Shown here: positions 1 to 64,000 of the stretch, in pieces
Layout: each line of letters starts with the position of its first letter
Position numbering within the stretch: position 1 is the stretch's first letter
Origin: Candidatus Dojkabacteria bacterium
Lineage (GTDB): Bacteria; Patescibacteriota; Dojkabacteria; B142; JAFGFJ01
Direction: 5' to 3'
Length of the DNA: 64,000 bases
NCBI GenBank assembly: GCA_016931155.1
Contig: JAFGFJ010000005.1
Location: 1,547 to 65,546, forward strand
Notes under the pieces: model-generated
Told to the model about the DNA's origin: nothing
Seen by the model: only the letters and a program-made list of their open reading frames with translations
Database searches by the model: none
Made by a program: the position numbers and the translations under genes

Positions 1-159
1 CTCAAGTGACCTGTAAAATGCCATTTTGCTGAATTCTTCATTCTTCTTCTCTCTCCAGGAGATACTTCTCTCTACTTCACTTCCTATATTTGCCATTTGT
101 TCAAGGAAGGGCATTTTACGCCACTTTCCTGCGGCAAGCTCCTTATGCTGGTTGTTCAT
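1..159 (-). CDS. Hypothetical protein, 5' part only; the gene continues beyond the window start. N-terminus reads MNNQHKELAAGKWRKMPFLEQMANIGSEVERSISWREK.
   Basis: Minus-strand ATG at 159..157 overlaps the TGA stop of the upstream 156..500 gene as ATGA, suggesting translational coupling. The reading frame stays open to position 1. No family recognised. Confidence 0.35.
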   Translation of the reverse strand, partial: MNNQHKELAAGKWRKMPFLEQMANIGSEVERSISWREKKNEEFSKMAFYRSLE

Positions 160-500
160 TCTTTAACAAGTTTATTTACAATACTGATGATTTTTTCCTG
201 GATCCCGGGATTGTCAACGCCTCGGCTTAGGTTGTTCTGTGTAGGTCTAAGGTTTATCATTGAATCAAATTCTATTCTTTTATCCTTGCTCAGACTGGGA
301 TAAATATTTATTCCCCACAGATTATCTTGACTTGATTCTTCTTCAAGCAATAAAGCTTCTTCATCAGAGTGCAATTCCCCGCCAATTGCCATTATTTCTT
401 TTTCAATATCGACAACAGCCTTAACAAGATTTCCAAAGGATTTTTCTGCCTGTTCTTTAAGCTCGTCGAGAGTTATTGTGTTTCTGATAATCTGAATCAT
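156..500 (-). CDS. Conserved hypothetical protein, 114 aa, acidic
   Basis: Clean ORF with non-repetitive composition. Its stop overlaps the start of the downstream minus-strand gene. No motif I can assign with confidence. Confidence 0.45.
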   Translation of the reverse strand: MIQIIRNTITLDELKEQAEKSFGNLVKAVVDIEKEIMAIGGELHSDEEALLLEEESSQDNLWGINIYPSLSKDKRIEFDSMINLRPTQNNLSRGVDNPGIQEKIISIVNKLVKE

Positions 501-574
501 TGTGAAATTATATTAGCATATTCTTTTCTTCTTCAAACCAAATTACTCTATCAAAGTAAGTTTTTGATGGCTGG

Positions 575-700
575 AGTGTGCGATGTGGTGTGATGTGGTG
601 CGATGTGATGTGGTGCGATGTGAAGGTAGTGTGAAAGTGGGGAGAAGTGATGTGTTTGCTGTGCTGTATTGTTAGGGTATTTGATGTGTTGGGCTTTTAC
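575..700. repeat. C-depleted GT-rich tract with an imperfect ~10-nt tandem repeat, about 4 copies at 578..625. It lies in the divergent intergenic region upstream of the Type IIG RM gene.
   Basis: Direct reading shows gtgcgatgtg / gtgtgatgtg / gtgcgatgtg / (atgtg) / gtgcgatgtg followed by more GT-rich sequence. Cytosine is nearly absent over ~125 nt in an otherwise AT-rich genome. Confidence 0.6.
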
Positions 701-754
701 ATTGCATTGTAAGGATATGGGCAAGGGAGTAAAATTAGGATTAATAATCAATTT

Positions 755-3700
755 ATGGTCACGAAAGAGATCTTCAAACGAAAACTTCAGAACCTGGTCG
801 AAAGATTTCAGAAATTTGAAATTGAGAACAAAAGATCAATTTATAACGAAACGCTTGCAAGACGTGATTTCATTGATCCGTTTTTTGAAGCTCTTGGCTG
901 GGATATAGACAACAGGAAAGGTCTCTCTTTCGACTCCCGGGAAGTTATACATGAGGATCAGCTTAAAATACAAGGTAAGTTTAAAGCTCCTGACTACTGT
1001 TTCAGAATTGATGGGAGAAGAAAATTCTTTGTGGAGGCAAAGAAACCCTCGATAGATATTAAACGGGGATTCTCAGAGTCGCTTCAGCTCAGACGCTATG
1101 GCTGGAATGGTGAGACTTCTCTTTCTATCCTTACCGATTTTGAGGAACTTGCTATTTATGATACGAGGATTAAACCAAAGCTTTCCGACACTTCCAAAAT
1201 TGCAAGAATTGAATACATAAAATACACAGAATATTTGGATAAATGGGAGCATATTTACGATATTTTCTCGAAAGAAGCAGTCGAAGGCGGGAAATTTGAT
1301 GAATTCATTGGTAAGCCAATTAAAGGAGTACTCAGTGTTGATAAGGACTTTCTCGAAACTATTAGCAATTGGAGAAACTGGTTAGCGAAAGATATTGCTA
1401 CAAATAACAAGAAAATAACCATAGAGAACCTGAACCTTACTGTTCAGAAGCTGATCGATAGAATTATCTTTTTAAGGATTGCAGAAGATAGAGGTTTGGA
1501 AGAATATGGGAATTTGCAAAATTTAATCAAATACAAAGACTCCTACAAAAGACTTGTAGAACATTTTGTGGTAGCTAATAAGAAATACGATAGTAATTTA
1601 TTCGAATTTGAAAGTGGATTGACCCCGAATTTGAAAATATCGGATAAGATTTTGGATAAAATATTAGATGATCTCTACTACCCTACTTCACCGTATGAAT
1701 TTTCTGTAATTGGTGTTGAATTGCTAGGAAAAATTTACGAGCAATTTTTAGGAAAAGTAATCAGGCTAACTTCCTCACACAATGCTGTAGTTGAAGAAAA
1801 ACCTGAGGTTAGAAAAGCTGGAGGCGTATACTACACTCCAAAGTATATTGTCGAATATATTGTCAAAAATACAGTTGGGGAGCTTGTTAAAGGAAAGACT
1901 CCAAAGCAAATTGAAAAAATAAAAATAGTTGATCCAGCGTGTGGTAGTGGAAGCTTTCTTATTGGAGCATATGATTATTTGCTGGATTACCATTTAAATT
2001 ACTATATGAAATCCAATCCTTCACAATACAAAAAGGAAGTTTTTAAAGACTCTTTAGGAAACTGGCTTCTAACTACTTTAGAAAAGAGGAAGATCCTTCT
2101 CAATAATATTTATGGTGTAGATATAGATAGACAGGCAGTTGAGGTGACGAAGCTGAGTTTATCTCTAAAAATGCTTGAAAACGAAAATAGAGAAACGATA
2201 AATCAGCAGCTAAAAATTTTTGCAGAAAGAATTCTTCCAGACCTTGAGGGTAATATCAAGTGTGGGAACTCACTAATTGGGAGTGATTATTGGGATGATA
2301 AGGATTTGAGTAAAGTAACTGAGGAAGAAATAAGAAAGGTAAATTCATTCGATTGGAAAAAAGAGTTTAGTGAAGTGTTTAAGCAAGGAGGGTTTGATGG
2401 GGTGATAGGGAATCCGCCGTATATTAAGATTCAGGGACTACAGGAATTTGCACCTGAACAAGTCTCATACTTGAAAAGTACATATGAGTCAGCCTCTAAA
2501 GGGAATATAGACATCTATGTAATGTTTTTGGAGAAGTCGCTTAAATTGCTCAACAAAACGGGACTTTCTGGCTTTATCTTACCACATAAATTCTTCCAAG
2601 CAGATTTCGGGTCTATGGTCAGGAGAATCATAAGTACAGGAAAATCTGTTAGAAAAGTACTAAGTTTTAGGGAAAAGCAAGTATTTACAAACGCAACTAC
2701 ATATACCTGCTTGTTATTTTTATCTGGAAGGCAGAATAAAGTCTTCAATTATTCACAAATACGAGAAAATCAAGACCCCGAAGGGTATCTTAAAAATGTA
2801 AAATTTAATAAATTGACAAGTGATCAACTGGATCATGATAAGTGGAATCTTACTAACCTGGAAACAAAATCTGTTTTAGATAAGTTAAATCGAAATACTA
2901 TTACGCTTGGTGACATCACTGAGAAAATTTTTGTTGGTTTACAGACAAGTGCTGATAAAATATACGTCTTAGAGATTTTGGGAGAGGATACAGATAACTA
3001 CAGACTGTTTTCGAAGAGTTTAGGAAGGGAGGAAATTTTAGAAAAAGGTCTTTGTAAGAAATTCCTAATGGGGAAAGAAGTCCACAGATACCAACCCTTG
3101 ACTGCAAAGAACGTTGTTATTTTTCCATATAAGTTAAATAAGAATGAACCTGAACTTATGCCACTAGACTACATACGTTTAAATTTCCCAAAAGGTTATG
3201 AATATATACTAAGAAATAAGGAAGAACTTGAGAGAAGAGAAAAAAGCAAATTCAAAGATAGCTGGTGGTGTTTTGGTAGGCCACAGAACTTACACGACTT
3301 TGATAAGGAGAAAATAGTGATGCCAGATATCTCTGTTAAACCCGAACTCACTTATGATGAGAGCAACTTGTATCATACGACGACAGTTTATAGCGTTCTC
3401 TTCAAGGAAATTAAGGAAGATCCGATCTATGTGCTTGGTGTATTAAATTCAAGCCTTTTTTGGTTCTTTATCAAAAATACTGGAACAGTTTTACGCGGTG
3501 ACTATATACGATTTAAGACAAATTATTTAAAACCATTTCCAATTAGATTAATTAATTTCCATAACAATGAAGAAAAAACAACTCATAACGATATCGTTAA
3601 AATGGTAAGACAAATTCTTAGTCTAAAAAAAGAGTTGATTTCAAATATGTCAAATTTGCAGAAGAAACTTAGTGAGAAGAGGATTGATAACTTGGAGATG

Positions 3701-3775
3701 AAGATCAATCAGGATGTTTATAAATTGTATAAATTAACAGAAACAGAAATAGGTATTATTGAGAAATCATTATGA
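755..3775 (+). CDS. Type IIG restriction-modification enzyme: PD-(D/E)xK endonuclease fused to a gamma-class N6-adenine DNA methyltransferase and a target-recognition region (MmeI/Eco57I-like single chain)
   Basis: N-terminal PD...D...EAK motif (APDYCFRIDGRRKFFVEAKKP). Motif X GGVYYTPKYIVEYIV, SAM-binding motif I DPACGSGSFLIGA, and catalytic motif IV GNPPYIKIQ. Length 1006 aa with a long C-terminal TRD-like region. Confidence 0.85.
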   Translation: MVTKEIFKRKLQNLVERFQKFEIENKRSIYNETLARRDFIDPFFEALGWDIDNRKGLSFDSREVIHEDQLKIQGKFKAPDYCFRIDGRRKFFVEAKKPSIDIKRGFSESLQLRRYGWNGETSLSILTDFEELAIYDTRIKPKLSDTSKIARIEYIKYTEYLDKWEHIYDIFSKEAVEGGKFDEFIGKPIKGVLSVDKDFLETISNWRNWLAKDIATNNKKITIENLNLTVQKLIDRIIFLRIAEDRGLEEYGNLQNLIKYKDSYKRLVEHFVVANKKYDSNLFEFESGLTPNLKISDKILDKILDDLYYPTSPYEFSVIGVELLGKIYEQFLGKVIRLTSSHNAVVEEKPEVRKAGGVYYTPKYIVEYIVKNTVGELVKGKTPKQIEKIKIVDPACGSGSFLIGAYDYLLDYHLNYYMKSNPSQYKKEVFKDSLGNWLLTTLEKRKILLNNIYGVDIDRQAVEVTKLSLSLKMLENENRETINQQLKIFAERILPDLEGNIKCGNSLIGSDYWDDKDLSKVTEEEIRKVNSFDWKKEFSEVFKQGGFDGVIGNPPYIKIQGLQEFAPEQVSYLKSTYESASKGNIDIYVMFLEKSLKLLNKTGLSGFILPHKFFQADFGSMVRRIISTGKSVRKVLSFREKQVFTNATTYTCLLFLSGRQNKVFNYSQIRENQDPEGYLKNVKFNKLTSDQLDHDKWNLTNLETKSVLDKLNRNTITLGDITEKIFVGLQTSADKIYVLEILGEDTDNYRLFSKSLGREEILEKGLCKKFLMGKEVHRYQPLTAKNVVIFPYKLNKNEPELMPLDYIRLNFPKGYEYILRNKEELERREKSKFKDSWWCFGRPQNLHDFDKEKIVMPDISVKPELTYDESNLYHTTTVYSVLFKEIKEDPIYVLGVLNSSLFWFFIKNTGTVLRGDYIRFKTNYLKPFPIRLINFHNNEEKTTHNDIVKMVRQILSLKKELISNMSNLQKKLSEKRIDNLEMKINQDVYKLYKLTETEIGIIEKSL

Positions 3776-4473
3776 AAAACATAAAAGATGTAATAGGAAA
3801 AGGAAGCTCTAAGCTATTACAGAGCCACTTAATACAAAGGATTATCGACTTCGTTTTTTCCTTTAGCATAATGATCGTTGCCTATTTGCTTATTATCAAA
3901 TTGATTCAGCTTTTGACCAAAACTAGCCTTAGTTTTGACGATTCTGATAAACAAAACCTAGTACAAATTGCTTTATTAGCAGGACTGTTTGCGACGGTGA
4001 GAGAAGCAATAGCAAACAGACAAGAAGCAGTCAAACTAAGAGAATCTGAAGAAACACCTATTCTTACCATGCACATCAGGACGGTTGATATAAATGAGCT
4101 TAAAAAACATGGTCTTGATGGTTGGGATTTTTATAATATTGGTGAAAATATTTATAAATATATAGTTATTAGAAACACGGGGAAAGGTACAGCCCTTAAT
4201 CTCAAAGTTAATCCTATTGATAATCGAAACATGGAGTTTGCTGAATTTAAGAATTACGTCATTGCTCCTGGATCGGATGAGGTAGCAATTAAGCTAAAAA
4301 ACAAACCTGTAGATCAGAAAGAACTAAACGGGGTTCAGTATAAAATTGAAACTGAGACTATTTCAGGCAAAAAGTGGTTTTACAGATCAGAGATTAGAGA
4401 TGTAGAAAAAAATTACATTATGTTTGTAAAGATGACGGACAAAGAAGGAGAATTAATGAAAAACAATATCTAA
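3772..4473 (+). CDS. Hypothetical membrane-anchored protein, 233 aa: N-terminal TM helix plus a beta-rich soluble domain, embedded between two restriction genes
   Basis: ATG overlaps the RM gene stop (ATGA). The hydrophobic N-terminal segment is FVFSFSIMIVAYLLIIKLIQLL. No recognisable catalytic motif. Confidence 0.5.
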   Translation: MKNIKDVIGKGSSKLLQSHLIQRIIDFVFSFSIMIVAYLLIIKLIQLLTKTSLSFDDSDKQNLVQIALLAGLFATVREAIANRQEAVKLRESEETPILTMHIRTVDINELKKHGLDGWDFYNIGENIYKYIVIRNTGKGTALNLKVNPIDNRNMEFAEFKNYVIAPGSDEVAIKLKNKPVDQKELNGVQYKIETETISGKKWFYRSEIRDVEKNYIMFVKMTDKEGELMKNNI

Positions 4474-4489
4474 TTATTAAATTATATAA

Positions 4490-5368
4490 ATGTCAAAATC
4501 AAAAGAGGTAGCCATAAAAACTCTCTACAAAGTGTTCGAGATACTCAAAAGGAATAATAATCAACTGCCTGGTAAGGAGGTTCTAGCGCAAATAGAAAAA
4601 GAGGTAGAATTTACCGATTGGGAGAAAGAAAGATATGAGAAAACTGGATATATCAGATGGCAATCGATTATCCATTTTTATACTATAGATGCAATAAAAT
4701 CTGGACACTTATATAAGAAAAATGGCATTTGGTATTTAACTGAAGAGGGGGCAAAAGCTATGAAACTCGGACCAGAGAAGCTTTTCGAAAGTGCAAGGGA
4801 GGGCTATAAGAAATGGGCATCAGAGCGACCTGATGAAGTAGGAAGTGGTGAGCATGAAGATACGAGTCAGAGCCAGAAGGCGAACCTAGAACAACTCGAG
4901 GAGCAAGCATTTTTACAACTTGAAGATTATATTCGTTCATTAAACCCCTATGAATTTCAAGATATTGTAGCCGCTTTATTAAGAGGTATGGGTTACTACA
5001 CACCATTCGTAGCTCCAAGAGGAAAGGATAATGGAATTGATATTATTGCCTACAAAGATCCTATAGGTACGGAGAAACCGATAATAAAAGTTCAAGTAAA
5101 ACATCACCCTGATAGTTCGGTACAGTCTCAGGATATACAAAAACTCAAAGGTACTTTATCGCATGATGAAGAAGTCGGAATCTTTGTAACATCTGGGAAA
5201 TTTTCCTCCGGTGCCATTCGAGAAGCAAGAATGTCAAAATTGCATATAGAGACGATTGATTTTACGAGATTTGTTGAATTATGGAAGCAATTTTACAATA
5301 AGCTTTCTGATGAAGATAAAAATTTATTGCCGTTACATCCAATTTACTTCCTTGGTACGAATGAATAA
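4490..5368 (+). CDS. mrr: Mrr-like Type IV (modification-dependent) restriction endonuclease: Mrr_N winged-helix domain plus Mrr catalytic domain
   Basis: C-terminal Mrr_cat signature: YEFQDIVAALLRGMGY, GKDNGIDIIAY, and IIKVQVKHH (D...QxK), then GIFVTSGKFSSGA. N-terminal wH-like region WQSIIHFYTIDAIKSGHLYKKNGIWYLTEEG. Confidence 0.8.
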   Translation: MSKSKEVAIKTLYKVFEILKRNNNQLPGKEVLAQIEKEVEFTDWEKERYEKTGYIRWQSIIHFYTIDAIKSGHLYKKNGIWYLTEEGAKAMKLGPEKLFESAREGYKKWASERPDEVGSGEHEDTSQSQKANLEQLEEQAFLQLEDYIRSLNPYEFQDIVAALLRGMGYYTPFVAPRGKDNGIDIIAYKDPIGTEKPIIKVQVKHHPDSSVQSQDIQKLKGTLSHDEEVGIFVTSGKFSSGAIREARMSKLHIETIDFTRFVELWKQFYNKLSDEDKNLLPLHPIYFLGTNE

Positions 5369-5504
5369 AACCTTTTAAGGAAAAACTCTAACTAATGAGG
5401 ATATTGAGTATTAACAAAAGATTATTATTGCACTTGTAGAAAAGAAATAGGGGTCAAGTCGCCTACTCCTTCTCTTAACCCCTATGAAGTTTAATAAATT
5501 ATTT

Positions 5505-5804
5505 CTAAATATTTCTTTTTAAACAATCTGGAAGATTTACTAAATTATCTTCTTTTTTGCTATTTGGATCACTTCGTAGATACCACTCATCTGTTTTATC
5601 ATGTGGTATCCATTTGCAATCAACTCTCGTATTATTCTTTATGTTATAACAAATAAATGTATCAGTATTTCTATATACCTGATTACTAAATGATGTTTTA
5701 GATATTATTGTGTATCTATTTGATCCATCGTTGTTGTATCCGTAATGAGTGATCTCACTTTCAAGGTCACCATTTTTGGTTGTTGCTATAATAAAATATT
5801 TCAT
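5505..5804 (-). CDS. Hypothetical small protein, 99 aa
   Basis: ORF only. No signal peptide and no motif recognised. Confidence 0.3.
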   Translation of the reverse strand: MKYFIIATTKNGDLESEITHYGYNNDGSNRYTIISKTSFSNQVYRNTDTFICYNIKNNTRVDCKWIPHDKTDEWYLRSDPNSKKEDNLVNLPDCLKRNI

Positions 5805-5983
5805 TTGATTTTATTAAAAATTATAATTTGTTTACTTTTTTACAAAGTCGCATACATTATGACTTGCAAACTCTTTGAAATTAATCAATAATTAATTTGA
5901 TTCAAGGGGACTCTTCGAGATTGCTGAAGAGTTCTCTTTTTTATTCATTCATAATAGTTTATTAATAAATAAAATAAGGCAAC

Positions 5984-6006
5984 AAAAAACCGCCTTTTCT
6001 GGCGGT
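5984..6006 (-). terminator. Rho-independent terminator on the minus strand: GC stem accgcc/ggcggt with a 6-nt loop, followed by UUUUUU
   Basis: Plus strand reads aaaaaa-ccgcc-ttttct-ggcgg. The minus-strand reading gives the stem-loop followed by a T6 run. It lies ~335 nt downstream of the heliorhodopsin stop. Confidence 0.5.
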
Positions 6007-6340
6007 CTGTATGTGAATTTAATCTCCTTCTATTGTTAAAGCAATAAATATAATTAAAATTCACTGACTACCCACCAGTAGCTCATAAGTGGCAAAACTT
6101 GTGAGACTGGCTGATTATATATACTGAAACTTACTTGTGCAACACAATCTTTAGATGTGTACTTTATTTATTATAAAGCCTTTTCTGGTATAATGTATCA
6201 AATCTTTGTACAGTCTTTGATGTTAAATAAATTGAAAAACAAAGATATTTCTTCAACGACTAACACGATCAGGTCTGATTGCTGCTAGGTTTCTTATTAC
6301 ATAGCTTCTAGTAGTCAGATTTTCAAATCAGATTTAGCCT

Positions 6341-7141
6341 TTACACCGGCCTCAATGTCCCTGCAAACACCTGCCAGGCAAGGAGGCTTTTGGCAACCAA
6401 GCTCAAAATTATATATACCTTTTCTCCCCATAAATAATCCTTCCACTTCCCTACTCTTCTGTACTGAAGAAACATATTTATCGCAAAGACGTTGAAGAAC
6501 AGGAAAATACTGAAGAATATATAATAAACAAAATCCGGAGCCTTGGATTCACCTTCTCCTGAACCAAAAAGATAAAGTGCTACAACTACCCATGGGACTA
6601 TCCCTGCAAAACATCCCATTATAAATGCTGTCCAGTTGGTCTTTTTCGTTGTCTGGTTGTGAACTTCCATCACCCATCCAAACAGAATCATCGTTGCATT
6701 TAAGCTAAACATCAAAAGCAAAGAACTGAAATCATAAACGCCAACGAGAAGAGCTATTACGACTATCATTACAGATGAGCTGAATGAATATTCAATCCAC
6801 CTTGCATAATTGATCCCTTTTTCTAGATTTCGTTTGTACCATTCATAAATCCCGGGCAGAGAAATTGTAAAATGAGCGATTGCAGAAAGAAATAGAAAAC
6901 CTGCAACAAGATAACCAAGTTTGACCTGTGTTAATTGCTCAACACTTGGGATAAGAGTAAAAGTAGCTTCATCAAGCTTGAGGTAACTGGTGTTTACAGG
7001 AAGCTTAAAATCATTTGTAAGAATGACCATTAAGATGCCTTGAAGGAGATGAAATCCTCCCATAAATAGATTAAAGGTTCGAAGGTTTTTCATGAAGAGT
7101 GCGTAAAATGTATACCATAACTCTAAATGATTATTTTTCAA
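6341..7141 (-). CDS. Heliorhodopsin, a 7-TM retinal protein with inverted topology
   Basis: Strong collinear similarity to heliorhodopsin 48C12 as I recall it: FHLLQG, ANDFKLP, RWIEYSFSSSVMIVVIA (counter-ion Glu), NATMILFGW, GIVPW, FLFFN, and LQYRRVGKWKDYLWGEKVYIILSLVAKSLLAWQVF (Schiff-base Lys in SLVAKS). The true start may be the second Met (MKNLRTF). Confidence 0.85.
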   Translation of the reverse strand: MKNNHLELWYTFYALFMKNLRTFNLFMGGFHLLQGILMVILTNDFKLPVNTSYLKLDEATFTLIPSVEQLTQVKLGYLVAGFLFLSAIAHFTISLPGIYEWYKRNLEKGINYARWIEYSFSSSVMIVVIALLVGVYDFSSLLLMFSLNATMILFGWVMEVHNQTTKKTNWTAFIMGCFAGIVPWVVVALYLFGSGEGESKAPDFVYYIFFSIFLFFNVFAINMFLQYRRVGKWKDYLWGEKVYIILSLVAKSLLAWQVFAGTLRPV

Positions 7142-7335
7142 ATCACAAGAAGGTAGAGTACCTGCGAAGAGAGATTAAGCATTTTAATTATTTCCAGAAA
7201 TCTCAATTGAAAAAATCGAAAATGATTTACCGTGTAGTATTGACTATTCAAATTAAACCTCACACAGGAGGGATAAGAGAATTTGACAGATGAAGATGGG
7301 GAAATAATACAAACGGAGAATATTTATTAGAAAGG

Positions 7336-7365
7336 TTGTAGTTAAGTATATAAGTACGCTATAAT
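7336..7365 (+). promoter_or_regulatory. Putative sigma70-like promoter TTGTAG-18nt-TATAAT driving the leader of the 7503 gene
   Basis: Hexamers read directly: ttgtag at 7336-7341 and tataat at 7360-7365. Confidence 0.3.
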
Positions 7366-7410
7366 CTAGTGTTGTGACAAACTCGTTGTTTGACGAAACA
7401 AACTAAATTG

Positions 7411-7440
7411 AAATGCTTCAGTTCTGGAAGCATTTTTTAG
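7411..7440 (+). terminator. Intrinsic terminator or attenuator hairpin (aaatgcttc-agttctg-gaagcattt + UUUUUU) inside the 5' leader of the 7503 gene
   Basis: Perfect 9-bp inverted repeat followed by a T6 run, 60 nt upstream of the ATG at 7503. It is preceded by mutually exclusive small hairpins (caaac 7375-79 / gtttg 7388-92 / caaac 7399-7403). Confidence 0.45.
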
Positions 7441-7502
7441 TGAGTTGTTAATATATAGGTCAAAACCAACAGAGTTGGTTTCTTAAATCATTAAAATATA
7501 CT

Positions 7503-7916
7503 ATGGGTAATGGTTTTGATAATTTTCTTTTCTATGATGACCTCGCTGTACTTGAAATTTTTGAAATTAAATGTTCTGGGGTACATGTAGTAAATGATCC
7601 GGATGAATCAAAAGTACCTGACCGCCCAGATATCCATGAGAATTACAAACCGGAGAAAATGGGCATTTTCACAGCTGCAGATGATAATACAAAAATGTTT
7701 GTGGGTATTACCTGGAGATATGTTGGTGATCCGGAAATTGATTTTGATGCCAAAAAAACTGCTGAACAATTTGCGATTGATAGGTATCATTTATGCAAAA
7801 ATTGTCTTATGAATATTTTGGGGCAATGCTTGGGTCAGAAAGTATCTGTTCACATTGTTGGAGGTATATTATCTATAAGATATACAGCTAGAGTAATAGT
7901 ACTTGATAATAATTAG
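7503..7916 (+). CDS. Hypothetical protein, 137 aa
   Basis: ORF downstream of a promoter/leader/terminator arrangement. No family recognised. Confidence 0.45.
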   Translation: MGNGFDNFLFYDDLAVLEIFEIKCSGVHVVNDPDESKVPDRPDIHENYKPEKMGIFTAADDNTKMFVGITWRYVGDPEIDFDAKKTAEQFAIDRYHLCKNCLMNILGQCLGQKVSVHIVGGILSIRYTARVIVLDNN

Positions 7917-7928
7917 GGTGAAATAGAG

Positions 7929-9386
7929 TTAGTTAATCCACTTTCTTCCGTCTCTTCTTATTAGATCTTCTGCTTCATTAGGTCCCAAGGTGCCTTTTTC
8001 ATAGTTCGGGAAATTGGGCGGCGGCATCCTGTTCCACTCTTTTCTTATGTGATCAACGAATTCCCAGCTTGCCTCAATTTCATCATTTCTAACGAATAAA
8101 GTTGAATCACCTCTTATAATATCCAATATTAATGTTTCATAAGCATCAGGGATTTTTTCTTTAAATTCTTCTCTGTATTTAAGATCGAGGTTTGCAAGCT
8201 CGACCTTTTCCTTACCGGGGGTTTTGTTCAAAAGTTTGATCTCAATTCCCTCATCCGGCTGGATGTTATATGTGAGTGTATTGGCACAGTAGTCAGAGGA
8301 AATGAGAAGGTCTTCATCTCCCTTGAATTTGATAATAATTTTTGTCTGCTTTTCTTTAAGCTTTTTACCTGAACGAATGTATATTGGAACATTCTCCCAT
8401 CTTTCGTTTTCTATAAATAGCTTCATTGCTACGAATGTTTCTACATATGAGGACTTATCTACTCCTTTTTCTTCTCTGTATCCTTTGTACTGCCCTCTTA
8501 CAATATGCTCCCTGATTTCATCTTTTGAATAAAGTCTGAGGGATCGAATAATATCTGCTTTTTCGTTTCTAATGTGCTTCTCATCAAAATACTCAGGTTT
8601 CTCCATGGCAATGTGGGCAACCAGCTGGAGAGCATGATTTTGTATGATATCCCGGAGTGCACCGGCGTTTTCATAATATGTTCCTCTGCTTTCAAGACCT
8701 ATTGATTCGAGAATGGAAATCTGTACATGGTCGATAGACTTTTTGTCCCAGGATGTATCGAATGCCTGGTTTGCAAATCTAAAGAACAGGAGATTTTGAA
8801 CAGTTTCTTTGCCAAGGTAATGGTCGATCCTGTAAATTTGCTCCTCCTTAAATACTTTTTTTAGCTCTTTGTTCAAAATCTCCGCACTTTTAAGATCGTT
8901 TCCAAATGGCTTTTCCACTACAATCCGGGTATTTTTTCCTTCGCAGATACTTCGAAGCTTTGATGACTGTATATTCTGGATGATTGGATAATAGGCTTGA
9001 GCTGGGGTTGCAAGGTATAGAATAATTTCTGCATTGTAGTCAAACTTTTTTAAAAAACCCTCAATTTTTAGTGAAATTTCCTCGAAATCATTCCTTTCTG
9101 CAAAAAATCCCTGGTGATAAAAAATGTTTTTTGTAAATTTTTCCCACAATTTCCCTGTGTTTTTTCCATCTTTTTTTAATTTGGAATATAGACTTTTTCT
9201 ATATTCTGTGTCTGAGAGCGGTTTTCTGGAGAAACCCAGTATTTTGAAATTTTCTGGAAGAAGCTTCTGCCTGTACAAACTGAAAATAGCTGGTAAAAGT
9301 TTTCTGTGAGTCAAATCCCCTGCTCCACCAAAAATTACAAAGAAAACAGGAATGTCATTGATTTTGTTTTTGAGTAGTTCTATCAA
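7929..9386 (-). CDS. zwf: Glucose-6-phosphate 1-dehydrogenase
   Basis: N-terminal NADP-binding motif IFGGAGDLTHRKLLPAIF. Active-site signature RIDHYLGKE. Length 485 aa. Confidence 0.9.
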   Translation of the reverse strand: MIELLKNKINDIPVFFVIFGGAGDLTHRKLLPAIFSLYRQKLLPENFKILGFSRKPLSDTEYRKSLYSKLKKDGKNTGKLWEKFTKNIFYHQGFFAERNDFEEISLKIEGFLKKFDYNAEIILYLATPAQAYYPIIQNIQSSKLRSICEGKNTRIVVEKPFGNDLKSAEILNKELKKVFKEEQIYRIDHYLGKETVQNLLFFRFANQAFDTSWDKKSIDHVQISILESIGLESRGTYYENAGALRDIIQNHALQLVAHIAMEKPEYFDEKHIRNEKADIIRSLRLYSKDEIREHIVRGQYKGYREEKGVDKSSYVETFVAMKLFIENERWENVPIYIRSGKKLKEKQTKIIIKFKGDEDLLISSDYCANTLTYNIQPDEGIEIKLLNKTPGKEKVELANLDLKYREEFKEKIPDAYETLILDIIRGDSTLFVRNDEIEASWEFVDHIRKEWNRMPPPNFPNYEKGTLGPNEAEDLIRRDGRKWIN

Positions 9387-9456
9387 GATTAATTGAAAAC
9401 TTTGGACTAATCCAATATATTTAAATAAAGGTAATTAAGCAAGTAATGATTATTAG

Positions 9457-10377
9457 ATGTTTATGATGAAAATTGGCTTTGCAGGTCTCGGTAAAATGGG
9501 AAAAAACATGGCTTTGGCTTTAATGAGAAATGGTATCGAGGTCGTCGGGTATAATCGTTCTTCTGAGGTCACAAAAATGCTTATTAATAAAGGTATTATC
9601 CCTTCTTATTCTCTTGAAGAGCTTGTTTGCAAACTTGGAACAAACAGAAAAATTGTTTGGGTTATGGTATCCGAAGGAAAGCCCGTTAAAGAAGTTCTTT
9701 TTAATGAAAAAACCGGCCTGATAAATTTTCTTGAAAAGGGAGATATCGTGGTTGATGGGGGAAATTCTTTCTATGAAGACAGTATTGAAAATGCCGGGAA
9801 ACTCTCTGAAAAAGGAATTGTAATGCTCGATTGCGGTACCAGCGGTGGTCCCAAGGGGGCTTTAAACGGGCTTTCCTTAATGATAGGAGGAAGTAAAACA
9901 GCCTATAGCGAGCTCAAAGAGCTATGGGAGTCCCTGGCAGTAGAGGGTGGATATGGTCATGTTGGAGGAAGTGGTGCCGGTCACTTCGTCAAAATGGTTC
10001 ACAATGCTATCGAATATGGTTTCATGGAGGCTTTAGGTGAGGGTTTTGGTCTGCTGAAAGAATACAACGAAAAACTCGATCTTGAAAAAATAGCAAATAT
10101 CTGGTCAAACGGAAGCGTGATTGAGTCGAAACTTGTAAGACTTGCCGCTCTTGCCCTCTCGGATGAATCAAGTATATCTGAGCTGGATGCATATATTGAT
10201 GACAACAAAGAGGTTCGCTGGGCCCTTAAGGAAGCTATTACAAAAGAAATACCAATGACCGCTATAGCCTATTCACTTTTTGCACGCTACGACTCAAGAG
10301 GAAGAGATGCATTCGGTAAAAAACTGATTGCTGCCCTCCGAAAGGAATTTGGTGGTCACTCAGTTAGAAAACGATGA
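9457..10377 (+). CDS. gnd: 6-phosphogluconate dehydrogenase, short form (Gnd/YqeC-like)
   Basis: Rossmann motif GFAGLGKMGKNMALAL, plus the GGSGAGHFVKMVHNAIEYG 6PGDH core. Divergent from zwf. The start may be Met-4 (MKIGF). Confidence 0.85.
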   Translation: MFMMKIGFAGLGKMGKNMALALMRNGIEVVGYNRSSEVTKMLINKGIIPSYSLEELVCKLGTNRKIVWVMVSEGKPVKEVLFNEKTGLINFLEKGDIVVDGGNSFYEDSIENAGKLSEKGIVMLDCGTSGGPKGALNGLSLMIGGSKTAYSELKELWESLAVEGGYGHVGGSGAGHFVKMVHNAIEYGFMEALGEGFGLLKEYNEKLDLEKIANIWSNGSVIESKLVRLAALALSDESSISELDAYIDDNKEVRWALKEAITKEIPMTAIAYSLFARYDSRGRDAFGKKLIAALRKEFGGHSVRKR

Positions 10378-10485
10378 GGAACATCTGTAAATTTTTTGGG
10401 ATCCATCAATAATGTGTAGACGCTTTGTCGATTTTTTATATTGGATCACTTAAACTACCTGATAATAGCGATTTGTGTAGGAATA

Positions 10486-10992
10486 TTATAAATCCTCATT
10501 GACCAAGATGGTTTGAATAGTCTCAAGAATAACTATCTCTTCTGCTTTTGTAAATCTGTTTAGAACATAATCTTTTCCTGCGATTTTGTGCTCTCTGTTC
10601 TCTATTCCAAGCCTGAGCCTCCAGAATTCTGTTGTTTCCAGACTGTTTTCGACCGAGGCGATACCGTTGTGAACCTTTGGTCCTTTGTCTTTTTGCAGTT
10701 TATAATTCCCGAGGGGAATATCGAGGTCGTCATGAGCTACGACGATGCTTTCGGGACTGATTTTGTAGAAGTCCGCAATTTTTCTCACAGCGTTTCCCGA
10801 TTCATTCATAAAGGTTAAGGGCTTGCATACTACTAAATCTCCAAATTTAATGAATTCGTAGTTGTCCTTTTTCCTCCATTTCTTTCTTGCGTCTTTCTGT
10901 CTGGTAAAGTCTTCAATAAACATAAAACCGACATTATGACGGGTTTTTTCATACTCTTTTCCTGGATTTCCAAGTCCGACTATTAGTTTCAT
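10486..10992 (-). CDS. pth: Peptidyl-tRNA hydrolase
   Basis: Canonical N-terminus MKLIVGLGNPGKEYEKTRHNVGF with the catalytic His region. Length 168 aa. Confidence 0.9.
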   Translation of the reverse strand: MKLIVGLGNPGKEYEKTRHNVGFMFIEDFTRQKDARKKWRKKDNYEFIKFGDLVVCKPLTFMNESGNAVRKIADFYKISPESIVVAHDDLDIPLGNYKLQKDKGPKVHNGIASVENSLETTEFWRLRLGIENREHKIAGKDYVLNRFTKAEEIVILETIQTILVNEDL

Positions 10993-10998
10993 ATAATT

Positions 10999-11196
10999 TT
11001 ATTTACAAAAAATGTTCCTCATAGGGGTCAACTTATGAAGTCTTGCATTTAGCTTCTTTCTGAATTCAAAGACTTTACCACCGAAATCATCTGCCTTAAA
11101 TGGTCTGACTTTGTACTTCTTGAGATCAATCTCCATAGGGAGTTCCTGTGCTTTAGTCAACCGAAGTGAGTCATTAATTTCAATATAAGCTCGCAT
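10999..11196 (-). CDS. Hypothetical small protein, 65 aa, tightly packed between gatA and pth
   Basis: Gaps of 6-8 nt to both neighbours suggest a real operon member. No family recognised. Confidence 0.35.
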   Translation of the reverse strand: MRAYIEINDSLRLTKAQELPMEIDLKKYKVRPFKADDFGGKVFEFRKKLNARLHKLTPMRNIFCK

Positions 11197-11203
11197 TTTG
11201 AAT

Positions 11204-12685
11204 TTATAAATCTAATTCCGGCATTTTCTCGTGCCAGTCTGTTTTCCCTTGATAAGAATGAGCGAGTTTCAATATTAACTCCTCGCTAAACTGTGGACCA
11301 AGAATTTGGACACCGACAGGCAAATGCTTTTTCCCTTCCTCATCTTTTATGTGTGCGGCAGGAAAAGATACTCCCGGAATACCTGCAATATTTGCTGTAA
11401 CTGTAAAAACGTCAGCAAGATACATTGCAAGTGGATCGTCTGCTTTTTCCCCAATCTCAAATGGAAGCGTTGGGCTTACTGGCGTGAGTACAACGTCGAC
11501 CTCACTAAATACCTTTTCGAAATCTTTTCTGACCAGCGTTCTTACCTTCATTGCTTTTTTATAATAGGCGTCGTAATAGCCTGCCGAAAGAGTGTAAGTC
11601 CCAAGCATGATCCTTCTTTTTACTTCCGGTTCAAAAAATTCCATTCTGCTCTCCAGAAGCCTTTCTGCATATCCCTCCCCTTTTTCCATTCCGAATCTCA
11701 AGGAATCGTATCTGGCCATATTGGAGCTGATTTCTGATGGTACAATAATGTAGTAAACTGCTAAAGCATATTTTGTGTAGGGAAGTGAAACCTTTCTAAT
11801 CTCAGCTCCGAGTGATCTAAAAAATTCAGCAGTTTCAATTGTTGCCTTTTCTATATTCTTATCAAGTCCTTCAATAAAATATTCCTTCGGAAGTCCGATT
11901 TTTATTTTACTAAAATCAACTTTTTTGGAAAGTTCTTTGAAATAATCCGGAGTTGAACGTTGCGAGCTCGTTGAATCTTTTTCATCATTCCCGGACATAA
12001 TGCTCTCAACAATAGCTGTATCCTCCATACTTTTAGCTAGAACTCCAGGAGTATCAAGAGATGAGCCCATGGCGAAAAGTCCGTACCTGGAGTTTCTTCC
12101 ATATGTGACTTTGAGTCCCGAAACACCGCAAAATGCCGCTGGTTGTCTTATAGAGCCTCCGGTATCTGACCCGATTGAGTAGTACCCCACTCTTGCCGCA
12201 ACCACTGCGGCTGAGCCTCCTGACGATCCACCAGGTACTCTTTTTCTGTCCCACGGATTTCTAACCGGGCCGTATCCCGAGTTTTCGTTTGAAGCTCCAA
12301 ATGCGAAAGGGTCACAGTTTGTCTTTCCGATCATTACTGCGCCTGCATCAAACAATTTTTGAATTACAGTAGCAGTGTATACCGGAATGTAATTATCAAG
12401 AGCTTTTGAACCAGCGGTGGTCCGTATACCTTTTGTTGAAAACACGTCTTTTACACTGAAAGGAATACCGGTGAGAATTGTGATATTTTTCCCACTTTTT
12501 ATTCTTTTGTCAGCTTCCTCAGCCTGTTTTACAGCAAACTCGTTGGTAATTGTTGTGAAAGCATTGTGTGTTTTATTAAATTTCTCTGCTCTTTCCAGAT
12601 GAAACTTGCAAAGCTCGACAGCAGAAATTTCTCCTGCTATGAGCTTTTCATGAACTTCTTTTATTGATAATTTTTCAAGATTCAT
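11204..12685 (-). CDS. gatA: Glutamyl-tRNA(Gln) amidotransferase subunit A (amidase signature family)
   Basis: Amidase signature GGSSGGSAAVVAA with the Ser-cisSer-Lys catalytic region. Length 493 aa. gatC lies upstream. Confidence 0.9.
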   Translation of the reverse strand: MNLEKLSIKEVHEKLIAGEISAVELCKFHLERAEKFNKTHNAFTTITNEFAVKQAEEADKRIKSGKNITILTGIPFSVKDVFSTKGIRTTAGSKALDNYIPVYTATVIQKLFDAGAVMIGKTNCDPFAFGASNENSGYGPVRNPWDRKRVPGGSSGGSAAVVAARVGYYSIGSDTGGSIRQPAAFCGVSGLKVTYGRNSRYGLFAMGSSLDTPGVLAKSMEDTAIVESIMSGNDEKDSTSSQRSTPDYFKELSKKVDFSKIKIGLPKEYFIEGLDKNIEKATIETAEFFRSLGAEIRKVSLPYTKYALAVYYIIVPSEISSNMARYDSLRFGMEKGEGYAERLLESRMEFFEPEVKRRIMLGTYTLSAGYYDAYYKKAMKVRTLVRKDFEKVFSEVDVVLTPVSPTLPFEIGEKADDPLAMYLADVFTVTANIAGIPGVSFPAAHIKDEEGKKHLPVGVQILGPQFSEELILKLAHSYQGKTDWHEKMPELDL

Positions 12686-12726
12686 TTTTCCGTCTTAGTA
12701 CGTTTTTAATGTTTATATTTTTAATT

Positions 12727-12826
12727 TTCTCTTTCCAATCTTATATATTTTCAGTCTTTATGTTTTCAGTCTTCTCTTTCCAATCTTATATATTTTCAGT
12801 CTTATTTTTTCAGTCTTCACTTTCCA
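12727..12826. repeat. Tandem direct repeats in the gatC-gatA spacer: a 32-nt unit ttctctttccaatcttatatattttcagtctt in 2 copies, plus an 11-nt sub-repeat ttttcagtctt in 4 copies
   Basis: Read directly. Copies of the long unit are at 12727-12758 and 12773-12804. Confidence 0.6.
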
Positions 12827-12835
12827 TCTATTAAT

Positions 12836-13135
12836 TTATTTTTTTGTCACAAAATAACCCCTCGCCTTATTTTTAGTATTTGAAAGAGCCTCACTCTGCG
12901 GTAAGGATGAACTGTCTATATCTTTTCTTTTTCTATTTGAAATATCTGTTACCTGTGAAGTCTCTTTCACATCTGAAGTGTCGATCTCGTTCAGGATATC
13001 TACGTAACTCAGAATAGAATTCAGTTCTTTTTCATATTTCTCAATGTCATTTTTGCTGAGTTTGATGTGCGCAAGGAAAGCTGTATGTTTTATATCTTCT
13101 TGAGTGAGTTTTTTCATTATTGATCTGTATAACAA
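12836..13135 (-). CDS. gatC: Glutamyl-tRNA(Gln) amidotransferase subunit C
   Basis: GatC-like N-terminus LTQEDIKHTAFLAHIKLSKNDIEKYEKELNSILSYVDILNEIDTSDV. Positioned directly upstream of gatA. Confidence 0.7.
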   Translation of the reverse strand: MLYRSIMKKLTQEDIKHTAFLAHIKLSKNDIEKYEKELNSILSYVDILNEIDTSDVKETSQVTDISNRKRKDIDSSSLPQSEALSNTKNKARGYFVTKK

Positions 13136-13146
13136 GAATGCGATGG

Positions 13147-13258
13147 ATCATTATTAGAAATCAACAACTAGCAACAATCAATCATTAATCAACAACTAGC
13201 AACAATCAATCATTAATCAACAACCAGCAACAATCAATCATTAATCAACAACCAGCAA
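13147..13258. repeat. 28-nt tandem repeat with unit atcattaatcaacaac[t/c]agcaacaatca, about 4 copies, upstream of gatC
   Basis: Period 28. Copies begin at 13147 (degenerate), 13181, 13209 and 13237. Confidence 0.65.
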
Positions 13259-13452
13259 TGTGTCACATCCAGCTTCGTAAGAGTATAACCTATATTTACA
13301 GAAAAGTAGAAGTGCTCAAAGAAGTCTCTCGAGGCATTCATATAGAAAGGACTTTTACATCATTCACTCTACGATCACAAGCATACAGAAAACAATATCC
13401 GTAAATATTCAGTAGAACTCATGTGAAGACTAATAAAGTATGATCTTTGAAA

Positions 13453-13746
13453 TTATTGCTTGGAAGTTTCTTTCTTTGCTGCTTTTCCGGGAAGAATGTC
13501 AACTGCTTTTTTACCTCTTTTTACCCCAGTCATATTTCTAAAAAAAACAACACCATCTGTTTTAGCAAACAAAGTGTAATCTTTGCCCAAACCTGTGTTT
13601 TTACCTGCCATAAATTTTGTTCCTTTTTGTCTGACGATGATTTCTCCAGCATTAACTGTCTCTCCGCTAAAACGTTTAACCCCCAACCTTTTTCCTGCTA
13701 CATTTACTGTTCTTTTTGCCGCTCCCTGTGATTTTGTATGTGCCAT
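13453..13746 (-). CDS. rpmA: 50S ribosomal protein L27
   Basis: [26 protein letters not shown]...[19 protein letters not shown] matches the L27 consensus. Confidence 0.9.
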
Positions 13747-13755
13747 AATGAAATA

Positions 13756-14076
13756 TTAGATCTTAGTAATCTTAATTTTTGTTAATAGTGCTCTGTTTCC
13801 AACTACCCTTCTCGTTCTGGCTTTTGCTTTATATGTTCTTGTTGTAACTTTCTCTCCTTTTGTTTGTTCTAAAATCTCTGCTTCTACTACCTCTCCTTTC
13901 ACAGTTGGCTTTCCCACCTGAATTTCCCCTCCCTTACTACTAAGAAGAACCTCGTCAAATTTGAGTTTATCCTTTTCCTTTCCATCGATTTTGTTCACAA
14001 GAATCTCCTGACCTATGGAGACTTTTTCCTGAGAATTTTTTATTTTTACTATTACAAAGTCTTTCTTTTCTTTCAT
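13756..14076 (-). CDS. rplU: 50S ribosomal protein L21
   Basis: L21-like KGEKV...RTRR...IKITKI C-terminus. Lies immediately upstream of rpmA in the conserved rplU-rpmA order. Confidence 0.8.
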   Translation of the reverse strand: MKEKKDFVIVKIKNSQEKVSIGQEILVNKIDGKEKDKLKFDEVLLSSKGGEIQVGKPTVKGEVVEAEILEQTKGEKVTTRTYKAKARTRRVVGNRALLTKIKITKI

Positions 14077-14133
14077 TAACCGAGTGTAAAATAACTTTTC
14101 AAAAAGGTTGTTATATCTGGAAAACCATGGGGA

Positions 14134-15591
14134 TTACTCTCTCCAAGGCGCTTCTGATACTACCATTAAGTGCTCGCTACTGTCAACGGCGCTTGTGCTT
14201 GTAGCTATGCTCTGAACAATCCCAAGAGCGATCAGATTAACAAGCACAGAACTTCCTCCGTAACTTACGAGAGGTAGAGGAATGCCAGTGACGGGAAGTT
14301 TTCCGAGATTCATTCCAATATTTATAAAAATGTGCAGTATCAGCATTGTAGCTACTCCGATACAAGCAGTTGTTCCAAAACTGTCCTTTGTGTGTGTAGC
14401 AACCCACAAAACTCTTGAAACCAAAATTGCAAACAACAGAAGTACAAAAGAACAGCCAACAAGTCCGAACTGCTCGCCAAGGGCAGCAAATATGAAATCT
14501 GTATGTGCAAAAGGTAGGAATCTCAATCTACTCTGTGTACCCTGTAAGAAACCCCTACCCCAAAGTCTGCCGGAGCCAATTGCAATCTTAGACTGGTTTA
14601 CCTGCCAACCCGAACCTTGCACATCTTTTTCAGGATTAAAAAATGTCTCGATCCTCTGTCTCTGGTATTCGGTTAGAACTTTGTTATTAAATTCATTTAC
14701 AGCAGGAACAACAAGTAATGAAATAGTCAGGCACAAAGGGACTAAAAAAATCTTGAGTCGGGTAAAGGATAAAAGGAAAGCTACAGAAAGCAAAGATATT
14801 ATAATGATGCCAAGGTCATATCCGTTTACAATCAAATTGATGCCAATTGTCTGATATAGTTCCTGGAAAGTGAAAAGTTTCCAAATAGCTGTAGTAGAAA
14901 GCAATGTAATTATCAGGAAAGCAAAAATTTTGGATTGTCCTGGAATAACGGCGAAAATAAGTGATATCCATATTAAAAAGACAATCACTGAACTTCCAAA
15001 TGCCGGTTGTATAAAAATCAGATAGATTATTGGTATGGTAAGAACAAGACTTATCAGTATTTTTCCGGCTATCCCGTCTTTGTTGAGTTCTTTAAAAAAA
15101 TTACTAATGTTAAGTTTTGTCTTCTTTATGTAGATTCCTTTTGTTTTTGATTTTTTTTCTGTATCCCATTTTATTACTCCGCCAATTTTTTGTTTATCTG
15201 AACCTATGAAAATACCTGCCGTCAGGATTATTATCACGAGTTTTGAAAATTCGGATGGTTGAATATTTATAAAGCCAATATTTATCCAGCGCCTGGCATT
15301 GTTTACCGGATCAGTGAATAGTACAAATATAAGAAGAGCAATAATTAAGATGTACAATAATAATTGAACCTTTCTGATTTTCAGCCATGAAAAGTCAAAA
15401 GATACGAGTAGAAAGTATATTCCAAGTCCAAGAATAATAAAGGCAAGTTGTTTTGTAAGAGAACCTGCTCCTTCCGGGATAGTCTTCGCATTGAATGTGG
15501 TCGAATAAATCAGGATAGTTCCAATTAAGAGAAGAAGCAGTGTTACGGCTGTCATGAGCCAATCCTGATTTTTAAACCTTAAAAAGTTCAT
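14134..15591 (-). CDS. SEDS-family peptidoglycan glycosyltransferase (FtsW/RodA), with a Lys-rich insertion
   Basis: Ten or more TM helices. C-terminal SEDS motif PLVSYGGSSVLVNLIALGIV. A K-rich insert (~KWDTEKKSKTKGIYIKKTK) sits mid-protein. Confidence 0.8.
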   Translation of the reverse strand: MNFLRFKNQDWLMTAVTLLLLLIGTILIYSTTFNAKTIPEGAGSLTKQLAFIILGLGIYFLLVSFDFSWLKIRKVQLLLYILIIALLIFVLFTDPVNNARRWINIGFINIQPSEFSKLVIIILTAGIFIGSDKQKIGGVIKWDTEKKSKTKGIYIKKTKLNISNFFKELNKDGIAGKILISLVLTIPIIYLIFIQPAFGSSVIVFLIWISLIFAVIPGQSKIFAFLIITLLSTTAIWKLFTFQELYQTIGINLIVNGYDLGIIIISLLSVAFLLSFTRLKIFLVPLCLTISLLVVPAVNEFNNKVLTEYQRQRIETFFNPEKDVQGSGWQVNQSKIAIGSGRLWGRGFLQGTQSRLRFLPFAHTDFIFAALGEQFGLVGCSFVLLLFAILVSRVLWVATHTKDSFGTTACIGVATMLILHIFINIGMNLGKLPVTGIPLPLVSYGGSSVLVNLIALGIVQSIATSTSAVDSSEHLMVVSEAPWRE

Positions 15592-15609
15592 TACATTTCT
15601 TTGAAAAAT

Positions 15610-16560
15610 TTATGAAGCAAATGATTGTAAATAGTATTCGGAAATAAGGTAAGTGAAGTATATCACCAAGAGAACTACGCCTTCCAGCCTGGAGAGTTCT
15701 TTTTTACTATGCATGAAGATGTTAAAAAGAACGAGGATTATGAGAAGGAACAAAAAGCTTAGTCTTATATCATAAATAGCTTCCAGGTACATGGGTCTAA
15801 TTATTGCTGCAACACCAATGACAAGGGCTGCATTCGTTACTACTCCTCCCATCAAGTCCCCCACTGCTATCTGCTTGTGGTTTTTGCTAATTGCAGCAAG
15901 ATTGAAAAACAATTCAGGAAAGGAAGTCCCGCTAGATATTAGTATGAGACCAACAAAGATAAGTGAAATGTCTAGGGTATCAGCGAAAACAATAGCTGAA
16001 TCCACCAGTGTGTAAGCTCCAATTATTAGTAGAGCTATGCATAATGCAGAAATTAGCATTTGGAGAACAAAATGTCCTGTTGTTTTGTGTTCGTTCTTAT
16101 ATTTAAATTGCTTGTTTTGTTTTATAACTGTGAATACATGCCAACCATAGATGACTAAAAGGATTATTCCATCTGCTCTTGAAATGCTTCCATCAGCACT
16201 AAGGAGCAAAAGCAATACTGTGATTATTGTCATATAAGTAACGTCGCTTCTTTTGAGAATATTACTTACCGGGATTCCTTTGGAAAGAATAGCAGTTATT
16301 CCCATAACGAAACTCAGGTTTACAATATTTGATCCAATTACTACCGTGTATGCCAGGCTTGACACTCCCTCAATTGCAGAAGTGATTCCGACAAACAGTT
16401 CTGGAAGGGATGTCGCCAGTGCCAGAAGTAAGAAGCTAACTGCAAATTCGCTGATTTTTAGATATTTACTTACCTTTACAAGCGATCTCACCAGGAGATT
16501 TGCCGCAACAACAAGCACCAGACAACTCAATATAATTTTAGCGATTACAAGTGAAATCAT
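15610..16560 (-). CDS. CaCA-family Na+/Ca2+ (cation) antiporter
   Basis: Two alpha-repeat signatures, GTSLPELFVGITSA and GTSFPELFFNLAAI, in a polytopic membrane protein. Confidence 0.75.
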   Translation of the reverse strand: MISLVIAKIILSCLVLVVAANLLVRSLVKVSKYLKISEFAVSFLLLALATSLPELFVGITSAIEGVSSLAYTVVIGSNIVNLSFVMGITAILSKGIPVSNILKRSDVTYMTIITVLLLLLSADGSISRADGIILLVIYGWHVFTVIKQNKQFKYKNEHKTTGHFVLQMLISALCIALLIIGAYTLVDSAIVFADTLDISLIFVGLILISSGTSFPELFFNLAAISKNHKQIAVGDLMGGVVTNAALVIGVAAIIRPMYLEAIYDIRLSFLFLLIILVLFNIFMHSKKELSRLEGVVLLVIYFTYLISEYYLQSFAS

Positions 16561-16669
16561 GTCATCATAATTTAGCGTAAAAGAATACTTACGGCAAACG
16601 GTTTCCTTTGTTTGTATCCGTTATTCCCTATTTGTCTTGGTCAGTGAACATACTCAAAGCCAGAAAGTC

Positions 16670-17827
16670 TTAGAAAAACTTGCTGATGAAGTTCAGCCAT
16701 AAAGTAATAGTAAGAAATAATAAAGCTCCTATGCTCACTATAGACATAAGCCCGAAGCCAAGAAGAAAGATTAATCTGTTTTTATTATTGCCTACTCTTT
16801 CCCCTCTCAGAAAATTCAAAAGGGTTTTTATACTCCTTGACTTGAGTTTAGGCTCGTCCAGCAGGTCAATCAAAATATAATAACCGTCAAATTCAACAAA
16901 TGGAATTAGATTAATTGCAAAAGAAAAAAAGTTGACTGTTAACATCTGAAAAAGTAAGTACTGAAGCGATATGTCTCTGACAAAAACCGATATCATTGCA
17001 CAAATACCTCCAACAAATAAATTAGAAACAATACCTGCAGATGAAATTGCTATTCGTTGTTTCTTTGGCAGTGACCATGCATTAGTTGTATCGGCGTAAA
17101 ACACCGGGTAACCCAAAAAGAATAATACTCCGACTGAACGAATTGGGAGGTTGTATTTCTTTGCGGTCAAAGCATGAGCTGATTCATGGATGAATATTGA
17201 GATCATATTAATGATAAGTACTGTTAAAAAATTGTTGAGTAACGTATCCCCTGGATTGATGAATGTAATTTTGCAATTAGTTGAGCATAAAAATAATCCT
17301 GAAATAGCTATAGCAGCAACGGAGAGAAAAATTTGCCTATTAAAAATAAATTTTCTCAGTATTTTGTATAAGAAGGAATAAAATTTGTCGGCAGAGCCGA
17401 AATCAAGTTTGAATATAAGAACTCTAAATAATTTTCTAACGAATCCGGTTAATCTTTGGTCTGTTTTTTTTGTTCTTTTTTCTATCAAATTATAAATATC
17501 TTTTTCTACTGGCTCTATTAGTCCAATCGTAAGCCAATGTTTAATTAGCTTATCTATGTAGTCTGTGCCCAGTTTACTAAAGGTCTGGAAATATAGACTG
17601 TTGAGTTCTTTAATATCGATTCCAGCAGTAATAGACTCAAAAACAAAGGCTTCATGACTCTCAAGCAGTATGCTGTCTTCATTTTTTCTCAAAACAATAA
17701 GTGGGAATTTTTTTTCACCCGATTCTTTGGTCTCAGACTGGTTAATTATTAGCTCTACTTCACCAGCTAACCTGTATTTTTTCTGGATGTTTTCCAGATG
17801 TGATTCTATTATGTCTCGTGAGCTCAT
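16670..17827 (-). CDS. M50-family (site-2 protease-like) intramembrane zinc metalloprotease with a ~170-aa N-terminal cytoplasmic domain
   Basis: HExxH within a TM helix (IFIHESAHAL) and the S2P NxxPxxxxDG motif (NLIPFVEFDGYY). Confidence 0.7.
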   Translation of the reverse strand: MSSRDIIESHLENIQKKYRLAGEVELIINQSETKESGEKKFPLIVLRKNEDSILLESHEAFVFESITAGIDIKELNSLYFQTFSKLGTDYIDKLIKHWLTIGLIEPVEKDIYNLIEKRTKKTDQRLTGFVRKLFRVLIFKLDFGSADKFYSFLYKILRKFIFNRQIFLSVAAIAISGLFLCSTNCKITFINPGDTLLNNFLTVLIINMISIFIHESAHALTAKKYNLPIRSVGVLFFLGYPVFYADTTNAWSLPKKQRIAISSAGIVSNLFVGGICAMISVFVRDISLQYLLFQMLTVNFFSFAINLIPFVEFDGYYILIDLLDEPKLKSRSIKTLLNFLRGERVGNNKNRLIFLLGFGLMSIVSIGALLFLTITLWLNFISKFF

Positions 17828-17828
17828 A

Positions 17829-18041
17829 CTACTCCAGTTCGGGGATGGTTATTGGTTTTGGTGTGGGATGGCATTTGCCACACCAGGAAGCGTCTTCAAC
17901 TATCATAGCTTTTGGAAAGTCATTGTCCTCATCGTAAGTACTAAGTATGTAGGGCTTGAAATGCCTGTGATTTTCGCAGATAATCCTTCCACAAAACTTA
18001 CAAATGAAGGATGCTTCTCTTTCGCACAGACTGCACTTCAT
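17829..18041 (-). CDS. Small Cys-rich zinc-ribbon protein, 70 aa, immediately upstream of the M50 protease
   Basis: CxxC...CxxC...H.H...CxxCH arrangement (MKCSLCEREASFICKFCGRIICENHRH...WCGKCHP). A 1-nt gap separates it from the protease start. Confidence 0.45.
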   Translation of the reverse strand: MKCSLCEREASFICKFCGRIICENHRHFKPYILSTYDEDNDFPKAMIVEDASWCGKCHPTPKPITIPELE

Positions 18042-18069
18042 ATTGATCTATTATATCAAATAGTATAAT
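18041..18069 (+). promoter_or_regulatory. Putative promoter TTGATC-17nt-TATAAT for the 18121 gene
   Basis: ttgatc at 18041-18046 and tataat at 18064-18069. Confidence 0.35.
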
Positions 18070-18120
18070 GTGTTCACGTTCCAATCATAAGGACTAATTT
18101 AGTTACCGTCAAGTAATAGT

Positions 18121-21100
18121 ATGACAATATCTCATGATGAATTTAAAACAGGAATAAATGAAAGCAGAAATACAGAATATGGAGACGATTCTGTCGAAAT
18201 AAGTGGGAAAAATCTGCAAGGCTGGAGTATTGAAGCACTTAATGAAGCTATTGGCTGGAGAAGAAGATATGAGTCATTTATTTTTACTGGATTGAGTGAG
18301 CCCATTATCAATAGACTGAGGAATTTTACTTCAGCAGAAGCAGCAGTGTCTGAAGGTGCGTGTGTGATAGCTACAGATATTAAGGGGTCTACAAGGCTTG
18401 ATCCAGAGGGAATAGTTGAAATACTTAGATTAATACCGGAAGTAATAATCACTAATGCAATATATTTTGAATCTTTCTTTCGTAGAAACGATTATGGAAA
18501 TGATTCAGACACTATATCCAGAACGTCCAAAGGAATTTGTCCAATAAAGATTGCAGGCGATGGTGTAGAAATGATGGGAGTATTTGAAGATCCATATCTA
18601 AGAACGGCGTCTATGCTTTTGACTGCACTGTCGCTTCTCAAAAAATCGGACGAAAAACTGCGAGTTGGTGTCTTTGATAAGCCTACTGCGGAATCTGATC
18701 CAGCTATTATGTGGAAGACTTATGTAGCATTAAACGATATTGACAATATACTGGGGGAAACAGTTATGCCGATGGAATCTGAAGCTATGCAAGTTAGAAA
18801 GTGGAGTTGCGATGATGATATCGATTGTGGATTAAAAATCCGGATTACCAGGCAGACTGCAGAGTTATTTGCAAAAACATGTAGTAATTTGACAATAATA
18901 AGGGAGAGTATTGGAGGAAAGACACTATATCGGGCTGATTTGTCGAATTATGAGAATATAACAGTACATAGGTCAGATGGTACAGATCCAATTAATTTGG
19001 GAACGATGCTCGATAATTCAGAGCAAGTTTTCGATCTGTTTAAAGTGCAAGTGGAGTCTTTAATTCATAAATATGACGGGGCAAATGTTACAGAAGTGGT
19101 TTCCTGCGTACCCGACAGCACGTTTATTTTTTTAAATCCTGTTAATTGTTCCACATCAGATCAATATGATGAATTCTTTGGAGCCTGTGCAGAAATATCA
19201 CAAAAAATTTTCTGTCTTGATCCTGGTAGACAGGAGATTCCTGATGTAAATGATAAGGGTTTTATTGTAATTACGACTACTACTGAAGATTTAAAGAAGG
19301 TAATAGAAGTTTCTACAACTTCTCCTGATTTGGTTTTCCCTGTGATTACTACGGGTAGTGCGAAAACTGTCTTTGTTCCTGGTCTTGGAAGAATAATGCT
19401 GAGTAAATTTGGTTCCGGTGTTGCGAAACAGTCCAATTTAAAGGCAGGAGGATATACTCCGAGAAAAGGAGAGATAGCTCGCTTTTATGGTGGACTGGGT
19501 ATAGTACTTCCTGCCGGCATTGTTTGCAGTGCTGGTTACGACTACGATAGGGATCTTGCTTCTTACGAAATAAAAGGCATTGAAGATGGGATTTATACAG
19601 GGGAATATGAAACAGATAAAAATACATTTATTGAAAGGAATTTGGGTCTTCAACCTGTACTTCTATTATACCGGGAGTTTCAATCAGAATTTAACAGATA
19701 CTTGGAGAGAGGTGACTTTTATACCCTTGAATTCAGGCTTAGGCAACTAAAGGAGGTAGATCCACGTTTTGTTACGAGCAAGGGTCAAACACAACATCGA
19801 ATAAGTTCTGAGACTATAAAGGCTCAAAAAGAATATATGGGTAACTTTTCAGAGGAACAAAAGACTATATTTGATTTGATTAATCTGGTTCAGAGTATTT
19901 CTGAAGATGACTTGCTTTCTCTTGGTGAATCTATTGGGTATCGAAAAGATATGATTATGACTCTGATTCAAAATTTGGAGTACCACGCTTTTATTAAGAG
20001 AGTGCAATCTCAGGAAAGCGACACAAGGAGTCAGGAATTAATACAAACCAACAGGCTATATGTTGAAAACATTGAATGTGAATCGTTGGAAGGTCTTGTT
20101 GAAAAATTGGGTGCAAAAGATTCAATTTGTGCAAATGCTTTAGTAAGGAGACTTATATATCTTGCTGACACGGTGAGTAATCCGTACAGTAGAGCCTGCA
20201 TAGAATTGGTTGTTTCCAGATTTCACTTAACCCGGGGTTTTGAATTGAGTGCAGGAGATTATAAAATGAGAGCAGCCAGCAATCTACTGAAATTTATAGC
20301 AGCAAGTTACTCAGTTGGTGTAGGCTACTCTGGTGAAAGAAGTGATAGCAGCCAGGTATTTCCGGACGTGATCCATAATCTGGATCCGGATATTTTCACC
20401 AATACTCAAGATAAACTGAAAGTTATTTTGGCAAGAATTGACTATTTATCACAACTGGTGAGCCCATCAAAGGAAGCTGTTGATATGCTGGAGAAATCCA
20501 GAGAAGAATTTCTGAACATTCTAAGTAGGGATAAGCAGGATATTCTTGGTAATGATGAGGAGGCTGAAGTTTTTGCAGAAATGCTTTCAAGAATTGCTGA
20601 TGCTGATAGGGATGGTGACAAGAGGATATACTCAGTAGTTTCCGGGATGATAAGCGAAAAAGATCGGAGAGTTTCTCCAAGACTTAAGGCTACTTTACTA
20701 TATGGCATATTCGGGGAGGATCATTATCGTATGGAAGGGACTTATGAAGAGATAAACTTGAAAACAATTGAAAGGGCGAATTATATTATTCGTTTCGGGT
20801 CAAAAAGGATAAGAGAATATGCGATGCTATCAATGTATAGTATGGCAGCGAGGGGTTCTGTTTCCTTTGGTATTTTAAAAGATGGAAGACTGTTCAGTGA
20901 TGCTCAAATGCAGAATGAGAGTTGGTTTATAGAAGAATGTAGAAATATGTTGTTGAACAGCCATGAGCAAGGAATTAACAATGCTATTGTAAGAACCAGA
21001 GCAATGGTAAATCTGGTTCCATTACTGCTTTTTAATAATCAACAGGAGGCAGCAATAGAGGTGGCAAAGGATTCATATTTTGAGGCACTTCGAACGGGCA

Positions 21101-21834
21101 GAGAGGATGAGATAGGAGCAGCTTACTCTACATTACTTGCGTTGTATTTAAAATTGAATGAAAAGCCGTTTGAATTAACAAAGGAGACTATTTTAGATGC
21201 TATTATTTTTGGTCACGATTACCTAACTTCCAGATCTGCTGTTCCACGAATGACTTATAACCTTGTCAACCAGGCGAATAATACGGTTATGTTAATGTGC
21301 GAAGATGATAAATTATTAAATGGGGGTGGTGATGATTATTATCTCATCAGGTCAGATCTATTGAGTGTTATTAAAAAACTACTTATTGCAGGTTATGGAA
21401 AAAAATGGAAAGCTGAAGCAATTGCAATATTTGTGGAGGACTATCTTTTGCAGACTGGGGATTATTGCATGAAAATAATTCAAGAAATGGTTGAAGACAT
21501 TTTATCAGGATATGAGTGTAACTCAGTCAGGGAGTATCTGAATGAAAGTGGTATAGATATAGAAGACATTAAAAAACTATCGGAACAAGTGGGAGAGCCA
21601 AAACAAGAAACAGAAGGAAAGACTAAATTAGTTAATGAAATAACTGGGTTGGTAAAAAAACATGGGTTGGCTCACGGTATCCTGATTGAGAAAATGAAGA
21701 AAGAAGTACAGATATTGGACGTCAGAGAACCTGATCAACTCAAGGATTTCCTTGAAAAATACAGCATACAATTAAACTATCCGCATTCCGCACTTGCGTA
21801 TCTAAAAGAAGTCCTTATTTCTGAGAATATCTGA
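18121..21834 (+). CDS. Large orphan protein, 1237 aa: N-terminal region with class III nucleotidyl-cyclase-like motifs, then ~1000 aa of alpha-helical, TPR/wH-like sequence
   Basis: VIATDIKGSTRL resembles the F.DI.GFT.L metal-binding strand. KIAGDGVEMMGVF resembles K.IGD..M..F. KLRVGVFDKP resembles R.G.H.G. No P-loop found. The remainder is unassignable. Confidence 0.55.
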   Translation: MTISHDEFKTGINESRNTEYGDDSVEISGKNLQGWSIEALNEAIGWRRRYESFIFTGLSEPIINRLRNFTSAEAAVSEGACVIATDIKGSTRLDPEGIVEILRLIPEVIITNAIYFESFFRRNDYGNDSDTISRTSKGICPIKIAGDGVEMMGVFEDPYLRTASMLLTALSLLKKSDEKLRVGVFDKPTAESDPAIMWKTYVALNDIDNILGETVMPMESEAMQVRKWSCDDDIDCGLKIRITRQTAELFAKTCSNLTIIRESIGGKTLYRADLSNYENITVHRSDGTDPINLGTMLDNSEQVFDLFKVQVESLIHKYDGANVTEVVSCVPDSTFIFLNPVNCSTSDQYDEFFGACAEISQKIFCLDPGRQEIPDVNDKGFIVITTTTEDLKKVIEVSTTSPDLVFPVITTGSAKTVFVPGLGRIMLSKFGSGVAKQSNLKAGGYTPRKGEIARFYGGLGIVLPAGIVCSAGYDYDRDLASYEIKGIEDGIYTGEYETDKNTFIERNLGLQPVLLLYREFQSEFNRYLERGDFYTLEFRLRQLKEVDPRFVTSKGQTQHRISSETIKAQKEYMGNFSEEQKTIFDLINLVQSISEDDLLSLGESIGYRKDMIMTLIQNLEYHAFIKRVQSQESDTRSQELIQTNRLYVENIECESLEGLVEKLGAKDSICANALVRRLIYLADTVSNPYSRACIELVVSRFHLTRGFELSAGDYKMRAASNLLKFIAASYSVGVGYSGERSDSSQVFPDVIHNLDPDIFTNTQDKLKVILARIDYLSQLVSPSKEAVDMLEKSREEFLNILSRDKQDILGNDEEAEVFAEMLSRIADADRDGDKRIYSVVSGMISEKDRRVSPRLKATLLYGIFGEDHYRMEGTYEEINLKTIERANYIIRFGSKRIREYAMLSMYSMAARGSVSFGILKDGRLFSDAQMQNESWFIEECRNMLLNSHEQGINNAIVRTRAMVNLVPLLLFNNQQEAAIEVAKDSYFEALRTGREDEIGAAYSTLLALYLKLNEKPFELTKETILDAIIFGHDYLTSRSAVPRMTYNLVNQANNTVMLMCEDDKLLNGGGDDYYLIRSDLLSVIKKLLIAGYGKKWKAEAIAIFVEDYLLQTGDYCMKIIQEMVEDILSGYECNSVREYLNESGIDIEDIKKLSEQVGEPKQETEGKTKLVNEITGLVKKHGLAHGILIEKMKKEVQILDVREPDQLKDFLEKYSIQLNYPHSALAYLKEVLISENI

Positions 21835-21856
21835 TGTTTTTCCTGAACCTCAATAT

Positions 21857-22075
21857 TCAGGAAAATCTACTAAAACCCTTGGTAATTCTTTCGTCCAGAC
21901 TTAATGAAAAAGCATTTAATTTTTCGGAATCGAGTTTGATCAAAGTTTCTTTTTCTTCTGGAGTGAGGTCGGTGTATTCTACAAGGGCTTCCTCTGCGTT
22001 TTCCATAAGTATTTTCCGAAATTCTGCATCCGTTGCAGCTCGCCCAATTACTGCTTGTACTGTTGATAAAGACAT
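21857..22075 (-). CDS. Small protein, 72 aa, with an NHLP/Nif11-like leader-type domain
   Basis: GRAATDAEFRKILMENAEEALVEYTDLTPEEKETL follows the A.A..D..F+..L..(D/N)P..AL.E....L.EE pattern of NHLP/Nif11 leader domains. There is no GG cleavage motif and no Cys-rich core. Confidence 0.4.
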   Translation of the reverse strand: MSLSTVQAVIGRAATDAEFRKILMENAEEALVEYTDLTPEEKETLIKLDSEKLNAFSLSLDERITKGFSRFS

Positions 22076-22164
22076 AGCAAATTAGAGTAAAAAATAAAAC
22101 GGGTCAAATGATCGTAATCATTCAACCATCACAAGTAAAACACAAATTCTTTATAAAAACAACT

Positions 22165-22194
22165 TTGTAAAGCACTTCACTGTTGGTCTATAAT
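22165..22194 (+). promoter_or_regulatory. Putative sigma70-like promoter TTGTAA-18nt-TATAAT for the exonuclease gene
   Basis: ttgtaa at 22165-22170 and tataat at 22189-22194, 25 nt upstream of the ATG at 22220. Confidence 0.4.
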
Positions 22195-22219
22195 CTTTTG
22201 CGTTCATTATTTACTCTTC

Positions 22220-22729
22220 ATGCTTTATACAGTTGTTGATGTTGAGACCACGGGTCTCAGCCCAAGACAAAACAGGATAATTGAAATAGGAGCTGTTAAG
22301 GTTCTTGATGGGAAAGTTCAAAACGAATATTTTCACACTATTGTAAATCCTGGGGAGGAAGTAAGTTTATTTATTCTCTCACTAACTGAAATTCCAAGAG
22401 AAGAAATAATGTCAGCTCCATCAATTGAACATGTAATGCCTGATTTTCTTGAGTTTCTCGGAAAAGATTCTGTCTTTGTCGGGCACAATGCAAGGTTTGA
22501 CTATTCTTTTATAAATGAAGAACTCAGGAGGTATTTCTGGAAACCTATAAAAAATGAAGTGGTTGACACAATCAGGCTTGCGAAAAGAAGGTTACCTGGT
22601 CTTCAAAGCTATAGATTGGAGGCACTGATTAATTATTTCGGATTCAATCATAAAAAAAATCATCGAGCTCTTGATGATGCAAAAATTACTGCGGAAATAC
22701 TATTAAAGCTTCTTGATGATAAACATTAA
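22220..22729 (+). CDS. DnaQ-like 3'-5' exonuclease (DEDD family, DNA Pol III epsilon-like)
   Basis: Exo I motif VVDVETTGL. Exo II HNARFDYSFI. Exo III HRALDDA. Confidence 0.8.
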   Translation: MLYTVVDVETTGLSPRQNRIIEIGAVKVLDGKVQNEYFHTIVNPGEEVSLFILSLTEIPREEIMSAPSIEHVMPDFLEFLGKDSVFVGHNARFDYSFINEELRRYFWKPIKNEVVDTIRLAKRRLPGLQSYRLEALINYFGFNHKKNHRALDDAKITAEILLKLLDDKH

Positions 22730-23537
22730 AAGTTTTTTAAATAAAATAGAGATAGATGAATTTAATCGAGTGAATGTTGTTCTTGCTATCAATAAGAGAA
22801 AAGGAATTACTTCCCATGACCTTGTTGACGAGGTACGTCAAAAACTGAATACCAGGAAAGTTGGACATGCAGGTGCACTCGATCCCTTTGCGACAGGGGT
22901 TATGCTGATTCTTGTCGGGAAATTTACCAGACTATCTAACGAACTTGTTTCAAGTGAGAAAGAGTACAAAGCTAGAATTCTTTTTGGAATTTCTACTAAT
23001 ACACAGGATTCGGAGGGAGAAATTACGCAGAGAAAGGATATTCAAGTTACAGAAAGAGAAGTAATTAAAGCTCTCAAGTCATTTGAAGGTGGTTACGAGC
23101 AATATGTTCCTGTATTCAGTTCTGTAAAGATTGATGGGAATAAGCTTAGAAAAATGGCAAGAAGAGCGTTATCTTTCACAATTGAGGAAAATAAAGGGCA
23201 AAAAAGTGTGGTTTTCAAAATGGCGGAAGGTGATATAGAAGTAAATCTTCCAAAGAAGAAAGTGGAAATAAAGAAACTGGAGCTTAAGAGTTTTGGAAAA
23301 CAGAAATTATCAGGATATGAATTTGCGAAAAATTTGACGGATGAGTATCTATATTGTGAGATTAATGCAGCTGTTTCTAAAGGAACATATATGAGGCAGT
23401 TTGCTGAAGATTTGGGAGAAAAACTTGAAATTCCCGGAATGCTTCTTGAGCTTGAAAGAAGAAGGGTTGGAGAAATTGGTCTCTCAGACTGTATAAGTCT
23501 GGAAAAGTTAACCTTTGATAAGCCTGATGACAATTGA
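22713..23537 (+). CDS. truB: tRNA pseudouridine(55) synthase
   Basis: Catalytic motif GHAGALDPFATGVMLILVGKFTRL with the catalytic Asp in LDP. Confidence 0.8.
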   Translation: MMINIKSFLNKIEIDEFNRVNVVLAINKRKGITSHDLVDEVRQKLNTRKVGHAGALDPFATGVMLILVGKFTRLSNELVSSEKEYKARILFGISTNTQDSEGEITQRKDIQVTEREVIKALKSFEGGYEQYVPVFSSVKIDGNKLRKMARRALSFTIEENKGQKSVVFKMAEGDIEVNLPKKKVEIKKLELKSFGKQKLSGYEFAKNLTDEYLYCEINAAVSKGTYMRQFAEDLGEKLEIPGMLLELERRRVGEIGLSDCISLEKLTFDKPDDN

Positions 23538-24944
23538 AACTATTTTATTTAGTTCTTCCTTGCTCAAAATCATCCCAAGATAAATAATGATTTCTGAGCT
23601 CATGATGCCAGCAAATCCCACTTTGCTGACTTTGTTAATCACAATTGTGTGACTATCCTGTTGTAGTTGTTTTGTTTCTAGAAAGCTATACTGACGAGGC
23701 GACTGGAGTTCAATTTCTAATAGCTCTTTGTTGTCTACAAATTCATAAGTGTGTGGGTTTTCTGTTTTTTCATTATTTGAAATAGTAGATATTAAATTTG
23801 TAATTCCTTTTGTCGGCTCAAGAATTTCCCAATCCCCTTCTCCATCAGTTGTTCTTGCCCAGGACTTTCCTGTTTCGGTCTCAACGTATTGGAAACTGTC
23901 AGATATGAGACCAGATGGATTAAAAAGTGAGGTTTTCGCACTTGTGTTTGGAATACTGTTTTTCGATAAAATTATAACAAAACTCTTCGGTTTTATTTTT
24001 GTAGCCTCGATTTTTTGTGTTTTACTTCCGATGTCAATCTTCCAGTTACTTAGATCAACTTCGAAACTATCAGGATTGTAAAGTTCTATCCACTCGTTTC
24101 CCGAGTCGTTCCCGACAGGATCTGGAAGTATTTCATTGAGGTAAATCCTCGGTTCAATTGTAATTTGAGCGGTTTTTCTGATCACCTTCCCGGAATCAAA
24201 TGTTAATTTAAGCTCGATATTTCTATTTCCAATACTATCTGCAGTAAAAACCGGCTGTGAGGAAAGCAATGTTTTTCCCCCATATGTCCATTCGAACTCT
24301 TCAATACTGCTATTAATAGTTACTTCTGCTCTAAATATTATTCTTGAATTTAAAAAATATGAGTTGTTTTGTTCCCAATCAGAGGAGGTTTCCTCTTTTG
24401 AGAGTATCTCGACTCCTGAAGTGAAACAATAATCCTGGTCATATGCCTGGTTGATCATTCCTTTTGAGTGAGAGTGCGGATGTAGTTTTAAGTCATTGCA
24501 CTCATGACTTATTCTTTCCAAAGATATCCCTTCTATACTTGTGGAGTATTTTATACTATCAGAGTTACCCAGATGATCCAGGAGAGTAATTTCTTCGTTG
24601 GTATTGTTCAAAGTAATTGAAGGAAAAACGACTAGATAGCTGTAAGGATCGATTGACTGTCCATCCAGTGAAAAAAAACTTGTTTTATCTTTGAGTATCC
24701 ATCCGGAAAGATTTATATTTACAGACGTGGGATTGTAAAGTTCTATCCACTCATTCCCGGGATCTAAGCCGACAGGATTTGGCATTAATTCATTAATCAC
24801 TACATCCGTTGTAGCGGCAAAAACTTTTTGAGGTGAAATAAATAATGGTTCGAAAAAGATTACTGCTAATATAGCAAAAATCAATCCAGAGAGTATTGTA
24901 GTACATACTGCATGTTTTGTTTTCCTGACAACCTTAAGTTTCAT
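23508..24944 (-). CDS. Secreted or membrane-anchored protein with two lamin-tail-like (LTD) domains
   Basis: N-terminal TM/signal segment. Two copies of the LTD signature: VVINELMPNPVGLDPGNEWIELYNPTS and IYLNEILPDPVGNDSGNEWIELYNPDS. Confidence 0.65.
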   Translation of the reverse strand: MKLKVVRKTKHAVCTTILSGLIFAILAVIFFEPLFISPQKVFAATTDVVINELMPNPVGLDPGNEWIELYNPTSVNINLSGWILKDKTSFFSLDGQSIDPYSYLVVFPSITLNNTNEEITLLDHLGNSDSIKYSTSIEGISLERISHECNDLKLHPHSHSKGMINQAYDQDYCFTSGVEILSKEETSSDWEQNNSYFLNSRIIFRAEVTINSSIEEFEWTYGGKTLLSSQPVFTADSIGNRNIELKLTFDSGKVIRKTAQITIEPRIYLNEILPDPVGNDSGNEWIELYNPDSFEVDLSNWKIDIGSKTQKIEATKIKPKSFVIILSKNSIPNTSAKTSLFNPSGLISDSFQYVETETGKSWARTTDGEGDWEILEPTKGITNLISTISNNEKTENPHTYEFVDNKELLEIELQSPRQYSFLETKQLQQDSHTIVINKVSKVGFAGIMSSEIIIYLGMILSKEELNKIVSIVIRLIKG

Positions 24945-24978
24945 GCAGCAACTCTATCAGGGAAATATTAAAAAAAGA

Positions 24979-26070
24979 TTAAAAACTTCTATTAATAACA
25001 TAATCAGTTATTCCTTCCAGAAAATCTTTCCCTTCGTTGTTTATATTTATGCGGTTTAATGCTTTTTTTGCTTTTACAACGTACTGCAATGCCAGTTTTT
25101 TAGAATAATCAAGTGCACCTGTTTTGATTATTATATCTCTTACTATGTCTGCTGATTTTTTTGTTAGATTTTTATTACCAAGTGTTTTTAGTATGAATGC
25201 TTTATTTCCTTTGCTTGCTTCTTCCAAGGCTTTCACAATCAGCAGTGTCTTCTTTCCTTCTGCAAGGTCTGAGCTTACAGATTTTCCTGTTTTTTCTTTT
25301 TGGCCGAAAAGACCGAGAATATCGTCCTGAATTTGAAATCCTATTCCTGCATTTATGGAGTAATCACTTAGAATTTTCAGCTTTCTTTTTTCTGTACCTG
25401 CAAGTATTGCACCAACAAGTACTGGTGTTTCATAGGTATAGGTGGCTGTTTTCATTTTGAGCATATCGATAACTTCCTTTTCTGTTGCTTTTGGTTTATT
25501 CCCAACCTGGATATCCAGCATTTCTCCGTGAATTACAGTGGTGAGTTGTTCGTTTATTGTTTTTATTGCTGAAATTTTTCTTTTGTTGTTAAAGTTGGAT
25601 TCTGAAAGGAGTTTGAGTGCAAGATGACAGGAAAGATCTCCTGCACATATAGCAATACTTTTACCAAAATGCCTGTGGTCTTTTGAAGGAAAAGCATTTT
25701 TACTGAAAGCAGAGAAAGTTTTGTGAATAGTCGGAAAACCCCTTCTTTCTGCCGATCTGTCTATTATGTCATCGTGAATTAAAAGATATGTCTGGATCAA
25801 TTCAATAAAAATTGAAGTCTTCATCATTTCTTTCTCGTTGTTACCTCCAAGCATTTTATAGGAATAGAATGCCAATGCTGCTCTAAGTCTTTTGCCACCG
25901 GTTAGCGTCAATTCAGCAAGTTCTTTTGTCACTTGTCTGGAAAACTGGGACAGTTTTGCTGACCTTTTTATCTCTTCTCTGAAGAACAATTTTAGTCTAC
26001 TCTCTGCAATCCTCTTGTGTTTGGATAAAAGTATTTTTGCTAGATGTGATTTGCTGGTTGTTTTTTCCAT
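24979..26070 (-). CDS. trans-Polyprenyl diphosphate synthase (FPP/GGPP synthase family)
   Basis: First Asp-rich motif LLIHDDIIDRSAERRG. Second Asp-rich motif GFQIQDDILG. Confidence 0.85.
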   Translation of the reverse strand: MEKTTSKSHLAKILLSKHKRIAESRLKLFFREEIKRSAKLSQFSRQVTKELAELTLTGGKRLRAALAFYSYKMLGGNNEKEMMKTSIFIELIQTYLLIHDDIIDRSAERRGFPTIHKTFSAFSKNAFPSKDHRHFGKSIAICAGDLSCHLALKLLSESNFNNKRKISAIKTINEQLTTVIHGEMLDIQVGNKPKATEKEVIDMLKMKTATYTYETPVLVGAILAGTEKRKLKILSDYSINAGIGFQIQDDILGLFGQKEKTGKSVSSDLAEGKKTLLIVKALEEASKGNKAFILKTLGNKNLTKKSADIVRDIIIKTGALDYSKKLALQYVVKAKKALNRININNEGKDFLEGITDYVINRSF

Positions 26071-26193
26071 AAGCTATATCTTCAGTTTATCTTAACATAA
26101 AGACAGCTTGTAAAGATTTCGTAAGTATTTGCAATGGATCCTTATGTTAAGTAGTTTGTGTTAATTTATCGTTGTTGAAGGAGGTGAAGACAA

Positions 26194-26307
26194 GATGAAA
26201 AAACTAATTGAAGAAGCTATGAATCATGAGAATGCAAGGGACAAAGAAACTTTGGAAAAGGCAGCAGTTGAAAAAGCAATAAGTGGTTTTGCGCTTTGGG
26301 GATGGTG
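26194..26307 (+). CDS. Candidate 37-aa small peptide (MKKLIEEAMNHENARDKETLEKAAVEKAISGFALWGW) with a strong RBS
   Basis: GGAGGTG Shine-Dalgarno 7-8 nt upstream of the ATG. This is an unusually strong RBS for this genome. It lies 84 nt upstream of the histidine kinase. Confidence 0.3.
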
Positions 26308-26390
26308 ATTTGCATTTTCTGGTAATACTCATAAAAATATTTCACTTATAGTTAATTGTTGCTAGAATTGGTGAACTTAGTTTAAATTCT

Positions 26391-27794
26391 TTGTGCATGA
26401 ATAGTGCTGTATTTGTGAATGAATTGCAGAGAAGAAGATTTGAAATAGTGAAGCTATTTGCAACAATTTTCTTGGCAGGCTCGTTGCTTGCAGTGGTTCT
26501 TGATGCTTATGGTATTCTTTCAGGCAGTCTGAAAAGGAGTGAGTATGAGATTTTTCTCTTTATTGGTCTCGCTTGCTTTGTTCTTTTTGCCTTTATAAGA
26601 ACTTATCTTGTTCATAAAGCATTAACGCTGTCATTTGCGATTATTGTTGCCTTGCTTACTATTGCCGCTTTATATACGATGCTGGTCGGCGGTACAACTT
26701 CTGCAATATCCTTTCTTCTTATGACAATCTCTGTACTTTCCATTAGTATTGTGATTAGTGTAAAGATTGCTTTTTTTTACATCATTATTAGTTCAATTTG
26801 CACTTTCAGTATTTTCCTTCTGCATAACAAACAGATAATAGATTACACTCCATCGCTGACTGATTCCGGATTTGCAAATACACTAATGTATATTACATCT
26901 ATGTTGGTAATTACGTATGTTGCAGGAATTGCTTACTCGCAGATTGAACATTCTTATCAAAAAGCATATGACTATGCTAAGGAACTTGAAGAATTGAACA
27001 AACATCTTGATGAAAAAGTTAGACTACGCACTAAGCAGCTTCAAGAAAGTCTGGAGAGACAGGCAGATTCTGTTCACAGTGCAGCAGTGATGGGAAGTAT
27101 TGCAAAACCGATGCTTCATGATCTGGCTACTCCATTATCCTCTCTTGCAGGTGCACAGAGCCTTCTGAAAAAAGTAAAGTTTGATCAAAAAACACATGAG
27201 ATAATTGAAATGAGCAACCAGGCAGTAAGTCAAATAGCGAGAATTGTAGAAAATGCCAGGAATCTTATGGACAATAAAAATTTAGTAGTAGAGTTTTCTC
27301 CATATGATGTTATTTCGGTTGCTATCCTGGTCTCAAAACATGAACTTCAAAGGGACAATATTACTGTGAATGTAAGAATTGACCCAATGATTAAACTCAA
27401 CGGAGTTGTGGGTATCTTTGAAAGAATGGTAATAAATCTTATTATCAATGCGGTAGAAGAGCTGGGACAGTGTGAGAGTGATAGAAGAATTGATATAAAA
27501 GGAAATAATGAAGGTAAGTATTTTGTTTTAAAAATAAAAGATTCGGGTCGGGGAATAAAGAGGGAATTTATAGACAGGATTTTTGATTCAGATTTTACAA
27601 TGAAGAGTGAAAGAAATTTAGGTTTTGGTCTTCCATTTGTTAGAAATAGTATAGAGAAAAATTTTGCTGGAGATATTTCAGTTAGAAGCAAGTTGGGGGA
27701 ATTTACTGAATTCACACTTAGATTTGATAGGAAGTTCAATGCCAGAAAAATTAAGAAAGGTAAAAAAAATAAAGAGTTTTCTGTTAAGAAATAG
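26391..27794 (+). CDS. Membrane sensor histidine kinase
   Basis: About 5 N-terminal TM helices. H-box MLHDLATPLSSL. N-box NLIINAVEE. G1 DSGRGI. G2 GFGLPF. Confidence 0.85.
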   Translation: MCMNSAVFVNELQRRRFEIVKLFATIFLAGSLLAVVLDAYGILSGSLKRSEYEIFLFIGLACFVLFAFIRTYLVHKALTLSFAIIVALLTIAALYTMLVGGTTSAISFLLMTISVLSISIVISVKIAFFYIIISSICTFSIFLLHNKQIIDYTPSLTDSGFANTLMYITSMLVITYVAGIAYSQIEHSYQKAYDYAKELEELNKHLDEKVRLRTKQLQESLERQADSVHSAAVMGSIAKPMLHDLATPLSSLAGAQSLLKKVKFDQKTHEIIEMSNQAVSQIARIVENARNLMDNKNLVVEFSPYDVISVAILVSKHELQRDNITVNVRIDPMIKLNGVVGIFERMVINLIINAVEELGQCESDRRIDIKGNNEGKYFVLKIKDSGRGIKREFIDRIFDSDFTMKSERNLGFGLPFVRNSIEKNFAGDISVRSKLGEFTEFTLRFDRKFNARKIKKGKKNKEFSVKK

Positions 27795-29631
27795 TCTGGT
27801 AAGTCTCACCGAGGCGTACAATTTCAGAAATAAGTCATGTAGTGAAAAAGAAGAAAAGGTAAGAATACTCCTTCCTGTTGCCCTTACACTTCACGCATTG
27901 AGTTTTTGTCCCAGTAAAGTCTTTACAGAGCAGGAACATCGAAAAATTAATTCGCTTTTGAATTATATTATCAAAAAGGGTGACGGGAAGCTTTCTTATA
28001 ATTACTATACTGGCAACTCAAAATCGAGTAAAGAAGTCTTTTTCCCAGATGACCTTGATGACACGTCTTTTTGTCTTTCTGCGCTTTTACGATTTGACAA
28101 AGAAATAGATGAACGATTTTTTCTAAAAATAATTAATCTGGAGGTTAAACCAGGGGGACCATATAATACATGGTATGTTTCAAAGAGAGAAAAAGATAAT
28201 CGCTGGCAGGATATAGATCCAATAGTAAATGCTAATCTGCTATATATGATTTCCCTTTATGGTGTGAGGCTGAAATCCAGCGAGAAGTATCTCCTGGGTT
28301 GCTTAAAGAAAGGTATGTTTAATTCTCCTTATTATCCTTATTCAATTATTTTTATATTATTTCTATCAAGGTTTGCAAACAAAAGTAAGAATGACAAATT
28401 TACAGCTGTCCTGGTAAAAGAATTGCTGAAGTACAAATACACAAAACTTGAGCCAATGGAAAAGATTTTTTACTTGTTAGCTTCTGTCTATCTTGGTGTG
28501 TCAATTGAACAAGAAAATATTGATGAGGTTTTATTTTGGCAAAATTCTGATGGCTCTTTTCCGCCTCTACCATTTCGTTTTAATATGCAGCAAAGCACTA
28601 AAAGAAAAGCATTTACAGGAAGTTCAGTTATAACCTCTGCTCTTGTTTTAGAGCTTCTTCTTCTTACAATTGATCAAACAAAGAAGATAATTCCATCTTA
28701 CTCAATGTTTGACAAAAAAGCATCCAGGCTCATTGAAAAAAGCAGAAAGATTATTGCAAAAGAGTTGAGTGTAAATGGCATTAATAGAAAAGAACATGAT
28801 GCTCTTATCAGTCCGGGATCCTATAAAATACTGGATTTTTTTTTCAAGACTGCCTTGTGTCTTAGGGAATCACTAACAAGAAGTCAGCAGATTGAATTGA
28901 TGAAATTGTCGATTGCTGTATTTTTTTTGTGGAGCGGGTATACGGTTATTGACGAATTGATAGATAAACAATTGAGTATTGCGGCGATCCCTCGGGTAAA
29001 TACTTTAATAAGAATTGGATGGAGCTATCTATGTAGGATAGTTGACTTCAGAAAAATAAAAAAAGAAATAAACAAAGCATTTCTTGATTGTGATGACGTA
29101 TATTTATGGGAAATTGAAAGAATGAGATTTAATCCGGAAAAATTAGATTTTGATTTTAAAAAAATACTTACTTACAGATACATAGAAAAAAGAATGCAAC
29201 CATTCCTTATTTCAATAAGTTTTATTCCACAGATTTTAGAACTTTCAAAGAAAAAGGGAGTAGAAGTATACAGATTTTTTAAAGCCAAAATGATTATTGA
29301 TCAGTTTAATGATGATGCTCATGACTGGGAGGATGATTGGAAGGCTGGTAGAATGACTTATGTTCTATACAGATTGTTTAAGCAATCGGGAAGTGCTTCA
29401 AAAAATGGAAAAGATAAAAATATTTTTTATAAATCATTTTGGAGTAGCGTTATTGATGAGGTAATAAAAATTTGTGAGAAAGAATACAAAATAGCCAGAT
29501 CCGCAGTAAGAAGACTAAAACTAAATGAAAGGGAATTTTATTTCAATGAGCTTTTGGAAAAAGCCTATAAGCCTATCAGACAGGCGAGTAAAGAAAAAAA
29601 TAGGGCGGAAAAATTTATTCAGTCTCTATAA
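27739..29631 (+). CDS. Two-domain terpene-synthase-like protein: N-terminal class II cyclase-like domain (DxDDTS, QW-like repeat) plus C-terminal class I / isoprenoid-synthase-like domain
   Basis: FFPDDLDDTSF matches the squalene-hopene-cyclase-type DxDDT(A/S) motif. LFWQNSDGSFPP resembles a QW motif (Q..DG.W). The C-terminal half has DELID (DDxxD/DExxD-like) and, ~125 aa later, NDDAHDWEDD (NSE/DTE- or NxxxDxxED-like). The start is placed at the ATG at 27739, which has an AGGAAG RBS and overlaps the HK gene by 55 nt. The first in-frame Met is at 27664. Confidence 0.5.
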   Translation: MPEKLRKVKKIKSFLLRNSLVSLTEAYNFRNKSCSEKEEKVRILLPVALTLHALSFCPSKVFTEQEHRKINSLLNYIIKKGDGKLSYNYYTGNSKSSKEVFFPDDLDDTSFCLSALLRFDKEIDERFFLKIINLEVKPGGPYNTWYVSKREKDNRWQDIDPIVNANLLYMISLYGVRLKSSEKYLLGCLKKGMFNSPYYPYSIIFILFLSRFANKSKNDKFTAVLVKELLKYKYTKLEPMEKIFYLLASVYLGVSIEQENIDEVLFWQNSDGSFPPLPFRFNMQQSTKRKAFTGSSVITSALVLELLLLTIDQTKKIIPSYSMFDKKASRLIEKSRKIIAKELSVNGINRKEHDALISPGSYKILDFFFKTALCLRESLTRSQQIELMKLSIAVFFLWSGYTVIDELIDKQLSIAAIPRVNTLIRIGWSYLCRIVDFRKIKKEINKAFLDCDDVYLWEIERMRFNPEKLDFDFKKILTYRYIEKRMQPFLISISFIPQILELSKKKGVEVYRFFKAKMIIDQFNDDAHDWEDDWKAGRMTYVLYRLFKQSGSASKNGKDKNIFYKSFWSSVIDEVIKICEKEYKIARSAVRRLKLNEREFYFNELLEKAYKPIRQASKEKNRAEKFIQSL

Positions 29632-30329
29632 CCAATGTAAGCTAAGTTGAGCCTGAATCCCACACCGTGTACTGTTTCTACTACATGTTCGTCTTTGTAC
29701 TTACCTAGTTTTTTTCTTACCCTGCTAACAAGTGTGTCTATGCTCCCCTCCTCTACTTCCCTTACACCTCTAAATGTTTGGTTGATTAGATCATTTCTTG
29801 TGAGAATATCTCCTTGTGCTGCTACCAGTGACAATAGAAGTTCAAACTCTTTGTAAGATAGTTTAATTTCTTTATTATTTTTGCTCACAAATCTTTTTTT
29901 TGTGTCAATGTAGAGATCTCCAAGTATAATAACTGGATCCATCTTATGTATGGATAAAAGAGACTCTGCCTGAGCACCCAGAAGTTCGAAATCAATTGGT
30001 TTTCTATGGAATAGATTGGCACCTCTTTCATAGCTTTCCTTTTCTTTTGAAGAAGTGATGTCACTGGTAATAATTATTATAGGTGTTTTGAAACCGTTGC
30101 TTCTAATTTTGTTTACTATACTGAACCCACTTATACCAGGCAGGCCAATGTCGACAATAAATAAGGAATATCTATTTGTGAGTGCAAGCTTTAGTCCCTC
30201 ATCCCCTGAAAAGGAAATCCGGAGTTTGTGCCCCAGAGATTCAAGGTGTTTTTTTATAAAAAAAGAGAGATTTTTGTCGTCCTCTATCAGCAGGACAGGG
30301 TTGTGTAAATTGCCTGTTTTTTTTGTCAT
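29619..30329 (-). CDS. OmpR/PhoB-family response regulator (REC + winged helix)
   Basis: Receiver domain with the phospho-acceptor Asp in LFIVDIGLPGISG. C-terminal wH DLISRVRKKLGKYKDEHVVETVHGVGFRL. Its 3' end overlaps the terpene-synthase-like gene convergently by 13 nt. Confidence 0.85.
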   Translation of the reverse strand: MTKKTGNLHNPVLLIEDDKNLSFFIKKHLESLGHKLRISFSGDEGLKLALTNRYSLFIVDIGLPGISGFSIVNKIRSNGFKTPIIIITSDITSSKEKESYERGANLFHRKPIDFELLGAQAESLLSIHKMDPVIILGDLYIDTKKRFVSKNNKEIKLSYKEFELLLSLVAAQGDILTRNDLINQTFRGVREVEEGSIDTLVSRVRKKLGKYKDEHVVETVHGVGFRLNLAYIGYRD

Positions 30330-30390
30330 GGGTGTTTCTATTTACAGGAATTTATCAATATAGGATTGTCTAAATCTTTACAACTTTTAT

Positions 30391-30428
30391 TGAAAAATAA
30401 TGGAGACACTAACCCCCTAAGTGTCTCC
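30391..30428 (-). terminator. Rho-independent terminator for the M23 peptidase operon (minus strand)
   Basis: 8-bp stem ggagacac/gtgtctcc with an 11-nt loop. The minus-strand reading is followed by ATTATTTTTC. Confidence 0.5.
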
Positions 30429-30576
30429 ACTACAATTCTACTATTTGTGCCGGAAAAACTCAACAAAAAGTCTTGTCCAATGGCAGATGATACCAACAGC
30501 AAGAGCAATAATAACTCTTAAATTGCTTATACAGTCTCAGAATTATGGATTTATAAGTTTATTGAAACTATTAATA

Positions 30577-31887
30577 TCAGTTGCAGCTTCTTGGAGAAGA
30601 AGAAGGCTCCATTGTGCAGGAAAGGTGATAATAAAGCGTTCTTTTCCCGGTTGAACATCCATTTGTTTGACAGACTTTTGCGTAGATTGCACCACCATTA
30701 TTGCAAACAGGTGCCCAGGAAGGACAAGGCTCGAAACCAAAGTATACATAACCATCGTGTGCTGCTACAACCCATCCTCCTCCGCCAGTTGATATGTCAA
30801 TAGCATAATGAAATCCACCCCATCTTGGACCGTACCCGCTTGTTAGTGTTCCTTTTGGCTGTAGTGGGATTTTAAGTTCTCCATTTCCGCTACAGCTTGG
30901 ATAAGCACCAGCAGGTAAATAATTACATGGGTTAACATAACCTCCATCGTATACCATGAAATGCAGGTGAGCTCCATATGAATATCCAGTATTTCCCTCT
31001 ATGCCAAGAAGTGTTCCTTTGGCAACAGGCAATCCGTTTCCAACTTCACCCCGAGCCAAAATTGCAGCTACCAAGGCATCGTATTTTGCTACAAGTTTTC
31101 CTTCTTCATCAGAAAGGTTCTTTATACTATTTTGTGCACCGGTAATAGAATTATGGGATTTTGACAGTAGATTGTCATAAAATATTTTTTGCTGATTGTA
31201 AGTAGCCATATCAACCTCAAGGGAAATCCTTTCCTCATCCAGAACTGCCCGATCTTTCTCAAGTTGCACCTTGTCTTCTTCCTGAACCTTCTTTTCTTCT
31301 TCCAGGTTCTTTTTCATTATATTGAGATCTTTAAGGGTTTTGTTTATATCTTCCTGGATGGCTTTTCTGTATTGGGCACCTTTTATGAATCCATCAGTAG
31401 AGCTTGCGGTGAATACTATCGCAACATCTTTAGGTAAAACCTTTTGTTCAATATACATATCAGAAAGCCTGTTGTCAGTATCACTTTCGAGGTCTTTTAT
31501 ATATATTTCGGAGTCTATAATGGAAGAATCAGTCTCATCAATTTTATCAGTCAATATTTCAAGCTGAAGAACAAGTTCGTCAATCTTCAGTTTCTTCTCA
31601 CTGATTTGAAGATCCAGCAACCCAACCTCATTCTGAAGTCTGCTTATTTCTGTTGTATATTGTCCCTGAAGATATTTTTGATTGTTAATTTTTCCCTCAA
31701 GCTCTCTTTTCTGGTTCTTAATATCTGCCAGTCTATCTTGAACACTTTTGAGATCATCTTGAAGACCAGCCTTTACAGGAACAGACCCTGCTCCAAAATG
31801 TGAGAAGAATGAAGTATTTGTAAAAGACAAAACCAGTAATAAAACAGCTGTAATACCTATTCTTGCGGTTTTATTAAAAATTTCCAT
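30577..31887 (-). CDS. Coiled-coil M23 (LytM) peptidoglycan endopeptidase, EnvC/PcsB-like partner of FtsEX, with unusual motif order
   Basis: N-terminal signal plus a long coiled coil. GNTGYSYGAHLHF (HxH motif) comes before GYGPRWGGFHYAIDIS (HxxxD motif). The C-terminus is Cys-rich. Confidence 0.75.
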   Translation of the reverse strand: MEIFNKTARIGITAVLLLVLSFTNTSFFSHFGAGSVPVKAGLQDDLKSVQDRLADIKNQKRELEGKINNQKYLQGQYTTEISRLQNEVGLLDLQISEKKLKIDELVLQLEILTDKIDETDSSIIDSEIYIKDLESDTDNRLSDMYIEQKVLPKDVAIVFTASSTDGFIKGAQYRKAIQEDINKTLKDLNIMKKNLEEEKKVQEEDKVQLEKDRAVLDEERISLEVDMATYNQQKIFYDNLLSKSHNSITGAQNSIKNLSDEEGKLVAKYDALVAAILARGEVGNGLPVAKGTLLGIEGNTGYSYGAHLHFMVYDGGYVNPCNYLPAGAYPSCSGNGELKIPLQPKGTLTSGYGPRWGGFHYAIDISTGGGGWVVAAHDGYVYFGFEPCPSWAPVCNNGGAIYAKVCQTNGCSTGKRTLYYHLSCTMEPSSSPRSCN

Positions 31888-31903
31888 TTCAAAATCAGTG
31901 CAA

Positions 31904-32833
31904 TTATTTAATATAGTTTCTTATAGCAACGAAACTGTTAAAAGCTCCCAGTAGTATACCAGTTATAGTAGAAATTATAAAGAAGAGGAAGATTGAAATC
32001 GGATTTATGCTTATCCAGTCCAGATCTCCGAAAAAATTGGTTAAAAAGGTAATTGTGGGAGATCCAGCCTGAGCCACGAACATGAAAATTCCAAGCAATG
32101 CGAAGATTGCAGTTGATACAAATGCTCCAATTCCGCCATATATTCCGCCCTCCAGTATGAAGGGTAGTCGTATATACCAGAGGCTTCCTCCTACAAGCTG
32201 CATGATTCTTATTTCTTCTGACCGGCTGAACATTCTAAACTCTACAGTAAGCAGGGTAAAGAAGAATATGACTACAAACAAGAGTCCCATTATAATTGTG
32301 CCTGCAAGCCTTATCCAAAAAAATGCATCTTTTATATTGTTTATAATTTCCTGGCTGTACCCAATTTGGCTAATATCATCATTCTTACTTGCTTCAATTT
32401 TTGATTTATCTATAATTCCCTGGGCATCCTCTATTCTTTTGAGTCTAATGGCCAGGCTTGCAGGCAGTACATTTTCCCTGATTGCTTCTGCCGCAAGAGG
32501 ATTTGTTTTTTCATTGTGTTCTTTGAATTCCTGCAGGGCTTGTTCTTCGGATGTATACTCTATAAAATCGATATTCTCCTCTTTCTCCCATCTTGATTTC
32601 AAATCAAGAATTTCTTTTTTCTCTGTTCCAGGATTAAAAAAAATGTAAATATGAGGCTTATTCTCAATGAATTTTAAAAAAAGATTCGCTGTATATCCCA
32701 GGAATAAAAATATTTGTGCAACAATAAAAGCAAGTGTCATAACTGAGATGGATGCCCAGGCCAGCCAGCCACTTCTTTTTATTTGTTTTGTGCTTGTTTT
32801 TAATGCTCTAGAAAATGTTGCTTTTTGAGCCAC
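31904..32833 (-). CDS. ftsX: Cell-division ABC transporter permease FtsX
   Basis: Four TM helices with a large first extracellular loop. Immediately downstream of ftsE. Confidence 0.8.
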   Translation of the reverse strand: MAQKATFSRALKTSTKQIKRSGWLAWASISVMTLAFIVAQIFLFLGYTANLFLKFIENKPHIYIFFNPGTEKKEILDLKSRWEKEENIDFIEYTSEEQALQEFKEHNEKTNPLAAEAIRENVLPASLAIRLKRIEDAQGIIDKSKIEASKNDDISQIGYSQEIINNIKDAFFWIRLAGTIIMGLLFVVIFFFTLLTVEFRMFSRSEEIRIMQLVGGSLWYIRLPFILEGGIYGGIGAFVSTAIFALLGIFMFVAQAGSPTITFLTNFFGDLDWISINPISIFLFFIISTITGILLGAFNSFVAIRNYIK

Positions 32834-32849
32834 AGTTGTGATTTAAAAA

Positions 32850-33773
32850 TTAATTATTATTCTTTTTTTGTTTATTCTTAATCCCGATTTTTACCTTTTT
32901 TCTTTTTGGTTTCTCCCTGCGTGATTTTTGCTCACTCTGTCCCTCATTTTTCCCAATATTTGTTTCAGTCTTCTCCTTTTTTTCAGATTTCTCTTGAGAG
33001 GGGGGTGCTGACACTGGTTTTTCGTCTTTCCTCTGCTGGTCTTTTTCTTTTGTAAGTTGTGTGTTTACAAGAATTTTGGTTTCAAAATCCTCGACAGGAT
33101 CATATGTTCCTTTTATGTCGTCTCTGATCAGTCTTCCTCCTTCCATTCTGATAACTCTTTTCCCTAGAGTATTAACAATCTCTGAGCCATGAGTGGCCAT
33201 TATGATTGTAGTACCCCAGTTGTTGATCTTATTTAGAACCTGAACTATATCCCAAGTGCTTGTTGGGTCAAGATTTCCGGTTGGTTCGTCAGCAATAAGT
33301 ACTTTGGGATTATTTGCCAGGGCTCTGGCGATTGCAACCTTTTGTTTTTCTCCTCCGGAAAGCTCACGTGGAAAAGCATCCATTCTATCTTTAAGACCAA
33401 CTATTTCAAGTACATAAGGAACAGTCTCTTTTATATCATTATCTGATTTTCCTGCTGCCTCCAAAGCAAAGGAAACATTTTCGTAAGCATCTTTGTCTTC
33501 AAGTAGTTTGAAATCTTGAAAAATTACTCCTACCCTTCTGCGAAGCTCATAAACAAGATCTCTGCTTATATCTGCAAGATCCAAATCTTCAAAGAAAATT
33601 CTTCCCTCGTCGGGGATCTCTTCTCTAATAAGGAGCTTGATGGCTGTGGTCTTACCTGATCCTGAAGGCCCAACGAGGAAAACAAACTCTCCATCCTGGA
33701 CTTCAAACGAAACATTATCCAAGGCAGTAATTTCGTCGCTGTATTTTTTTGAAACTGAAAGAAATCTAATCAA
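32850..33773 (-). CDS. ftsE: Cell-division ABC ATPase FtsE with an ~85-aa K/E-rich C-terminal tail
   Basis: Walker A GPSGSGKTT. ABC signature LSGGEKQKVAIARAL. Walker B LIADEPTGNLD. Low-complexity tail KEKDQQRKDEKPVS...KRKKVKIGIKNKQKK. Confidence 0.9.
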   Translation of the reverse strand: MIRFLSVSKKYSDEITALDNVSFEVQDGEFVFLVGPSGSGKTTAIKLLIREEIPDEGRIFFEDLDLADISRDLVYELRRRVGVIFQDFKLLEDKDAYENVSFALEAAGKSDNDIKETVPYVLEIVGLKDRMDAFPRELSGGEKQKVAIARALANNPKVLIADEPTGNLDPTSTWDIVQVLNKINNWGTTIIMATHGSEIVNTLGKRVIRMEGGRLIRDDIKGTYDPVEDFETKILVNTQLTKEKDQQRKDEKPVSAPPSQEKSEKKEKTETNIGKNEGQSEQKSRREKPKRKKVKIGIKNKQKKNNN

Positions 33774-33939
33774 ATCTTTTTACTATTTTTACTATTGAGT
33801 ATTTTACTACATTTCCGGTGTTTAGTTTAGCTGAGGAGTCTGGAAAAATCAAAGGAAGATATAATTGGTTGTATTAGTAAGATTTTCTGCATATAATATT
33901 CTGGTCTGCCCTTCTTATTAATTTTTTATTCACCTTAAC

Positions 33940-34698
33940 ATGGCTAAAAAAAGAAAAAGGGGCAGTAAAAAGACAAAATTCAAAGGCAGTAATCCCGCCC
34001 ACCTTCAGAAAGAATCTCCGGAAGTTAATAAAAATGAAGAGGTTCATAAAGAGAAAAAGAAAAACATCTTTTCTTCAATTTACAATCTTTCCATAGGCAA
34101 GTTGCGTATTGTTGCATTCTTGCTTGTTATTATTGGCCTTATACTTATTTTTCTTGGTGGAGCAAGTCTTTACAATGCGGTCAAAACTCAAATTGATGAC
34201 AAAACAATGGAAGAGGAAAAGAGTGACGGGGAGATAAATAGTGGGATTCAAACAACAGAAAGTGAAAATATTGCGGAAAAAGCACAAGATGATGACAGGA
34301 ACGAAAATGTTGATAGTAATGAAAATGAAAACAAGGAAGAAAGAATGAAGGAAAACGGCAGTGAAAGTGACGAAAAAAATGAAGAATCTGATTCTGCTGA
34401 CAACAGAATACTGGAAACACAGGAGGTTAGTGAGGGAGCAAAAATGGCACGTCTTGCATCTGCAAGTAAGGCAGCTAGAACAGGAAAGTGGGTTGCTACC
34501 GACTATAAGCCAGGAGATATAAGTTCAGGAAATTACGAAGTTCAGAGTGGTGACACTTTATGGGAAATTTCGGAAGCAGTATATGGAAGCGGGTTTCAAT
34601 GGCATAAAATTCTTGATGTAAACTCGAGTTCTGTCGGGTTTCTTCCAAATGGCAGTCAGGCATTGATTGTACCTGGGCAGGTTCTGATTATACCGTAG
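33940..34698 (+). CDS. LysM-domain peptidoglycan-binding protein: basic N-terminus, one TM helix, acidic linker, C-terminal LysM
   Basis: LysM motif YEVQSGDTLWEISEAVYGSGFQWHKILDVN. TM segment IVAFLLVIIGLILIFLGG. Confidence 0.7.
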   Translation: MAKKRKRGSKKTKFKGSNPAHLQKESPEVNKNEEVHKEKKKNIFSSIYNLSIGKLRIVAFLLVIIGLILIFLGGASLYNAVKTQIDDKTMEEEKSDGEINSGIQTTESENIAEKAQDDDRNENVDSNENENKEERMKENGSESDEKNEESDSADNRILETQEVSEGAKMARLASASKAARTGKWVATDYKPGDISSGNYEVQSGDTLWEISEAVYGSGFQWHKILDVNSSSVGFLPNGSQALIVPGQVLIIP

Positions 34699-34721
34699 AG
34701 TGCATGATTTTGATTATCAAA

Positions 34722-35267
34722 TCAGTCTGAGGGTTTTCTAACATATGTTATATACTCGTAGTCAAAGTTGCTCTCTGAGTCTCTTTTGTGAGGCTCTTTC
34801 GAGATGACATCCCAGTTTTTGTCGCTGAATTCTGGAAAAAACACATCACCCTCAGGTTCATAGTCTACTATTGTCAGATATATTTTATCTGTAATATCAA
34901 TTATCTGCTTGTAAACTGATGCCCCCCCTAAAAAAAATATTTCACCACTTCCCGGAGATTTTTTAGCTTCGTTAATGGCATCATCAATAGAATTTGCAAC
35001 AATACCTCCAGGGACTATGTATTTTTTTTCAAAAGATAAAACAATATTTGTCCTGCCTGAAAGAATTCTATGTTGAATTTTGCCTTTAACCCACTTGCCA
35101 CCACTTCTAAATCTTGAGATAGATTCATGAGTGGCTTGTCCCATAATGATGGGGTGTCCCATGGTAATCTTTTTCGTTCTTATGAGATCTGCCGGGATAT
35201 GCCAGGGTATTTTGTTTTTGTTCCCGATTACCCTGTTTTTGGCCATTGCTGCGATTATGCTTATCAT
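34722..35267 (-). CDS. folA: Dihydrofolate reductase
   Basis: MISIIAAMAKNRVIGNKNKIPWHIPADL matches the DHFR N-terminal signature. Overlaps the thyA stop. Confidence 0.85.
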   Translation of the reverse strand: MISIIAAMAKNRVIGNKNKIPWHIPADLIRTKKITMGHPIIMGQATHESISRFRSGGKWVKGKIQHRILSGRTNIVLSFEKKYIVPGGIVANSIDDAINEAKKSPGSGEIFFLGGASVYKQIIDITDKIYLTIVDYEPEGDVFFPEFSDKNWDVISKEPHKRDSESNFDYEYITYVRKPSD

Positions 35268-36061
35268 AATAATACAAGAGGTGCCTTAATATGTGGGTGA
35301 GGCTCATAATTGATTAGCTCAAAGTCATTGATTCTGAAATCATCTATATTCTTGATTTTCTTGTTTATTTTCATCTCAGGTAATTCTTTCGGTTTTCTCT
35401 TTAACTGTTCGGTTGCTGCTTCAAGATGATTTTTGTATAAATGACCGTCACCAATTGTGACAATTAGTTCCCTGGCTTCCAATCCTGTAACTTGAGCTAC
35501 CATCATAGTGAGAAGTGCGTATTGTGAAATATTGAAAGGAAGACCAAGAAACGCATCAGAGCTTCTCTGATAAAGCTGGCACCTGAGTTTTTCTTTATTA
35601 ACATTGAATTGAAAAAAGGCATGACAAGGTGGAAGGCGCATTTCCTTTTTCTGTGCTGGATTCCAGGCAGATACAAGCATAGCTTTTGAATAAGGGACTG
35701 TCTTTATCTCTTCTATTACATTGGCAAGTTGATCTATGTGGCCTCCCTTAAGGTCAGGCCACTTTCTCCACTGGTGGCCATAAATCGGTCCCAGGTCTCC
35801 CCTGAAATCGGCGAAATCGTCCCAATAATGAATTCCATTTTCCTGTAGATACTTGATGTTGGTGGATCCAGATATAAACCAGAGAAGTTCATGTGTCATA
35901 GTTTTAATTGGCATTTTCTTTGTGGTAACTATGGGAAATCCATTTCTGAAATCAAATCGCATTTGATAACCAAAGATGCTCTTCAAGCCAAAACCGCTTC
36001 TATCGTCTTTACTTCTACCTTTTTGAAGGATATGTCTAAGAAAATCCAAATATTGTCGCAT
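35264..36061 (-). CDS. thyA: Thymidylate synthase
   Basis: MRQYLDFLRHIL..G.....RTG.G....FG.QMRFD... with the active-site region LPPCHAFFQF. Confidence 0.9.
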   Translation of the reverse strand: MRQYLDFLRHILQKGRSKDDRSGFGLKSIFGYQMRFDFRNGFPIVTTKKMPIKTMTHELLWFISGSTNIKYLQENGIHYWDDFADFRGDLGPIYGHQWRKWPDLKGGHIDQLANVIEEIKTVPYSKAMLVSAWNPAQKKEMRLPPCHAFFQFNVNKEKLRCQLYQRSSDAFLGLPFNISQYALLTMMVAQVTGLEARELIVTIGDGHLYKNHLEAATEQLKRKPKELPEMKINKKIKNIDDFRINDFELINYEPHPHIKAPLVLL

Positions 36062-36134
36062 GAGCCATTATAGTGGTTTTGATATTTTTGTAAAATGAAG
36101 TAATATTAAGATATGTTGTCTATATATTATTTAT

Positions 36135-36875
36135 ATGCCTGATTTAGATCAAGGATTCGAAATTACAAACATAAAACCATTTTTGGTTTCAGCTTTTGGT
36201 GAAAGGAAACAGTTTGCCACATTGAAGTTGCCGGATGGTTCAGTAATAGAGACAGTTATTAAAGATGTGACAAGACACTGCCCTGATGATGTTAAAAATG
36301 GCTGTCGTGGAGTGATTCCACCGAAATGGTATTTATCTGTCTGGGAAAAATATATTGAGGCAGGAGTTAATACTCATGAGTGGATGGGAGTTGCTGACGA
36401 GAATAATATAATTATGCCTAATCTTTATGCTGAAGGTTGGAGGATCTATGGTAGATGTTTCTATGGTTCAATTGATAGGATAATTGGCAAAAGCATTTAC
36501 AAGTCAGTAGAAAAGCACAACTATGCTGTTCCTTTGAGTGAGCAGGATCTACTGGCAACTGCTCTTGGGAATGAAGAGATAGAAGCTGCGGTTAAGGTTC
36601 ATGTTTCCAAAGCTTCGGATGCAGGGATAGTTTTACCTTTTGATGATCCCTATGAGCTGCTGGTACATAATGATGGAAGGTGGTGTATTAGGACTTTAGA
36701 TCTATCCTTCACCGAAATTGGAACGCCAGAAAATGCAATTGTAATAAATACTCGTAGAATTGAAAAAGCTAATACAACAATATTTTCTTCTATTGAAATA
36801 CTTGCCGATTGGTATAATGATTATCCAGAAATATTTGCACAAAGAAGCCCTATAGCCTTATCTCGGCCTCAATAA
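36135..36875 (+). CDS. Hypothetical protein, 246 aa
   Basis: ORF only. No motif recognised. Confidence 0.45.
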
Positions 36876-37956
36876 ACTCATCGAGATCTCCTCCAAGGAC
36901 TTTCTCTGGATTTGCTGATTCTATACCTGTCCTCAAATCTTTAACCAGTTTGTATGGCTGCAAGACGTAATTTCGTATTTGGTTTCCCCAGCCAGCTATC
37001 TTGTGGATACCTTTTGTGCTGGAAAGTTCTTCTTCTCTTTTTTCTTCCTCCAGCTGGAAAAGTTTTCCCTTAAGTATATTCATCGCTGTCTCTCTGTTTT
37101 TTAACTGGCTTCTTTCGGAGGAGCTGGAAATGGTAATTCCTGTTGGTTTATGAACGATACGCACAGAAGTAGAGACCTTGTTAACATTTTGCCCTCCTGC
37201 TCCACTTGATCTTACAGCACTAAATTCTACATCTTCGTCTTTTATCTCTATATCTATCTCGTTTTCAAAAATTGGAACCACTTCAACCCCAGCGAAAGAT
37301 GTCTGTCTGAGGCCTTGTGCATTGAATGGAGAAATTCTTACAAGCCTGTGGGTTCCATGTTCCATTCTTAAATACCCATAAGCATTTTTTCCTCTTATCT
37401 CAATAGTGACTGTTGAAATACCAGTCTCCGTCCCTGAAACCTTATGAACAATTTCATGCGACCAACCTTTTTTTTCAAAATATCTTATGTACATTCTAAG
37501 TAGTATTTCTGCCCAATCGTTTGCTTCAGTTCCTCCCTGTCCTGCATGTATTGAGAGTAATGCATTACTGGAATCGTATCTCCCGGACAGAAAAGTATCT
37601 GATTCAAGATTATTTATTTCCCTAATTAAATTATCAAGTTTCTCAGATATTTCTTCCCAGACATTTTTGTCGTATTCCCCTGGTGTGTTCTCTGGTTTTT
37701 CGGCAAGTTCAATGTAGATTTCAATCTCTTCCAACTCCTTTTCAACATTTTTGATTTCTTCGAGTTCATTTGTAATTTCTCCCAGCTCTTTCATTGTGCT
37801 TTCTGCTCCTTCTTTATCATTCCAGAAAGTTTCTGCACTTGATTGTTCTTGTAGTTTTACAGATCTGTCAGTCATCCCCTCGATATCCTTTTTTTCTTTG
37901 ATCTGTTCAAATCTGGTTTTTAGTAGTTTAAGCTTTTCTTCTATTTCCCTTTTCAT
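36850..37956 (-). CDS. prfB: Peptide chain release factor 2
   Basis: GGQ motif [24 protein letters not shown] and the RF2-specific SPF motif RISPFNAQG. Full length in one frame; no programmed frameshift needed. Confidence 0.9.
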
Positions 37957-38060
37957 AAATTTTTGTTAATTGTAGTTTCGTGTTTTCGAATTTTCAATTA
38001 TATGATAACATTAGCTCTAATTAAACACTTCCATTTTTAATTTATGTTGAGTTATTTGTT

Positions 38061-38312
38061 ATGTCTAAACTAAAGTCGTCTAGGAAAGCATTGAGATCAA
38101 GTAAAAGAAAAGCTGCGTTTAATAAAGCTGACAGGATAAAATACCGGGAAGCAAAGAAAGAAGTTTTTGGTCTTGTAAAGGACGGAAAGAAAACTGAGGC
38201 AACAAAGAAGCTTCAAAATGCTTATTCTCTTATTGATAAGGCAGCAAAAAAGCATGTTTTGCATAAAAATACTGCAGCCAGATATAAGTCTGCATTAGCA
38301 AAAGCGATCTAG
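38061..38312 (+). CDS. rpsT: 30S ribosomal protein S20
   Basis: MSKLKSSRKALRSSKRKAAFNKA...HKNTAARYKSALAKAI. Confidence 0.85.
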   Translation: MSKLKSSRKALRSSKRKAAFNKADRIKYREAKKEVFGLVKDGKKTEATKKLQNAYSLIDKAAKKHVLHKNTAARYKSALAKAI

Positions 38313-38314
38313 TT

Positions 38315-38866
38315 ATGTCAAAGTCTTTGATAAAGTTAATTGACAGTTCACTGCTTCCTGCCGCAATAATGATTGTCGGGAAGGTTTTTGGCATATATTT
38401 AGTTGCAAAAGCATTTGGTTTTGAATGGGCACTGCAGAATTCTGCTGATTCATTTATTTCCTTAAAACCGATATTTGCTGAAAAGGATATTATTATTGTT
38501 TCGTCTTACTCTGATTTGATTATGCTACTTTTCGTGCTCATGGGTCTTTCCTTTACTCTGTTCAGGGCACTATATCTGCATGCCTCTCATATAGATCCGA
38601 GATTTGTAGCCAAGCTTGCAACAAACAATTTACTTGATCTTGTTAAAGATTCTTTCGATGTATATCACGAATCATCGATGTGGTTGCTTTTTACCTGGAT
38701 CACTACTCTTGCCATTTTTCTGAATGTGCTTCTTGAAAGAACTTATATTTGGATTTTGGTAATTAGCATGTTGTGTTGTTTTGGATTTACACTTATCCTT
38801 CTTCGTGATGTTGGTAAAGAAATAGCGTTGAGCAGGAAGAGAATTGCTACTGAAAATTTTGCTTGA
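38315..38866 (+). CDS. Hypothetical integral membrane protein, 183 aa
   Basis: Four predicted TM helices. No motif. Confidence 0.45.
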   Translation: MSKSLIKLIDSSLLPAAIMIVGKVFGIYLVAKAFGFEWALQNSADSFISLKPIFAEKDIIIVSSYSDLIMLLFVLMGLSFTLFRALYLHASHIDPRFVAKLATNNLLDLVKDSFDVYHESSMWLLFTWITTLAIFLNVLLERTYIWILVISMLCCFGFTLILLRDVGKEIALSRKRIATENFA

Positions 38867-39938
38867 TATGACAAGAGATAAGGTTCCCACACGTGTAGAA
38901 GTGACAACAAAGACAATTCTTACTGTAGCGGCGATTATTATTGCTGGTTTTGTTTTGGTAAAACTTCAGGGGGTAGTTTTCATATTATTCATTTCTTTTA
39001 TAATCACATCATCTCTAAGACCTCTTGTAGATAAATTTGATTCTAAAAAGATTCCCAGAATAGTAACAATCTTTAGTATTTTTGTTCTTGTGATTGCTAC
39101 TGTTCTTGCTTTTATGTTTTTAATATTAACCTCTCTTGCACCTCAACTTGGGAATTTACTGGAACACCTGCCACTGATTGTTACCAATTTTCTTGAAAAA
39201 ATATTGGTTTTTGTGCCCTGGCTTTCAAGTGTAATCGACATCGGGTCATTGAAAGAGGAATTAGCAGAAATGTTGAAAAATGGAGAAATTTCGTCAGATT
39301 CTGTCCTTGCAAGCTTTAAACAGGCTTTGGGACTTGTCAATTCAGCTGCAGAGGTTGCGGTTGGCGTAGTAACTACCGTTATTCTAACTGTCTATATGCT
39401 TTCAAGAAAGGAAAAAGTTCTTGACCAAGTTCTAATGTTTTTTTCTGAGAAAACCAGGAATAAGTATTTATTGCTTATTCCTAAAATCGAAGGTCAGTTG
39501 GGATCGTGGTTAAGAGCACAGTCAGCACTTATTGTTCTTATGGGGTTTTTATCCTGGCTTGGTCTTACACTAATAGGAATAAAGTTTGCGATTCCAGTCG
39601 CTATTGTAATCGGTTTACTTGAGCTTATTCCCAGTGTAGGGCCTTCATTTGGATGGATTATTGCTACAATTGTTGCTGTTGGTAGTGGTGCATCGTTTTT
39701 GCAGGTACTTCTGGTTTTCAGCTGGTCAATTTTTATTCAACAACTGGAGCATTTACTTTTTGTTCCAAAGATTTTTCAAAAGGCAGTGGGGCTGGATCCC
39801 CTGGTTACGATTTTAGGGATAATAAGTGCTTCGATTTTGTTTGGATTTGCAGGAGTGATAATTGCAGTACCTGTTCTAGCAGTTGTGCAGATAACACTTT
39901 CTCACTTGAAAGAAGACAAAAAGCAATCTACCAGGTAG
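38844..39938 (+). CDS. AI-2E (PerM/UPF0118) family transporter
   Basis: Polytopic membrane protein of ~360 aa with the AI-2E family hydropathy pattern. Confidence 0.7.
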   Translation: MLLKILLDMTRDKVPTRVEVTTKTILTVAAIIIAGFVLVKLQGVVFILFISFIITSSLRPLVDKFDSKKIPRIVTIFSIFVLVIATVLAFMFLILTSLAPQLGNLLEHLPLIVTNFLEKILVFVPWLSSVIDIGSLKEELAEMLKNGEISSDSVLASFKQALGLVNSAAEVAVGVVTTVILTVYMLSRKEKVLDQVLMFFSEKTRNKYLLLIPKIEGQLGSWLRAQSALIVLMGFLSWLGLTLIGIKFAIPVAIVIGLLELIPSVGPSFGWIIATIVAVGSGASFLQVLLVFSWSIFIQQLEHLLFVPKIFQKAVGLDPLVTILGIISASILFGFAGVIIAVPVLAVVQITLSHLKEDKKQSTR

Positions 39939-39965
39939 CGGAAAGTGGTTCACTTTCCCTCGCAG

Positions 39966-41753
39966 TTATCTCAATTCATACTCCTCCAGCAGCTTTTTGC
40001 CGCTTTGTATATCATATAGGCATGAATAAACGCCCTTCTGTTTCAGCAGCTCTTTATGACTTCCCTCTTCGACAATCTTGCCATTTTCAATAACTAGAAT
40101 TCTATCTGCCCTTTGAATCGTAGAGAGTCTGTGGGCTATGATAACTGTAGTTCTTCCCTTGATTAGTTTCCAAAGTGCATCTTGTACTTTCATCTCTGAT
40201 TTTGAATCAAGGGAGCTTGTTGCTTCATCGAGTATCAGGATGGGAGGATTTTTTATAAGCGTTCTGGCTATAGAAAGTCGCTGTTTTTGCCCCCCGGAAA
40301 GCTTTATGCCTCTCTCCCCTATTTTGGTTCTAAGCCCTTTAGGAAGCTTTTCAATAAATTCCCAGGCGTTTGCAACTTTGCAAGCATCAATTATCTCGCT
40401 TTCTTTTGTGTAGGATTTTCCGTATTTTAGGTTTTTTTCTATTGTCTGTTCAAAAAGATATGATTCTTGAAGCACTATTCCAATATTATTTCTAAGCTCT
40501 GCTTGCTTGATTTTTCTGATGTCTGTCCCATCAATTTCTATGCTGCCCTTGTCTACATCGTAGAAACGGTTTATGAGATTCGCTATTGTTGTTTTACCAC
40601 CTCCGCTTTTTGCAACAAGCGCAATTGATTCTCCTGGATTGATTTTTAAGCAAAGATTTTTAAGAACTGCCTGATTTTTACTTGTTTTAGTATTACCGGG
40701 ATATGTAAAATATACATTTCTAAATTCAATTTTTCCTTTTACTTCTTTCATAGAGACGGAAGATTTGTCATCAACTATGTTCGATTTATTATCTAAAATT
40801 TTAAAATAATCTCGAGCTCCAATTAGTCCTTTTCTTACTTCAAAATACATCCATCCAAGGTTCCAGAAAGGCTCTTTAAGAATAGTCAAATACTGTATGA
40901 TCAGAAAAAATGTTCCCAGTGTAATTTCCCCCTGGATCACAAGTATGATTGTATATATGAATATAATCCCGCCCATTAGTTCAAGAATAACATCTTTAAG
41001 AAGGCTCAAGTCCCAGATTCTTTCTATCCTTTTTGCAATTGCTACCAGTTTGTCATTATATTTTTGCATTTTATTCTGCTCATAATCTGACCTGACAAAG
41101 CTTTTTACGAGTCTAATAGAGCTTATTACTTCATAAAAATGTCCAAATCCTTTATCCATTGTTTTGTTGTACTCTTTTTCCAGAGGGACATGTTTTTTCA
41201 AAATATAGAGGTTGATCAGTACATATGGAATAACTGTTGCAAAAAGTATTCCAACAATCTCAGGTCTAATACTAAGGAGAATTCCAATTGCAAAAACAGA
41301 AGTAAGAATATTTGGAAGAAAGTAAATTACACTTGTTGTAACCTGCCTTATGATTCTATTCACACCTCTCTGAAGTTTGGACATAAGGGAACCTGATACT
41401 TGTCTGTCAAAGAAAGAGATGTCACTATTCAATAGCTTTTCATAGCCTATATCCATAAAATGCTTTTCCAGTTTTGTTGTTACAATTTGGCTGCTACGCC
41501 AGGAAAATCTGTTTGCTGCAGTAAGTAATAAAAGTGAAATAAGGTAGGCGATTAAATATGGTGCGATTTTTTCGACGCTTATAAGCAAGGGTTCACCAAT
41601 TGCTATTGAGTTTTGTATACTGTCAATAATATTTTTGGAGACAAGTGGTGCTACCTGTTTTCCCGCCGAAATTACAACAATAGAAATAGCAAGCATCAAA
41701 AAAATATGCCAGAAAGGTTTAGCCAATTTTATTGCACGAAAAAGCTCTTTCAT
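39966..41753 (-). CDS. ABC exporter, fused TMD-NBD (MsbA/multidrug-like)
   Basis: Six N-terminal TM helices. Walker A region SGGGKTT, signature LSGGQKQRLSIARTL, Walker B ILILDEATSSLD. Confidence 0.85.
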   Translation of the reverse strand: MKELFRAIKLAKPFWHIFLMLAISIVVISAGKQVAPLVSKNIIDSIQNSIAIGEPLLISVEKIAPYLIAYLISLLLLTAANRFSWRSSQIVTTKLEKHFMDIGYEKLLNSDISFFDRQVSGSLMSKLQRGVNRIIRQVTTSVIYFLPNILTSVFAIGILLSIRPEIVGILFATVIPYVLINLYILKKHVPLEKEYNKTMDKGFGHFYEVISSIRLVKSFVRSDYEQNKMQKYNDKLVAIAKRIERIWDLSLLKDVILELMGGIIFIYTIILVIQGEITLGTFFLIIQYLTILKEPFWNLGWMYFEVRKGLIGARDYFKILDNKSNIVDDKSSVSMKEVKGKIEFRNVYFTYPGNTKTSKNQAVLKNLCLKINPGESIALVAKSGGGKTTIANLINRFYDVDKGSIEIDGTDIRKIKQAELRNNIGIVLQESYLFEQTIEKNLKYGKSYTKESEIIDACKVANAWEFIEKLPKGLRTKIGERGIKLSGGQKQRLSIARTLIKNPPILILDEATSSLDSKSEMKVQDALWKLIKGRTTVIIAHRLSTIQRADRILVIENGKIVEEGSHKELLKQKGVYSCLYDIQSGKKLLEEYELR

Positions 41754-41888
41754 TCAATATTGAGTGGGAATTACTGCGGGTAGATAATATCACACTAAAG
41801 TGGGAAATTAAAAGGAGAATAAGTCATTAAATTGCAGTATTGTATTCAAAATTGCAGCATTGTACTTATTTGTTAAAAAAGTGATCAT

Positions 41889-44000
41889 TCACTTTATGTT
41901 GTTTAATAGATCTCTCATTTCTGCTGCTTTCTCAAATTCCAGCAAATCAGCAAATATGCTCATTTGTACTTTTATCTCCTCCGTGAGAGCATTCTTTTCA
42001 ATGGCAGTCATAGCTTTATATGATTCAGCTCGCTTCTTAAGTGAAGTTACTGTGACATCCCCCTTTATTTCTTCATGCTTATCTGTGGCTGTAAGCTGAT
42101 CTTTTATCTCTTTTTGTATAGTTTTTGGGACGATTCCATGTGTCTTGTTGTACTCTTTCTGTGTTTTTCTTCTTCTTCGTACCTCATCTATTGCTCTTTT
42201 CATGCTGCCAGTAATTTTATCTGCATACATTATTACTTTTCCATCCTGATGCCTTGCGGCTCTCCCCATTGTCTGGATAAGGCTGACATCGCTTCTCAAA
42301 AATCCTTCTTTATCAGCATCAAGTATTGCAACAAGACTTACTTCGGGAAGGTCGAGACCTTCTCTCAATAGGTTGATACCTACAAGAACGTCATATTTTC
42401 CAAGTCTCAAATCTCTTAAAATATCTACTCTCTCGATGGCATCAATATCGGAGTGAATATATTGCACCTTAATTTTTATTTCTTTCAAAAAAGCAGAAAG
42501 ATCTTCAGCCATCCTTTTTGTAAGTGTGGTAACAAGCACTCGCTGTCCTTTTTTTATTGTTTTTTGAATCTCGTCTGTCAGGTCGTCGATTTGATTGAGC
42601 GATGACTCTTTCCTGTTTAAAATGTTAAAATCAAAGTATCCGTTTTCCTGTACAATTTTTTTTATGTTGCAGAAATTACTGCTCTCCGTAGGTCTGATAT
42701 CTATGACTGGATCCAGAAGTCCTGTAGGTCTTACCACTTGCTCTGCAATACCTGTGTACTTGTACAATCCTTTGAGCTTTTTTATCGACTGCAGGCTGAG
42801 TTGTTTTTCATAGTCTGATGGAGTGGCACTAACGTATATTGTCTGATTGAGCTTGGAGTTGAATTCAACAAATTTGAGAGGTCTATTATCTAGAGCTGCT
42901 TTAAGCCTGAATCCGTACTCAACAAGTGATTCTTTTCTTGATCTGTCCCCTTTGTACATACCTCTTACCTGTGGTACGGTTATATGGGATTCGTCGATAA
43001 ACATAAGGTAGTCGTCCGGGAAATAATCAAGTAATGTTGAAGGAGGACTGCCGATGGGTCGCCTCTCTATGTATCTTGAGTAATTTTCTATCCCGGCAAC
43101 GTACCCTGTCTCTTCGAGCATTTCAAGATCGTAGTTTACCCTCTGATCGAGACGTTGTGCTTCGAGTTCCTTCCCCTTACTTCTGAAGGATTTAACTTCT
43201 GCCTCAAGATCTTTTCTTATCTTCGGAATAGCAAGTTTGAGGGCCTCAAAAGCAGTCACGTACTGCTTTGCTGGGAAGATTGTATAGCTTTTTGGTTTGT
43301 CCAATATCTCACCTGACAGGGGATTAATAATTTTGATCACTTCTATTTTATTCCCGAAAAACTCTAATCTTACTGCTGTCTCTTCTGAAGCTGTATAAAT
43401 GTCTATAGAATCACCTCTAATGCGGTACATACCGTTATAGAACTCGTACTCACTTCTCTCGTATTGCAAATCAGCAAGATGTCTCAATAATTTTTCTCTG
43501 TTGTACTCCAGACCATTTTCTATTGTTCTACTTAGAGAAAGGTAATCTTCCGGATTTCCGAGACCGTAGATACAGGAGACTGAGGCGACAATTATTGTGT
43601 CTTTTCTTGTGAGCAGTGCTTGTGTTGCGGCACTTCTATATCTTTCTATATCTTCGTTTATGTCTGCTTCTTTTTCTATGTAGAGATCTCTTTTTGCAAC
43701 GTAGGCTTCCGGTTGGTAGTAGTCGTAATATGAGACAAAATACCTGACTGCATTATCCGGGAAATACTCTCTGAACTCTGAAAATAACTGAGCCGCAAGA
43801 GTTTTGTTGTGAGCAAGGACTAATGTTGGCTTCTGGGTTCTTTCAATTACATTTGCCATGGTAAATGTTTTTCCGGACCCTGTTACACCGAGGAGTGTCT
43901 GACTTTCTGCACCAGATTCTATCCCATTAGTGAGAAAATCTATTGCTTGGGGTTGATCACCTGCTGGCTTTAATTTTGTCTTTAGTATAAACTGCTTCAT
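41889..44000 (-). CDS. uvrB: Excinuclease ABC subunit B
   Basis: GVTGSGKTFTMANVIE Walker A plus helicase motifs and the C-terminal UVR domain. Length 703 aa. Confidence 0.95.
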   Translation of the reverse strand: MKQFILKTKLKPAGDQPQAIDFLTNGIESGAESQTLLGVTGSGKTFTMANVIERTQKPTLVLAHNKTLAAQLFSEFREYFPDNAVRYFVSYYDYYQPEAYVAKRDLYIEKEADINEDIERYRSAATQALLTRKDTIIVASVSCIYGLGNPEDYLSLSRTIENGLEYNREKLLRHLADLQYERSEYEFYNGMYRIRGDSIDIYTASEETAVRLEFFGNKIEVIKIINPLSGEILDKPKSYTIFPAKQYVTAFEALKLAIPKIRKDLEAEVKSFRSKGKELEAQRLDQRVNYDLEMLEETGYVAGIENYSRYIERRPIGSPPSTLLDYFPDDYLMFIDESHITVPQVRGMYKGDRSRKESLVEYGFRLKAALDNRPLKFVEFNSKLNQTIYVSATPSDYEKQLSLQSIKKLKGLYKYTGIAEQVVRPTGLLDPVIDIRPTESSNFCNIKKIVQENGYFDFNILNRKESSLNQIDDLTDEIQKTIKKGQRVLVTTLTKRMAEDLSAFLKEIKIKVQYIHSDIDAIERVDILRDLRLGKYDVLVGINLLREGLDLPEVSLVAILDADKEGFLRSDVSLIQTMGRAARHQDGKVIMYADKITGSMKRAIDEVRRRRKTQKEYNKTHGIVPKTIQKEIKDQLTATDKHEEIKGDVTVTSLKKRAESYKAMTAIEKNALTEEIKVQMSIFADLLEFEKAAEMRDLLNNIK

Positions 44001-44027
44001 CTTTAACGATTTAATTATATCAGAATG

Positions 44028-44056
44028 TTGATTTACTTATTTCTATAGGATATAAT
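44028..44056 (+). promoter_or_regulatory. Putative promoter TTGATT-17nt-TATAAT for the 44095 gene, followed by a T13 homopolymer in the 5' UTR (44067-44079)
   Basis: ttgatt at 44028-44033 and tataat at 44051-44056. Thirteen consecutive T read directly. Confidence 0.4.
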
Positions 44057-44094
44057 GAATATATAGTTTTTTTTTTTTTGCTAATTAATCAATC

Positions 44095-44808
44095 ATGGAT
44101 CAGTTAACAATAGATAACAAATCAGGAATAGGAAATAATGAACCAATGGAGGAGTTTTATTCAAATCTTTTTGCAAAACAAAATGAAGAGATGATTTTTG
44201 GGGATTTTAATGAGGTAGCAAATATTGTTATTAATGCACTTCATTCAATTGTCGGAAGGGATGAAAATCATCTTATGAATCATGCTTATGAACGTGTGTT
44301 TGTAAATCTTCTTATATACAACAGAATATCTTCATTTGAGCAAAGAAGCGTCGCTATTGAGCTTTTTAAAAATGACCCGGAGGAACTATTGTTTAGGGTA
44401 AGCGATCTATTTTTTTATGTCCAGGCGTCAGACGTGGAGCTTGATAGAGGCAGAAACGGAATGAAAGGAATATGGGATAAAGAGGTTGAAAGATCCCTTT
44501 ACTCAGGAGATCCTTCTTATGCAATTAAAAAGGCGGTTAGCATTTTATCTGGGTTCACTTGTGATTTCAAAGAGTTGTTAAACGAAGCAATTTTTAATTC
44601 CAGTAACTCATCAAATAATGGAGCAGTGGAGGATCAAATGTTTCCCATTGATCCAACAGTAAATATTACTTTTGTGAGAGTATGTGAAAAACTGGAAATG
44701 AAATGTGAAGCGATGCTCAGAAAAGCTAAATTTAGGGCGAAAAAAGAAAGTAAATCATTAGAAGAGATTTTATATTCAATTAATGGTGGTGTCCTGCCTT
44801 TTCCATAA
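44095..44808 (+). CDS. Hypothetical protein, 237 aa
   Basis: ORF downstream of a consensus-like promoter. No motif recognised. Confidence 0.45.
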   Translation: MDQLTIDNKSGIGNNEPMEEFYSNLFAKQNEEMIFGDFNEVANIVINALHSIVGRDENHLMNHAYERVFVNLLIYNRISSFEQRSVAIELFKNDPEELLFRVSDLFFYVQASDVELDRGRNGMKGIWDKEVERSLYSGDPSYAIKKAVSILSGFTCDFKELLNEAIFNSSNSSNNGAVEDQMFPIDPTVNITFVRVCEKLEMKCEAMLRKAKFRAKKESKSLEEILYSINGGVLPFP

Positions 44809-45937
44809 GCTGTGAATAGAATTCCAGGTTATTCATCGTTGCAAGTCGCAAGGCTTCATTTTCTCCAATTTTGAATAAATATCTCAAGTAAGCTCTAGAG
44901 ATTTCACGCAGGTCTTTTATCCTCGAATCTTTGTTTATTGGATAAATATCTTTTTTGTATATTTCTTTTTTGATGTGCATCACACTATAGTTATTAAAGT
45001 GTGCATCACCATCGCCTGCGTTTACGTATAAATACCCATGTCTTGCATTCCTGGTTGGTAGTACGGTATCGAAAATGTCCCAGCCGCACTCTATCGAGCT
45101 TCTTAGGTCATCTGGAGTACCCATTCCCAGTCCATATCTTATTTTATCTTGAGGTATTAAATCTGCAAGGAAAGCAAGCATTTCAGGATCCAGTCCCTTT
45201 GGTAATTCGTTTTTCCAACTTTTTTCATCTTTCATTGGTAAGCCTCCACCAAAACCGTAAATATCAAACCCAATATCTATAAGTGCTTTGGCATTTTCTT
45301 TTCTGAGGTTTTCCACATTTCCGCCCTGAATTACAGCGCACAATAGAGGTCTTTTGACCCTCGGATTATCGAAATCAGACTCAGTCAAACCATTCAGTTT
45401 TAGAAAAATTTCTTTGGATCTCTTGGCCCATTCAACAGTTCTCCGGTTTGCTTCTTTAAGATACTTGATTGATGTAGTCCTTAGTGCAGGCTCATCCAGT
45501 ACTACCCTTATATCACTCCCGAGATTATGCTGGATTATTTGTGAAATTTCAGGAGTGAGAATTTTGAATTTGCCGGTCCTGGGATCCTCAAAAGTTACAC
45601 CGGCATCTGTAATCCTTCCAAGCTTTTGCATTTTTCTGTGTATCAGAGAGAATATTTGAAAACCTCCGCTGTCAGTTAGTATAGGTCTATTCCAATTTAA
45701 GAATTTGTGTAAACCACCAAAATTTCCAATAAATTCACTGCCGACAGTCATTTCCAGATGAAGTGTTGTAGTGACAATTTCTCTTACTCCAGCATTATGT
45801 GCTTCGCTAAAGCTTAGTGATTTAATTGCTCCATAAGTTGCATCAGGAAAAAATGCTGGAGTTATTATTCCGCCATGAAGTGTATTGATAATTCCAGTCC
45901 TTGCTTTGTTCTTTTTGGACTTTTGCTCAAACAACAT
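44780..45937 (-). CDS. tgt: Queuine tRNA-ribosyltransferase, with the Zn-binding Cys/His ligands replaced
   Basis: Catalytic Asp motifs conserved: LTDSGGFQIF and GWDIFDTVLPTRNARHG. Canonical CxCxxC...H is aligned to DSRIKDLREISRAYLRYL, with no Cys. Confidence 0.8.
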   Translation of the reverse strand: MLFEQKSKKNKARTGIINTLHGGIITPAFFPDATYGAIKSLSFSEAHNAGVREIVTTTLHLEMTVGSEFIGNFGGLHKFLNWNRPILTDSGGFQIFSLIHRKMQKLGRITDAGVTFEDPRTGKFKILTPEISQIIQHNLGSDIRVVLDEPALRTTSIKYLKEANRRTVEWAKRSKEIFLKLNGLTESDFDNPRVKRPLLCAVIQGGNVENLRKENAKALIDIGFDIYGFGGGLPMKDEKSWKNELPKGLDPEMLAFLADLIPQDKIRYGLGMGTPDDLRSSIECGWDIFDTVLPTRNARHGYLYVNAGDGDAHFNNYSVMHIKKEIYKKDIYPINKDSRIKDLREISRAYLRYLFKIGENEALRLATMNNLEFYSQLMEKAGHHH

Positions 45938-46715
45938 TTTCCAGCTTCACAAAAATTTGTTGCCATTCTACAAGTGAGAGTTCAGCAGCACGAATATTTT
46001 CTTTTATATGCAGATTATTAAATTTTTTTTCAATTTCTTCTTTTGATATTTTCAAACCACAACTCAGGTTGCTTATCAGTTTCTTCCTTGGACTTGAATA
46101 ACCTATTTTTATAAATTTTGTCAGATCTTCAGCATAATCTGGTATTACTTCCTTAAATTTGAATTGCAATATTCCTCCATCGACTTTTGGGATAGGAAAA
46201 AAATGATTCTTTGGAACTTTTCCAATGAACTCTACATCTGAATAAATCTGTGCAAAGTTAGAAAGAAAAGATGCTTTTGGACTTATAGAGGCATAGTCTT
46301 CTGCTACTTCTTTTTGAATCAAAAAACTCATAATATTGGGTTTTATTTCATCGGTGAGGAATTTTGCGATTATTTTTTTTGAAATATTGTAAGGAAGAGA
46401 GCCAACGACTTTGTACTTGTTATTTTCAATTTCCAAGTCTTTCAGATTTATCTTCAAAATATCATTATGAATAATCTCAACTTCTCTGTCCTCTTTGTAC
46501 TTATCTTTTAGAAAATCTATCAGTTCAGTGTCGATTTCAATAAGTATCATCCTTTTTGTTCGTTCGATCAAAAGATTTGTTACCGCTCCGTGCCCAGGTC
46601 CTACTTCAATTACTGTGTCATCAGGTTTAAGATCAAGGCTTTTGATCATTTTAATTCCTACAGAAGTCTCTTTGAGGAAATTCTGCCCAAACTGTTTTTT
46701 GAATTTAAAACCCAT
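45927..46715 (-). CDS. rsmA: 16S rRNA (adenine1518/1519-N6)-dimethyltransferase
   Basis: MGFKFKKQFGQNFLKE, SAM-binding VIEVGPGHGAVT, and catalytic N..PYNIS. Confidence 0.85.
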   Translation of the reverse strand: MGFKFKKQFGQNFLKETSVGIKMIKSLDLKPDDTVIEVGPGHGAVTNLLIERTKRMILIEIDTELIDFLKDKYKEDREVEIIHNDILKINLKDLEIENNKYKVVGSLPYNISKKIIAKFLTDEIKPNIMSFLIQKEVAEDYASISPKASFLSNFAQIYSDVEFIGKVPKNHFFPIPKVDGGILQFKFKEVIPDYAEDLTKFIKIGYSSPRKKLISNLSCGLKISKEEIEKKFNNLHIKENIRAAELSLVEWQQIFVKLENVV

Positions 46716-46719
46716 TTTT

Positions 46720-47496
46720 CTACTTAGAAAACTTATTTATAACTGCGTTGTGGGCATTCCATTCGATTGTATCATCTAGTTTTTTAAGTTTCACTTTGTT
46801 TTTATATTTTCTTTCCATTGCCAGTTTGATAATTTCATCAGCTATATGAGGATTTTTGGGGAGGAATGGTCCATGCATATATGTACCGAATATATTTTTA
46901 AACCTGACACCTTCGTGTTTAGCATTTTCATTGTCACCTGTGCCAACCAATACATCTCCAAGCGGTATAAGCTTGTCTGATTTGAATCTTGTTCTACCAC
47001 TATGGTTTTCGAATCCAACAAGTGTCGACTTTCCAGATCTGGCAATCTCATCAGTCGGCTGTAAATTTGTAATTATATTTCCTATGCATCTTTGGGCAAC
47101 TTTTGTACTCGGTGCTATGGTTTCTATTGGAACAATTCGCAGTCCCTCTGCTCTTCTGCCATCTCCCATGGTGAAGTATTCTCCTAAAAGCTGGTAGCCT
47201 CCGCAAATTGCAAGAACTACTGCTCCGTCTTTAATATCTCTTTGTAAAACCTTCTTTTTGTTCTGTATAAGATCTTTATACACCTCGATCTGATCCTGAT
47301 CCTGACCTCCGCCCATAAAGTATATATCAATAATCCCCGGTTTAAGCATGTTTTTCTCACTGATATTTAAAATGTTTACAGCAAAACCCCGCCATTCTGA
47401 GCGTTTTTTCAATGCAATGATATTTCCGATATCACCGTAAATGTTCATTTTTTCTGGATATAAATGCCCAATTGTCAGCATCATTTTTTCTTTCAT
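46720..47496 (-). CDS. gatD: Lipid II isoglutaminyl synthase glutaminase subunit GatD (CobQ/CobB-like GATase)
   Basis: GATase with the catalytic Cys in AICGGYQLLGEY. Immediately downstream of murT, overlapping it by 4 nt. Confidence 0.7.
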   Translation of the reverse strand: MKEKMMLTIGHLYPEKMNIYGDIGNIIALKKRSEWRGFAVNILNISEKNMLKPGIIDIYFMGGGQDQDQIEVYKDLIQNKKKVLQRDIKDGAVVLAICGGYQLLGEYFTMGDGRRAEGLRIVPIETIAPSTKVAQRCIGNIITNLQPTDEIARSGKSTLVGFENHSGRTRFKSDKLIPLGDVLVGTGDNENAKHEGVRFKNIFGTYMHGPFLPKNPHIADEIIKLAMERKYKNKVKLKKLDDTIEWNAHNAVINKFSK

Positions 47497-48824
47497 TTCC
47501 AGAATTTTTTAAGTTTAGTTTTTTTCTCCAGAAATCTACGAACTTCAAGCATAGCAGTGTATGTTGGAAGAATATAGAGAGTTTCACCGGGCTTTGCTAC
47601 GTTCATAGCTTCGGTGAGTGCTTTTTCTACATCTTTTTTAAGCTTTACTCTGGTTTTAACAGCGTTGAAATTGTCAAAAGCATACTTGAGTCTTAGAAGC
47701 ATATCCTCAGCCCTTGAACCGCTTATCATAATGTTTTCGGGCAAATAATAATTAAATTGTTCAATTTTCGCATCCCAAAGCCAGGAAACATCTTTTCCAT
47801 CTGCTGTATTGTCATTGATAATTATCATGATATTTTTAGCTCTAACCCTGGTAAGCATTTTAACGGTTATACTGAATCCTGCTGGGTTTTTAATAAGTAA
47901 CAGCTTGAAATTTATTCTTCTCTTGCCGACAGAGATTTCTCCCCCTTCTCCTCTCCCAAAAGCTGGACAAAATCCCTCAATTGATCTGACAATTACATCC
48001 GTCTTAACACCTTCCAGTGAACAGGTCAAAATTGAGGCAAGCGAATTGTAAACATTATAAAAACCTGGAGCACTGAATCTCTTTATTGTAAAAGTCCTTT
48101 TAGAACTTACAACTTTAAATGCAGTGGAAAGGTCTTTCTTCAATTTTATATCTGTTGCAATAAGCTTTTTCTTTATTATCTGATCAATATTTTCTACAAG
48201 GTATTTGCCCTCATAGGCAAACTCATTCAGAAATTTTTCGTCCAGACCGAAGTAATACTTCTCATTGCTTATTTCTTCTCCTATTTGAAATACTTTTGGA
48301 TCGTTTAAATTTAAAATTACTTTGGCATGCGGTGTTTTCTTTATGCCATCTGTAATATATTTTTTTGTCTTATCTATCTCACCGTATACATCAAGCTGGT
48401 CACGAAATAGATTGGTAACAACTACAATTGAAGCATCAAGTTTATCGGCAATACGTGGGAATGTGCCTTCTTCAACTTCAAAGATCCCATAATCATAATT
48501 AAGTTTGCCGAATAGATTGGCCTTGTCTAAAAGAAGAGTAAGAATACCTCTGCTTAAATTTGCTCCACTTATGTTCGAGATAACATTAAACCCTGAATTT
48601 CTTAAAATATTTACAATCAAGGTTTGAGTAGTAGTCTTACCGTTTGTTCCTGTAATTACTATTTTTTTAGGAATCTTCTCCAGCAAATACTCAAATAAAT
48701 ATGGAAATTTCTGCTCAAGCAAATAACCGGGAAGTGTTGTCCCACCTCCTTTACCTGTCAGCCGTATTAATACAGAAAGAGTTTTTGAAAACCAGACAGA
48801 TAGTATTGTGATCAGTTTTTTCAT
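47493..48824 (-). CDS. murT: Lipid II isoglutaminyl synthase ligase subunit MurT (Mur-ligase middle domain + DUF1727-like C-terminus)
   Basis: Mur ligase P-loop ITGTNGKTTTQTLIVNIL. Paired with a GatD-like gene, as in the Gram-positive MurT/GatD operon. Confidence 0.75.
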   Translation of the reverse strand: MKKLITILSVWFSKTLSVLIRLTGKGGGTTLPGYLLEQKFPYLFEYLLEKIPKKIVITGTNGKTTTQTLIVNILRNSGFNVISNISGANLSRGILTLLLDKANLFGKLNYDYGIFEVEEGTFPRIADKLDASIVVVTNLFRDQLDVYGEIDKTKKYITDGIKKTPHAKVILNLNDPKVFQIGEEISNEKYYFGLDEKFLNEFAYEGKYLVENIDQIIKKKLIATDIKLKKDLSTAFKVVSSKRTFTIKRFSAPGFYNVYNSLASILTCSLEGVKTDVIVRSIEGFCPAFGRGEGGEISVGKRRINFKLLLIKNPAGFSITVKMLTRVRAKNIMIIINDNTADGKDVSWLWDAKIEQFNYYLPENIMISGSRAEDMLLRLKYAFDNFNAVKTRVKLKKDVEKALTEAMNVAKPGETLYILPTYTAMLEVRRFLEKKTKLKKFWK

Positions 48825-48857
48825 TCAAGAATAATAACATTAAATGTGGAGATAGCG

Positions 48858-51800
48858 TTAAGAGACTATGAAGCCGTTGAAGACTTCGATTACCTCCTGC
48901 TTTAATTCAACTTTCCTTCTTATCTCTTTTTTTCCAGTACCGTCTTTTGCTGTATAATAAACTACTACAGTTGATTCCCCTGGGTTTTCAGTTATTACCC
49001 TTTTTAATTCAGACAGTTTTTGCGTGTCCTTAACTTTTGAAATGTCAATTTTTACTTCCTCGGGTTCATTTCCTTTCAGCTCAGCAGGTTGTATGCTGTT
49101 AATCAGAATTGAAAAATCCCCTTTTCTAAATGAAACTGCGCCTTCAATAACAACAGGACTGTTTTCATTAAGTAATCCCTTCTTTTCAAGGTAAAGACTA
49201 TTAAAGACAACAGCTTCAGCATTATCTGATAAATCTTCAATTGTCAAAAATGCCATTGGCTTTGAGTCTTTTTTTGTGTAAATAGTTTTTATAGAGGTGA
49301 TTATGCTTAATAATTTTACTTTAACTCCCTCTTCCTTTTCCTTCGCCTGTCTAATATTTATGAAATTTTTTCCGACAAATAAGGAAGCATAGGCCTTAAG
49401 TGGGTGTGCTGAAAAGAATGTGCCAAGAAGATCTTTTTCCCATGCTACTCTGTCTGCATCGGTTTCGGGAACAAGGTCAGGTAAAAGTGTTTTAATTTTG
49501 TTTTTAGTCTTGTCTGAAGAATGGAACAAGTCAGTCTGTCCAGCAGTAAAATGTGATTGAAGTCTGGCAACACGATCAAATACTATTGCTAAGCCAGCAA
49601 GAAGAACTCTTCTGCTTCCGAATTGATCAAGGGCTCCTGCCATAATCAAAAATTCCATACTTTTTTTACTTAAATTACCAGTACCTACTCTCTCTATTAG
49701 ATCATCAAGGTCGGTAAAAATACCTTTCTTTTCTCTTTCTTCAACGATATGAGAGACTATATTTTTGCCTACATTCTTAATTGCTGCTAATCCAAACCTT
49801 ATGTTTCCATCCTCAATTGAAAAGGTAACTTTACTCTTATTTATATCTGGCGGTAGTACCTTAATACCCATATGAGCAGCTTCTTCCATGTCTCTCTTAA
49901 TTTTGTCGGGATTATTCAGGTCTGTTTCCATAAGTCCAGCCAGGAATTCAACGGGATAATGTGCTTTAAGATAAGCAGTCTGGAATGCAATCAGCGAGTA
50001 ACTTGCACTATGTGCTCTGTTAAAACCATAATCCGCAAATGGTTCAAGATAAGCAAACAAAGCTTCTGCAAGTTTTTCACTATATCCCTGACCAGCTACT
50101 CCTTTTATAAATTCATCCTTTTGTGCTGCCATCACTTCCGGAATTTTCTTCCCCATTGCCTTTCTTAAAATATCAGCTTTTCCAAGAGAGTAGCCTGCCA
50201 TTTTTACTGCAATTTCCAATACTTGTTCCTGGTAAATAGCAAACCCGTGTGTCTTTTTAAGAATCGGTTCAAGATCGGGATGGAGATAAGTAACCTTTTG
50301 TTTGTTGTATTTTCTTGCGATATAGTCAGGGATGTATTGCATGGGTCCTGGTCTGTAGGCAGCATTCATAAAAATAAGGTCTTCCATCTCCGTTGGTTTC
50401 AATTCTTTCAAATATCTCCTCATTCCAGCAGATTCAAACTGAAAAATTCCTACAGTGTTTCCTTTTTGAAAAAGTGCAAAGGTATCTTTATCTTTGAGTG
50501 AAATATTATTAATGTCGATCTTTTGCTGCGAATCCTGTTCGATTTTTTCCAGAGTTCTTTTAATAATCGTCAGGTTTGCAAGACCAAGAAAATCAAATTT
50601 CATAAGCCCCATAGGCTCAAGCGGGTAACCTTCAATCTGACTTATTATGTTACTTCCCCCTCTAGTTTCTCTCTGGACAGGTACATAGTCTGTAATTGGA
50701 GTTGGAGTGACCAAAAAACCACACGCATGAGTTGAGATGTGCCTTGCTACATTCTCCAGCTTTTTAACATAAGAACAAAGTTCTCTAAGCTCGCTGGCCG
50801 AGTTTATAGTCTCTCTGAATTCCTGATTTTCTTCAATCATCCTATCAATCGTATACACTCTTCCAAATTTTATTGTTACCATCTTGGAAAGCTTATCAGC
50901 AATTTGCAGGTCTATTCCCATAACTCTTGCAACATCCCTTATTGCCGCTCTAGTCTTCAGTCTTCCAAAAGTACCAATGAAAGAGGTATTTTCTCTGCCA
51001 TAAGTTTCCATCATGTATTCGAATAGTTCATCTCTTCTGTCATCCTGAAAATCTATGTCAAAATCTGGAGGGCTTGGTCTTTCCGGGTTTAAAAATCTTT
51101 CAAAGATAAGGTTCCATTCCAGTGGATCAAGATTTGTTATTCCTAAGGAATATGAAACCATGCTTCCAGCACCAGATCCTCTTCCGGGACCGACTAATAT
51201 TCCGTTCTTTCCTGCCCACTTTACATAGTCATGAACAACAAGAAAGTAGTCATCATAGCCCTTTTCATGAATAATACTTAGTTCATAAGAAAGTCTATTA
51301 TTTATTTCATCTGTAATTCTTCCATATCTTTTTCCGGCACCCTCATAAGTTAAGTCTTTCAGTTCTTCCTGAGCATTTCTTCCTTGTGATAGCTTTTTGT
51401 ATTCCGGCTGAATCCTGCTAAATGTGATATCATACTCCTCAATTGAATCCGCTATTTTTTGTGTATTTGAGATAGCTTCTGGAATATCTTTATAAAGATC
51501 ATCAACATCTTCTAAGCTTTTCAAATAAAATTCCTGTGATTCAGCCTTTTGTCTGTTTTGATCTGAAAGTTTGGCTCCATCTCTTATGCACCAGGCTATT
51601 TCCTGTATTTTCCAGTCTTCCTTTTCCAGGTAATGGACATCACATGTTGCTACAATTTCAAGATTATTTTTTTTGGCAAGCTGAATTTGAGCAGGTATAA
51701 GATCTTCAGATTCTTTTATTTCATTTCGTTGTACTTCAATATAAAACTCATCAAATGTACTTTGATAAAAATCTACCCATTCCTGTGCCTTTCTTTCGTT

Positions 51801-52277
51801 TCCTTGTCGAAGTGCTTGATTAATATTGCTGCTGAGGCAGCCGGATAAGGCTATTAATCCCTTACCGTATTGTTTTAGTAACTCTCTATCTGCTCTTGGC
51901 TTGTAATATAATCCTTCTATATGTGATCTGGAAACCAGTTTTACAAGATTTTTATAGCCTTCAAGATTTTTTGCCAGAAGAGTTAAATGGTAGCGCTTGT
52001 TGTCTATTTGAGGAACTTTATCAAACCTTGTCCTTTCAGCAATATATACTTCACATCCTATGATGGGTTTTATTTTATTAGCTCTACACTCAGACCAAAA
52101 TTCATAAAGACCGTACATCACGCCATGATCAGTCATAGCACATGCATTCATACCATAATCTTTGACTTTTTTTATAAGAGGTTTGATTTTATTCAGTCCG
52201 TCAAGCAAGGAATACTCTGTGTGCAAATGAAGATGAACAAAATTGGAAGGTTTTTCCTGTGATTTGTTAATAGGCAT
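48858..52277 (-). CDS. dnaE: DNA polymerase III alpha subunit
   Basis: N-terminal PHP domain VHLHLHTEYSLLDG, polymerase core, and OB fold. Length 1139 aa. Confidence 0.95.
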   Translation of the reverse strand: MPINKSQEKPSNFVHLHLHTEYSLLDGLNKIKPLIKKVKDYGMNACAMTDHGVMYGLYEFWSECRANKIKPIIGCEVYIAERTRFDKVPQIDNKRYHLTLLAKNLEGYKNLVKLVSRSHIEGLYYKPRADRELLKQYGKGLIALSGCLSSNINQALRQGNERKAQEWVDFYQSTFDEFYIEVQRNEIKESEDLIPAQIQLAKKNNLEIVATCDVHYLEKEDWKIQEIAWCIRDGAKLSDQNRQKAESQEFYLKSLEDVDDLYKDIPEAISNTQKIADSIEEYDITFSRIQPEYKKLSQGRNAQEELKDLTYEGAGKRYGRITDEINNRLSYELSIIHEKGYDDYFLVVHDYVKWAGKNGILVGPGRGSGAGSMVSYSLGITNLDPLEWNLIFERFLNPERPSPPDFDIDFQDDRRDELFEYMMETYGRENTSFIGTFGRLKTRAAIRDVARVMGIDLQIADKLSKMVTIKFGRVYTIDRMIEENQEFRETINSASELRELCSYVKKLENVARHISTHACGFLVTPTPITDYVPVQRETRGGSNIISQIEGYPLEPMGLMKFDFLGLANLTIIKRTLEKIEQDSQQKIDINNISLKDKDTFALFQKGNTVGIFQFESAGMRRYLKELKPTEMEDLIFMNAAYRPGPMQYIPDYIARKYNKQKVTYLHPDLEPILKKTHGFAIYQEQVLEIAVKMAGYSLGKADILRKAMGKKIPEVMAAQKDEFIKGVAGQGYSEKLAEALFAYLEPFADYGFNRAHSASYSLIAFQTAYLKAHYPVEFLAGLMETDLNNPDKIKRDMEEAAHMGIKVLPPDINKSKVTFSIEDGNIRFGLAAIKNVGKNIVSHIVEEREKKGIFTDLDDLIERVGTGNLSKKSMEFLIMAGALDQFGSRRVLLAGLAIVFDRVARLQSHFTAGQTDLFHSSDKTKNKIKTLLPDLVPETDADRVAWEKDLLGTFFSAHPLKAYASLFVGKNFINIRQAKEKEEGVKVKLLSIITSIKTIYTKKDSKPMAFLTIEDLSDNAEAVVFNSLYLEKKGLLNENSPVVIEGAVSFRKGDFSILINSIQPAELKGNEPEEVKIDISKVKDTQKLSELKRVITENPGESTVVVYYTAKDGTGKKEIRRKVELKQEVIEVFNGFIVS

Positions 52278-52424
52278 ATCGGAAATAGCTTAAGTGCTAT
52301 AAATCGGATCAAATAAGGGATCGATTTAATATATCACCTTTAATATTTCCACGGCAAGATATTTGAGAATGTCCATATATACAAGCTCTTTGTTCAATTT
52401 TTCTTTTGAAAGAAAAATTGATTT

Positions 52425-53138
52425 TTAAGGAATTTGAGAAAGGTGCCAGTTAATATTTTTTGCCCATTGTTCAGGATTGTGGGCTCCGTAGGCTTTGCCA
52501 AGAGTATAAATATCAGAATACTTATTTGTATATTTTGCTACTTTACATGTCAGGTCAGAAAGAGATGTGTCCCAGCCAGTATACTGAACTTTATTCAGGT
52601 ATCCATATGGATTGTACTCCTTATAGGCTATTCTTCCGTAACCTGACTCATTCCCTGCAATAGCGACAATAATCTTGTAATCGGCACCACATGACTCAGC
52701 CTTTTCTACAATTATATTTGCATAATCAGCCATAGGAGACTTAACCTTTCCTAGATAGCCTGCAAGTCTGTCAATCTTGATCTGCCTTTCTCTTCTTAGT
52801 CTTTCCTGCTCCTTTTTTATTTCCTCCTGTTCTATTTTGATACCTACAGCAGTATCTATGTCTTCTCGCAAAGGAGTGGGAAGTTCCGTATTTGTAACCA
52901 ATTGTTCTTTTACAGAAAGTTTTTGTGTCTGTCCAAGGACTTCTTTGTAGACAATCTTATTTGGTGAACTGTTTTGTTCAATGAAGTAATAGCCTGAAAG
53001 AATACCGAGACTTAAAAAAACAATAGAAAGTAACGAAAGTCTTATGAAAATAGAAAAGTCCTCTTTAGCAAATGACTTAGTAGAGTTAAAAAGCTTTTTA
53101 ATTGTCCTTTTTGTTCTATGTGCCGTTAACCTTCTCAA
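52425..53138 (-). CDS. Membrane-anchored putative peptidoglycan hydrolase (FlgJ-type glucosaminidase-like domain)
   Basis: N-terminal TM helix. IIVAIAGNESGYGRIAYKEYNPYGY resembles the glucosaminidase ALESGWG region. Weak assignment. Confidence 0.4.
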   Translation of the reverse strand: MRRLTAHRTKRTIKKLFNSTKSFAKEDFSIFIRLSLLSIVFLSLGILSGYYFIEQNSSPNKIVYKEVLGQTQKLSVKEQLVTNTELPTPLREDIDTAVGIKIEQEEIKKEQERLRRERQIKIDRLAGYLGKVKSPMADYANIIVEKAESCGADYKIIVAIAGNESGYGRIAYKEYNPYGYLNKVQYTGWDTSLSDLTCKVAKYTNKYSDIYTLGKAYGAHNPEQWAKNINWHLSQIP

Positions 53139-53342
53139 AAACTTGTTTAAGATTATCTTAAACTTAACTAAACTTAGGCCGCTTTTTTGTTAAAAAGACG
53201 GACAATACAATAAATCGAGACCAAGTATAACAAATTTGAACCCGTATGTCTAGACTACTATAGGATAATATTTAATCTGATCATAGTCTGTAGAATTACT
53301 CAATAATCACTGAAATCTAATGACTCGACAGATTTGTGTAAA

Positions 53343-54326
53343 TCATTCTGAAGCGGGAACTTCTGTAGTATCTTCCCTTTTAAATAATGAATATACAACT
53401 CTACCGTCATTTCCATCTTCCTTATATATTTTTACCCTTTCTATACTAGTAAAACCTAGTGTGCCATATTTTCTGGCAGATGCACTTCTCCTGACCGACT
53501 CTAATATCGCTTCCTCGATTTCTTTGTACTCCTCTTCCTCTGCCTCAGTTAATCTCAAAGTTGTTGTCTCAGGCACTTCGCCAGTATGTTGAAAGTATCT
53601 TTGCTCCCTCAATGTTCCTTCCCTTCTTTCTGTGTAATCAAAATACTTTTCCAGAATAGCTTCTTGTGTTTCCGTTTTAATATCAGTTCCCTCTCTGCCG
53701 TCCTGGATTTTTCCGGCTTGTTCGAGTCGGTGTTTTACCTGTGCTTCGTAATCTAAATAGTTTTTAATACTTCTAAAATCCAGCTTTTCAATAAACTTTT
53801 TATAGGTATCACTACCATCCACCCACTTGTCACGTATGTATTTGACTTTTTTCTTTAAAAGAGTATCAAAAAAACATAGACCCCAGTCAATAAATTTTGA
53901 TGGATTCATACCGGGATAATTTTTTGGTGGATTCTCTCCTTTAGTTTTTGTCTTGATATTAAACTCAAGGATTGCATCAAAGGGTTCAATTTCTAAGCAA
54001 GAAAAAAATTCTTCAGAGTGAAACGTTCCTGAGAGAAGCTGGACAATCATACAATGCTGAATATCATTTTCAGGTTCTTCTTTTGGCGAGATAAACACTG
54101 TCTCTGAAAATTCTGCAAATCTTCCTCCAACATTTCTTTTAATTCTCATGCTGTGTCTTTTCTCACCGTCTACTACATCGAAGAACCCCAAAACCCCTGC
54201 CCAGTGATTGTTTGGATTTAAAGATTTTATTATCAGATCAACTGGTAAATTTGATACTGAAATATCTCCTGAAATATCATTCAGTGATACTTTTTCAACT
54301 AATCTAGAACCTAACTTAGTCTCCAA
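53343..54326 (-). CDS. Hypothetical protein, 327 aa, with a Glu-rich C-terminus
   Basis: ORF only. Confidence 0.45.
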   Translation of the reverse strand: METKLGSRLVEKVSLNDISGDISVSNLPVDLIIKSLNPNNHWAGVLGFFDVVDGEKRHSMRIKRNVGGRFAEFSETVFISPKEEPENDIQHCMIVQLLSGTFHSEEFFSCLEIEPFDAILEFNIKTKTKGENPPKNYPGMNPSKFIDWGLCFFDTLLKKKVKYIRDKWVDGSDTYKKFIEKLDFRSIKNYLDYEAQVKHRLEQAGKIQDGREGTDIKTETQEAILEKYFDYTERREGTLREQRYFQHTGEVPETTTLRLTEAEEEEYKEIEEAILESVRRSASARKYGTLGFTSIERVKIYKEDGNDGRVVYSLFKREDTTEVPASE

Positions 54327-54329
54327 TGT

Positions 54330-55508
54330 TTATTTTTTCTCACAAATAATATTTTCTATTTCATTCACAATGTTTTCGGCAGCATTCAGTTTGACTTTTG
54401 ATCTCGCAGTAATTCTAACCAAATCAAGCGGATACCCATTCAGACCTTTTCCACTTCTTACCACTTCAAGAACATTAAGTATTCTATTATAAAGAAGATC
54501 CGGTGTTATTTCTTCCTGAGTTAGAACAGTTGCAAGTCCTATGGATTCAATCATTCTTGCATTTTTCATCTGTTCATCACCTGAACTCCATGGAATGGGA
54601 ATTAGAACAGCTGGTCTCCCAAGTGCAAGAAGCTCAGTAAGAGTATTAGCACCACTTCTTGACACAACTAAGGTTGATTTTGCAAAAATCTCACCAATTT
54701 GCCTTCCAAAAATGTGTTTCCTCACAACATAATTTTCTTGAAGTTTTTTGTTGAGTCTTTTTTTCTTCTTCAGTGCCTTTTCGTAGTCTTGAGTGACAGT
54801 AGAACTTCCAGTCTGGTGGATTACATTTGCATGTTTTAGCAGTTTTGGAAGAATCTCAAGCAGTCTCCAGTTAATTGTGTTCGATCCCTGTGAGCCTCCA
54901 GTAACATAAACAATAGGACGATCATTGTGAAAATCAAAATCATTTGTTCCTGTTTGAAAGACTTCTTTTCTAAGAGGATTACCAGTAAGTACAGTCTTTT
55001 TTGCTGGAAAGTATTTCCTTGAAATGTCCCATGAAATAAATACCCTGTTTGCAAGTTTTGCTATAAATTTATTGGCCAATCCTGTAACAACTGTTTGTTC
55101 ATGAGTAACTATTTTTCTGTTTAGGACTTTTGCTGAACAAACAATCGGTAGTGCAAGATAACCCCCAAAAGAAATTACTATATCAGGCTTCTCTTTTAAT
55201 ACAATGTTAAATGCCTTTAAAAATCCGAAGGGAATCATTAAAAGATTTTTAAGTCCTAATAGTAGAGTTTTTAATACCCACTTTCTTTGGAGCCTTCCTG
55301 TATTTAGATTGTAGAATTTAATTCCTTTGCTTTTGATTAGCTTGAACTCAGAGCTTTTTCTTTTGTCTCCTTCCTGTGAATATTTACGGCCTGTCCATAC
55401 AATATTTGTGTACCCTTGCACTTTTAGCTCTTCTAAAACAGCAAGAGCCGGTGTTAAATGTCCACCGACAAACATGAATTTTATTTTTTCTTTTTCGAGT
55501 TTTTCCAT
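54330..55508 (-). CDS. murG: Undecaprenyl-PP-MurNAc-pentapeptide GlcNAc transferase
   Basis: G-loop FMFVGGHLTPALAVLEEL. C-terminal VTGGSQGS. Start trimmed to the Met at 55508 to avoid a 150-nt overlap with the upstream gene. Confidence 0.85.
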   Translation of the reverse strand: MEKLEKEKIKFMFVGGHLTPALAVLEELKVQGYTNIVWTGRKYSQEGDKRKSSEFKLIKSKGIKFYNLNTGRLQRKWVLKTLLLGLKNLLMIPFGFLKAFNIVLKEKPDIVISFGGYLALPIVCSAKVLNRKIVTHEQTVVTGLANKFIAKLANRVFISWDISRKYFPAKKTVLTGNPLRKEVFQTGTNDFDFHNDRPIVYVTGGSQGSNTINWRLLEILPKLLKHANVIHQTGSSTVTQDYEKALKKKKRLNKKLQENYVVRKHIFGRQIGEIFAKSTLVVSRSGANTLTELLALGRPAVLIPIPWSSGDEQMKNARMIESIGLATVLTQEEITPDLLYNRILNVLEVVRSGKGLNGYPLDLVRITARSKVKLNAAENIVNEIENIICEKK

Positions 55509-56110
55509 GCCAATATTATTTGCACAATAGAGGTTAACATTACTAATAGAATTATGAAAGTCGCTTGAAATTGCAAGTTTTCCTGCGGGAAAAACTTGAT
55601 CAAGCTCGAAGTTGTCGGATCCAAGAGCCAATAATCGTTTCTAAAAAAAATCGTGTGAAATATGTTGGAGAAGAAATCAAAGGAAAAAAGTAAAACAGAT
55701 GTACAGATTAAAATTGCAAAAATAATTGAACCTACTGATCCTATTATTGTTGCTTTAGTTCTGTCTATTTCTGTTGATTTAGTAGTTATTATACTTGCTA
55801 TAGCTGCACTTAAAAGAAGATAAGTAAAGACAAGCAGGTATCTCACATCCTTCATATGCAAGATATCCTCCTTAGAATAGAAGTCAGAAGAAATCCCCGA
55901 CCTTCTAAATGTTATATATTTAAAAAGCTCTTCAAATTGCTGTCTTGATTCCACAGGACTTGCAAAGCCTTCATAGGGCTCAGAAGGGTTCAAATATAAG
56001 ATTTTCGTATTTACAACGACAAAGACCGGAAATAATATATTGAATAATAGTGTTGTAAAGACTAACAGAAAAACTGGAACACTATTGCTATTCATACCTG
56101 AGGGCATCAA
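55481..56110 (-). CDS. Hypothetical integral membrane protein, 209 aa
   Basis: Four TM helices. Family uncertain. Confidence 0.45.
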   Translation of the reverse strand: MMPSGMNSNSVPVFLLVFTTLLFNILFPVFVVVNTKILYLNPSEPYEGFASPVESRQQFEELFKYITFRRSGISSDFYSKEDILHMKDVRYLLVFTYLLLSAAIASIITTKSTEIDRTKATIIGSVGSIIFAILICTSVLLFSFDFFSNIFHTIFFRNDYWLLDPTTSSLIKFFPQENLQFQATFIILLVMLTSIVQIILAWKNSKKKK

Positions 56111-57377
56111 CGGGATTTAGTCTACTTGCCCTTAAAGCAGGATAAAGACCTGCAAGTATTCCTATGATGGTTGATAGAATAATCGGTGCTGTCATTAACC
56201 ATACCGGTGTAGTAAAAACATTATCAATATCAATGTTTTGTGCCGGGAAAACGTACTTAAGTAATATAAACTCAACAAGTCCTGTAAAAGCAAGGCTTCC
56301 CAGCAGACCCATTACTCCTCCAACAAAGCCAATCATAGCCGACTCTGAAAGAAAGATGTTTCTTATATCCCCCCTGCTTGCTCCGATTGCTTTCATTACT
56401 CCAATTTCTCTAGTGCGTTCATAAACTGACATTATCATAGTATTTACTATCCCAACTGAGGCAACAATAAGTGCTATTACGCCAAACATAGAAAACACTA
56501 CCTGAACAATCCCAATAACTGAACCAAATAAATCCAGAAGCTCACCAACTGTCATTGCGTCGAATCCCATCTCCTTTATTTTGCTGGCAATCTCATCTAC
56601 TACTTCTTCACTGCTGGCACTCAGATATACCTGATCATAGCCTATCTCACTTAGATACTCGTCAGATGAACTAAAGCCACCTCTTATTGCCTGCATCTCA
56701 GCTGCACTTGCTACAGAAGTAACAAATTCATTCTGATCCTTACCCACATCAATAACTCCAACTACTGTGAAGGTATATACTTCTCCCTTGTCTTTTACCT
56801 TTGAAGAAAAAAAGGATGATGGATCATCTTCTATCGTAACCTTTTTGCCAATAAGCTCATCACTTGAAATACCATAAGCATCACTGATTTTATTTGAAAG
56901 TAGAACCTCTCTGGATGCGAGGTCTTTTACCTCACCAGCAAGAATATCCTGTATATATCTGTCCTCCTCATCAAGGTTAAACCCTGATCCAAAAATACCC
57001 TTAATTGGTTTTTCCTGTCCTTCAATCTTTAGTGTTTTGCCGCTAAGTAATATAATTGGTTGTACTTTTACAACGTTATTCAAGTTCTCCAGGTCATCTA
57101 TTGCATCTGGAGTTACCGGCTTAACTTCTTCTTCCTCAACACTTGGAACTGCAACGGTAAATTGCATAGAACCTTTTGGACCAACCATAACATTCTTCAT
57201 ATCAAATGCGTCAGTAAACTGACTTCGTAAGAGCTCTTCACCCCCTACTGCACCTGAAACCATAGTGATAATAAGAAAAACTCCAATGAAAACAGCAAGA
57301 CTTGTTAGAAAAGTTCTCATTCTTTGCCTGACAAGTCCTCTGAAAGCGATTTTAAAAAGAGAGAATCCTTTTATCAT
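56088..57377 (-). CDS. ABC transporter permease (FtsX-like / MacB-LolE type)
   Basis: N-terminal TM helix, large extracytoplasmic domain, and a C-terminal 3-TM FtsX-like fold. Confidence 0.8.
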   Translation of the reverse strand: MIKGFSLFKIAFRGLVRQRMRTFLTSLAVFIGVFLIITMVSGAVGGEELLRSQFTDAFDMKNVMVGPKGSMQFTVAVPSVEEEEVKPVTPDAIDDLENLNNVVKVQPIILLSGKTLKIEGQEKPIKGIFGSGFNLDEEDRYIQDILAGEVKDLASREVLLSNKISDAYGISSDELIGKKVTIEDDPSSFFSSKVKDKGEVYTFTVVGVIDVGKDQNEFVTSVASAAEMQAIRGGFSSSDEYLSEIGYDQVYLSASSEEVVDEIASKIKEMGFDAMTVGELLDLFGSVIGIVQVVFSMFGVIALIVASVGIVNTMIMSVYERTREIGVMKAIGASRGDIRNIFLSESAMIGFVGGVMGLLGSLAFTGLVEFILLKYVFPAQNIDIDNVFTTPVWLMTAPIILSTIIGILAGLYPALRASRLNPVDALRYE

Positions 57378-57396
57378 ATTAATAATATTTCCAGTA

Positions 57397-58104
57397 CTAA
57401 TCTAAATATTTTGAACTGCTTTTCTTCCTTCCTTTGATTTCTTTTTGAATTTTTCCATCAAGTATATAAATTACTCTGGAAGCCTTTTCTGCAATTCTAT
57501 CATCGTGAGTCACAACAATAAAAGTTATTTTTTCCTTTTCTGAAAGATCTTGTAACAACTTAATTATTTTCTTCCCTGTATGACTATCAAGATTTCCTGT
57601 AGGCTCATCTGCTAGAAGAATAGAGGGTTCATTTACAAGTGAACGTGCTATCGACACTCGCTGTCTTTGACCACCTGAAAGTTGACCAGGTCTGTGACCA
57701 ATTCTGTCTCCAAGTCCGACTTTCTCCAAAGCTTTTTCAGCTCTTTGTTTTGCTTCTTTTCCATTCGTTCCAGAAAAGATAAGTGGCAGTGCGACATTCT
57801 CAGCAGCAGTAAGGTTGGGTTGCAAATTGAAAGTTTGAAATACAAAACCTATGGTCTTATTTCTATACTTCGAAAGTTCTTTATCATTCATCTTACTAAT
57901 GTCACTGTCGCCAACAATAATAGAGCCTTCATCAAGCTTGTCTATTCCTCCTATGCAATGCATAAGTGTGGTTTTACCGGATCCTGAGGGACCCACTACC
58001 GCAACAAATTCTCCATCAGCTATTTTCAGATCAACACCGTCCAAAGCTTTGACAGTCTCCCCCCCGAGTTTATAGTGCTTTTGTGCGCTTACAATCTTTA
58101 TCAT
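57397..58104 (-). CDS. ABC transporter ATP-binding protein (MacB/LolD type)
   Basis: Walker A GPSGSGKTT. Signature LSGGQRQRVSIARSL. Walker B LLADEPTGNLD. Confidence 0.9.
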   Translation of the reverse strand: MIKIVSAQKHYKLGGETVKALDGVDLKIADGEFVAVVGPSGSGKTTLMHCIGGIDKLDEGSIIVGDSDISKMNDKELSKYRNKTIGFVFQTFNLQPNLTAAENVALPLIFSGTNGKEAKQRAEKALEKVGLGDRIGHRPGQLSGGQRQRVSIARSLVNEPSILLADEPTGNLDSHTGKKIIKLLQDLSEKEKITFIVVTHDDRIAEKASRVIYILDGKIQKEIKGRKKSSSKYLD

Positions 58105-58126
58105 ATATATGTTCTATTATTGTGAT

Positions 58127-59542
58127 TTAATCATTTTTGCTGTTAGGATCAATCGGTTCAAGGTCAGTCTTTCCTATCCTGTCTTCTTCTGCCACCCTAT
58201 GTACTTTACCATAACTGTCAATACGGGTATTTTCACTGTTCCCAACAGTTGTTTCATTCGAAGCAACATCAGTAATCTCTGGATTTATACTATCCCGTAC
58301 TACTTCTCCAACACCTGCTGATATTTCAACCTTTTTTTTCTTGCTTTTTTTGATTAAATAATAAACCCCAAATACAACTATAATTACTGATCCGGCAATC
58401 AAAATAATTGCCAATGTTGATATTGTACTGGATTCTTCGGATTCTTCTGCTAATGATCCTCCTTTGAAAATGGTTTCAAACTCAACTTCTGCCGTCTCAC
58501 CATTCTTTGAAGATGCAATTATTCTGAAGGAATTTTCTTCTTCTTCAAGGTTATATGAGAAGACAAATGTTCCATCGTCCTCTGGCTCCAGCTCCTCCAA
58601 AATTCTTTCTTCACCAAGATATATATCAATTAAGCTATCAAGATCGTCAACCTCACCTTGAATAGTGAAAGTGGGTTCCATCGTGCTTTCAGGAGCCTCT
58701 ATCTTTAGAGTTGGTTTAAATGCATAGTTGGAAAATCCAGCAACATCAAACGTCAGTATTTGATTACTATACATGATATTGGTTACTTTTGTAGTAACGC
58801 TTCCATCCTCTACAATTGTAGGATTAGATCCACTAACAAGATTCATTCCTCTCATTGTAATTTTTGCTTTTTTATTAAGCTCCGGCAGTGCATCTGAATC
58901 CAAAATAACTCTTCCAGTTTCAGAAATTGAAACATATCTATCCAGCTGTGCAAACTTTTCAGCAAAAGAATTGTCAGATAGGTTTACTTCTTGAAGAAAA
59001 ACTATCTTATTTGCAGTTGGGTCATCAAGGGTAAAATTTTTGACTGCAGGAACCTCACTGATTTTTATATTTCTCAAAATTGTAGAAGTACTTCCAACCT
59101 TTGTAAAAGAAGAAGGCATAGTCACATCCAATATTTTGTAGTTAACTTCCTCAGCCGTTTCCTTTTTTACTAAACGAAAAATAATTGTTTCAGAGTCATT
59201 TGTGTCGGTAATTTCAACACTTTTTGAGGTTCCCTCACCAGGTTTCATTATCCAACTGGAACTGGATGGAATAGTCACTGTGGCTGTATACTCGCCATTT
59301 TCTTCGATGTCGTCAAATACTGCCGATCCATTTGTCTTTGATGAGGATACTGTACTTGAGTATCCATCTGAACCGATTAGAGTAACATTTATAGCAGGCA
59401 CTCCATTACCATTCTCGTCTTTTATCAAAACAGTAATTACTTTATTCTCAAGAGCAGAGACAACTCCCGAAATACTCAATAAAACAAGCAGTACAGATGT
59501 AAAAAGAGCAAATAATCCCCTGAAATTTTTCATTTCGTCCAA
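58127..59542 (-). CDS. Cell-surface protein with an N-terminal signal/TM segment, Ig-like beta-rich repeats, and a C-terminal TM anchor
   Basis: Hydrophobic N-terminus. C-terminal IILIAGSVIIVVFGVYYLIKKSKKKK followed by a ~70-aa tail. First gene of the operon with the ABC ATPase and permease. Confidence 0.5.
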   Translation of the reverse strand: MDEMKNFRGLFALFTSVLLVLLSISGVVSALENKVITVLIKDENGNGVPAINVTLIGSDGYSSTVSSSKTNGSAVFDDIEENGEYTATVTIPSSSSWIMKPGEGTSKSVEITDTNDSETIIFRLVKKETAEEVNYKILDVTMPSSFTKVGSTSTILRNIKISEVPAVKNFTLDDPTANKIVFLQEVNLSDNSFAEKFAQLDRYVSISETGRVILDSDALPELNKKAKITMRGMNLVSGSNPTIVEDGSVTTKVTNIMYSNQILTFDVAGFSNYAFKPTLKIEAPESTMEPTFTIQGEVDDLDSLIDIYLGEERILEELEPEDDGTFVFSYNLEEEENSFRIIASSKNGETAEVEFETIFKGGSLAEESEESSTISTLAIILIAGSVIIVVFGVYYLIKKSKKKKVEISAGVGEVVRDSINPEITDVASNETTVGNSENTRIDSYGKVHRVAEEDRIGKTDLEPIDPNSKND

Positions 59543-59557
59543 TATTTTTATATTATC

Positions 59558-60745
59558 CTACCTGCCTATCCTACTATACTTGCTGATGTTGAGCAATATT
59601 CCAATCGCAACAAGCGTAACGATCATGGAACTCCCTCCATAACTTATAAAAGGAAGTGGTATTCCTGTCAAAGGAATAAGACCAACATTTGCTGAAATAT
59701 TTAAAAATGCCTGAAGTCCTATCCAGAATATTATTCCTGAAGCAAGAAGTGCACCGAGAGAATCAGGAGCTGACCTGGCTATCCCGAGTCCTCTTAAAAT
59801 GAAAATTAGAAAAATTAACACAAGAATGATACTTCCAAAGAGTCCAAATTCTTCTGCAAAGATTGCAAAAATAGTATCAGTAAAAGAAGAAATACCAAGA
59901 TAAAAGAACTTCTGTCTTGACTCTCCAAAACCGACCCCGAACAATCCACCTGAGCCGACAGCAATTAGTATCTGACTTAACTGGTAACCTGACCCGGTTG
60001 GATCGGGCACCTCACCAGTCTGAAGAAACTTCAGGTATGTAAGTATTCTCTGCAACCTGTATGGTGCCAGTACAGCTGCAAAAACACCAACAACTGCCAT
60101 AGTAATAATAATTGCAATAGATCCAACAGAATGAAGCAAATCCTTACCCGAAATGAAATAAATAACAAGAGCAATAGCACCCACTATTGCGGTTGTCGCC
60201 AGGTCTTTTCCTGCAAGGATCAGTGAAGTTATAACAAGTAAAAGTATAAGAAAAGGCATTAAACTATGCACAATATAGTTTTTTAAAGCACTATCATATT
60301 TACTGCCAGTGTTCTTTTGCTTTGATAACCAGGAAGCAAGATATATTGTAAAAACAAGTTTTGCAAGCTCAGAGGGCTGCAAGGTAAAGAATCCAAAATC
60401 CAGCCAGCGTTTGGAGCCATGAGTTGCAGTTCCCACTATCAGTACCAGTACAAGAAGGAAAATAGTGATTATTATTCCAATTGGGATAATTTTTGGATAC
60501 TCATGATAATCAATCCTGTAGGCAATATAGCCTGCAATTATACCCAGCACTATCCAGACTACCTGTTGTTTGAAAAAATGAAAGGAGTCATTAAAGGGTT
60601 CTGAAGAGGCAACAATTGCACTTGAATCATAGACAAGAATCAGGCCAAAAAACAAAAGGAATGCTGTAATTCCAAGGATAAGTTTGTCAGGCTGCCTGCT
60701 ATCACCAAGAAGCTTAAATTTTCTACCTGCTCTTTTTTTTGGCAA
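59558..60745 (-). CDS. SEDS-family peptidoglycan glycosyltransferase (FtsW/RodA)
   Basis: Ten TM helices. PLPFISYGGSSMIVTLVAIGILLNIS. Confidence 0.85.
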   Translation of the reverse strand: MPKKRAGRKFKLLGDSRQPDKLILGITAFLLFFGLILVYDSSAIVASSEPFNDSFHFFKQQVVWIVLGIIAGYIAYRIDYHEYPKIIPIGIIITIFLLVLVLIVGTATHGSKRWLDFGFFTLQPSELAKLVFTIYLASWLSKQKNTGSKYDSALKNYIVHSLMPFLILLLVITSLILAGKDLATTAIVGAIALVIYFISGKDLLHSVGSIAIIITMAVVGVFAAVLAPYRLQRILTYLKFLQTGEVPDPTGSGYQLSQILIAVGSGGLFGVGFGESRQKFFYLGISSFTDTIFAIFAEEFGLFGSIILVLIFLIFILRGLGIARSAPDSLGALLASGIIFWIGLQAFLNISANVGLIPLTGIPLPFISYGGSSMIVTLVAIGILLNISKYSRIGR

Positions 60746-60786
60746 TCCTAAAAATAGTTAACGCAACTGTATAGTATAATACACTA

Positions 60787-61089
60787 ATGGTTCGGAATAA
60801 ATACTGCAAAAACAAAATACATTCGAGGATTAAGAGGCAAAATCGGACTTCAAAGAGTAAGAACTTTACGAAGATTAAAAAAAACACGATTATCTCAGAA
60901 TTGGCAGAAAAATATCCTGAAATAGTTAATTTTCTTGCGTGTGAATATAACTTTCATTGTGCCGGCTGTTCATTTGCAAAATTTGAAGAGCTTGGTAACG
61001 CTGCAAAGGTTCATGGAGTTGAAGGAAAAGACTTTGAAGAAATGCTTGTGATAATCAACGAAATGGCTAAAGAACATGGCAATTTATAA
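60787..61089 (+). CDS. DUF1858-like (hybrid-cluster-protein-associated redox disulfide) domain protein
   Basis: ISELAEKYPEIVNFLACEYNFHCAGCSFAKFEELGNAAKVHGVEGKDFEEMLVIINEMA contains the conserved HCAGC motif. The basic N-terminal 35 aa may not be translated. Confidence 0.5.
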   Translation: MVRNKYCKNKIHSRIKRQNRTSKSKNFTKIKKNTIISELAEKYPEIVNFLACEYNFHCAGCSFAKFEELGNAAKVHGVEGKDFEEMLVIINEMAKEHGNL

Positions 61090-61810
61090 GGACATTGGCA
61101 TAATTTTTAAAATAAAGGATTTTTCTGAGGCTGACAAATTGATATCTATTCTTGGTAAGAAGAACGGCAGGATTGATGCAATTGTGAAAGGAGCAAGAAG
61201 ACCAGTTAGTAGAAAGACTGGAAGTATTGATCTATTTAATAAGGCAAAATTTGCATTTGCCGAAGGAAGAAATCTCGATATTCTCACAGAGGTAGAGCTT
61301 CTTGATTCTTATGAAAAAAGTAAAGAGAGTCTGGCAACATCAAAATATTTATTTTATTTTGCTGAACTAATTGATATATTTTTTCCGGAGGTGAGTCAGG
61401 GAAGTGATATTTTTAGTTATATATCAGAAATACTTACACTTCTAAATAATGATAATAAAGCCAAACTAGCAATATCGTTTGAATTGAAGCTTCTCTCAAT
61501 CAACGGATTTGGACCTAACCTTGAAACTTGCAACCTGTGTGGTGAAAAGATAGTAGAAAAAGTTCAAAGGGTAGCACATACAGGAAGCGAAATAGGATTT
61601 ATATGTAGAAGACATTTGAAAAGAAAGAATTGTTCACAAATTAGTGACAGAGTTTTCAAAATTATAAAATTCTTCTCAAGAAAAAGCCTGGATGATGTTC
61701 TGAATCTCAAACTTGAGGAAAATGACCAACAGATTATCGAAAAATTGAATAAGCTTTGGATTCAAAGTATAATTGGTAAACAGATCAAATCATATAAATT
61801 TTTAAAATAA
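61076..61810 (+). CDS. recO: DNA repair protein RecO
   Basis: N-terminal OB fold (GIIFKIKDFSEADKLISILGKKNGRIDAIVKGARR) and a Zn-finger-like CNLCGEK...ICRRH. Confidence 0.8.
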   Translation: MAIYKDIGIIFKIKDFSEADKLISILGKKNGRIDAIVKGARRPVSRKTGSIDLFNKAKFAFAEGRNLDILTEVELLDSYEKSKESLATSKYLFYFAELIDIFFPEVSQGSDIFSYISEILTLLNNDNKAKLAISFELKLLSINGFGPNLETCNLCGEKIVEKVQRVAHTGSEIGFICRRHLKRKNCSQISDRVFKIIKFFSRKSLDDVLNLKLEENDQQIIEKLNKLWIQSIIGKQIKSYKFLK

Positions 61811-61814
61811 TTCT

Positions 61815-62744
61815 ATGAACGACAAAATAAGTTTAAGAAAGGCCTGGGTTACTTTTAGTTCCAATCCTGATAAGTGGAAATTTTTGCTCACATGGTTTGC
61901 TTTATATGCTGTAATCTTTGGTATTTCTTTACTAATAAATATTGTAATAGTTATTCCAATAATTGGGGTATTTTTGATGTGTATATTGGTTCCAGTTTTA
62001 ATAGTAGTTGAGTTTGCAGCAACATTTTTTATTTTGGGATATATTTATGAAATTACTGACAGTACAAGACTTGGAGAGGTGAAACTACCCAAAATACTTA
62101 CCAGCTATAAGGAAAGGCTAACCTTTGGAGCAAAAATTTTTCTTGTTTCTTTTATCTATAATTTACCTTCAGTCGTAATAGCCACAGTGCTTTATATAGT
62201 GTTTGTTTTTGGAATATTCACACTTGGTGCGACAGTAAACAGCGAACCTTTCGTACAATCTCAAAGCTGGAATTCTACTACTTCTACCCTTCAGTTGGTA
62301 GTATTGGTAACTATTGGGCTGATTTCTGTCCTTCTGGTTACATTTTTGTTTGTAATAAACAAATTTCTCGTTGATTCAGCTGTTTACAAATTTCTTGTTT
62401 CAAAAAGAGATCTGAGTAAGGGTTTCAAGTTTAGTTCTGTTTTTCAGATTTTTAAGAATGGAATTAGAGAGAATCTTTTACTATTTTGGAAAAATCTTAT
62501 TCTCGGAGTAATAGTAACTGTAATTACAATTGTATTATTATCTCCAGCAGCGGTACTATTTATCTTTTCGGTAAGCTCTGATTCAGAAATCTCTTCAATA
62601 CTCGGAATATCATCGCTTTGTTTTTATGGACTGGGGATTCTGGCTCTTTATGTTGTATTAACTCCAGTAACCTATTACATTTATCCTCATCTGGTTGGTC
62701 AGATATATGCAATCTGGGATAAAAAAGGTCTGGACAAGGTATGA
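61815..62744 (+). CDS. Hypothetical polytopic membrane protein, 309 aa
   Basis: About 6 TM helices. No motif. Confidence 0.45.
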   Translation: MNDKISLRKAWVTFSSNPDKWKFLLTWFALYAVIFGISLLINIVIVIPIIGVFLMCILVPVLIVVEFAATFFILGYIYEITDSTRLGEVKLPKILTSYKERLTFGAKIFLVSFIYNLPSVVIATVLYIVFVFGIFTLGATVNSEPFVQSQSWNSTTSTLQLVVLVTIGLISVLLVTFLFVINKFLVDSAVYKFLVSKRDLSKGFKFSSVFQIFKNGIRENLLLFWKNLILGVIVTVITIVLLSPAAVLFIFSVSSDSEISSILGISSLCFYGLGILALYVVLTPVTYYIYPHLVGQIYAIWDKKGLDKV

Positions 62745-62840
62745 TAGAACACTTACTGCTGGGGTTGTAAATAATATGTGACGTGCAATTTTACAAATTC
62801 CGGGCTTTTTAGAAGTTTTTCTAATGGGCTGTCTCAGCGT

Positions 62841-62918
62841 CGGGGCGTAGTTCAGTTGGATTAGAATGCACGCATGGGGTGCGTGAGGTCGCCGGTTCGA
62901 GTCCGGCCGCTCCGACCA
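62841..62918 (+). tRNA. tRNA-Pro (anticodon GGG)
   Basis: Hand-folded cloverleaf. Acceptor CGGGGCG/CGCTCCG has the bacterial tRNA-Pro C1:G72 pair and one G-U. D arm GTTC/GAAT. Anticodon stem CACGC/GCGTG with loop ATGGGGT. T arm GCCGG-TTCGAGT-CCGGC. Discriminator A and encoded CCA. Confidence 0.8.
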
Positions 62919-63057
62919 GACAATGGTGGTGTCCAAAAGTGGCAATTAGAAGTCAAAAGAACGCTGGTAAAATAACATTTGGTTTTTTAGTATTGTTCAG
63001 AGGTATTTTCCCATTTAAACGTTTAAATTTTCCTTTAAAATCGTTTAGTTTTATGTG

Positions 63058-63086
63058 CTTTTTTGTCAGGTACTTGACAAAAAAAG
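63058..63086. promoter_or_regulatory. Near-perfect 12-bp-arm palindrome (cttttttgtcag-gtac-ttgacaaaaaag) with TTGACA in the right arm: candidate operator/promoter for the CPBP gene
   Basis: Inverted repeat read directly, with one G-T position. It lies ~65 nt upstream of the ATG at 63149. Confidence 0.3.
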
Positions 63087-63148
63087 AAAAAACAACAAAT
63101 ATCTTGATACTATTCAAAATAAATAATTTGGGGTCAAGTAGAATTTAT

Positions 63149-64000
63149 ATGAAAACTTTTTTTGAGAAAAAACCAATTTTATGTTATGTAATTATTGCCT
63201 TTCTTTTTACTTGGACATTTCAAGTAATAGGTATATTTTTGTTGCATGGTGATTATAAGTTAAATAAAACTTTTTTGATCCTGTTAAACATTTCTTCTTT
63301 TGGTCCGTTCCTGTCTGCAATAATTACTACGTTCTTTGTGTCTGGACGTAAAGGATTGGTTGAATTATTTCAAAGGACAATAAAAGTAAAAATTAACTGG
63401 CTGGTTTATGTTGCTGCATTCTTCGTTTTTCCTCTGGTACTTTTCTTGATATATACGCTATTTGGGTTGCGAGTTGAAGATAATGAGACTGTTATGGTTT
63501 TTTTGACACTAGTGATTGCTATACCTATCAATTCTTTTGTTGTTTCGGTAATAATCGGAATTGGACCATTGGGTGAAGAAATCGGATGGCGTGGTTTTTT
63601 ACTTCCCAAATTACTGAAGAAATATGGAGATTATAAAAGTAGCCTTATCTTAGGTTTAGTGTGGGCTTTTTGGCATTTACCGCTGTTTCTTTTTTCGGAG
63701 TTTAGGGGAGATATTCCTATTTGGATGGCCTTATTTTTGTATCCTTTCGGTACTATATGTCTCGCATATATAATGACGAAATTGCATCGTTGGTCAGGTG
63801 GAAGTATATTTCTGGCAATTTTGTTTCATGGAGTTGTAAATTACGCAATGGATTCGAAAGAGTTTTGGGATTTAGACAAAGTTTCACAGATAAAGTACGT
63901 TTTATTAGGGTATTTAGTAATGCTTACTACGGCTGCAATTTTCTGGGGAGTGGATCTAATTAAAAAAAGGTATTTAATAAAAAATAGAATAGCAATTTCT
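63149..64000 (+). CDS. CPBP-family (CAAX protease / bacteriocin-immunity type) intramembrane metalloprotease, 3'-truncated by the window end
   Basis: All three CPBP motifs are present: EEIGWRGF (EExxxR), FWHLP (FxxxH), and FHGVVNY (HxxxN). Multi-TM. The ORF stays open to position 64000. It is absent from the supplied ORF track because no stop lies within the window. Confidence 0.75.
   Translation, partial: MKTFFEKKPILCYVIIAFLFTWTFQVIGIFLLHGDYKLNKTFLILLNISSFGPFLSAIITTFFVSGRKGLVELFQRTIKVKINWLVYVAAFFVFPLVLFLIYTLFGLRVEDNETVMVFLTLVIAIPINSFVVSVIIGIGPLGEEIGWRGFLLPKLLKKYGDYKSSLILGLVWAFWHLPLFLFSEFRGDIPIWMALFLYPFGTICLAYIMTKLHRWSGGSIFLAILFHGVVNYAMDSKEFWDLDKVSQIKYVLLGYLVMLTTAAIFWGVDLIKKRYLIKNRIAIS

Follow-up and report, generated by a model that had tools for sequence, protein, structure and literature searches.

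A family of putative membrane proteins recurrently embedded in restriction-modification operons, found through a three-gene restriction block of a Candidatus Dojkabacteria genome

Between a Type IIG restriction-modification (RM) gene and an Mrr-type nuclease gene, a Candidatus Dojkabacteria genome encodes a small protein, here called X, whose relatives recur within and next to RM operons of several unrelated types. X is tentatively read here as an autonomous accessory module that is embedded in RM operons and defence islands and probably acts at the membrane, an explanation that we prefer while giving it somewhat less than even weight. The window, that is, the whole 64,000-nucleotide stretch of DNA that was analysed, harbors the three co-directional genes at positions 755-5368, and the open reading frames, coordinates and overlapping stop and start that an earlier note had read from this DNA were all borne out:

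755-3775, + strand: Type IIG RM enzyme, 1006 aa, with a PD-ExK nuclease, a gamma-class N6-adenine methyltransferase (MTase) and a TaqI_C-type TRD
3772-3775, + strand: ATGA overlap of the Type IIG stop and the X start, by direct sequence reading
3772-4473, + strand: X, 233 aa, with two predicted N-terminal membrane helices and a C-terminal Ig-like beta-sandwich
3838-3909, + strand: predicted TM1 of X, residues 23-46, from a hydropathy scan; poorly conserved
3955-4011, + strand: predicted TM2 of X, residues 62-80, from a hydropathy scan; best-conserved segment of X
4057-4437, + strand: beta-sandwich of X, residues 96-222, from motifs and the AF2 model
4490-5368, + strand: Mrr-type (Type IV-like) restriction endonuclease, 292 aa, with an Mrr_N winged helix and Mrr_cat

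The start codon of X (ATG, 3772-3774) overlaps the Type IIG stop codon (TGA, 3773-3775), an arrangement that suggests translational coupling of the two genes, and the Mrr-type gene follows X after a gap of 16 nt. The block is best described as a three-gene restriction operon, which is probably co-transcribed; promoter- and terminator-like sites within it showed no informative excess over the shuffled expectation. No att-like repeats were found flanking the block, and its GC content (0.344) differs little from the window average (0.359), so that island boundaries could not be defined.

The Type IIG gene is matched end to end by the PADLOC model REase_MTase_IIG (PDLC03604; 854 bits, residues 8-998) and has thousands of relatives at ~50% identity. 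Its single chain unites an N-terminal PD-(D/E)xK nuclease (Pfam HSDR_N, 4.5e-9; PD79-80...E94-A-K96, i.e., D80/E94/K96), the gamma-class MTase motifs I and IV (VDPACGSG, 392-399; NPPY, 553-556) and a C-terminal TRD, with Pfam matches to Eco57I (3.5e-42), N6_Mtase and TaqI_C (3.1e-15). The description of this enzyme as MmeI-like in the earlier note holds for layout and architecture only: among the MmeI models, MmeI_Mtase alone passes its cut-off (64.6 bits), while MmeI_TRD, with 14.6 bits, falls short of its cut-off of 27. The closest sequences of solved structure are CamA and M.BseCI and the PDB sequence matches do not include MmeI, hence assignment to the MmeI subfamily was rejected. The downstream nuclease resembles the Mrr family of Type IV endonucleases in its combination of Mrr_N (4e-8, 33.7 bits) with Mrr_cat (7.9e-24, 84 bits) and in the catalytic motif D...QxK (D180/D184...Q202-V-K204), yet PADLOC places it closest to PDC-S02, an uncharacterised candidate (148 bits, 9e-44), and the curated mREase_IV matches far more weakly (28 bits, 3e-7). 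The reading of the block as a Type IIG and Mrr restriction block in the earlier note is supported. The Type IIG enzyme is predicted to cleave unmodified DNA and to methylate the host's own, and the Mrr-type nuclease would be expected to cut modified DNA if modification dependence is assumed; "layered defence", as the pair had been described, is a reasonable but generic description.

X itself could be placed in no recognisable family, as had been proposed: neither X nor its relatives gave a family match in Pfam, NCBIfam, PADLOC, PHROGs or the PDB sequences, and a word-indexed protein search returned X as the sole match. Exhaustive phmmer searching (HMMER) yielded 36 matches including the query itself, that is, ~35 relatives, in whose alignment (A2) P96, N135 and G137 are invariant. 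Related loci were sought with a subfamily alignment (A3), as the full alignment (A1) contained no sufficiently conserved stretch. Among 48 family members, DUF7619 (7 members, best E 1.2e-3) and TRAP_beta (6 members) matched below cut-off throughout, and a match to Permuted_GreAB-C (E 1.4e-3), seen in a single member, was taken as chance. The N-terminal extension of a 500-aa fusion protein (P0124) was compared with the slot protein of L001 and did not match it. Judged from these sequences, the X family is real and conserved, and it constitutes a previously undescribed protein family within a known category.

An AlphaFold (AF2) model of X built from 48 sequences (pLDDT 89.4, pTM 0.76) shows a pair of long helices at the N-terminus and, after them, an Ig-like beta-sandwich; the single-sequence model was poor (pLDDT 60) and its Foldseek matches were discarded. 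The model agrees with the earlier expectation of a beta-rich protein, whereas the single N-terminal transmembrane helix expected for it has to be replaced by two hydrophobic helices (~23-46 and 62-80). TM1, which forms part of a modelled helix spanning residues 14-49, has a conservation of only 0.30, while TM2 reaches 0.53 family-wide and 0.81 in subfamily A3 and terminates in the family motif WE[TA]xxxR. That the most conserved segment of X is a putative membrane helix argues against a passive anchor; in the subfamily of the window's X, the hydrophobicity of TM2 is only moderate. Single-TM variants keep TM2 and its positive flank and have a very short N-terminus. Positive residues predominate in the N-terminus (102 K/R, 26 D/E) and the loop between the helices has a net negative charge, and by the positive-inside rule, the sole basis for this topology, the helical hairpin would lie in the membrane with the N-terminus inside and the sandwich in the cytoplasm. 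The sandwich carries the motifs PIL.L.IR, RNxGKGxAxN (134-143) and APxxDE (165-170). The Foldseek matches of the model were confined to Ig-like sandwiches of a generic kind (adaptin ear, MSP, archaellin globular domain; E>=7e-3), and no enzymatic or ligand-binding signature was found in the fold by this comparison.

The gene neighbourhoods of the relatives link the family to RM systems. X lies within three genes of RM genes in 10 of 25 non-redundant loci, in at least eight independent arrangements; the sample is metagenomic with many short contigs, and L015, L046 and L021 share ancestry. The RM types concerned are Type I, BcgI-like, Type IIG, Type III, BpuJI and HinfI, and X was found recurrently within or coupled to such operons, in the window and at 11 further loci. 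X separates a BcgI-like R-M gene from the S gene of the same system (L015, L046, L049), occupies the third position in the order Type I M - AlbA_2 - X - S (L020, L021), adjoins HsdM (L027), starts 6 nt downstream of an Eco57I+TaqI_C gene (L023), or follows HsdR (L031), Type III Res-Mod (L028) or BpuJI with two C5 MTases (L047); at L014 it lies in an integrase island near a HinfI RM system and a SMODS cyclase that has its own effector. Set against an assumed RM background of 5%, 10 of 25 loci corresponds to a binomial p of 1.6e-7, and our own tally from the Pfam, PADLOC and jackhmmer results gave approximately 19/99 RM genes among proximal and 1/35 among distal genes (Fisher p=0.025), the distal control being small. 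Further defence neighbours are AbiEi/AbiEii (L048), DUF4297-HerA (L025), PemK (L005-L008) and SoFic (L004), and toxin-antitoxin genes and recombinases occur among the loci as well. At ~9 loci with adequate flanks, no RM gene lies within three genes of X, and no defence genes were seen at L011/L012 (an archaeal-like housekeeping context), L013 and L009. The genes adjoining X also include variable DNA-binding genes of the AlbA_2, KilA-N, Bro-N or wHTH type, with Mrr in this position in the window.

The earlier suggestion that X acts with the RM enzyme is supported in part: the RM link recurs, and no housekeeping homologue of X was found, but the link is specific neither to this Type IIG enzyme nor to Mrr: a Type IIG-like partner (Eco57I+TaqI_C) was found elsewhere only in L023, and an Mrr gene at none of the loci other than the window. 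The two closest relatives of the Type IIG enzyme have unrelated genes in the slot that overlaps the stop codon, and in a third relative the slot is empty; the small genes overlapping the stop of the closest relatives were tested as X homologues and are not homologous. Some members of the clade have a C-terminal Fic fusion or a different 2-TM protein in the slot. These results bear on the possibility that X is a physical partner of the RM enzyme, either tethering it to the membrane at the site of DNA entry or serving as a PrrC-like guardian that is set free by phage anti-restriction. The ATGA overlap with the Type IIG gene, the at least eight loci where X immediately follows methyltransferase and specificity genes or is flanked by them, and the common binding of proteins by Ig-like sandwiches would fit such a partnership, as would the precedent of PrrC, an RM-embedded effector under enzyme control (PMC12707154). 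An obligate partner should, however, co-occur and co-vary with one enzyme family, hence the mixed partners of X (HsdM, BcgI-like, Type IIG, Type III Mod, C5 MTases with BpuJI, and HinfI) count against it, as do the RM-free loci and the closest Type IIG relatives that lack X, and we consider a physical partnership unlikely. The variety of RM partners together with the ~9 loci without RM makes X look like an autonomous module rather than an enzyme subunit.

A similarly low probability is given to the view that X has no defence role and belongs to the membrane or envelope of CPR-type organisms as a lineage-specific protein, perhaps pilin-like or exposed at the surface, which accumulates together with RM genes in variable regions. 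Archaellins and archaeal type IV pilins head the PDB matches of the X model (E 7e-3 to 6e-2, TM-score ~0.3) and share with X an N-terminal hydrophobic helix and an Ig-like sandwich; exhaustive phmmer matched the RNxGKGxAxN region to short repeats in giant proteins and gave weak hits to the CARDB-like repeats of giant surface proteins (P0133, P0141, P0144, P0153); and some X loci lie in housekeeping contexts, with a faint T4SS_pilin neighbour in L009. Class III signal peptides have a short leader. X differs in its helical hairpin, its long, K-rich N-terminus and its probably cytoplasmic domain, and no pilus genes, including those for pilus assembly, were seen in the 25 loci; given the two helices, this absence and the weak structural match, identification of X as an archaellin or type IV pilin was rejected. 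Chance is also a poor explanation for the apparent coupling of X to RM genes in several unrelated operon arrangements.

Least well placed among these rivals is the proposal that X is an exclusion protein of mobile elements, which would block DNA entry without killing the cell and travel with RM genes as part of the mobile cargo: integrases or serine recombinases near X (L014, L022, L028, L047), adjoining KilA-N or Bro-N genes (L005-L008, L014, L015), four uncharacterised viral proteins with the overall fold of X in BFVD (E 4e-6 to 3e-4) and the fit of a small membrane protein to the superinfection or entry exclusion class speak for it, but searches of IMG/VR viral contigs, GenBank phages and PLSDB plasmids gave no sequence homologue of X, its surroundings showed neither conjugation genes nor structural genes of prophages, and a domain that is probably cytoplasmic is unexpected for blocking entry from outside, which leaves it improbable.

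If X is an autonomous accessory module, translational coupling would ensure its co-expression with the RM genes, and it would most likely act at the membrane as a second line of defence. An infection cue would be picked up by the cytoplasmic sandwich, and assembly driven by the conserved TM2 would perturb the membrane or stop the infection, in the manner of abortive infection. A bolder version, which we regard as rather improbable, makes X the founder of a new, CPR/Patescibacteria-centred family of membrane effectors embedded in RM operons, in which TM2 (WYAWET[RK]) would form an oligomeric membrane lesion once the Ig-like domain in the cytoplasm senses a phage cue or lost RM function, the variable DNA-binding neighbour could be sensor or partner, and X would be a membrane-acting counterpart of PrrC that guards the RM systems of ultra-small bacteria.

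Immunity of ultra-small bacteria is poorly understood, and to our knowledge few defence genes beyond RM are known from CPR/Patescibacteria, none of them testable in native hosts. The RM-embedded effectors that we know of so far form a short list, mainly of soluble nucleases. Recurrence in RM operons of uncultured bacteria makes X a candidate anti-phage accessory gene, and its confident fold model, conserved motifs and position in at least five RM operon types make it clonable for heterologous phage-defence assays. Were X active, a membrane-acting class would join the RM-embedded effectors and guilt-by-embedding would be seen to work in lineages accessible only through metagenomes; were it inactive, this would show that embedding by itself can mislead.

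Among the closest known systems are the Cap15 or S-2TM-beta effectors of CBASS, in which two N-terminal TM helices are followed by a small cytoplasmic all-beta domain. X resembles these in size, layout and defence context, a likeness of architecture only; Cap15 has a minimal beta-barrel, whereas X is modelled as an Ig-like sandwich. X also differs from CBASS effectors in having no PADLOC effector match, and a cyclase lies near it, loosely, in L014 only; no relationship to the CBASS 1TM effector of that locus was found (hhalign probability 0.6%). No match of X to the embedded effectors PrrC, RloC, TgvAB and HEC or to the PDC models was found with PADLOC, Pfam or NCBIfam. Defence genes embedded in RM operons have precedents in PrrC and PARIS (PMC12707154) and in TgvAB (PMC11411939), and guilt-by-embedding has yielded further candidates (Payne et al., 2024; bioRxiv 10.1101/2024.01.29.577857). 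PrrC combines an ATPase with an anticodon nuclease in a soluble protein and TgvAB are nucleases resembling GmrSD, whereas X, in which no nuclease or NTPase motif and no sequence or domain relation to PrrC or TgvAB was found, is a putative membrane protein with an Ig-like domain. Like PrrC/RloC and TgvAB, X is a small accessory gene inside or directly after an RM system, co-directional with it and often apparently translationally coupled, and like these and the guilt-by-embedding genes it recurs across unrelated RM systems.

The three co-directional ORFs described in the earlier note were recovered by mechanical ORF listing on this metagenome-assembled Candidatus Dojkabacteria (CPR/Patescibacteria) contig, where the 233-aa product of the middle gene (here X) is annotated as 'hypothetical protein JW796_01165'. 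The block and its flanking genes, the latter assigned by Pfam, are as follows:

156-500, minus strand, DUF5674 gene, flanking the block
755-3775, plus strand, Type IIG restriction-modification (RM) gene, 1006 aa
3772-4473, plus strand, X, 233 aa
4490-5368, plus strand, Mrr-type gene, 292 aa
5505-5804, minus strand, DUF3892 gene, flanking the block

The TGA stop codon of the Type IIG gene is overlapped by the ATG of X (ATGA), and 16 nt separate X from the Mrr-type gene. Within the block, promoter-like sites show no excess over the shuffled expectation, and terminator-like sites on the plus strand are few and absent from the gene junctions, so that the sequence is most simply read as one operon. 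Flanking repeats and a shift in GC content were sought as boundaries of an island, and neither defines one. A GT-rich tandem repeat (578-623; period 10 with 4.6 copies, or period 15 with 2.3 copies and 100% match) precedes the Type IIG start codon by about 130 nt and might influence how the RM operon is expressed or its phase variation. Beyond the block, a heliorhodopsin gene is located at 6341-7141 on the minus strand (Pfam, 9.5e-105), and near it, at 7929-9386 on the same strand, a 485-aa ORF that, judged by eye only, resembles glucose-6-phosphate dehydrogenase.

Neither the Type IIG nor the Mrr-type gene stands out from its known family. The 1006-aa protein matches the Type IIG model of PADLOC over its full length (PDLC03604, 854 bits), has the Pfam domains HSDR_N, N6_Mtase/Eco57I and TaqI_C, carries the motifs PD79-80...E94-A-K96, VDPACGSG and NPPY, and belongs to a very large, cross-phylum clade with ~50% identity. 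The label 'MmeI-like' fits its layout, but MmeI_TRD scores under the cut-off, and among solved sequences CamA and M.BseCI come nearest. The 292-aa protein combines Mrr_N and Mrr_cat with the motif D...QVK; among PADLOC models it matches the candidate system PDC-S02 best, and mREase_IV only weakly. At the 3' end of the Type IIG gene, relatives differ from the window. In a second Dojkabacteria genome (locus L001, 9465-10100), the stop codon of the relative is overlapped by a small gene for a 211-aa protein with two transmembrane (TM) segments plus helical sequence, and at L002 (5166-5714) by one for a 182-aa protein, both unrelated to X; at the loci of a third relative (P0008) the slot is empty, with no stop-overlapping gene, and four relatives (P0044, P0048, P0058 and P0097) carry a C-terminal Fic fusion. 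This makes the slot a variable one, and X no fixed partner of the enzyme. From the tight coupling of the two genes the earlier note had suggested that X acts with the Type IIG enzyme; the nearest relatives of the enzyme lack X, and physical cooperation with the RM enzyme, be it as a tether or as a PrrC-like guardian, is considered unlikely.

A word-indexed protein search with X returned no relative besides X itself, while an exhaustive HMMER search through 1.84 billion representatives gave 36 matches at E<=1e-3, X included (10 of them at E<=1e-10), and a profile search added further relatives. No family member scored above threshold against Pfam, NCBIfam, PADLOC, PHROGs or PDB sequences, and X represents a new protein family that the first four do not contain; weak matches that recur are all to Ig-like families, namely DUF7619 (7/48 members) and TRAP_beta (6/48). 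The alignments show invariant P96, N135 and G137, near-invariant R134, G139, A141 and E170, a WE[TA]xxxR motif that closes the second hydrophobic helix, and the further motifs E.E..PIL.L.IR, RNxGKGxAxN and APxxDE. Hosts are mostly Patescibacteria MAGs (Paceibacterota, Spechtbacterales, Dojkabacteria), with distant relatives in Aminicenantes, Acidobacteria, one deltaproteobacterial MAG and one archaeal-looking context. The deltaproteobacterial locus (L053) holds tandem divergent X-like paralogues (7857-8555 and 8589-9200). At L009 (265-1767), a 500-aa protein (P0124) has a membrane/helical N-terminal extension of ~300 residues fused to a complete X module; homology of this extension to the L001 slot protein was rejected, as the sequences are unrelated.

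AlphaFold2, run with the 48-sequence alignment (pLDDT 89.4, pTM 0.76), places helices at 14-49 and 57-93, followed by a beta-sandwich at 98-222. Foldseek against the PDB found nothing below E=1e-3, and the best matches (archaellins and archaeal pilins, which combine a helix with an Ig domain, and adaptin-ear/GAE, MSP and RhoGDI domains) indicate that the modelled C-terminal domain is a generic Ig-like sandwich. Four viral proteins in BFVD, uncharacterised and 160-260 aa long, resemble the model in overall shape (E 4e-6 to 3e-4). Two hydrophobic segments are present in 34 of the 48 members, with 102 K/R against 26 D/E in their N-termini and a net-acidic loop between the helices. One-segment variants retain the second helix with its positively charged flank and have a very short N-terminus. 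Under the positive-inside rule, this pattern predicts a cytoplasmic sandwich. The second helix is also the best-conserved part of X (0.53 vs 0.30 for the first helix in the whole family; 0.81 vs 0.43 in subfamily A3), which would be unusual if it were merely an anchor.

For the genomic context, ORFs were called at the X loci, members identified by HMM and neighbours clustered, with annotation from Pfam and PADLOC.

Gene order at X-family loci
Window: Type IIG, X, Mrr
L015: BcgI-like R-M, Bro-N, X, S
L046: R-M, AlbA_2/HATPase_c_4, X, S
L021: AlbA_2, X, S
L020: HsdM, AlbA_2, X, S
L023: Eco57I+TaqI_C gene, then X after six nt
L027: X, HsdM
L028: Type III Res, Mod, X
L047: C5 MTase, BpuJI, C5 MTase, wHTH, X
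L014: integrase ... X, KilA-N, HinfI, two MTases, then CBASS-like pair

At these 10 of 25 non-redundant strong members, RM genes lie within three genes of X (p=1.6e-7 against an assumed background rate of 5%). Our tally of RM genes with Pfam, PADLOC and jackhmmer gave ~19/99 proximal genes against 1/35 distal ones (Fisher p=0.025), the distal control being small and itself within defence islands. Outside this set, distant members lie downstream of an HsdR gene (L031) or adjoin an AlbA_2 gene (L043). At L049 (1249-1476), X is reduced to its N-terminal ~80 residues between an R-M gene and S, apparently the relic of a decayed gene in the slot that X occupies at L015 and L046. The outcome that the earlier note named as refuting its reading, a middle gene with a housekeeping homologue and no recurring restriction neighbours, was not found: the association is real, and it extends to RM operons at large (Type I, BcgI-like, IIG, III, IIP/IIS) rather than being tied to Mrr or this enzyme. 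Other defence neighbours are AbiEi/AbiEii (L048), DUF4297-HerA (L025), PemK with KilA-N (L005-L008), SoFic (L004) and DUF4365/DUF559 (L016). RM genes are absent from the vicinity of X at about nine loci whose flanks are adequate, three loci (L011/L012, L013, L009) have no defence genes, and six contigs are too short for judging context; an envelope protein without a defence role would suit the loci lacking defence genes, and is improbable given the recurrence beside RM genes.

X often adjoins a gene for a DNA-binding domain, namely KilA-N, Bro-N, Schlafen AlbA_2 (with or without HATPase_c_4), wHTH or AbiEi (L005-L008, L014, L015, L020, L021, L043, L046, L047, L048). The pair of X and KilA-N is common to two different islands, the KilA-N proteins being 66% identical, and X and its DNA-binding neighbour may form a two-gene module. 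The integrase-bearing island at L014 (7747-12330) carries a HinfI-type RM with two methyltransferases, followed by an SMODS/AGS_C CBASS-like cyclase and a 1TM effector.

We tentatively favour X as an autonomous accessory module, embedded in RM operons and co-expressed with the RM genes. A membrane hairpin with a highly conserved second helix and a small beta domain facing the cytoplasm would most likely act by sensing a cue and then perturbing the membrane, in an abortive-infection-like manner, or by exclusion. This layout is similar to that of Cap15-type effectors; neither the PADLOC models nor hhalign against the L014 1TM effector revealed any homology. That X is non-lethal exclusion cargo carried by mobile elements is rather doubtful.

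The accessory-module reading is favoured by a contextual pattern that X shares with genes embedded in RM or defence operons, such as PrrC in a Type IC locus, with the 'guardian' concept (PMC12707154), TgvAB within a Type I system of Vibrio (PMC11411939), and the families of embedded genes that Payne et al. reported in their thousands (10.1101/2024.01.29.577857). The category of X, defence candidates embedded in RM operons, is already known, and X is one among thousands of such candidates, as a well-defined, structurally modelled and clearly testable family from lineages with little known immunity.

Follow-up and report, generated by a model that had tools for sequence, protein, structure and literature searches.

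Within the window (the whole 64,000-nucleotide stretch of Candidatus Dojkabacteria DNA analysed), a gene for a 1237-aa protein is located in a variable slot with conserved housekeeping genes on either side. The gene and the three neighbours that share the slot are as follows.

16670..17827, − strand: M50/site-2-protease-like intramembrane metalloprotease of the RiPP-maturation type, with HExxH and N-x2-P-x4-D-G motifs
17829..18041, − strand: divergent 70-aa Cys-rich zinc-ribbon-like ORF, with its end directly next to the start of the protease gene
18121..21834, + strand: singleton ORF of 1237 aa, a single ATG-to-stop frame
21857..22075, − strand: convergent 72-aa small protein of the Os1348 family, NHLP clan (NCBIfam)

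The other neighbours encode an RNase T-like exonuclease and TruB. An 83-aa + strand ORF at 21834–22085 is regarded as spurious: it has no matches, and the opposite strand carries the supported Os1348-like gene within the same stretch.

The first-pass annotation described the product of 18121–21834 (+ strand) as a 1237-aa orphan. One ATG-to-stop frame is indeed present there, and the encoded protein is identical to JW796_01250, which NCBI lists as a hypothetical protein from a Candidatus Dojkabacteria MAG. The orphan status is borne out by a search of 5.8 billion clustered proteins, in which the 1237-aa protein itself is the sole match. Likewise, exhaustive phmmer of residues 1–1200 against 1.84 billion representatives returns the self-match only, tblastn of the protein against phage and plasmid collections finds no relatives, and sequence searches of Pfam, NCBIfam, and the PDB give no match. 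Scans of the protein for motifs and sequence features detect neither a transmembrane segment nor an internal repeat (BLAST). The best explanation is that the gene product is a cytoplasmic, lineage-restricted multidomain protein. Because the gene is a singleton, comparative genomics is unable to settle the cyclase question that is addressed below.

Genomic neighbourhood

A synteny-guided search with TruB homologues leads to seven related loci, none of which contains a diverged counterpart of the 1237-aa protein; the nearest TruB with gene context shares only 56% identity. The same slot of locus L003 holds an 830-aa protein, which is unrelated and has no family match. With the protease neighbour as the query, scans of genome contigs and of metagenome contigs give one distant match each; L002 is too distant for use.

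The neighbours are compatible with a bacteriocin/RiPP-like island that comprises the protease, the zinc-ribbon ORF, and the Os1348-like protein, in which the 1237-aa protein would serve as a regulator, an immunity factor, or a nucleotide-dependent modifying enzyme. In particular, the product of 16670–17827 is similar to the intramembrane metalloprotease of daptide biosynthesis (E = 3e-39) and, less strongly, to the epipeptide protease YydH/LiaK (E = 8e-11). The 72-aa ORF scores 61.9 bits against an NCBIfam cutoff of 40 for the Os1348 family of the NHLP clan; in Pseudomonas, Os1348 itself is a putative precursor of a bacteriocin (PMC7726476). In addition, related genomes lack all four genes in this slot. 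However, the protease match reaches 135 bits, far below the equivalog cutoff of 300. The four genes do not form one operon, with three orientations among them, and the 1237-aa protein has no match to any known RiPP enzyme domain. In locus L007, the C-terminus of the zinc-ribbon ORF is conserved beside a protease homologue. Downstream of this pair are a helicase, a GNAT protein, and glyoxalases, with no large homologue among them, and the upstream side ends at the contig edge. We consider membership of such an island quite improbable for the 1237-aa protein.

Motifs of the putative cyclase-like domain

The N-terminal part of the protein contains the residues that can be aligned with class III nucleotidyl cyclases.

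18121..18354, + strand: N-terminal extension, residues 1–78, no family matched
18355..18945, + strand: putative, very divergent class III cyclase-homology domain (CHD), residues ~79–275, from the PADLOC PycC match and hhalign
18376..18378, + strand: codon of D86, which aligns with the first metal-binding Asp, on the F-x-D-I-x-G-F-T strand
18547..18561, + strand: K143-I-A-G-D147, which aligns with K-T-I-G-D (substrate-specifying Lys and second metal-binding Asp)
18661..18672, + strand: R181-V-G-V, which aligns with the R-I-G-I strand
18754..18765, + strand: G212-E-T-V, which aligns with G-D-T-V (hhalign)

The first-pass annotation had pointed to three strings and to a spacing like that of class III cyclases. 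The strings are found at residues 84–93 (ATDIKGSTRL), 143–155 (KIAGDGVEMMGVF), and 179–188 (KLRVGVFDKP). In an unbiased profile alignment, all three motifs (Asp1, Lys-x-x-Gly-Asp, and Arg-x-Gly) fall on the expected columns, which upholds the spacing, but the statistics are marginal and the Asn/Arg pair is missing. Both metal-Asp columns of the PF00211 profile are occupied, by D86 and D147, as judged from the alignment only. Of the substrate-specifying pair, K143 is in register, and the column of the Asp holds N208, next to D207. The collinearity extends past the three motifs through G-[DE]-T-V, the next strand, and the next helix (hhalign), and a 20-residue insertion relative to class III cyclases is located between helix 1 and strand 2. 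After G212-E-T-V, a three-column gap and M-P-M take the place of V-N-x-A-x-R, the segment with the catalytic Asn and Arg; neither of these transition-state residues is in register in the helix aligned by hhalign with the class III profile.

Profile scores and controls

In the PADLOC library of 5027 models, the PycC model PDLC00761 matches residues 82–120 only, with 17.2 bits and an E-value of 4.3e-4 that is already corrected for the 5027 models. The match of the same model to the isolated segment has an E-value of 0.0025. For hhalign, we use a class III profile made from 120 PF00211 proteins (172 columns) and residues 61–290 as the query. The alignment scores 25.5 (P = 0.003, probability ~10%) and places residues 81–253 on profile columns 2–150 of 172, with 132 collinear columns. 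The raw score is reached by two of the 200 shuffles in the first set, by none of the 200 in the second set, and by two of the 213 natural tiles, corresponding to an empirical P of ~0.01; that is, ~1% of unrelated sequences equal it. The unrelated natural proteins that score as high or higher are release factor RF-1 (25.9) and a protein with no Pfam match (30.3). None of the 413 controls reaches the value of the query in aligned columns or summed posterior probability, a coverage statistic that was picked post hoc, after the data had been seen. The summed posterior probability is 74.1 versus control maxima of 40.7 and 63.0 (213 natural 230-aa tiles and 200 shuffles).

A cyclase profile made from five sequences gives an hhalign score of 23.2, above all of 100 shuffles. 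Pfam PF00211 finds no match even at E ≤ 10, either in the full protein or in residues 1–278. A purpose-built cyclase HMM finds no match in the full protein by hmmsearch and gives an E-value of 0.061 at Z = 1 on residues 61–290. Taken at the level of profiles, the signal is specific to class III/Pycsar-type cyclases, weak but above chance.

The scores bear on the explanation that the resemblance arose by chance and that the protein belongs to the fast-evolving orphans typical of candidate-phyla-radiation (CPR) genomes, as a helical scaffold or interaction protein without nucleotide chemistry. Chance would account for the lack of any curated family match (Pfam, NCBIfam, PDB), for a raw hhalign score that ~1% of unrelated sequences equal, and for the absent Asn/Arg pair. 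The motifs were chosen by eye in one sequence, and the equivalent slot of a related genome carries two unrelated orphans, one of 830 and one of 148 aa, in line with the same explanation. However, the PADLOC E-value already includes the correction for all models of the library, the collinear alignment covers the whole domain with every retained catalytic residue on the right column, and comparable coverage is seen in no control. The signal is also specific to class III, with none for GGDEF. On balance, chance resemblance seems unlikely, and it deserves to be kept in mind.

GGDEF diguanylate cyclases and Cas10-type palms share the palm fold of class III cyclases and carry Asp on comparable strands, and the N-terminal domain could in principle belong to one of these other palm families. 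However, the 1237-aa protein contains no GG[DE]EF motif and has no Pfam GGDEF match, and no PADLOC model besides PycC matches it. The GGDEF profile gives an hhalign score of 13.5, which is the null mean, and the GGDEF alternative is rejected on this score. Assignment to another palm family is extremely unlikely.

The sole library match is to a Pycsar cyclase model, the gene sits in a variable genomic slot, and an N-terminal enzymatic domain would be paired with a large sensor body. These features are consistent with a Pycsar-like anti-phage cyclase in which a large fused helical sensor replaces the separate regulator. However, the match spans 39 residues only, and the nearby genes do not encode a cyclic-nucleotide-binding, TIR, or Pycsar-type transmembrane effector, nor do they match any Pycsar-linked effector model of PADLOC. 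In addition, the variable slot of the relatives holds genes of the housekeeping type rather than defence genes, and relatives of the protein are absent from the phage and plasmid collections. A Pycsar-like function is very improbable.

Middle region and predicted helical body

The remainder of the protein is divided into two regions.

18988..19680, + strand: middle region, residues ~290–520, mixed α/β in a low-confidence model
19681..21831, + strand: C-terminal body, residues 521–1237, ~40 predicted helices, α-solenoid/TPR-like, low confidence

Single-sequence AlphaFold models, made with no alignment, have a pLDDT of 35 for residues 1–560 and 41 for residues 521–1237. In the low-confidence N-terminal model, the order of elements assigned by DSSP is β-α-β-β-α-β...β-α-hairpin, matching the order of a CHD, and Foldseek matches of this model (pLDDT 35) are meaningless. 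Foldseek pairs the C-terminal model (pLDDT 41) best with importin, CAP-G, LGN, and RapI (E ≥ 2e-3, TM ≤ 0.42), which are generic α-solenoid/TPR-protein matches. No Pfam TPR match indicative of TPR repeats is found in the 1237-aa protein. The first-pass annotation had assigned ~1000 aa of helical sequence to the protein. In these low-confidence models the description fits residues 521–1237 (717 residues), which are all-α, but not residues ~290–520, which are mixed α/β.

The middle region gives no cyclase, P-loop, or other signal. A second, degenerate CHD at residues 290–545, which was proposed by eye as one half of a pseudo-heterodimer, is rejected because its hhalign scores of 11–14 equal the null. 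The absence of Walker A had been remarked on at first pass, and no [AG]x4GK[ST] is present in the 1237-aa protein. A P-loop/STAND domain in the middle region is rejected for this reason.

Proposed mechanism

Our preferred reading, to which we assign a probability of about 45%, is that residues ~80–275 constitute a very divergent and possibly inactive class III CHD within a multidomain protein that also has an α-solenoid. From the N-terminus, the layout would be the CHD, an α/β region of ~230 residues, and an α-solenoid of ~700 residues. The putative CHD would retain D86, D147, K143 (four residues ahead of the second Asp), and R181 of the Arg-x-Gly strand. It would be devoid of the transition-state-stabilising Asn/Arg pair, which gives it a likeness to the 'C1-like' half of a cyclase dimer. 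The helical body may bind a ligand or a partner protein and thereby control the pairing of two CHDs, with the nucleotide site at the interface of the pair. The output could be the slow synthesis of a cyclic nucleotide. Alternatively, because the Asn and Arg are missing, it could be nucleotide binding without turnover, as in a pseudo-cyclase. We infer the fold, the dimerisation, the sensing, and any catalysis, and the earlier suggestion of a sensor coupled to a nucleotide-signal generator is drawn from the architecture alone. Overall, the protein is a moderately supported lead, and not a demonstrated signalling enzyme.

In a more far-reaching version, the protein would represent a class III-like cyclase clade that sampling has so far missed, in which other residues replace the Asn and Arg and the giant α-solenoid gates the activity directly, with no STAND ATPase. 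Such a clade is improbable; if it exists, the protein would be a self-contained second-messenger generator in an episymbiotic bacterium with a reduced genome.

If the divergent CHD of the preferred reading is a working cyclase, class III would be extended into sequence space that current profiles miss, and Dojkabacteria would possess cyclic-nucleotide signalling of an unusual architecture, in which no ATPase separates the sensor from the enzyme. Should the domain be a pseudo-cyclase or the match be due to chance, the gene would be one more large orphan that fills a variable slot in the genome of a CPR bacterium.

Comparison with known systems

The 1237-aa protein shares with class III CHDs (PF00211) a collinear match of ~170 residues that includes D86, K-x-x-G-D (K143 and D147), R-x-G-x (R181), and G-[DE]-T-V. 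The order of strand, helix, and hairpin after G-[DE]-T-V is also shared, according to the low-confidence model. In contrast to class III CHDs, the protein scores under every curated threshold, and no second CHD is detected in the polypeptide.

Compared with PycC (PDLC00761), the likeness consists of the first Asp strand and the following helix (residues 82–120 versus profile positions 108–146 of 438) and of an N-terminal extension of roughly 80–110 residues ahead of the first Asp strand in both. The protein differs from PycC in being three times the length of the profile and in having neither an adjacent effector nor a defence context.

Mycobacterial CHD+LuxR cyclases of the Rv0386 type have an ATPase/TPR middle region. 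Rv0386, Rv1358, and Rv2488c are such CHD+LuxR proteins and exemplify an established pattern of CHDs fused to large regulatory bodies (PMC3466318). Their layout, which totals ~1100 aa, resembles the one proposed for the 1237-aa protein: the CHD stands at the N-terminus, and a very large regulatory body with helical repeats comes after it. Unlike them, the 1237-aa protein has no Walker A, LuxR HTH, or TPR Pfam match; for STAND/LAL-type features, no AAA, NB-ARC, or LuxR Pfam match is found in it. Moreover, phmmer detects no sequence relationship between it and the three mycobacterial proteins.

Mammalian adenylyl cyclase C1 domains resemble the putative CHD in that both metal Asp residues are kept and the Asn and Arg are absent (alignments of the C1 domains of AC8, AC5, and AC9). 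C1 pairs with C2 of the same chain, whereas no C2-like partner is detected in the 1237-aa protein. In a further difference from C1, the 1237-aa protein keeps the Lys that is normally supplied by C2.

The 1237-aa protein and its genomic slot

The ORF encoding the 1237-aa protein (18121-21834 of the window, + strand) is uninterrupted, has stop codons in frame directly 5' of its ATG, and has a G+C content (0.37) like that of the surrounding sequence. The encoded protein has exactly the sequence of 'hypothetical protein JW796_01250 [Candidatus Dojkabacteria bacterium]', its protein cluster comprises one sequence on one contig, and the same sequence is contained in the Logan assembly of run SRR13394437. 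In an exhaustive phmmer search of 1.84 billion representative proteins, residues 1-1200 match nothing but the protein itself; tblastn finds no match among 50,697 phage and 72,556 plasmid records, and Pfam, NCBIfam, and PDB sequence searches give none even at E<=10. The 1237-aa protein is a genuine singleton.

The backbone common to Dojkabacteria is L27-L21-FtsW-[variable]-(RNase T)-TruB-LTD protein. The contents of the variable slot next to FtsW differ from locus to locus:

The window: Na/Ca exchanger, M50-like protease, zinc-ribbon ORF, 1237-aa gene, 72-aa ORF
L003 (related locus, MAG GCA_034680565.1): Na/Ca exchanger and orphans of 830 and 148 aa (1172-4114, +), unrelated to the 1237-aa protein
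L005 and L009 (related loci): HhH-GPD glycosylase only
L008 (related locus): several housekeeping genes

A family search gives no match for either L003 orphan. L009, on another Dojkabacteria contig, also carries a compact type II CRISPR-Cas locus (914-5245, +; 1037-aa Cas9, Cas1, and Cas2) a few kb from the backbone. The neighbours of the 1237-aa gene and other features of the window are as follows:

755-3775 (+): type IIG restriction-modification enzyme of 1006 aa (domains: HSDR_N, Eco57I/MmeI methylase, TaqI_C specificity)
6341-7141 (-): 266-aa heliorhodopsin (PF18761, E=9e-105)
16670-18041 (-): two-gene module, a 70-aa Cys-rich zinc-ribbon ORF followed by an M50-like intramembrane metalloprotease, the end of the former abutting the start of the latter
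21834-22085 (+): ORF without matches, overlapping the 72-aa ORF, probably spurious
21838-21865: perfect 10-bp inverted repeat, TTTTCCTGAA-n8-TTCAGGAAAA
21857-22075 (-): 72-aa ORF of the Os1348 NHLP-clan family (NF038399, 61.9 bits vs cutoff 40; PF14407, 39.5 bits)
27664-29631 (+): one of three 470-655 aa proteins without Pfam or NCBIfam match (also L003 8545-9957 and, in related locus L004, 6919-8622), flanked by a histidine kinase and a convergent OmpR-type response regulator, a position kept in three Dojkabacteria loci

The M50-like protease contains HExxH and N-x2-P-x4-D-G motifs and resembles the daptide (E=3e-39) and YydH/LiaK (E=8e-11) RiPP-maturation intramembrane metalloproteases, in both cases below the equivalog cutoff. 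The zinc-ribbon/protease pair also occurs in metagenome contig Ga0123339_10005072 (L007 3-1282; protease 38% identical), where a RecD-like helicase, GNAT, and glyoxalases lie downstream, the only side visible because the contig ends upstream of the pair. Os1348 is a putative bacteriocin precursor (PMC7726476). These neighbours would fit a role of the 1237-aa protein inside a RiPP-like island. However, the 1237-aa gene diverges from the zinc-ribbon/protease pair and converges on the Os1348-like gene, with the inverted repeat situated between, and overlapping, the stop codons of the two convergent genes; from this arrangement, the 1237-aa gene seems to be transcribed as a unit of its own. The repeat is G+C-poor and has no T-run, and is therefore not a canonical intrinsic terminator. 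A functional link between the 1237-aa gene and its neighbours is possible but unsupported, and we regard a role inside the island as quite unlikely.

Resemblance of the N-terminus to class III cyclases

The first-pass annotation proposed a nucleotidyl-cyclase-like N-terminus. The three strings it quoted are found at residues 84-93, 143-155, and 179-188, and, as it claimed, a Walker A motif is absent. The protein likewise has no GG[DE]EF motif, hydrophobic transmembrane stretch, or internal repeat. The sole library match is PycC, the Pycsar cyclase model in PADLOC (PDLC00761; E=4.3e-4, 17.2 bits), which aligns residues 82-120 with profile positions 108-146 of 438 and is recovered with the isolated segment (E=0.0025).

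We built a class III profile from 120 proteins of PF00211 (class III adenylyl/guanylyl cyclase catalytic domain), gathered with a class III consensus sequence that by itself recovers all PDB cyclases. HMMER with this profile finds nothing in the full 1237-aa protein and gives E=0.061 at Z=1 for residues 61-290. With hhalign, the score is 25.5 (P=0.003, probability ~10%) over 132 columns, which pair query residues 81-253 with positions 2-150 of the 172-position profile. Query and profile align collinearly, and the residues that the query retains lie on canonical class III columns. In particular, D86 is aligned with the first metal-binding Asp, K143-I-A-G-D147 with K-T-I-G-D, R181-V-G-V with R-I-G-I, G212-E-T-V with G-D-T-V, and K-I-R-I-T-R-Q-T with the strand and helix that follow. 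In place of the catalytic V-N-x-A-x-R there is a gap and M-P-M, so that both transition-state residues, Asn and Arg, are absent. A Pycsar-like defence cyclase, as the PycC match might suggest, is in our judgment very unlikely.

Controls on the hhalign match were as follows:

200 composition-preserving shuffles, first set: 2 at score 25.4 or more (columns and sum of probabilities not scored)
200 shuffles, second set: 0 at score 25.4 or more; 0 at 132 columns or sum of probabilities 74.1
213 natural 230-aa tiles from the window and seven related loci: 2 at score 25.4 or more; 0 at 132 columns or 74.1

The significance of the raw score is ~1%, because few shuffles or tiles reach it. The two score-reaching tiles, one in release factor RF-1 and one in a protein without Pfam assignment, match only locally, over short stretches of 47 and 60 columns. 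The maximum sum of probabilities is 63.0 in the second shuffle set, compared with 74.1 for the query, and the tile maxima are 65 columns and 40.7. The full-domain coverage of the query is thus unmatched among the controls, by a statistic picked after the data were seen. Chance resemblance in a fast-evolving orphan would be consistent with the few controls that reach the score, and is less easily squared with the coverage; we consider it unlikely, though well worth keeping in mind.

A 5-sequence cyclase profile scores 23.2, above all 100 shuffles, and a GGDEF profile (four PDB diguanylate cyclases and a consensus) scores 13.5, equal to the null mean. By these profile comparisons, the signal is specific to class III/Pycsar-type cyclases, and another palm family is highly improbable.

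Predicted structure

The AlphaFold2 model of residues 1-560, made without alignment, has a pLDDT of 35, and its Foldseek matches are meaningless. DSSP of this model (strand 81-85, helix 95-103, hairpin 142-155, helix 157-172, strand 180-186, strand 239-242, helix 244-253, and hairpin 258-273) agrees with the element order of a class III cyclase-homology domain (CHD), an agreement that carries little weight. Residues ~290-520 are mixed alpha/beta in the same model. This region gives no cyclase, P-loop, or PADLOC signal, and a second degenerate CHD, suspected there by eye, finds no support.

Residues 521-1237 contain ~40 predicted helices (pLDDT 41). The best Foldseek matches are alpha-solenoid/TPR proteins, e.g. 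importin-13, CAP-G, LGN, and RapI (E>=2e-3, TM<=0.42), and this predicted region can be described no more closely than as 'helical repeat-like'. The helical body described in the first-pass annotation is recovered in a low-confidence model, at ~700 rather than ~1000 residues.

Interpretation

The best-supported reading of the whole protein, to which we assign a probability of about 0.45, is a very divergent class III CHD without the Asn and Arg, joined to a large helical body. For the putative class III fold alone (residues ~79-275), the odds are slightly better than even. The proposed cyclase-like N-terminus stands as a weak collinear class III match and not as a complete catalytic site; the observation is real, its interpretation as a cyclase is partly supported, and the evidence is marginal. 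Such a CHD would keep that half of the active site which binds metal, and might either make a cyclic nucleotide or only bind one; the helical body may plausibly sense a ligand or partner and control CHD pairing. The mycobacterial CHD+LuxR proteins carry a P-loop and an HTH, both absent from the 1237-aa protein, but they exemplify the known fusion of CHDs to very large regulatory bodies (PMC3466318).

Follow-up and report, generated by a model that had tools for sequence, protein, structure and literature searches.

A gamma-less class II cyclase fused to a prenyl-diphosphate-synthase-like domain is encoded with a tryptophan-bearing peptide and a two-component system in CPR bacteria

Analysis of a 64,000-nucleotide stretch of a Candidatus Dojkabacteria genome (the window; GC content, 33-39%), supported by structure predictions and by comparison with homologs, showed that a 630-aa protein (27739..29631, + strand) joins the beta domain of a class II terpene cyclase to an alpha domain resembling trans-isoprenyl diphosphate synthases (IPPS); its gene lies in an invariant cassette with a short Trp-bearing peptide, a sensor histidine kinase, and a response regulator. 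The original prediction of a dual class II/class I terpene synthase is supported in part, as to the class II half, the isoprenoid-synthase alpha fold, and the motifs, while a role in making free terpenes is not supported by the gene context: the conserved Trp-peptide gene and the kinase/regulator pair argue instead for a peptide Trp prenyltransferase-cyclase. With moderate confidence, we propose that the fusion protein is a bifunctional maturase of the peptide encoded at 26195..26308, prenylating its Trp and cyclizing the attached chain, and that the product is sensed by the kinase.

The longest reading frame of the fusion gene spans 27664..29631 from a TTG start; the ATG at 27739, which gives 630 aa, is the start from which homologs align. 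The fusion ORF overlaps the 3' end of the histidine kinase ORF (26391..27794) by 56 nt. The fusion protein shares 100% identity with hypothetical protein JW796_01285 from a Candidatus Dojkabacteria MAG and belongs to a family of 1,940 clusters at 50% identity from 248 species genomes, nearly all of them CPR (Patescibacteria), with identities among cassette homologs falling to ~23%. The presence of both motif sets in one 630-aa ORF does not reflect chance, since the motifs are conserved in 142 full-length homologs, and the suspected compact beta-alpha architecture was borne out by structure prediction and Foldseek, which recovered two domains. This fusion is constant across the family (domains at residues ~1-313 and ~321-630, linker at 314-320); the full-length model contains two confident domains in an uncertain inter-domain geometry (pTM, 0.65). 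Stand-alone alpha-domain proteins were also considered, and the 280- to 400-aa matches that were checked proved to be contig-edge fragments starting within the beta domain.

The N-terminal domain (residues ~1-313; 27739..28677, + strand) is predicted to form an alpha/alpha barrel of the gamma-less AstC/AsDMS/MstE type. Residues 44-307 matched the class II beta domain of the drimenol synthase AsDMS in a phmmer search (E = 5e-11), Foldseek gave 9m7e as the best match (E = 1.8e-11) and MstE (6sbf) as the second (E = 2.2e-6), and the precomputed Pfam tag on the domain is PF28380 (AstC-like_C). Sequence comparison and modeled fold together support the expected class II cyclase half, a gamma-less beta domain with an intact DxDD acid motif and a QW-like motif. 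The segment FFPDDLDDTSF (residues 101-111; 28039-28071, + strand) includes PDDLDDT (residues 103-109; 28045..28065) and within it the general-acid motif D105-L-D107-D108, whose middle Asp is D107; in the AsDMS alignment, FPDDLDDTS lies opposite FPDDLDTTS, which holds a DxDT motif. The QW-like segment LFWQNSDGSFPP (residues 265-276; 28531-28566, + strand) lies opposite QLADGGWP of AsDMS; the family consensus is QxxDGSWP, with F instead of W in the window protein. Across the 142 full-length homologs, P103, D105, L106, D107, and T109 are conserved at 92-96% and D104 and D108 at 87%, with the D105-L-D107-D108 positions ranging over 87-94%. AsDMS binds the substrate diphosphate through R368, R370, and R415 (PMC12232559), which align to R155, D158, and P197, and R155 is not conserved. 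An AsDMS-type diphosphate-binding arginine cluster is absent from the beta-domain family (142 homologs), E135, D158, and D160 being conserved instead; this replacement of arginines by conserved acidic residues fits a substrate from which the diphosphate has already been removed.

For the C-terminal half (residues ~321-630), structure prediction and conservation agree with the expected isoprenoid-synthase alpha fold and place two conserved Asp-rich motifs where long helices end. The first, DELID (D405-E-L-I-D409, residues 405-409; 28951-28965, + strand), lies at the C-terminal end of helix 381-408; the second, NDDAHDWEDD (residues 524-533; 29308-29337, + strand), reads Q522-x-N-D525-D526-A-H528-D529-W530-E-D-D533 when taken from Q522 (29302..29337). 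The measured spacing of 119 residues (D405 to N524) is close to the ~125 previously given. D405, D409, Q522, D525, D529, and D533 are conserved in 100% of the 142 homologs, D526 and H528 in 99%, and W530 in 96%. The family consensus of the first motif is YDDxLD (DExxD in the window protein), and the second is a DDxxDxxxD motif whose acidic D525, D529, and D533 fall at i, i+4, and i+8 but differ from the canonical NSE/DTE residues. When the domain was compared with the operon prenyl synthases by hhalign (E = 1.9e-4; probability only 48%), the first motif aligned to the FARM and the second to the FQxxDDxxD of IPPS, with a deletion where the GK loop would follow the SARM. The alpha domain has the trans-prenyl-diphosphate-synthase fold with FARM and SARM, and its IPP site has been lost: by the definitions of PMC10108439, the IPP-binding motif IBM-1 (GK..R) was found in 0/142 and IBM-3 (RRG) in 13/142 members of the fusion family (8/142 and 13/142 with loose patterns), and the same scan found them in 15/15 and 11/15 operon prenyl synthases. 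Unlike trans-isoprenyl diphosphate synthases, the alpha domain gives no match to Pfam polyprenyl_synt (PF00348), and the aromatic residues W398, Y401, and Y404 precede the first motif in the family (I404 in the window protein).

By fold and Pfam match, neither of the enzyme classes suggested earlier for this half was upheld: class I cyclases are not its closest fold relatives and no Pfam terpene-synthase model matched, and for the squalene/phytoene synthase option neither the SQS/PSY fold nor a PF00494 match was found. A HMMER comparison of the alpha-domain profile with PDB sequences returned spurious matches only and no relative, and no StheQ or ComQ structure was among the PDB matches. Structural neighbors of the alpha and beta domains include MstE, MoeN5, and Ord1, and the invariant Q522 precedes the second motif by one helical turn, like its equivalent in ComQ, StheQ, Ord1, and PalQ. 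Since the full second DDxxD is kept together with D533, H528, and W530, an ionization site of the three-metal class I type is equally compatible.

The gene neighborhood was found as originally described, with Pfam matches to polyprenyl_synt for the polyprenyl synthase and to HisKA/HATPase_c and Response_reg plus Trans_reg_C for the two-component system. The short-chain trans-prenyl diphosphate synthase (FPP/GGPP-synthase type; 24979..26070, - strand; polyprenyl_synt E = 2e-57) has IdsA and GGPP synthase as its best NCBIfam models and contains GGKxxR, RRG, KT, and GK motifs; it is likely the supplier of the prenyl donor, and a homolog adjoins the cassette in ~20% of loci (17 of an initial set of 87). 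The histidine kinase (26391..27794, + strand) has a polytopic membrane N terminus without a large loop, 5 or 6 TM helices being predicted within the N-terminal ~200 aa of cassette kinases, and it lies directly upstream of the fusion protein in essentially every locus. The OmpR/PhoB-type response regulator (29619..30329, - strand) is convergent with the fusion gene in the window, overlapping it by 13 nt; nearly all loci have a homolog in the cassette, usually as the first gene and on the same strand, and the usual order is regulator-peptide-kinase-enzyme. Regulator, peptide, kinase, and fusion protein co-occur in essentially every locus having upstream DNA, and the window contains all five parts, the prenyl synthase included. 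No further recurrent gene was found, the commonest other neighbor occurring in 12/87 loci, and the cassette encodes no protease, no exporter, and no enzyme making a small-molecule acceptor.

The peptide gene (26195..26308, + strand), preceded by the ribosome-binding site GGAGGTG (26180-26186, + strand), encodes a 37-aa putative precursor, MKKLIEEAMNHENARDKETLEKAAVEKAISGFALWGW, which ends in Trp and matches the peptide HMM with an E value of 5.7e-5. Among 30,495 six-frame segments (1.08 Mb), this HMM gave 76 matches at E <= 1e-3, all of them directly upstream of the kinase and none elsewhere in the 1.08 Mb. The distinct peptides (n = 76) range from 33 to 41 aa, and in each of them a Trp lies 0-6 residues from the C terminus; exactly one Trp is present in 71, and Pro precedes the Trp in 54. 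Subclade relatives of the window peptide were independently called as genes in loci L089, L090, and L091, and a comparison of the cassette peptides with Pfam and NCBIfam gave no match, the ComX model included. The sequence TTGTAAAGATTTCGTAA (26108..26124, + strand), a direct repeat (TGTAA / CGTAA, 11-bp period) 71 nt upstream of the peptide ATG, recurs at a near-identical distance in L089 and L090 and is the sole match in the window (chance expectation, 0.35), which hints at a candidate response-regulator box. A promoter/terminator scan was uninformative, with counts at shuffle level.

In the pathway that we favor, the prenyl synthase would make the FPP or GGPP donor, and the alpha domain would bind this farnesyl or geranylgeranyl diphosphate via Mg2+ at D405/D409 and D525/D526/D529/D533. 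Ionization of the donor would place the chain on the indole of the C-terminal Trp, the presumed acceptor, as in ComQ, PalQ, and StheQ. Cyclization would probably follow, with D107 of the beta domain donating a proton to the terminal double bond of the Trp-linked chain, as MstE does with a prenylated aromatic and the ChrPC C domain with a prenylated Trp. After presumed export and cleavage, the hydrophobic cyclic-terpene peptide would be released and sensed by the polytopic kinase, and the OmpR-type regulator would be phosphorylated; the overall outcome would be a ComQXPA-like pheromone loop.

A bifunctional terpene synthase is the best-surviving alternative, though we consider it unlikely. Here the beta domain would turn FPP or GGPP into a bicyclic diphosphate of the drimenyl or copalyl type by cyclization, and the alpha domain, acting like a class I or IDS-derived synthase, would ionize it to a free terpenoid, with the two-component system regulating expression only. 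Such an enzyme would suit the intact DxDD, the drimenyl-diphosphate-forming cyclase as best beta-domain match, the alpha DDxxD with its NSE/DTE-like triad (D525/D529/D533 at i, i+4, i+8), and the adjoining prenyl synthase, and insect IDS-derived terpene synthases are also marked by loss of the IPP-binding motifs (PMC10108439). It leaves unexplained, however, why a Trp-peptide gene should be invariant and the kinase/regulator linkage strict at ~23% identity, and the beta domain lacks the arginine cluster with which AsDMS holds the diphosphate. A DesK-like membrane-homeostasis loop with a free cyclic terpenoid had been raised by the kinase linkage and was demoted on finding the conserved Trp peptide.

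Loss of the IPP site would also fit prenylation and subsequent cyclization of a non-peptide acceptor (a small aromatic or lipid head group) by an MstE-like meroterpenoid route, the peptide being an unrelated kinase modulator; the structural neighbors MstE, MoeN5, and Ord1 use such acceptors. We regard this as improbable, as the cassette has no acceptor-making gene and an invariant Trp near a peptide C terminus is precisely what marks the known acceptors. That the gene is strictly linked to the kinase, the reading frames abutting or overlapping, might also point to a noncatalytic isoprenoid-binding accessory that modulates the kinase, e.g., as a monitor of polyprenyl phosphate pools. This is more doubtful still, because binding alone would not need a DxDD acid, yet the Asps of DxDD and the two Asp-rich motifs are near-invariant in 142 divergent homologs. 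A PvCPS-type prenyltransferase-cyclase, in which the alpha domain would elongate DMAPP with IPP to GGPP for cyclization by the beta domain, has FARM-like and SARM-like motifs in its favor but is the least credible, given that the alpha domain lacks GK..R and RRG and has a deletion in place of the GK loop that follows the SARM, the fusion protein has no polyprenyl_synt match, and a complete separate prenyl synthase is encoded alongside.

CPR bacteria are ultra-small, host-dependent episymbionts with reduced genomes, and to our knowledge no peptide quorum sensing has been known in them before. More tentatively than for the enzyme itself, we suggest that CPR bacteria broadly might signal from cell to cell by a ribosomal peptide with a cyclized terpene on its C-terminal Trp, made by the fusion protein and read by the kinase. 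If a peptide prenyltransferase-cyclase is indeed encoded here, a large CPR family of "hypothetical proteins" (1,940 clusters, 248 species genomes) would gain a function, and terpene-cyclized RiPPs and Trp-prenylated pheromones would extend beyond Firmicutes, cyanobacteria, and Bacteroidota to reduced-genome episymbionts. On the more tentative signaling view, the cassette would be an independently assembled, terpene-cyclizing ComQXPA analog in ultra-small, host-dependent bacteria; its five genes would offer a compact and tractable system for studying how CPR bacteria sense each other or their hosts. The protein itself, a minimal beta-alpha enzyme uniting a gamma-less class II cyclase with an IPPS-derived transferase, could lend itself to peptide lipidation and to the engineering of terpene peptides.

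The earlier view that no such family had been described is outdated: Hubrich et al. (2024, Chem 10:3224; summarized in PMC13290415) reported NctPC and ChrPC, RiPP maturases in which a prenyltransferase is fused to an MstE-like cyclase. According to that summary, ChrPC carries a trans-IDS-like prenyltransferase and an MstE-like gamma-less class II cyclase in one polypeptide, and enzymes of its type use a Trp in a ribosomal peptide as acceptor and a C10-C20 donor, the attached chain then being cyclized (PMC13290415). Judged by this description only, the CPR fusion protein resembles ChrPC in having prenyltransferase and MstE-like cyclase domains in one chain but differs in placing the cyclase N-terminally and the prenyltransferase C-terminally, in a precursor of 33-41 aa without a Pfam/NCBIfam match, in a gene locked to a kinase/regulator pair, and in its CPR hosts. 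The AsDMS/AstC drimenol and drimane synthases, which gave the best beta-domain match in both sequence and structure, likewise couple a gamma-less class II cyclase to another catalytic domain, and their acid motif occupies the equivalent position; in the fusion protein the partner is a C-terminal IPPS-like alpha domain, whereas the HAD-TCbeta proteins have an N-terminal HAD phosphatase, and the fusion protein has DxDD where AsDMS has DxDT and does not conserve R368/R370/R415. MstE, of merosterol biosynthesis, is a beta-only monodomain class II cyclase that acts on an aromatic-attached prenyl chain (PMC12232559); it differs in standing alone and in its small-molecule substrate and has only low sequence similarity, while being the second-best fold match.

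Compared by description, the alpha domain is like ComQ, PalQ, and StheQ in having a trans-IPPS fold without chain elongation and in being encoded beside a short Trp precursor and a polytopic kinase; ComX, PalX, and StheX have a Trp near the C terminus, and the PalQ cluster includes a kinase. D405-E-x-x-D409 corresponds to D85-E86-x-x-D89 of StheQ, and Q522..D525-D526..D529 to Q212..N215-D216..D219, a Gln one helical turn upstream of the second motif being a Trp-recognition feature of ComQ-type enzymes. ComQ and StheQ have a pseudo-SARM only and bind no metal there; the corresponding motif of the fusion protein is a complete DDxxD with D533 instead of the NDxxx pseudo-SARM, and a class II cyclase domain is present in addition. 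A 2014 census recorded no ComQXPA outside Firmicutes (PMC4008528). The CPR kinase (HisKA/HATPase_c, 5 or 6 TM) differs from ComP (HisKA_3, 8-10 TM), the OmpR-type regulator (Trans_reg_C) from the GerE-type ComA (PMC4008528), and the order regulator-peptide-kinase-enzyme from Q-X-P-A. As in ComQXPA, a modifying enzyme, a Trp peptide, a polytopic kinase, and a regulator are encoded side by side, and the window holds these four together with a prenyl synthase.

We consider it moderately probable, on wholly computational grounds, that the fusion protein is a peptide tryptophan prenyltransferase-cyclase working with kinase sensing. The original prediction read it, from sequence alone, as a class II plus class I terpene synthase, and the open reading frame and all four motifs on which that reading was built were recovered from the window: the longest frame spans 27664..29631 (+), and the ATG at 27739, which matches the N termini of homologs in an alignment with relatives, gives 630 amino acids carrying FFPDDLDDTSF (residues 101-111), the QW-like segment LFWQNSDGSFPP (265-276), DELID (405-409), and NDDAHDWEDD (524-533). 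An unannotated hypothetical protein from a Candidatus Dojkabacteria MAG has the identical sequence. The protein had no match in local Pfam and NCBIfam and is encoded in a window with a GC content of 33-39%. AlphaFold predicts two helical domains (pLDDT 87.6) and, between them, a linker modeled with low confidence at 314-320; the pTM of 0.65 leaves the inter-domain geometry uncertain.

The class II assignment of the N-terminal (beta) domain is sound: FPDDLDDTS and the QW-like segment align with the acid motif FPDDLDTTS and with QLADGGWP of the drimenol synthase AsDMS; Foldseek placed AsDMS first (E 1.8e-11), ahead of MstE, a cyclase with a single domain, and of small cyclases of the squalene-hopene type; and PF28380 (AstC-like_C) is the precomputed Pfam assignment of some family members. 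The phosphate-holding arginines of AsDMS, R368, R370, and R415 (PMC12232559), however, align to R155, D158, and P197 of the window protein, and acidic E135, D158, and D160 are conserved in the fusion family in their place. Judged from this alignment, the missing diphosphate-binding arginine cluster would fit a substrate already stripped of its diphosphate.

Gene context was surveyed in ten loci with called genes and, by six-frame translation, in 87 loci. In both sets, a histidine kinase gene (window 26391..27794, +) lies directly 5' of the fusion gene, the frames abutting or overlapping, with exceptions only at contig edges and at one N-masked locus. L066 is the sole relative's locus with upstream DNA yet without a kinase match; a run of N also breaks its peptide frame, and a prenyl synthase lies upstream on the opposite strand. 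In the window, the kinase and fusion frames share 56 nt (27739-27794); at the relatives' loci L001, L006, L090, and L091 the overlaps are 83, 50, 4, and 8 nt, and nonoverlapping genes are just 2-34 nt apart, which suggests translational coupling. The kinases are predicted to have 5-6 membrane helices and lack a large loop. An OmpR-type regulator belongs to the unit and mostly opens it, encoded on the same strand; in the window (29619..30329, -) and at L001, L051, and L090, it directly follows the fusion gene in reverse orientation. A short-chain prenyl synthase adjoins 17 of the 87 surveyed cassettes, as it does the window's own (24979..26070, -), and that survey yielded no other recurrent neighbor. 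The window synthase adjoins a gene (23508-24944, -) for a 478-residue protein that has a membrane helix at its N terminus, contains two lamin-tail (LTD) domains, and matched nothing in NCBIfam; this gene neighbors the cassette in L089 too. L089 is syntenic with window 22220-35267 (RNase T, TruB, LTD protein, peptide, kinase, fusion protein, regulator, M23 peptidase, FtsX, FtsE, LysM, and DHFR), has no prenyl synthase, and has two additional single-domain receiver genes; its fusion gene was called at only 470 amino acids after a 325-nt gap behind the kinase and may be frameshifted.

A small open reading frame sits between regulator and kinase. When an HMM built from 26 such frames was run against 30,495 six-frame segments (1.08 Mb of loci; E<=1e-3), all 76 matches fell just 5' of the kinase and none elsewhere. 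These 76 distinct peptides, of 33-41 amino acids, matched no model in Pfam or NCBIfam; they share the leader M-x-x-(L/I)-h-x-x-h-L-T-D-x3-R, with Arg at position 15 in 57, and all have a Trp 0-6 residues from the C terminus, which is the only Trp in 71 and follows Pro in 54. The window peptide, MKKLIEEAMNHENARDKETLEKAAVEKAISGFALWGW (26195..26308, +), has a GGAGGTG ribosome-binding site, and its subclade relatives have the same MN...R leader and terminal Trp. A direct repeat, TTGTAA-N5-TTYGTAA (TTGTAAAGATTTCGTAA, window 26108-26124, within an imperfect inverted repeat at 26091-26151), recurs at L089 (3978-3993) and L090 (1956-1971), making three Dojkabacteria-like subclade loci, each time 65-71 nt 5' of the peptide start codon. 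It occurs once in the window, although 0.35 occurrences are expected by chance, and may, on weak evidence, be a response-regulator binding site, which would imply autoregulation. That the fusion protein makes a free terpene by class II and then class I chemistry, as originally predicted, agrees with the motifs but accounts for neither the Trp peptide nor the obligate kinase linkage, and we regard it as rather unlikely; that its alpha domain prenylates a nonpeptide acceptor seems to us improbable.

A word-indexed search found only 21 relatives; an exhaustive profile search with the C-terminal domain recovered 1,940 clusters (50% identity), of which 1,227 had E<=1e-30. Nearly all matches are 600-700 amino acids long with the domain at about 320-650, and the shorter ones that were checked are contig-edge fragments. 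Among species-representative genomes, 248 encode relatives, and the best 80 are nearly all Patescibacteria (Saccharibacteria, Microgenomates, Paceibacteria, and Levy-, Shapiro-, Davies-, Doudna-, Taylor-, and Nomurabacteria). Many "binchicken" MAG records titled "uncultured Gammaproteobacteria" (L010, L013, L022, L023, L025, L026, and others) also carry the cassette; it is otherwise CPR specific, and these titles look like placeholder taxonomy. Across 142 full-length members, the DxDD residues, E135, GGPY, D158/D160, W398, Y401, D405, D409, R485, Q522, D525, D526, H528, D529, W530, and D533 are 87-100% conserved; such conservation of catalytic residues contradicts a noncatalytic role as a kinase accessory, for which we see little likelihood. 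The window subclade departs from the consensus at otherwise well-conserved residues 19, 23, 90, 406, 455, 486, 488, 489, and 521 (including Q19/G23 of the N-terminal QxxDG motif, W90 to Y, H489 to F, and R521 to D), and its peptides have an MN...R leader in place of LTD...R; this is consistent with codivergence of enzyme and peptide.

The C-terminal (alpha) domain had no squalene or phytoene synthase among its top 60 structural matches and no relative among PDB sequences by HMMER. In profile-profile comparison with 15 operon prenyl synthases (E 1.9e-4, probability 48%), YTIYDDxLD fell on FARM and RQLNDDAHD on SARM (FQxxDDxxD), the Asp-rich motifs of IPPS. Because the IPP-binding motifs GK..R and RRG, as defined in PMC10108439, are missing from the fusion family (0 and 13 of 142 full-length members) and kept in the operon synthases (15 and 11 of 15), the domain is predicted to be an IPPS-derived enzyme binding an allylic diphosphate, not IPP. 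A PvCPS-like enzyme, which would join an elongating prenyltransferase to a cyclase, is contradicted by these absent motifs and by the separate synthase; we think it highly improbable. The putative single cavity faced by both Asp-rich motifs rests on their helix-end positions and the IPPS likeness.

The analysis shows the folds, the motifs, the lost IPP site, the peptide, and the cassette; the prenyltransferase-cyclase model goes further and infers which acceptor is used, which reaction comes first, how long the chain is, how the peptide is processed and exported, and that the kinase senses the product. In this model, the prenyl synthase would supply FPP or GGPP. The alpha domain would hold this donor via Mg2+ on its two Asp-rich motifs and alkylate the peptide Trp; D107 of the beta domain would then protonate the distal double bond and cyclize the chain, and the lipopeptide would be detected by the kinase, with the regulator responding.

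In Bacillus, the trans-IPPS-fold enzyme ComQ prenylates a Trp near the C terminus of ComX, with ComP as polytopic kinase and ComA as regulator (PMC4008528); PalQ likewise attaches a prenyl group to a C-terminal Trp, and a kinase is part of its cluster (PMC10853753). The crystal structure of the ComQ homolog StheQ has an IPPS fold with FARM D85-E86-x-x-D89, and in it Q212 precedes N215-D216-x-x-D219 by one helical turn; the neighboring peptide has Trp second from its end (bioRxiv 10.64898/2026.08.29.745113); D405-E406-x-x-D409 and Q522..D525-D526..D529 of the window protein are in the same register. Because its kinase type, regulator type, and gene order differ from those of ComQXPA, the cassette is analogous to that system and not a member of it. 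A 2026 review that covers fused prenyltransferase-cyclase maturases (PMC13290415, citing Hubrich et al. 2024) ascribes an ABBA-fold P domain to NctPC. In ChrPC, as described there, a trans-IDS-like P domain uses C10-C20 donors to prenylate Trp, and the attached chain is cyclized by an MstE-like C domain; the window protein shares this prenyltransferase plus MstE-like cyclase architecture. This kind of fused enzyme and the logic of a Trp-prenylated pheromone with a kinase are both already known; in the literature searched, their combination, the distinct short precursor family, and the spread across CPR appear to be new.
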